Below, piece after piece: positions 1-7,463 of a DNA stretch of 7,463 nt. This DNA comes from a virus (lineage: Duplodnaviria; Heunggongvirae; Uroviricota; Caudoviricetes). The stretch is from IMG/VR virus record IMGVR_UViG_2526164628_000018. One strand, given 5' to 3'. How positions within the stretch are numbered: the stretch's first letter is position 1; each line of letters starts with the position of its first letter. The translations under genes were made by a program, and so were the position numbers. Below the pieces are notes generated by a model, which had not been told where the DNA came from, did not search any database, and worked only from the letters and a program-made list of their open reading frames with translations.

Positions 1-981
1 TTATAACGTCACTCCGCCTTTTAGTGGATTCAGAGCGACGGCGTTCTGCAGGTAGTCAGGCGCAAGGTGCGCATAGGTCATTGTCTGCTGAATGCTCGCA
101 TGCCCCAGAATCTGTTGCAGTGCAATTATGTTGCCCCCATTCATCATGAAATGGCTTGCGAATGTATGCCGCAGAATGTGGGTTGCCTGATTGGGAGGTA
201 TATCAGGTTTCACTCTGCGTAAAATCCCGCAAAACTTCTCATAATCTACCTTGAACAATTTGGCGCTGGCCTCCTCTTTAACTTTTTTCTCCAGTTCCTC
301 AGAAATCGGCACTGTTCGCTTTTTACCGTTTTTGGTTTTCAGGAAGGTAACCCTGCAACTTGTAATCTGTGCTGGTTTTAGTGTGGCAACTTCCGTCCAC
401 CTTCCTCCAGTGCTCAGACATAAAAGCGCGACAAGTAAGTCATCACCAGTCAAAACATTTAGCAGTTTTTCGATTTCTGCTTTTTCCAGGAACGTCATTT
501 CAGGGTTAGCCTCCGTCAGTGGCGGCAGTCCGTGAATTGGGTGTTGCCCGGAAAATTCATCCAATTGAATTAATTTTGTGAACATGCCGGATAATCGGTA
601 CATGTCGCGGTTTATCGTTGCAGCACTGATGCCATCACGTAGTCGCATGGAGCGATAATCCATCAAAGCCCTTTTGTTCATCCGACTCACTGGTATATCA
701 CCTATGCCGCTGATGGTTTTGAGCAGATGATTAAACTCTTTTGTCCCATGCTCGTGGTTTTGCCCGTGGTATTTCCACCAGATGTCGAGCAATTCTGTCA
801 AAGTTCGGCGGTCTGCTCGCTGGCCTCCCCATTCTTTCTGACTGGCATTGGCGATTGTGTATCGCTCAAATGCTAGTGCTTCAGCTTTTCTTTCAAATTT
901 CCTGCGGATGCGTTTTCCGTTGCGACCGCGAGGTCTAATGTCCACTTCATAGCGACCATCATCGAGCTTCTTAATTGCCAT
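1..981 (-). CDS. int: P2-family tyrosine recombinase / phage integrase (326 aa from the MAIKKLDDG start; an upstream in-frame ATG at 1011 would give 336 aa)
   Basis: Full-length minus-strand ORF with stop at 1-3. The N-terminus MAIKKLDDGRYEVDIRPRGRNGKRIRRKF matches my recollection of P2-type integrases. The C-terminus carries the tyrosine recombinase catalytic signature (arginine in GGRWTEV, HILRHTF box, and nucleophile tyrosine in QTMTYAHL). A GGAGGG Shine-Dalgarno sits about 8 nt upstream of the ATG at 979-981, whereas the ATG at 1011 has none. Confidence 0.9.
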   Translation of the reverse strand: MAIKKLDDGRYEVDIRPRGRNGKRIRRKFERKAEALAFERYTIANASQKEWGGQRADRRTLTELLDIWWKYHGQNHEHGTKEFNHLLKTISGIGDIPVSRMNKRALMDYRSMRLRDGISAATINRDMYRLSGMFTKLIQLDEFSGQHPIHGLPPLTEANPEMTFLEKAEIEKLLNVLTGDDLLVALLCLSTGGRWTEVATLKPAQITSCRVTFLKTKNGKKRTVPISEELEKKVKEEASAKLFKVDYEKFCGILRRVKPDIPPNQATHILRHTFASHFMMNGGNIIALQQILGHASIQQTMTYAHLAPDYLQNAVALNPLKGGVTL

Positions 982-1050
982 AAGAAAGCCCTCCGGCGCT
1001 GTATTCACCATCTTGGTGGCAAATGGTGAAAATGTAATTTTTATATAGAG

Positions 1051-1344
1051 TTAGCCAATCCTTTTCGCGGAGTGGTTGGATTCTGTTGACTCTGGCCCAC
1101 TGTGCGCGAGAGCCGGTGCGATTTGTCCCGCTTCCGGCGCTGTTTTATCTGTCATGAGCCATAGTGTGTATTTTTGGAACTGAGGTGCATTGGTGACCTG
1201 CAACACAACTTGGATGCCAGGGTCTTGATGGCCTCCTTCGTAATTCTTTAGCGTTCCTAACGCTATGCCGCTGATTTCACTGAATTTTGCTTGAGTTAGC
1301 CCTTCCGATTGTCTTATTGCTCTTAATTTCTGTGCGATATTCAT
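1051..1344 (-). CDS. C: P2-type immunity repressor C (97 aa, helix-turn-helix)
   Basis: Small ORF immediately upstream of int on the same strand, as in the P2 C-int operon. It has an N-terminal HTH-like segment (LTQAKFSEISGIALGTLKNYE) and a C-terminal QFQKYTLWLMTDKTAPEAGQIAPALAH block that I recall as conserved in P2 C-like repressors. Its start abuts the divergent promoter region. Confidence 0.8.
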   Translation of the reverse strand: MNIAQKLRAIRQSEGLTQAKFSEISGIALGTLKNYEGGHQDPGIQVVLQVTNAPQFQKYTLWLMTDKTAPEAGQIAPALAHSGPESTESNHSAKRIG

Positions 1345-1374
1345 TTGACATAGTCCTGACTTAATGACTATATT
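1345..1374 (+). promoter_or_regulatory. Candidate early promoter Pe (sigma70-like) with overlapping candidate repressor operator repeats
   Basis: Consensus -35 TTGACA at 1345-1350, an 18-bp spacer, and -10 TATATT at 1369-1374, oriented toward cox. Tandem direct repeats TGACTTAA (1357-1364) and TGACTATA (1365-1372) overlap the spacer and -10. P2-type C repressors are known to bind direct repeats flanking the Pe -10. I could not place the leftward Pc promoter confidently. Confidence 0.45.
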
Positions 1375-1480
1375 CCCCGAAAAAGGTCATTAATCCAGAA
1401 CCTTTTCGGGCGTGAGTCCAGCGCCGCTTAAACGGTTCCAAGCGGTTTTTAAGGGGCTGGATCCTATGAGGGTAACATAG

Positions 1481-1753
1481 ATGGAAGTTAATGATTATGT
1501 GATTAAGTACCCGCTTGATGCGGTACATGCGGAAAAGTTTGCAGATTTATTGGGTAAACCAAAAACCGCAGTTACAGAAATGATAAAGGCTAACAAGCTA
1601 CCGGTTATCGAGCTTCGAGATCCAAATAAGCCGAAGGCCCGCGCCGGTGAGAAATGGGTTTTCATTCCAGAGTTTAATCGCGCTGTACGTGAGGCGTTTT
1701 ATAACCGACCGGTTGAACAGCGTGATGCATGGCTTTTGTGGATGGGGTTGTGA
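1481..1753 (+). CDS. cox: Cox-like excisionase / transcriptional regulator (90 aa)
   Basis: First gene of the rightward operon, divergent from C, with the length and position of P2 Cox. GAGGG Shine-Dalgarno at 1469-1473, 7 nt before the ATG. Basic, DNA-binding-like composition. Confidence 0.75.
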   Translation: MEVNDYVIKYPLDAVHAEKFADLLGKPKTAVTEMIKANKLPVIELRDPNKPKARAGEKWVFIPEFNRAVREAFYNRPVEQRDAWLLWMGL

Positions 1754-1755
1754 TT

Positions 1756-1926
1756 ATGAATGAGCCGCGTTGTATTGCGCAGTTACTGCGTAACGAAAGC
1801 CCCAGGGCGATTGACTTCACCATCACCCACGGTAAGGGGCGTAAGGGAATCATTATCCGCACCAAAAAACAGAGTCCGTTAAAAAAGGCTCTGAACTTTC
1901 TGAAAAGCCGGAGGGTCTGGAAATGA
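1756..1926 (+). CDS. Small basic hypothetical protein (56 aa), in the position of the P2 small ORF between cox and B
   Basis: ATG at 1756 lies 2 nt after the cox stop (1751-1753). Its stop overlaps the B start as ATGA (1923-1926). The Shine-Dalgarno is weak (GGGG). The upstream in-frame ATG at 1729 has no Shine-Dalgarno and would overlap cox. Confidence 0.5.
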   Translation: MNEPRCIAQLLRNESPRAIDFTITHGKGRKGIIIRTKKQSPLKKALNFLKSRRVWK

Positions 1927-2423
1927 CAGTGATGACACTTAATCTCGTCGAAAAACAGCCAGCAGCTATGCGCCGGATAATTGGTAAGCATCTGGCCGTC
2001 CCTCGCTGGCAGGAGACATGTGATTATTATAATCAGATGATGGAACGTGAACGGCTAACGGTTTGCTTCCATGCGCAGTTAAAACAACGTCACGCAACGA
2101 TGCGTTTCGAAGAAATGAACGATGTCGAACGTGAACGGCTGGTTTGTGCAATTGATGAATTGCGTGGGGCATTCTCAAAACGCCGTCAGGTCGGTGCAAG
2201 TGAGTATGCATATATTAGTTTTTTAACAGTCAGTCAGCGGCGTACTTTATTTATGCATGCCAGATTGACAGAAAAAGAATTCAACCAGCCATACTGGCTA
2301 ATTAATGAAAAATCATGTTACTGGCGTGATGCTTTATTCCGTGCATTACGTGAATTATTCAGTCTGTTTGAGTATGCACCGACAATTCTGACATCGGTAA
2401 AACCAGAGCAATATCTGCATTAA
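1923..2423 (+). CDS. B: P2 gene B-like replication protein (166 aa; helicase-loader-type accessory factor)
   Basis: A 166-aa ORF matching the length and position of P2 B. GGAGG at 1910-1914 sits 8 nt upstream, and the start overlaps the preceding stop (ATGA). The assignment rests on synteny and recalled similarity, not on a catalytic motif. Confidence 0.8.
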   Translation: MTVMTLNLVEKQPAAMRRIIGKHLAVPRWQETCDYYNQMMERERLTVCFHAQLKQRHATMRFEEMNDVERERLVCAIDELRGAFSKRRQVGASEYAYISFLTVSQRRTLFMHARLTEKEFNQPYWLINEKSCYWRDALFRALRELFSLFEYAPTILTSVKPEQYLH

Positions 2424-2486
2424 GCAATTAACCAGAGTTTTTAACGCACTTAATTGTGCGGGGCTTCTTTTTGCCTGGAGAAAGTC

Positions 2487-2711
2487 ATGCATACAGTTTC
2501 TGAAAATCAGTGCGGTAAATACGCATTACTGCTGCAACAGGCCAGAACCGAAGCACAGGCCGACGCTGCGACGCGCTTTTCTTCTCATCTTGACGCCATG
2601 ATTCGCCACATCACAAAGGCGGAGTTATCCCGCGTGGAGATAGTTGAGCTGCTCAGTCAGGAGTCGGAAAAATTTCACAATATCGGATTGTCTCGCGGGG
2701 AGGTGCTTTGA
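2487..2711 (+). CDS. Hypothetical early-operon protein (74 aa; P2 orf80-like position)
   Basis: ATG at 2487 is preceded by GGAG at 2477-2480 (6-nt spacing). The ORF-track start at 2454 has no Shine-Dalgarno. The stop TGA at 2709-2711 overlaps the next start. Confidence 0.6.
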
Positions 2712-3013
2712 TGTCCTGTTCTCGTTCGGTTGTATTACTGAATAACGCCTTAAAAATCGCCGTTATGAAAAATGGTGATTTGTCTCTTATTCAACTTGGT
2801 ATTGATAAAGAGAAGCGCGAAATAACTGAATCTGTTATCACGATTTATCAGAGTGAATTAAACCTCCTGTCTGATGTGGTCAATTTACTTGTTAAACGCG
2901 CTGTATTCCACAAGCAAATTTCCTCAGTGGATGAACTGACAAAATTAACGACAGAACTCGCCAGTTATTGCGCTGATGAATTTAAGAAGCTGAACGACAA
3001 AAGGAGCTGGTAA
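2711..3013 (+). CDS. Hypothetical early-operon protein (100 aa; P2 orf81-like position)
   Basis: ATG at 2711 overlaps the upstream stop (TGATG). GGAGG at 2699-2703 sits 7 nt upstream. The ORF-track start at 2708 is a TTG. Confidence 0.6.
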   Translation: MSCSRSVVLLNNALKIAVMKNGDLSLIQLGIDKEKREITESVITIYQSELNLLSDVVNLLVKRAVFHKQISSVDELTKLTTELASYCADEFKKLNDKRSW

Positions 3014-3237
3014 TGCCGGACAACGTGGATTTTATTCAGGAACAACAGGCTGAATTACTGGAGCGCCAGATTAACGCGGCAAGGGTAAAACATTGCGGTG
3101 TTTCTGCGCTGGTTTGCGAAGAGTGTGACGCGCCAATACCTGCTGCCCGTCGTGCGGCTTATCCGTCAGCCACGCGTTGTGTTTCCTGTCAGTCAGTCTT
3201 TGAAGCAAAAAACAAACATTACCGGAGAACGGCATGA
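3013..3237 (+). CDS. TraR/DksA-family C4-type zinc-finger protein (74 aa; P2 orf82-like)
   Basis: Paired CxxC motifs (CEEC and CVSC) with the spacing typical of phage TraR/DksA-like zinc fingers. AAGGAG at 3001-3006 sits 6 nt upstream. The start overlaps the upstream stop (TAATG). Confidence 0.75.
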   Translation: MPDNVDFIQEQQAELLERQINAARVKHCGVSALVCEECDAPIPAARRAAYPSATRCVSCQSVFEAKNKHYRRTA

Positions 3238-3509
3238 GTATTCGTATTGAAATTGGCGAACGTTATGTCGTTACCAGTGACAGCTTTCAGTTTATTCTCC
3301 ACGAGAAAAAGAGAGCGGAAAGCGGTAAAAACGCCGGTCAGGAATGGCTGGCGGTGGTTGGTTATTACCCGAAATTAGGCCAGCTCGTTTCCGGCCTGAT
3401 GCATCACGATATTCTGACCGGAAGCGCAAAATCTTTTGCTGATTTAAACGCGCAGGTTGAGCAACTCAGCAAGCGTTGTTCAGAGGCTTTTGGCTCATAT
3501 GGCCGTTAA
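3234..3509 (+). CDS. Hypothetical early-operon protein (91 aa; P2 orf83-like position)
   Basis: ATG at 3234 overlaps the upstream stop (ATGA). GGAG at 3224-3227 sits 6 nt upstream. Its 3' end overlaps the A start by 11 nt. Confidence 0.6.
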   Translation: MSIRIEIGERYVVTSDSFQFILHEKKRAESGKNAGQEWLAVVGYYPKLGQLVSGLMHHDILTGSAKSFADLNAQVEQLSKRCSEAFGSYGR

Positions 3510-5775
3510 AGCCTCCGGGCGTTTTGTCCCTCCGTCAGCATTTACCGCAGGCACCGGTAAGGCGTTTACCGGTGCTTATGCATGGAACGCGCCACGCGAG
3601 GCTGTCGGGCGCGAAAGACCTCTTACACGTGACGAGATGCGTCAGGTGCAAGGTGTTTTATCCACGATTAACCGCCTGCCTTACTTTTTGCGCTCGCTGT
3701 TTACTTCACGCTATGACTACATCCGGCGCAATAAAAGCCCGGTGCACGGGTTTTATTTCCTCACATCCACTTTTCAGCGTCGTTTATGGCCGCGCATTGA
3801 GCGTGTGAATCAGCGCCATGAAATGAACACCGACGCGTCGTTGCTGTTTCTGGCAGAGCGTGACCACTATGCGCGCCTGCCGGGAATGAATGACAAGGAG
3901 CTGAAAAAGTTTGCCGCCCGTATCTCATCGCAGCTTTTCATGATGTATGAGGAACTCTGCGATGCATGGGTTGATGCGCATGGTGAAAAAGAATCGCTGT
4001 TTACGGATGAGGCGCAGGCTCACCTGTATGGTCATGTTGCTGGCGCTGCACGTGCTTTCAATATTTCCCCGCTCTACTGGAAAAAATACCGTAAAGGACA
4101 GATGACCACGAGGCAGGCATATTCTGCCATTGCCCGTCTGTTTAACGATGAGTGGTGGACTCATCAGCTTAAAGGCCAGCGTATGCGCTGGCATGAAGCG
4201 TTACTGATAGCTGTCGGGGAGGTCAATAAAGACCGTTCTCCTTATGCCAGTAAACACGCCATTCGTGATGTGCGTGCGCGCCGCCAGGCAAATCTGGAAT
4301 TTCTTAAATCGTGTGACCTTGAAAACAGGGAAACCGGCGAGCGCATCGACCTTATCAGTAAGGTGATGGGCAGTATTTCTAATCCTGAAATTCGCCGGAT
4401 GGAGCTGATGAACACCATTGCCGGTATTGAGCGTTACGCCGCCGCAGAGGGCGATGTGGGGATGTTTATCACGCTGACCGCACCGTCAAAGTATCACCCG
4501 ACACGTCAGGTCGGAAAAGGCGAAAGTAAAACCGTGCAGCTTAATCACGGCTGGAACGATGAGGCATTTAATCCAAAGGATGCGCAGCGTTATCTCTGCC
4601 GTATCTGGAGCCTGATGCGCACGGCATTCAAGGATAATGATTTACAGGTTTACGGTTTGCGAGTCGTCGAGCCACACCACGACGGAACGCCGCACTGGCA
4701 TATGATGCTTTTTTGTAATCCACGCCAGCGTAACCAGATTATTGAAATCATGCGTCGCTACGCGCTCAAAGAGGATGGCGACGAAAGAGGAGCTGCGCGA
4801 AACCGTTTTCAGGCAAAACACCTTAACCGGGGCGGTGCTGCGGGATATATCGCGAAATACATTTCAAAAAACATCGACGGCTATGCACTGGATGGTCAGC
4901 TCGATAACGATACCGGCAGGCCGCTGAAAGACACTGCCGCGGCTGTTACCGCATGGGCGTCAACGTGGCGCATTCCGCAATTTAAAACGGTTGGCCTGCC
5001 GACAATGGGGGCTTACCGTGAACTACGCAAATTGCCTCGCGGCGTCAGCATTGCTGATGAGTTTGACGAGCGCGTCGAGGCTGCACGCGCCGCCGCAGAC
5101 AGTGGTGATTTTGCGTTGTATATCAGCGCGCAGGGTGGGGCAAATGTCCCGCGCGATTGTCAGACTGTCAGGGTCGCCCGTAGCCCGTCGGATGACGTTA
5201 ACGAGTACGAGGAAGAAGTCGAGAGAGTGGTCGGCATTTACGCGCCGCATCTCGGCGCGCGTCATATTCATATCACCAGAACGACGGACTGGCGCATTGT
5301 GCCGAAAGTTCCGGTCGTTGAGCCTTTGACTTTAAAAAGCGGCATCGCCGCGCCTCGGAGTCCTGTCAATAACTGTGGAAAGCTCACCGGTGGTGATACT
5401 TCGTTACCGGCTCCCACACCTTCTGAGCACGCCGCAGCAGTGCTTAATCTGGTTGATGACGGTGTTATCGAATGGAATGACCCGGAGGTCGTGAGGGCGC
5501 TCAAAAGCGCATTAAAACACGGCCTGAGAAGACCAAACCGTCAGCAAAGAAACGGAAACCCGTTAAAACCACATGAAATTGCACCATCGGCCAGACTGAG
5601 CCGGTCGGAGCGATTGCAAATCACCCGTATCCGCGTTGACCTTGCTCAGAATGGAATCTTGCCCCAGCGATGGGAGCTTGAGGCGCTGGCGCGTGGGGCA
5701 ACCGTAAATTATGACGGGAAAAAATTCACGTATCCGGTTGCTGATGAGTGGTCGGTTTTTTCAATTAAACAATAA
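3499..5775 (+). CDS. A: P2 gpA-type rolling-circle replication initiation endonuclease (758 aa)
   Basis: First ATG in frame (the track start at 3457 is a TTG). Carries the rolling-circle metal-binding motif in VEPHHDGTPHWHMMLF and the paired active-site tyrosines in GYIAKYISKNIDGY (phiX174 A / P2 A superfamily). Length is close to P2 A and it sits at the end of the early operon. Confidence 0.9.
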   Translation: MAVKASGRFVPPSAFTAGTGKAFTGAYAWNAPREAVGRERPLTRDEMRQVQGVLSTINRLPYFLRSLFTSRYDYIRRNKSPVHGFYFLTSTFQRRLWPRIERVNQRHEMNTDASLLFLAERDHYARLPGMNDKELKKFAARISSQLFMMYEELCDAWVDAHGEKESLFTDEAQAHLYGHVAGAARAFNISPLYWKKYRKGQMTTRQAYSAIARLFNDEWWTHQLKGQRMRWHEALLIAVGEVNKDRSPYASKHAIRDVRARRQANLEFLKSCDLENRETGERIDLISKVMGSISNPEIRRMELMNTIAGIERYAAAEGDVGMFITLTAPSKYHPTRQVGKGESKTVQLNHGWNDEAFNPKDAQRYLCRIWSLMRTAFKDNDLQVYGLRVVEPHHDGTPHWHMMLFCNPRQRNQIIEIMRRYALKEDGDERGAARNRFQAKHLNRGGAAGYIAKYISKNIDGYALDGQLDNDTGRPLKDTAAAVTAWASTWRIPQFKTVGLPTMGAYRELRKLPRGVSIADEFDERVEAARAAADSGDFALYISAQGGANVPRDCQTVRVARSPSDDVNEYEEEVERVVGIYAPHLGARHIHITRTTDWRIVPKVPVVEPLTLKSGIAAPRSPVNNCGKLTGGDTSLPAPTPSEHAAAVLNLVDDGVIEWNDPEVVRALKSALKHGLRRPNRQQRNGNPLKPHEIAPSARLSRSERLQITRIRVDLAQNGILPQRWELEALARGATVNYDGKKFTYPVADEWSVFSIKQ
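5350..5369 (+). other. Candidate origin of replication / gpA nick site inside gene A
   Basis: In P2 and 186 the origin is known to lie inside the 3' part of gene A. The sequence GCGCCTCGGAGTCCTGTCAA matches my unverified recollection of the P2 ori cleavage region. Confidence 0.3.
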
Positions 5776-5827
5776 TGGCTACTGCCGCAGCGTTGTGGGA
5801 ATGCTATAGTGTTTGTAGAATTATCCC

Positions 5828-5858
5828 ATGAAAAACAACTAATTAATCTGTTTTTCAT
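5828..5858. repeat. Perfect 10-bp inverted repeat (ATGAAAAACA ... TGTTTTTCAT) with an 11-bp spacer containing the palindrome TAATTA
   Basis: Read directly from the sequence. Located in the AT-rich gap between A and the methyltransferase gene. The stem is almost entirely A/T, so it looks more like a protein-binding site than an intrinsic terminator. Confidence 0.5.
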
Positions 5859-5922
5859 ATTGAACTAATTTTTTATGGCCACAGTTGTTAAAAAGTGAGA
5901 ACATAATCTTGTTCAAAACCTG

Positions 5923-5951
5923 CTTCTATATACGGAGGCTTTCGCTATAAT
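5923..5951 (+). promoter_or_regulatory. Candidate promoter for the methyltransferase gene
   Basis: Perfect -10 TATAAT at 5946-5951 with AT-rich upstream DNA. The -35 at 5923-5928 (CTTCTA) is poor. The predicted start would give a short leader carrying the strong AGGAGG Shine-Dalgarno at 5966-5971. Confidence 0.3.
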
Positions 5952-5976
5952 ACGCGGTCGGTTTTAGGAGGGGATA

Positions 5977-6921
5977 ATGCCAACAGTAGTTTCACTTTTT
6001 TCTGGATGCGGTGGTTCCGATGCGGGGGTTCTGAGAGCTGGCTTTGATGTGCTTATGGCCAACGATATCTTGCCGTATGCGCGCGATGTTTATATTGCCA
6101 ATCATCCAGAAACTGATTACATTTTAGGCAATATTGCTGATGTAACTACTTTTCCTAAATCTGATTTGCTAGTAGGTTGTTATCCATGTCAGGGATTCAG
6201 CCAGGGTGGTGCGCGTAAGGCCGATCGAAAAATTAATACTCTTTATTTAGAGTTTGCTAGAGCTTTAAACAATATAAAGCCTAAAGCTTTTATAGTAGAA
6301 AACGTGTCTGGTATGGTTAGAAAAAACTTCGAGCATTTGTTATCTGACCAGATCAGGGTTTTTACTGAAGCAGGTTATGCTGTTTCAGCAAAAGTTTTGA
6401 ATGCGGCTGAATATGGAGTAGCGCAGGAAAGAAAAAGAATATTTATCGTAGGAATCCGTAATGATTTCAAAGTTAAGTACGAGTTCCCTCAGCCAACTCA
6501 TGGGCCGGCGACTGGCGTCAACTATGTTACTATTAAAGATGCTATAGGGCATTTACCTGAATGGCCAGAAGGTGAATTTTATGATATGGGGTTCCATTGG
6601 TATTATATGTCTCGCAATCGTCGCCAAGATTGGGATCAAATTTCAAAGACAATAGTTGCTAATGCAAGGCATATGCCGTTGCATCCTATCAGTCCTTCGA
6701 TGGAGAAAGTAAGAACTGATGAATGGAGGTTTGTTGAGGATCGGAGAGCTCGCAGATTCAGTTTTCGAGAGGCAGCACTATTACAAGGGTTTGAGGATCT
6801 AGTGTTTCCCGAAACAAATGCTGCAAGTCTTGGCATGAAATACACGGTGGTTGGTAATGCAGTGCCTCCGCCGCTTTTTGAAGCTGTAACGAAGGCATTG
6901 CCAATAGAATTATGGGATTGA
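5977..6921 (+). CDS. DNA (cytosine-5)-methyltransferase (314 aa), complete, with all canonical motifs
   Basis: Motif I FSGCGG (SAM binding), motif IV GCYPCQGFS (catalytic Cys in PCQ), motif VI ENVSGM, motif VIII QERKRIFIVG, a variable region of about 130 aa, motif IX RRFSFREAALLQGF and motif X GNAVPPPL. AGGAGG Shine-Dalgarno 5 nt upstream. Spot counts of 100-bp samples give roughly 31-53% G+C (mean near 40%) against about 60% in one sample of A. Confidence 0.9.
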   Translation: MPTVVSLFSGCGGSDAGVLRAGFDVLMANDILPYARDVYIANHPETDYILGNIADVTTFPKSDLLVGCYPCQGFSQGGARKADRKINTLYLEFARALNNIKPKAFIVENVSGMVRKNFEHLLSDQIRVFTEAGYAVSAKVLNAAEYGVAQERKRIFIVGIRNDFKVKYEFPQPTHGPATGVNYVTIKDAIGHLPEWPEGEFYDMGFHWYYMSRNRRQDWDQISKTIVANARHMPLHPISPSMEKVRTDEWRFVEDRRARRFSFREAALLQGFEDLVFPETNAASLGMKYTVVGNAVPPPLFEAVTKALPIELWD

Positions 6922-6928
6922 TAAGCTA

Positions 6929-7163
6929 TTAAGGCTCTGGATTTAATGTATAAAGTTCTTCTTCAAATTCGCGAAACCAATCAGAGGTAGTTATCGCTTC
7001 CCATTGGTTTGCCTTATCAAGTAGATATATGATCCTCAACCTATCTAATAATAATACACCAGCGGTTGCATGTGTGCTTACCCATTCGCCATTTGCTTCC
7101 CGATAGAAAACAGGCGTGAACATTGTTGATGGATGCTGGAAAGCAATTTGGAAATAGGTGGTC
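6929..7163 (-). pseudogene. 3' fragment (77 codons) of an unknown gene convergent with the methyltransferase, apparently truncated by the IS3 insertion
   Basis: The minus-strand frame is open from the IS terminus at 7164 down to the TAA at 6929-6931. The first in-frame stop upstream lies inside the IS (7169-7171). The only ATG (7121-7123) has no Shine-Dalgarno. The stop is 7 bp from the methyltransferase stop. G+C is low, like the methyltransferase gene. Confidence 0.45.
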
Positions 7164-7463
7164 TGATCCTACCCACGTAATATGGACACAGGCCTAAGCG
7201 AGGTTCTGGTTTTCAAATTGTTCCGGACTGAGGCCGCCACACCAACTGTGCCGCCGCCACCGATTGTAATCACATTCGATATAATTAAACACCGTTGCCC
7301 GCATTATTTCCCGGCTGATAAAGTGTTCTCCATGGATACATTCCACTTTCAGCGAATGAAAGAAGCTTTCCACGCAGGCATTATCGTAGCAGCAACCTTT
7401 TGCGCTCATACTTCCACGCAGATTATGCCGCTTCAGTTGCGCCTGATAATCTGCTGAACAGTA
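7164..7463 (-). mobile_element. IS3-family insertion sequence, right-end portion (terminus at 7164, extends beyond the window)
   Basis: The terminal sequence TGATCCTACCCACGTAATATGGACACAGGCC begins with the 5'-TG of IS3-family inverted repeats. The 3' end of the transposase gene lies about 30 bp inside the terminus. Likely IS3 itself, from memory. Confidence 0.85.
7194..7463 (-). CDS. IS3-family transposase OrfB (DDE/rve integrase core), C-terminal part only; 5' end beyond the window
   Basis: The minus-strand frame is open to the window edge, so the track ORF starting MSAKGCC is only the part after an internal Met. It reads ...[48 protein letters not shown]...[20 protein letters not shown], the conserved C-terminal region of IS3 OrfB (InsF-like). 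Confidence 0.85.

What the first reader, a model, noticed from the sequence alone, without database searches (positions are those of the whole stretch)
5776..7163. Lower-G+C cargo downstream of gene A: methyltransferase plus a convergent partner gene as a candidate defence or restriction-modification module
In P2-like phages the interval after the replication gene A is the variable cargo locus (tin/old in P2 itself) and is a documented hotspot for anti-phage systems. Here the cargo is a complete C5-cytosine methyltransferase and a tightly convergent second gene, both with much lower G+C than the phage core. A methyltransferase paired with a convergent gene 7 bp away is the classic layout of a type II restriction-modification pair, but the partner shows no motif I can recognise, so it may be an uncharacterised effector.
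Basis: partly seen in the sequence, partly recalled or inferred. Interest (0 to 1): 0.7.

Follow-up and report, generated by a model that had tools for sequence, protein, structure and literature searches.

The report
IS3-broken ParB–nuclease–methyltransferase prophage defence cassette
The low-G+C cargo after gene A of this P2-like prophage is the remnant of a conserved but untested three-gene cassette: a cytosine methyltransferase, a restriction-endonuclease-like protein and a ParB-like NTP-binding protein, probably a restriction-modification-like anti-phage system, and here an IS3 insertion has cut the nuclease gene and left the methyltransferase intact.

Summary
An intact C5-cytosine methyltransferase lies at 5977-6921 (+). 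Seven bp downstream is a convergent ORF at 6929-7163 (-). The region is 41% G+C against 53% in gene A, and an IS3 end starts at 7164.

The "partner" is only the last 77 codons of a 329-codon gene. In 48 complete E. coli genomes and in Yersinia phage HQ103 the uninterrupted locus holds three genes between A and the portal gene Q:
- the methyltransferase;
- a convergent 329-aa protein;
- an overlapping upstream 373-aa ParB-like protein.

The ParB-like gene and the partner are always adjacent. An orthologous methyltransferase accompanies them in 13 of 17 informative loci, across different mobile elements and at least four diverged E. coli variants, including phage Wphi.

Rousset et al. (2022) catalogued this arrangement but did not test it. 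I read it as a new variant of the ParB-associated, restriction-modification-like defence theme, inactivated in this window. The function is inferred, not shown.

The parts
3457..5775 (+). Replication gene A of the P2-like prophage. It is the left border of the cargo hotspot. The start annotated in relatives corresponds to window 3499.
   Evidence: ORF; the equivalent gene is annotated 'replication endonuclease'. G+C 0.532.
5776..5976 (.). AT-rich spacer upstream of the methyltransferase gene, presumably holding its promoter. It includes a ribosome-binding site, AGGAGG, about 7 nt before the ATG.
   Evidence: G+C 0.373; sequence. The consensus scan found no sigma-70-like site in the spacer; its only match in 5700-7200 lies inside the methyltransferase ORF at 6095-6123. 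A promoter here is therefore inferred only.
5977..6921 (+). Intact C5-cytosine DNA methyltransferase, 314 aa, of the M.HaeIII-like subfamily.
   Evidence: PF00145 E 5e-65 and TIGR00675 above its cut-off. 100% identical at the DNA level to strain TW10590. The closest solved structure is M.HaeIII, aligned over the full length at E 2.8e-48.
6922..6928 (.). 7-bp gap between the two convergent stop codons.
6929..7163 (-). 3' remnant of the 329-codon partner gene (wHTH plus PD-(D/E)xK-like nuclease; phrog_3984). It holds residues 253-329 plus the stop. The conserved motif D208/D212...Q232-C233...W240/K243 is lost.
   Evidence: Collinear with L001 7230-7464. Family and model.
7164..7463 (-). Right end of an IS3 element: a terminal inverted repeat starting TGATCCTACCCAC, with the 3' end of the transposase orfB on the minus strand (ORF 7194-7409). 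It interrupts the partner gene after the target bases GTC.
   Evidence: 100% identity to annotated IS3 copies; junction compared with L001. The same junction is present in contig SRR096909_343.

Best explanation
The cargo is a decayed copy of a mobile three-gene cassette that most probably acts as a restriction-modification-like anti-phage system. There are three inferred steps.

1. The m5C methyltransferase marks the host and prophage DNA as self.
2. The 373-aa ParB/Srx-fold protein has intact box I (DxENPR) and box II (EGNRRL), a Spo0J-like helical DNA-binding region and a helical C-terminus. It would bind a nucleotide triphosphate and act as the DNA-loading or licensing subunit.
3. The 329-aa protein, translationally coupled to it, has an N-terminal winged helix and a C-terminal Mrr/MspJI-like PD-(D/E)xK domain with the motif GDxGxD...QC...WPxK. 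It would be the DNA-cleaving effector aimed at unmarked incoming DNA.

In this window IS3 has inserted at codon 252 of the nuclease gene, so restriction should be dead. The methyltransferase is intact and is expected to persist as an orphan enzyme.

Shown here: the gene content, the IS disruption, the predicted folds, the homology to PD-lambda-5_A, and the synteny and distribution.

Inferred only: nucleotide binding, nuclease activity, protection by methylation, and anti-phage activity.
For: Architecture
- Uninterrupted loci carry the methyltransferase, then the convergent 329-aa gene, then the 373-aa gene overlapping it by 11 bp, all between A and Q.
- All 48 complete E. coli genomes that carry this allele have all three genes at full length.
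- Phage HQ103 carries a cassette 98-99% identical.

Partner protein
- AlphaFold2 model: pLDDT 87.6, pTM 0.89.
- Foldseek independently ranks MspJI first (E 4.6e-3, probability 0.99).
- D208, D212, Q232, C233, W240 and K243 are conserved even in the variants at 23-28% identity and in a Bacteroidota homologue.

ParB-like protein
- Box I and box II are invariant.
- Residues 9-192 match PD-Lambda-5_A at E 1.6e-28. PD-lambda-5 is an experimentally validated, broad-range system that its authors describe as a compact prophage RM+Abi system (PMC9519451).

Linkage
- The ParB-like gene sits immediately upstream of the partner in every locus with upstream sequence.
- An orthologous methyltransferase (62-78% identity) is convergent downstream in 13 of 17 informative loci. 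These span Enterobacterales, Pseudomonas, Burkholderia, Methylophilaceae, Halomonas and others, inside different mobile elements.

Defence-like evolution and setting
- At least four diverged variants occupy the same P2 hotspot in E. coli.
- The pair evolves much faster than the methyltransferase.
- The family is almost absent from plasmids: 7 of 72,556 records.
- Loss of the nuclease gene with the methyltransferase retained is the decay pattern expected of a toxic-effector and protective-methylase pair (inference).
Against: - No experiment exists for this cassette. Rousset et al. list it in Table S5A but not among the systems they tested.
- The lysine of the canonical (D/E)xK triad is replaced by Gly or Ala. 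The proposed substitute, K243, lies in a low-confidence loop (pLDDT 61-66).
- The ParB-like/partner pair occurs without a linked C5 methyltransferase in 4 of 17 loci (L019, L024, L029, L034). A constitutively active restriction enzyme would not tolerate that unless an unlinked methylase protects the host.
- The methyltransferase is unusually conserved for an RM specificity determinant.
- Whether the rest of the partner gene and the ParB-like gene survive beyond the IS in the source genome is unknown.
Confidence: 0.55

Rival explanations
1. The methyltransferase is an independent phage-benefit gene: an orphan Dcm-like enzyme that protects phage DNA from host restriction or tunes expression. The ParB-like/partner pair would then be a separate two-gene module, a defence system or something else, that merely shares the hotspot.
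For: - The pair exists without the methyltransferase in 4 of 17 loci.
- The methyltransferase has its own convergent transcription unit.
- A 2026 survey of P2-like viruses interprets dcm genes as helping the phage evade host immunity (PMC13100340).
- The methyltransferase evolves at a very different rate from the pair.
Against: - The same orthologous methyltransferase family (62-78% identity) sits convergently within 0-35 bp of the partner gene in 12 of the 13 methyltransferase-positive loci. In the thirteenth, the Methylophilaceae locus, an HNH gene intervenes.
- These loci span beta- and gamma-proteobacteria and unrelated mobile elements, and include pair variants only 23-34% identical. Chance co-location does not explain that.
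- In E. coli complete genomes, all 48 carriers of this methyltransferase allele also carry the pair.
Confidence: 0.2
2. The ParB-like protein works on the modification side or as a regulator, as DndB and DpdB do in Dnd and Dpd systems. The 329-aa protein would be a catalytically inactive, restriction-endonuclease-fold DNA binder or sensor. The cassette would then be an epigenetic or abortive-infection module rather than a DNA-cleaving restriction system.
For: - The canonical lysine of the nuclease triad is missing.
- ParB-like ATPases assist DNA modification in Dpd and regulate Dnd (PMC12839542).
- The authors of PD-lambda-5 suggest an Abi component.
Against: - D208, D212, Q232 and K243 are invariant over very large distances, which is typical of an active site.
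- The ParB-like gene is translationally coupled to the partner, not to the methyltransferase.
- No HEPN or other toxin domain was detected.
Confidence: 0.15
3. The ParB-like protein is part of a partition or maintenance system that lets the prophage persist as a plasmid. The cassette would then have nothing to do with defence.
For: - RefSeq names some homologues 'ParB/RepB/Spo0J family partition protein'.
- There are weak hits to TIGR00180 and to PHROG ParB-like partition families.
- Rousset et al. note putative partition systems in P2 hotspots.
Against: - No ParA gene or parS-like repeats lie next to it in any locus.
- The TIGR00180 score is 32.8 against a cut-off of 58.45.
- The family occurs in only 7 of 72,556 plasmid records.
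- The partition cassette Rousset et al. refer to appears to be a different one, the DUF4760 + StbA + Plasmid_stab_B arrangement in their Table S5A; this identification is my inference.
- The constant neighbours are a nuclease-fold protein and a methyltransferase.
Confidence: 0.03

Closest known systems
PD-lambda-5 (Vassallo et al. 2022, Nat Microbiol; PADLOC/DefenseFinder 'PD-Lambda-5')
   Same: - It is prophage-borne and combines a ParB-like protein with a DNA methyltransferase.
- The first ~190 residues of the ParB-like protein are homologous (E 1.6e-28).
- Its authors interpret it as a compact RM-like system, and it had to be cloned in a host deleted for the region containing mrr.
   Different: - PD-lambda-5 has two genes. 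Its A protein is about 500 aa, with a weakly HEPN-like C-terminus and no separate nuclease gene.
- Its methyltransferase is a D12-class (Dam-like, N6-adenine) enzyme.
- Here the ParB-like protein is 373 aa with no detectable HEPN. A separate restriction-endonuclease-fold protein is present, and the methylase is a C5-cytosine enzyme.
GmrSD / SspE / BrxU-type enzymes (ParB-like DUF262 NTPase fused to a DUF1524 HNH nuclease)
   Same: A ParB/Srx-fold nucleotide-binding module is combined with a DNA nuclease module for restriction of foreign DNA. This is general knowledge, also summarised in PMC12839542.
   Different: - Those are single polypeptides with an HNH nuclease, and they are modification-dependent (type IV) or phosphorothioate-sensing, with no cognate methyltransferase.
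- Here the two modules are separate proteins, the nuclease has a PD-(D/E)xK fold, a methyltransferase is linked, and DUF262 is not matched.
Classical type II restriction-modification pair with convergent genes
   Same: - A complete C5 methyltransferase lies convergent, a few bp away, with a gene for a restriction-endonuclease-fold protein.
- The unit is mobile and low in G+C.
- The decay pattern is nuclease lost, methylase kept.
   Different: - An obligatory third, ParB-like NTP-binding subunit is present.
- The catalytic motif is atypical (Q-C-G/A with a displaced lysine).
- The methyltransferase is conserved while the nuclease diverges to 23% identity.
- The pair is sometimes found without the methylase.
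[quoted passage not shown] 2013; also in P2 hotspots, Rousset Table S5A)
   Same: The logic is the same three-part one, ParB-fold protein + DNA methylase + nuclease effector, and it occurs in the same P2 hotspot.
   Different: The effector there is a HEPN RNase-type domain and the ParB-like protein belongs to DUF262. Here the effector has a PD-(D/E)xK fold, and no HEPN family is matched.
Phage Wphi TO-region genes orf98, orf96 and mth (NC_005056)
   Same: The three-gene layout and the position between A and Q are the same. The proteins fall in the same PHROG families (phrog_3694, phrog_3984), and the methyltransferase is 76% identical.
   Different: The ParB-like protein is only 34% identical and the partner 25-28%. 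In the papers I could search, I found no functional study of these genes.

Membership tests
C5-cytosine DNA methyltransferase (PF00145 / TIGR00675) | Full-length match above the curated cut-offs, with catalytic motifs I, IV (PCQ), VI (ENV), VIII, IX and X. | tested here: met
   PF00145 scores 220.4 bits (cut-off 22) and TIGR00675 scores 191.7 bits (cut-off 100.65). The motifs are readable in the translation.
IS3 (IS3 family insertion sequence) | Terminal sequence and transposase identical to annotated IS3 copies. | tested here: met
   Bases 7164-7463 are 100% identical to 'IS3-like element IS3 family transposase' features. Only one end is in the window, so the 3-bp target duplication could not be checked.
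PD-lambda-5 | A protein homologous to PD-Lambda-5_A. | tested here: met
   25 PD-Lambda-5_A models are among the 25 best hits shown (26 families matched in all). The best is E 1.6e-28, but it covers only residues 9-192 against profile positions 7-196 of 440.
PD-lambda-5 | A HEPN-like C-terminal region in the ParB-like protein. | tested here: not met
PD-lambda-5 | The partner methyltransferase is a D12-class N6-adenine enzyme, in a two-gene system. | tested here: not met
   PD-lambda-5B matches PF02086 MethyltransfD12. Here the enzyme is a PF00145 C5 methyltransferase, and an extra 329-aa gene is present.
Type II restriction-modification system | A nuclease subunit with a recognised catalytic fold and an intact catalytic motif. 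| tested here: inconclusive
Type II restriction-modification system | Strict co-occurrence of the nuclease gene with a cognate methyltransferase. | tested here: inconclusive
   13 of 17 informative loci have the orthologous methyltransferase next to the pair and 4 do not. All 48 E. coli carriers of this allele have all three genes.
Type II restriction-modification system | Site-specific cleavage that is blocked by the cognate methylation. | not testable with these tools
   This needs biochemistry or plaque assays.
ParABS partition system | A ParB above the family cut-off, with a neighbouring ParA and a centromere, on a plasmid or chromosome origin region. | tested here: not met
   TIGR00180 scores 32.8 against a cut-off of 58.45. 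No ParA gene is present in any locus. Only 7 of 72,556 plasmid records hold a homologue.
GmrSD / SspE / BrxU (DUF262 + DUF1524) | A DUF262 ParB-like NTPase fused to an HNH (DUF1524) nuclease. | tested here: not met
   There is no DUF262 or DUF1524 Pfam hit. The nuclease-like protein is a separate polypeptide with a PD-(D/E)xK-like fold.
MspJI-like modification-dependent endonuclease | An N-terminal SRA-like domain that flips 5mC, plus a C-terminal D...QxK nuclease domain. | tested here: not met

The most novel reading that the evidence does not exclude
The intact cassette would be an undescribed class of restriction-modification-like immunity. A ParB/Srx-fold nucleotide switch, possibly a CTP- or ATP-gated DNA clamp like ParB or KorB, would load on or scan DNA and license a separate, atypical PD-(D/E)xK nuclease, while a conserved HaeIII-like m5C methyltransferase marks self. 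Its core pair is widespread: the partner family has 1,237 clusters at 50% identity. It also diversifies quickly within prophage hotspots.
Probability: 0.35. Interest if true: 0.7.

Novelty: new variant of a known kind. Interest (0 to 1): 0.5.

Why it matters
If the intact cassette is active, it adds a third architecture to the recurring pairing of a ParB-fold NTPase with a nuclease. The two known ones are the fused DUF262-HNH type IV enzymes and the ParB-HEPN plus Dam-like methylase of PD-lambda-5. It would also link the recently broadened biochemistry of the ParB-CTPase fold (PMC12704722) to self/non-self discrimination by cytosine methylation.

The family is common enough to matter for annotation. 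About 3.5-4% of complete E. coli genomes carry a methyltransferase of this family; the six such loci I opened, covering four diverged variants, all hold the full three-gene cassette. The partner family has 1,237 50%-identity clusters across Proteobacteria and beyond. The partner is still labelled 'hypothetical', and the ParB-like protein is sometimes mislabelled as a partition protein.

For this particular window the practical point is more modest. The system is dead and the strain probably carries an orphan m5C methyltransferase. That can affect its methylome and the transfer of its DNA into McrBC/Mrr-proficient hosts.

Tried and rejected
- Sequence-profile searches of the partner family found nothing useful: Pfam, PADLOC and NCBIfam and PDB sequences. 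Only structure comparison was informative.
- I tried to recover the DNA beyond the IS through the 64-aa ORF that a gene caller would call in the remnant. This found a contig from run SRR096909 that is 100% identical to window 5338-7191, including 28 nt of IS3, but it ends inside the IS. The fate of the rest of the cassette in the source strain stays unknown.
- No complete E. coli genome has IS3 at this position.
- Tetranucleotide palindrome counts, meant to guess the methyltransferase target, were uninformative: GGCC observed/expected is 0.65-1.0.
- The AlphaFold-database (afdb50) fold library was unavailable.
- Odegrip et al. 2006, on the variable TO region, is not held in the library.
- Literature searches found no functional study of this cassette or of Wphi orf96/orf98.
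- Partition function was considered and rejected; see the rival explanations.
Full report
**What is in the window**

The window is the left arm of a P2-like prophage:
- integrase (1-1011, -);
- C repressor (1051-1344, -);
- cox (1481-1753, +);
- the early operon;
- replication gene A, ending at 5775 (equivalent annotated loci, where the prophage lies next to cpxP).

Downstream of A the G+C content falls from 0.532 to 0.409. An intact 314-aa C5-cytosine methyltransferase occupies 5977-6921 (+). It matches PF00145 at E 5e-65 and TIGR00675 above its cut-off. Seven bp after its stop codon, a minus-strand reading frame ends at 6929.

Megablast against 5,426 complete E. coli genomes shows that homology to uninterrupted loci stops exactly at 7163. 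Bases 7164-7463 are 100% identical to annotated IS3 copies.

**What the partner really is**

In E. coli ATCC 8739 (locus L001), O103 RM8385 (L002) and 46 other complete genomes, the A-Q interval holds three genes:
- the methyltransferase;
- a convergent 329-aa 'hypothetical protein';
- a 373-aa 'ParB N-terminal domain-containing protein', whose gene overlaps the 329-aa gene by 11 bp.

The window keeps only residues 253-329 of the 329-aa protein. IS3 sits after the first base of codon 252. All 48 genomes that carry this methyltransferase allele have the whole cassette, and none has the IS. A short-read contig from run SRR096909 is 100% identical to window 5338-7191, including 28 nt of IS3. The insertion is thus real, but its far side could not be recovered.

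**The 329-aa protein**

It belongs to a well-conserved family of about 330 aa. There are 252 hits at 48-97% identity, and 1,237 clusters at 50% identity with E ≤ 1e-3 in an exhaustive profile search. It has no Pfam, PADLOC or NCBIfam match. In PHROGs it is phrog_3984, 'unknown function'.

An AlphaFold2 model built on a 36-sequence alignment is confident (pLDDT 87.6, pTM 0.89).
- Foldseek independently puts MspJI first (E 4.6e-3, probability 0.99).

The scores are modest, as is usual between restriction enzymes.

The conserved residues fit an Mrr/MspJI-like site: G-D208-x-G-x-D212 at the start of a strand, and Q232-C233 at the end of the next strand. The position of the triad lysine is Gly or Ala in every variant. 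An invariant W240-P-x-K243 follows ten residues later, in a lower-confidence loop. These residues persist in homologues only 23-28% identical and in a Bacteroidota plasmid copy, which argues for a functional site. Nuclease activity is nevertheless an inference.

**The 373-aa protein**

In PADLOC its residues 9-192 match the PD-Lambda-5_A models (best E 1.6e-28), and residues 43-339 match the candidate PDC-M38A.

PD-lambda-5 was selected experimentally from ECOR7. It affected plating or plaque size of all but one of the ten phages tested, had to be cloned in a host deleted for the region containing mrr, and was described as a compact prophage RM+Abi system (PMC9519451). Its supplementary HHpred table shows that protein A is about 500 aa, with ParBc at residues 6-89 and weak HEPN-like signals near the C-terminus. 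Protein B is a D12-class adenine methyltransferase.

The present cassette therefore shares only the ParB-like module with PD-lambda-5. Its ParB-like protein is shorter with no detectable HEPN, it has a separate nuclease-fold protein, and its methylase is of a different class.

**Linkage and distribution**

I examined the loci that encode partner homologues, excluding the duplicate records L002, L004, L006, L008, L010, L011 and L020 and the near-identical phage HQ103 copy (L017).
- Wherever upstream sequence exists, the ParB-like gene lies immediately upstream of the partner, usually overlapping it.
- An orthologous methyltransferase is convergent just downstream in 13 of the 17 loci with enough downstream sequence.
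- These 13 are E. coli, a Salmonella 186-like prophage, an Edwardsiella locus, an integrase-linked island in Pseudomonas nitroreducens, a Burkholderia vietnamiensis prophage, Methylophilaceae (with an extra HNH gene in between), Methylobacter, Methyloversatilis, Nitrosomonadales, Gallionella, Halomonas, Melaminivora and phage Wphi.
- Four loci have the pair alone: one next to a type I hsdS gene, one next to an IS607-like element, one in Crenothrix and one on a Persicobacter plasmid.

In E. coli P2-like prophages at least four diverged versions occupy the same hotspot, one of them inverted.

Across variants the methyltransferase stays 62-78% identical over its whole length, including the target-recognition region. 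The ParB-like protein falls to 28-34% and the partner to 23-28%.

Homologues of the ParB-like protein occur in only 7 of 72,556 plasmid records, and no ParA gene is ever adjacent (loci above). This rules out a partition role.

**Prior knowledge**

Table S5A of Rousset et al. 2022 lists exactly this arrangement, 'DNA_methylase + hypothetical + ParBc', with the same RefSeq proteins as locus L002. Their table of tested systems contains no ParB or methylase entry. Anantharaman et al. 2013 noted operons combining ParB nucleases, DNA methylases and HEPN domains. I found no functional work on this cassette or on Wphi orf96/orf98. A 2026 survey of P2-like viruses treats their dcm genes as aids to immune evasion, which I keep as a rival reading.

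**Interpretation**

The best-supported reading (confidence about 0.55) is a restriction-modification-like defence cassette. The methyltransferase marks self, the ParB-fold protein is a nucleotide-gated DNA-binding or licensing subunit, and the 329-aa protein is the nuclease effector.

Points in favour:
- the hotspot location;
- mobility between unrelated elements;
- fast divergence of the pair;
- homology to a validated system;
- decay here by loss of the nuclease gene with the methylase preserved.

Points against:
- the atypical catalytic motif;
- the four methylase-less loci;
- the complete lack of experiments.

In this window the module cannot be functional as a restriction system. The methyltransferase, identical to that of strain TW10590, probably remains active as an orphan enzyme. 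Its closest solved relative is M.HaeIII (GGCC), aligned end to end. The actual target is unknown.

**Verdict**

The feature is a real, catalogued but uncharacterised three-gene relative of ParB-associated RM-like systems, present here as an IS3-inactivated remnant. I rate it a new variant of a known kind, of moderate interest. It is a good candidate for testing from an intact locus, but nothing in the window itself is functional beyond an orphan methylase.

Noticed in passing
L001 8209-8240 (C-terminus of the ParB-like protein); alignment A3: In the proteobacterial subfamily the ParB-like protein ends in an invariant acidic tail with a terminal phenylalanine...DDDF, DEDF, or SEGF in one variant. 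This is reminiscent of the C-terminal tips of SSB and T7 gp2.5. The tail is absent in Wphi orf98 and in the Persicobacter homologue.
   Followed up: partly
L013 (ERR10499635) and L015 (SRR30678170), at partner codons 240-241: Two independent short contigs carry the partner gene broken at the same invariant W240-P241 codons. TGGCCA becomes TGGTAA (a stop) in one and TACTTCA (a +1 frameshift) in the other. The site is about 30 nt from where IS3 sits in the window. These could be assembly errors or recurrent inactivation. The site contains GGCC.
   Followed up: partly
window 1-7163; also L001, L009, L016: GATC is strongly under-represented in the P2-like prophage DNA: 8 observed against 24.7 expected in the window, with ratios of 0.32-0.46 in the four prophage stretches tested.
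   Followed up: no
L007 7165-7929 and L008 3165-4097 (Methylophilaceae): An extra HNH_2 (PF13391) gene is inserted between the partner gene and the methyltransferase. It may be a second effector, or an unrelated insertion.
   Followed up: no
L016 (phage Wphi), L035 (O145:H28), L036 (DSM 103246): Across cassette variants the methyltransferase is 62-78% identical, while the ParB-like protein drops to 28-34% and the partner to 23-28%. This is an unusually asymmetric rate for components of one module.
   Followed up: yes
L019 2584-4332: In a Methylococcaceae MAG the ParB-like/partner pair has no adjacent C5 methyltransferase. It sits directly downstream of a type I restriction specificity (HsdS) gene.
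   Followed up: partly
window 5734-5755: A terminator-like hairpin followed by a T-run lies inside the last codons of gene A, just before the cargo.
   Followed up: no

What the first reader, a model, noticed from the sequence alone, without database searches (positions are those of the whole stretch)
5977..6921. Compact, complete C5-methyltransferase carried by a prophage with unknown target specificity
All ten canonical motifs are present in the standard order, with a variable target-recognition region of only about 130 aa. Phage-borne solitary cytosine methyltransferases can protect the phage from host restriction or alter host epigenetics. Its specificity cannot be read from the sequence.
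Basis: partly seen in the sequence, partly recalled or inferred. Interest (0 to 1): 0.45.

Follow-up and report, generated by a model that had tools for sequence, protein, structure and literature searches.

The report
Orphaned GGCC-type prophage cytosine methyltransferase
This is an intact cytosine-5 DNA methyltransferase in a P2-like prophage that very probably methylates GGCC, and it stands alone here only because an IS3 insertion destroyed the nuclease gene it normally protects against.

Summary
Window 5977-6921 (+) encodes a complete 314-aa C5 DNA methyltransferase (Pfam PF00145, E 5e-65) in the gpA-to-portal cargo hotspot of a P2-like prophage.

Two parts of the interpretation do not hold.

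1. The specificity can be predicted. The variable region alone matches only M.HaeIII in the PDB. On plasmids it matches methyltransferases paired with HaeIII-family or NgoPII-family (MthTI) GGCC endonucleases, 4 of 4 annotated partners. Four of six HaeIII base-contact residues are kept, and a fifth matches MthTI. GGCC is therefore the likely target.

2. The gene is not ancestrally solitary.
- In all 48 complete E. coli genomes that carry it, and in 60 of 60 assessable viral contigs, it lies tail-to-tail with a two-gene operon.
- That operon encodes a ParB/KorB-like protein and a 329-aa winged-helix plus restriction-endonuclease-fold protein.
- In this window an IS3 element starts at 7164 and leaves only the last 77 or so codons of the nuclease gene (6929-7163, minus strand).

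The methyltransferase itself is ordinary: 76% identical to phage Wphi Mth and 100% identical to RefSeq WP_001143635. The three-gene cassette appears in a published P2-hotspot census but I found no functional test of it. It is the more interesting object, and only a stump of it lies in this window.

The parts
5977..6921 (+). C5 DNA methyltransferase, 314 aa. It is 100% identical at the DNA level to the gene for WP_001143635 in E. coli TW10590. HaeIII/MthTI-type target-recognition region at about residues 160-258.
5946..5971 (+). Probable expression signals: perfect -10 hexamer TATAAT (5946-5951) and Shine-Dalgarno AGGAGG (5966-5971), 5 nt before the ATG.
   Evidence: Read directly. No full consensus promoter in the strict scan, so the promoter is inferred.
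6929..7163 (-). 3' remnant (about the last 77 codons, residues about 253-329) of the 329-aa winged-helix plus PD-(D/E)xK-fold nuclease gene. It lacks the conserved D208, D212, Q232 and K243. The listed 64-aa ORF 6929-7123 is only its tail starting from an internal Met.
7164..7463 (-). End of an IS3 element, starting with the terminal repeat TGATCCTACCCACG. The transposase orfB C-terminus is on the minus strand. 100% identical to IS3 of the F plasmid. It runs off the end of the window.
3457..5775 (+). P2-type replication endonuclease gpA, the left border of the P2 cargo hotspot.
   Evidence: PMC9122126
1..1011 (-). P2-like prophage integrase. With the repressor (1051-1344, minus strand) and cox (1481-1753, plus strand) it defines the prophage early region.

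Best explanation
The gene encodes an active HaeIII-family DNA cytosine-5 methyltransferase. It most likely methylates the inner cytosine of GGCC using S-adenosylmethionine, by the standard mechanism: base flipping, Cys71 attack on C6, Glu108 protonation of N3. It arrived as the modification arm of a mobile three-gene cassette of low G+C content: ParB/KorB-like NTP-binding DNA-binding protein, then a winged-helix plus restriction-fold nuclease, with the methyltransferase convergent to both. This cassette sits in the cargo hotspot of P2-like prophages and beside integrases of other elements. The cassette most likely works like a restriction-modification system. The methyltransferase marks the resident DNA, and the ParB-like/nuclease pair attacks unmarked incoming DNA. 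In this window IS3 has cut off the nuclease gene, and at least separated the ParB-like gene, so only methylation remains. The lysogen's chromosome, and any phage or plasmid DNA that replicates in it, would carry GG(5mC)C marks without any cognate restriction. Shown here: gene integrity, family, TRD homology, cassette linkage, IS3 truncation. Inferred: GGCC specificity, in vivo activity, and the restriction function of the partner genes. The stated confidence is for the whole account; by component it is about 0.97 for an intact C5 methyltransferase orphaned by IS3, about 0.75 for GGCC, and about 0.6 for a restriction-like role of the lost partners.
Confidence: 0.6

Rival explanations
1. One reading: a stand-alone phage methyltransferase whose purpose is to protect phage DNA from host restriction, or to alter host epigenetics, with no cognate nuclease.
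For: In this window it is the only intact cassette gene. 2 of 67 assessable loci in other species (L070, L077) have the methyltransferase without detectable partners. The methyltransferase is far better conserved (64-84% identity) than its partners (25-35%) across clades, as if it were under its own selection.
Against: Linkage to the nuclease and ParB-like genes is essentially complete wherever it can be assessed. The orphan state here has a visible recent cause, IS3, with no sequence decay relative to intact cassettes.
Confidence: 0.12
2. The enzyme is active but recognises a site other than plain GGCC, for example a longer site containing GGCC or a degenerate relative such as GGNCC or RGCY.
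For: Only about 38-44% identity to characterised GGCC enzymes in the TRD core. The HaeIII S219 position is His in the whole family. Laboratory evolution shows that HaeIII specificity shifts with few mutations (PMC3526282).
Against: The residues that read G1, G2 and C4 (R225, S224/R227, R243) are invariant. S219A does not change HaeIII specificity (PMC11879396). All annotated partner endonucleases of TRD relatives belong to GGCC families.
Confidence: 0.2
3. The cassette is not a restriction-modification system. The ParB-like protein and nuclease would serve phage DNA handling (partition-like maintenance, replication, packaging) or a methyl-directed function, and the methyltransferase would supply the mark they read rather than a protective mark.
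For: The ParB-like protein has the full ParB/KorB layout, with NTP-binding fold, helix-turn-helix and C-terminal helices. The closest structural matches of the nuclease core include the modification-dependent enzymes MspJI and AspBHI, and the GDxGxD...QC motif resembles the Mrr/MspJI type (the resemblance is from my own knowledge).
Against: There is no ParA partner. The cassette occurs in the P2 defence hotspot and beside integrases in unrelated elements, and is kept in decayed prophages. The nuclease was never found without the methyltransferase. The convergent M/R layout is typical of type II systems. The nuclease lacks an SRA-like 5mC-binding domain; its N-terminus is a winged helix.
Confidence: 0.2

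Closest known systems
M.HaeIII (Haemophilus aegyptius, PDB 1DCT), GGCC C5 methyltransferase
   Same: Same length class (314 against about 330 aa) and same motif order. 37.5% identity end to end, including an ungapped TRD core. The contact residues S224, R225, R227 and R243 are conserved.
   Different: S219 and Q244 are both His here. Motif IV is YPCQ, not PPCQ. The partner is not a HaeIII-family endonuclease but a ParB-like protein plus a winged-helix/PD-(D/E)xK protein.
M.MthTI of plasmid pFV1 (MthTI/NgoPII system, GG/CC)
   Same: 39% identity overall and in the TRD core. Five of the six HaeIII-contact positions are identical to this protein, including His at the Q244 position.
   Different: Archaeal plasmid system with a co-directional NgoPII-family endonuclease and no ParB-like gene.
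Mth of coliphage Wphi, with gp96 and gp98
   Same: 76-77% identical methyltransferase at the same P2-type hotspot. It is followed by a convergent unknown protein (gp96, 369 aa) and a ParB-N protein (gp98, 401 aa).
   Different: Its partner proteins belong to a second clade, with only about 25-35% identity to the window-type partners. None of these proteins has a tested function that I could find.
'DNA_methylase + hypothetical + ParBc' arrangement in the P2-hotspot census of Rousset et al. 2022
   Same: The very proteins of the intact cassette are listed in Table S5: WP_001143635/6, WP_000142507/9 and WP_000559725/6, at least 98 rows.
   Different: It was catalogued only. The terms methylase, ParB and these accession numbers are absent from Table S2, the table of systems tested for defence. 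The window carries a truncated version.
PD-Lambda-5 (Vassallo et al. 2022) and Druantia type II DruM
   Same: The ParB-like partner matches the first 190 or so positions of PD-Lambda-5_A profiles (E 1.6e-28). The methyltransferase's best PADLOC match is DruM (E 1e-113). PD-Lambda-5 is described as a compact prophage RM+Abi system (PMC9519451).
   Different: Only the ParB-N part of the 440-aa PD-Lambda-5_A profile matches, and there is no PD-Lambda-5_B. No DruE, DruF or DruG lies nearby. Neither system is present.

Membership tests
DNA cytosine-5 methyltransferase (PF00145 / TIGR00675) | Full-length match above the curated cut-offs | tested here: met
   PF00145 220.4 bits (cut-off 22), covering profile positions 2-322 of 324. 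TIGR00675 191.7 bits (cut-off 100.65).
DNA cytosine-5 methyltransferase (PF00145 / TIGR00675) | Catalytic motifs in canonical order: FxGxGG, PCQ with Cys, ENV with Glu, QxRxR, motif IX, GNAVP | tested here: met
   Read from the translation and aligned to HaeIII: FSGCGG 8-13, PCQ 70-72, ENV 108-110, QERKR 150-154, REAALLQGF 264-272, GNAVP 293-297.
DNA cytosine-5 methyltransferase (PF00145 / TIGR00675) | Transfers methyl to C5 of cytosine in DNA | not testable with these tools
   Needs expression and 5mC mapping.
GGCC-specific (HaeIII/MthTI/NgoPII-type) methyltransferases | TRD homologous to that of characterised GGCC enzymes | tested here: met
   The TRD alone hits only M.HaeIII in the PDB (E 6.8e-6) and M.MthTI on pFV1 (E 2e-12).
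GGCC-specific (HaeIII/MthTI/NgoPII-type) methyltransferases | Conservation of the six HaeIII base-contact residues (S219, S224, R225, R227, R243, Q244) | tested here: inconclusive
   Four of six are identical. Q244 is His, as in MthTI. S219 is His, which is unique to this family. S219A leaves HaeIII specificity unchanged (PMC11879396).
GGCC-specific (HaeIII/MthTI/NgoPII-type) methyltransferases | Methylation of GGCC shown experimentally, for example by HaeIII resistance | not testable with these tools
   No published methylome for a carrier strain was found.
Type II restriction-modification system | An intact cognate endonuclease gene next to the methyltransferase | tested here: not met
   In the window only about 77 C-terminal codons of the neighbouring nuclease gene remain, without its conserved acidic, Gln and Lys residues.
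Type II restriction-modification system | In intact relatives: the neighbour belongs to a recognised restriction endonuclease family and cuts the unmethylated site | tested here: inconclusive
Druantia type II (DruM-DruF-DruG-DruE) | DruE helicase with DruF and DruG next to DruM | tested here: not met
   Neighbours are gpA and the nuclease remnant plus IS3 in the window. In intact relatives they are the nuclease, ParB-like and portal genes.
PD-Lambda-5 | Both PD-Lambda-5_A (full length) and PD-Lambda-5_B present | tested here: not met
   The ParB-like partner of relatives matches only positions 7-196 of 440 in the A profile. There is no B match. Neither gene is in the window.
Dcm-type orphan methyltransferase with Vsr repair | Adjacent or overlapping very-short-patch repair endonuclease gene | tested here: not met
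   No such ORF lies between gpA and IS3. NF007772 (Dcm subfamily) scores 38 bits against a cut-off of 710.

The most novel reading that the evidence does not exclude
The methyltransferase is the self-marking arm of an undescribed kind of restriction system. In it, a ParB/KorB-like NTP-dependent (possibly CTP-dependent) DNA clamp partners a winged-helix/Mrr-like nuclease to find and cut DNA lacking GG(5mC)C. The system is widespread on prophages and integrative elements of Proteobacteria. In this window it has been disarmed by IS3, which illustrates the expected order of decay: restriction lost first, methylation kept.
Probability: 0.4. Interest if true: 0.7.

Novelty: new member of a known kind. 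Interest (0 to 1): 0.38.

Why it matters
The gene on its own adds little. It is one more HaeIII-type methyltransferase, already annotated in RefSeq, with a now predictable target.

Two points are of practical interest:
- A lysogen carrying it should have GG(5mC)C-modified DNA. That changes its compatibility with McrBC-type hosts and with GGCC-cutting systems, and it affects cloning and methylome interpretation.
- The context points to a widespread three-gene cassette that has been catalogued but, as far as I could find, never tested. It combines a ParB/KorB-like protein with a nuclease and a cytosine methyltransferase. If it is a restriction system, it would extend the roles of the ParB NTPase fold into immunity.

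The window shows how such a cassette decays into an orphan methyltransferase.

Tried and rejected
- Druantia type II. The methyltransferase's best PADLOC hit is DruM, but no DruE, DruF or DruG is nearby. Rejected.
- PD-Lambda-5. Only the ParB-N domain of the partner matches. Rejected as membership.
- Plasmid partitioning. I first suspected that the 'putative plasmid partitioning system' of Rousset et al. referred to this ParB-like gene. Their Table S5 shows it refers to StbA/Plasmid_stab_B loci. Rejected.
- TET/JBP dioxygenase. I considered that the 329-aa partner might be a 5mC or thymine dioxygenase, because phage ParB proteins activate such enzymes (PMC13229309). Its model shows a winged helix plus a restriction-endonuclease fold, not a jelly roll. 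Rejected.
- A pointer from Tn-seq. The Pectobacteriaceae essentialome preprint concerns other RM systems. Led nowhere.
- Literature searches for a GGCC 5mC methylome in E. coli prophages, or for a ParB/nuclease/methyltransferase defence system, found nothing relevant.
- TRD-only search of the phage collection found only the family itself and one Enterococcus phage. Uninformative for specificity.
- The IS3 junction sequence was not found in IMG/VR, nor in any complete E. coli genome. The source genome, and what lies beyond IS3, remain unknown.
- The afdb50 fold library was unavailable.
- The strict promoter scan found nothing upstream of the gene. The -10 element was read by eye.

Full report
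**1. Observation**

The ORF at 5977-6921 (+) exists exactly as described.
- It matches the cytosine-5 methylase family over its whole length: PF00145 E 5.2e-65, profile positions 2-322 of 324; TIGR00675 191.7 bits against a cut-off of 100.65.
- The motifs I located appear in the standard order, with the catalytic Cys71 (PCQ) and Glu108 (ENV) intact. I located motifs I-VI and VIII-X; I did not delimit the weakly conserved motif VII.
- Two departures from consensus: Asn52 in motif III, and YPCQ in motif IV. YPCQ is invariant in all relatives examined, so it is not damage.
- The variable region between motifs VIII and IX is about 98 residues, rather than 130.
- A perfect TATAAT (5946-5951) and an AGGAGG ribosome-binding site precede the ATG. 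The strict two-hexamer scan found no full promoter, so the promoter is inferred.

**2. Setting**

The window is the early arm of a P2-like (Peduovirus) prophage: integrase, repressor, Cox, small early genes and the gpA replication endonuclease. In relatives this prophage is integrated beside cpxP.

The methyltransferase lies immediately after gpA. This is the gpA-to-portal cargo hotspot described for P2-like phages (PMC9122126; PMC9519451). Its G+C content is 42% against 53% for gpA, which marks it as imported cargo.

The protein is 99% identical to an unannotated ORF of Yersinia phage HQ103 and 76% identical to Mth of coliphage Wphi. The exact sequence is in public collections under the name 'DNA cytosine methyltransferase' and was seen on 128 contigs.

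**3. Not ancestrally solitary**

- DNA from the gpA end through the methyltransferase matches E. coli TW10590 at 100% identity, but only up to window position 7163.
- In TW10590, and in every one of the 48 complete E. coli genomes (of 5426) that carry the gene, it is followed tail-to-tail by a 329-aa 'hypothetical protein' and a 373-aa 'ParB N-terminal domain' protein. Their genes overlap by 11 nt and are followed by the portal gene.
- Ten further contexts of the exact protein show the same three genes. Two of these are visibly decayed prophages.
- In the window, position 7164 starts the terminal repeat of IS3, which is 100% identical to IS3 of the F plasmid.
- The 64-aa ORF at 6929-7123 (minus strand) is the tail of the 329-aa protein. 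About 77 codons survive.
- No complete E. coli genome has this junction, and IMG/VR does not either. The methyltransferase is therefore an orphan by a recent IS3 event. It shows no decay relative to intact copies.

**4. How tight and how wide the linkage is**

- Searching one genome per species with the methyltransferase gave 80 loci at 60-77% identity. Of the 67 with enough downstream sequence, 65 have a ParB-like gene next door and 41 have a detectable relative of the 329-aa protein.
- Searching IMG/VR with the 329-aa protein gave 62 loci. All 60 assessable ones have the order ParB-like, nuclease, convergent methyltransferase. I found no nuclease without the methyltransferase.
- The module also sits beside integrases in Pseudomonas and Burkholderia elements and in Salmonella 186-like prophages.
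- The methyltransferase stays at 64-84% identity even where the partners are only 25-35% identical. There are two partner clades, the window type and the Wphi gp96/gp98 type. I have no explanation for this asymmetry.

**5. What the partners are**

The 329-aa protein:
- It has no Pfam, NCBIfam or PADLOC family, and is PHROG 3984, 'unknown function'.
- Its AlphaFold model is confident, pLDDT 89.6.
- Foldseek's top hit is MspJI, probability 0.97, E 9e-3.
- Residues invariant across both clades include G207, D208, D212, Q232, C233, K243, D292, R293 and R295. The GDxGxD...QC pattern recalls the Mrr/MspJI D...QxK motif (my own knowledge), but the Lys is displaced. The assignment as a nuclease is probable, not proven.
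- The window's remnant lacks all of the residues up to K243.

The 373-aa protein:
- Its model has pLDDT 89.5.
- The ParB box motifs are conserved, NPR and EGNRR.
- It matches only the ParB-N part of PADLOC's PD-Lambda-5_A.

**6. Specificity**

Four lines of evidence say otherwise.
- The best solved relative is M.HaeIII (GGCC), aligned end to end including the TRD, at 37.5% identity.
- The TRD alone hits only M.HaeIII among all PDB chains (E 6.8e-6, 62 residues without a gap). The HhaI, Dcm-like and DNMT structures that matched the full-length protein were not hit.
- The TRD alone against plasmids retrieves M.MthTI of pFV1 and others. Ten neighbourhoods were inspected. One had no annotation. 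Four had an annotated endonuclease next door, and in every one of these it belongs to a GGCC family: NgoPII-family (pFV1; A. haemolyticus) or HaeIII-family (L. amylovorus; Thiothrix). The other five had only hypothetical or unrelated neighbours. MthTI recognises GG/CC (PMC11033074).
- The HaeIII residues that contact the bases are S219, S224, R225, R227, R243 and Q244 (PMC11879396 Table 2; PMC3526282). Here S224, R225, R227 and R243 are conserved and invariant across the set. Q244 is His, as in MthTI. S219 is His. R225 is the residue that enforces G at position 1, and S219A does not change HaeIII specificity.

I therefore predict GG(5mC)C with about 0.75 confidence. A related site remains possible.

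As a side test, GG(5mC)C would be an R-5mC substrate for McrBC (established knowledge). None of the 48 carrier genomes has K-12-type mcrBC, against 597 of 5378 others. The naive P is about 0.004. Phylogeny is not controlled and K-12 laboratory strains inflate the background, so this is only weakly supportive.

**7. Mechanism**

- Shown: an intact, expressible HaeIII-family methyltransferase; its membership of a conserved three-gene mobile cassette; disruption of that cassette here by IS3.
- Inferred: the cassette works like a restriction-modification system in which the ParB-like protein and the nuclease act on DNA lacking the mark. Four observations point this way. The layout is convergent. 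The partner genes overlap. The nuclease is never found without the methyltransferase. The cassette lies in defence hotspots and persists in decayed prophages.
- In this window only methylation can remain. Loss of the restriction arm with retention of the methyltransferase is the order of decay expected for such modules (established reasoning for RM addiction).

Rivals, with my confidence in each:
- A free-standing anti-restriction or epigenetic methyltransferase: 0.12.
- A non-GGCC specificity: 0.2.
- A non-restriction role for the partners: 0.2.

**8. Comparison with what is known, and novelty**

- The methyltransferase is a new member of a known kind. It is a relative of M.HaeIII and M.MthTI and a homologue of Wphi Mth, and it is already named in RefSeq.
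- It is not Druantia II, despite a DruM best hit in PADLOC, and it is not PD-Lambda-5.
- The arrangement 'DNA_methylase + hypothetical + ParBc', with these very accession numbers, is listed at least 98 times in Table S5 of Rousset et al. 2022. None of those terms or accession numbers occurs in their Table S2, the table of systems tested. My literature searches found no functional study.
- The cassette may be a new variant of restriction-modification, but the window holds only its methyltransferase and a stump.

**9. Verdict**

The gene itself is ordinary. Its target is predictable (GGCC). Its solitary state is secondary. Its lost partners are the interesting part.

Interest is 0.38 overall. 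The most novel reading is a ParB-clamp-assisted restriction system disarmed by IS3. I give it probability 0.4 and interest 0.7 if true.

Noticed in passing
window 7164-7463: End of an IS3 element, 100% identical to IS3 of the F plasmid, inserted in the nuclease gene. The window stops inside it, so a simple insertion cannot be told from a deletion of the rest of the prophage.
   Followed up: partly
L001 10154-12254; L002 4936-7171; L092-L153: The methyltransferase stays 64-84% identical across loci where the ParB-like and nuclease partners are only 25-35% identical. There are two partner clades, the window type and the Wphi gp96/gp98 type. I have no explanation for the asymmetry.
   Followed up: partly
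L154 and L159: Two visibly decayed P2-like prophages (truncated terminase; most morphogenesis genes missing) still keep the three-gene cassette intact. This is consistent with selection for the cassette or with addiction.
   Followed up: no
E. coli complete genomes: None of the 48 cassette carriers has K-12-type mcrBC, against 597 of 5378 other genomes. Suggestive of incompatibility between the methylation and McrBC, but not corrected for phylogeny or for the many K-12 laboratory genomes.
   Followed up: partly
window 5977-6921: The methyltransferase's best PADLOC match is DruM of Druantia type II (E 1e-113), well above the generic type II methyltransferase models. The same methyltransferase lineage may therefore serve several defence systems.
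   Followed up: no
L070, L077: Two loci in other species carry a family member (about 65% identity) with no detectable ParB-like or nuclease neighbour within 5 kb. These may be further independent orphans.
   Followed up: no
L165 = NZ_CP119142.1: A 2.17-Mb Neisseria gonorrhoeae record in the plasmid collection is evidently a chromosome labelled as a plasmid. Its TRD-homologous gene is probably M.NgoPII, but the stretch has no annotation there.
   Followed up: no
window 3457-5775: The mechanical gpA ORF starts at a TTG (772 aa). Relatives are annotated with a 758-aa product that starts 14 codons downstream and overlaps the preceding DUF5405 gene.
   Followed up: no
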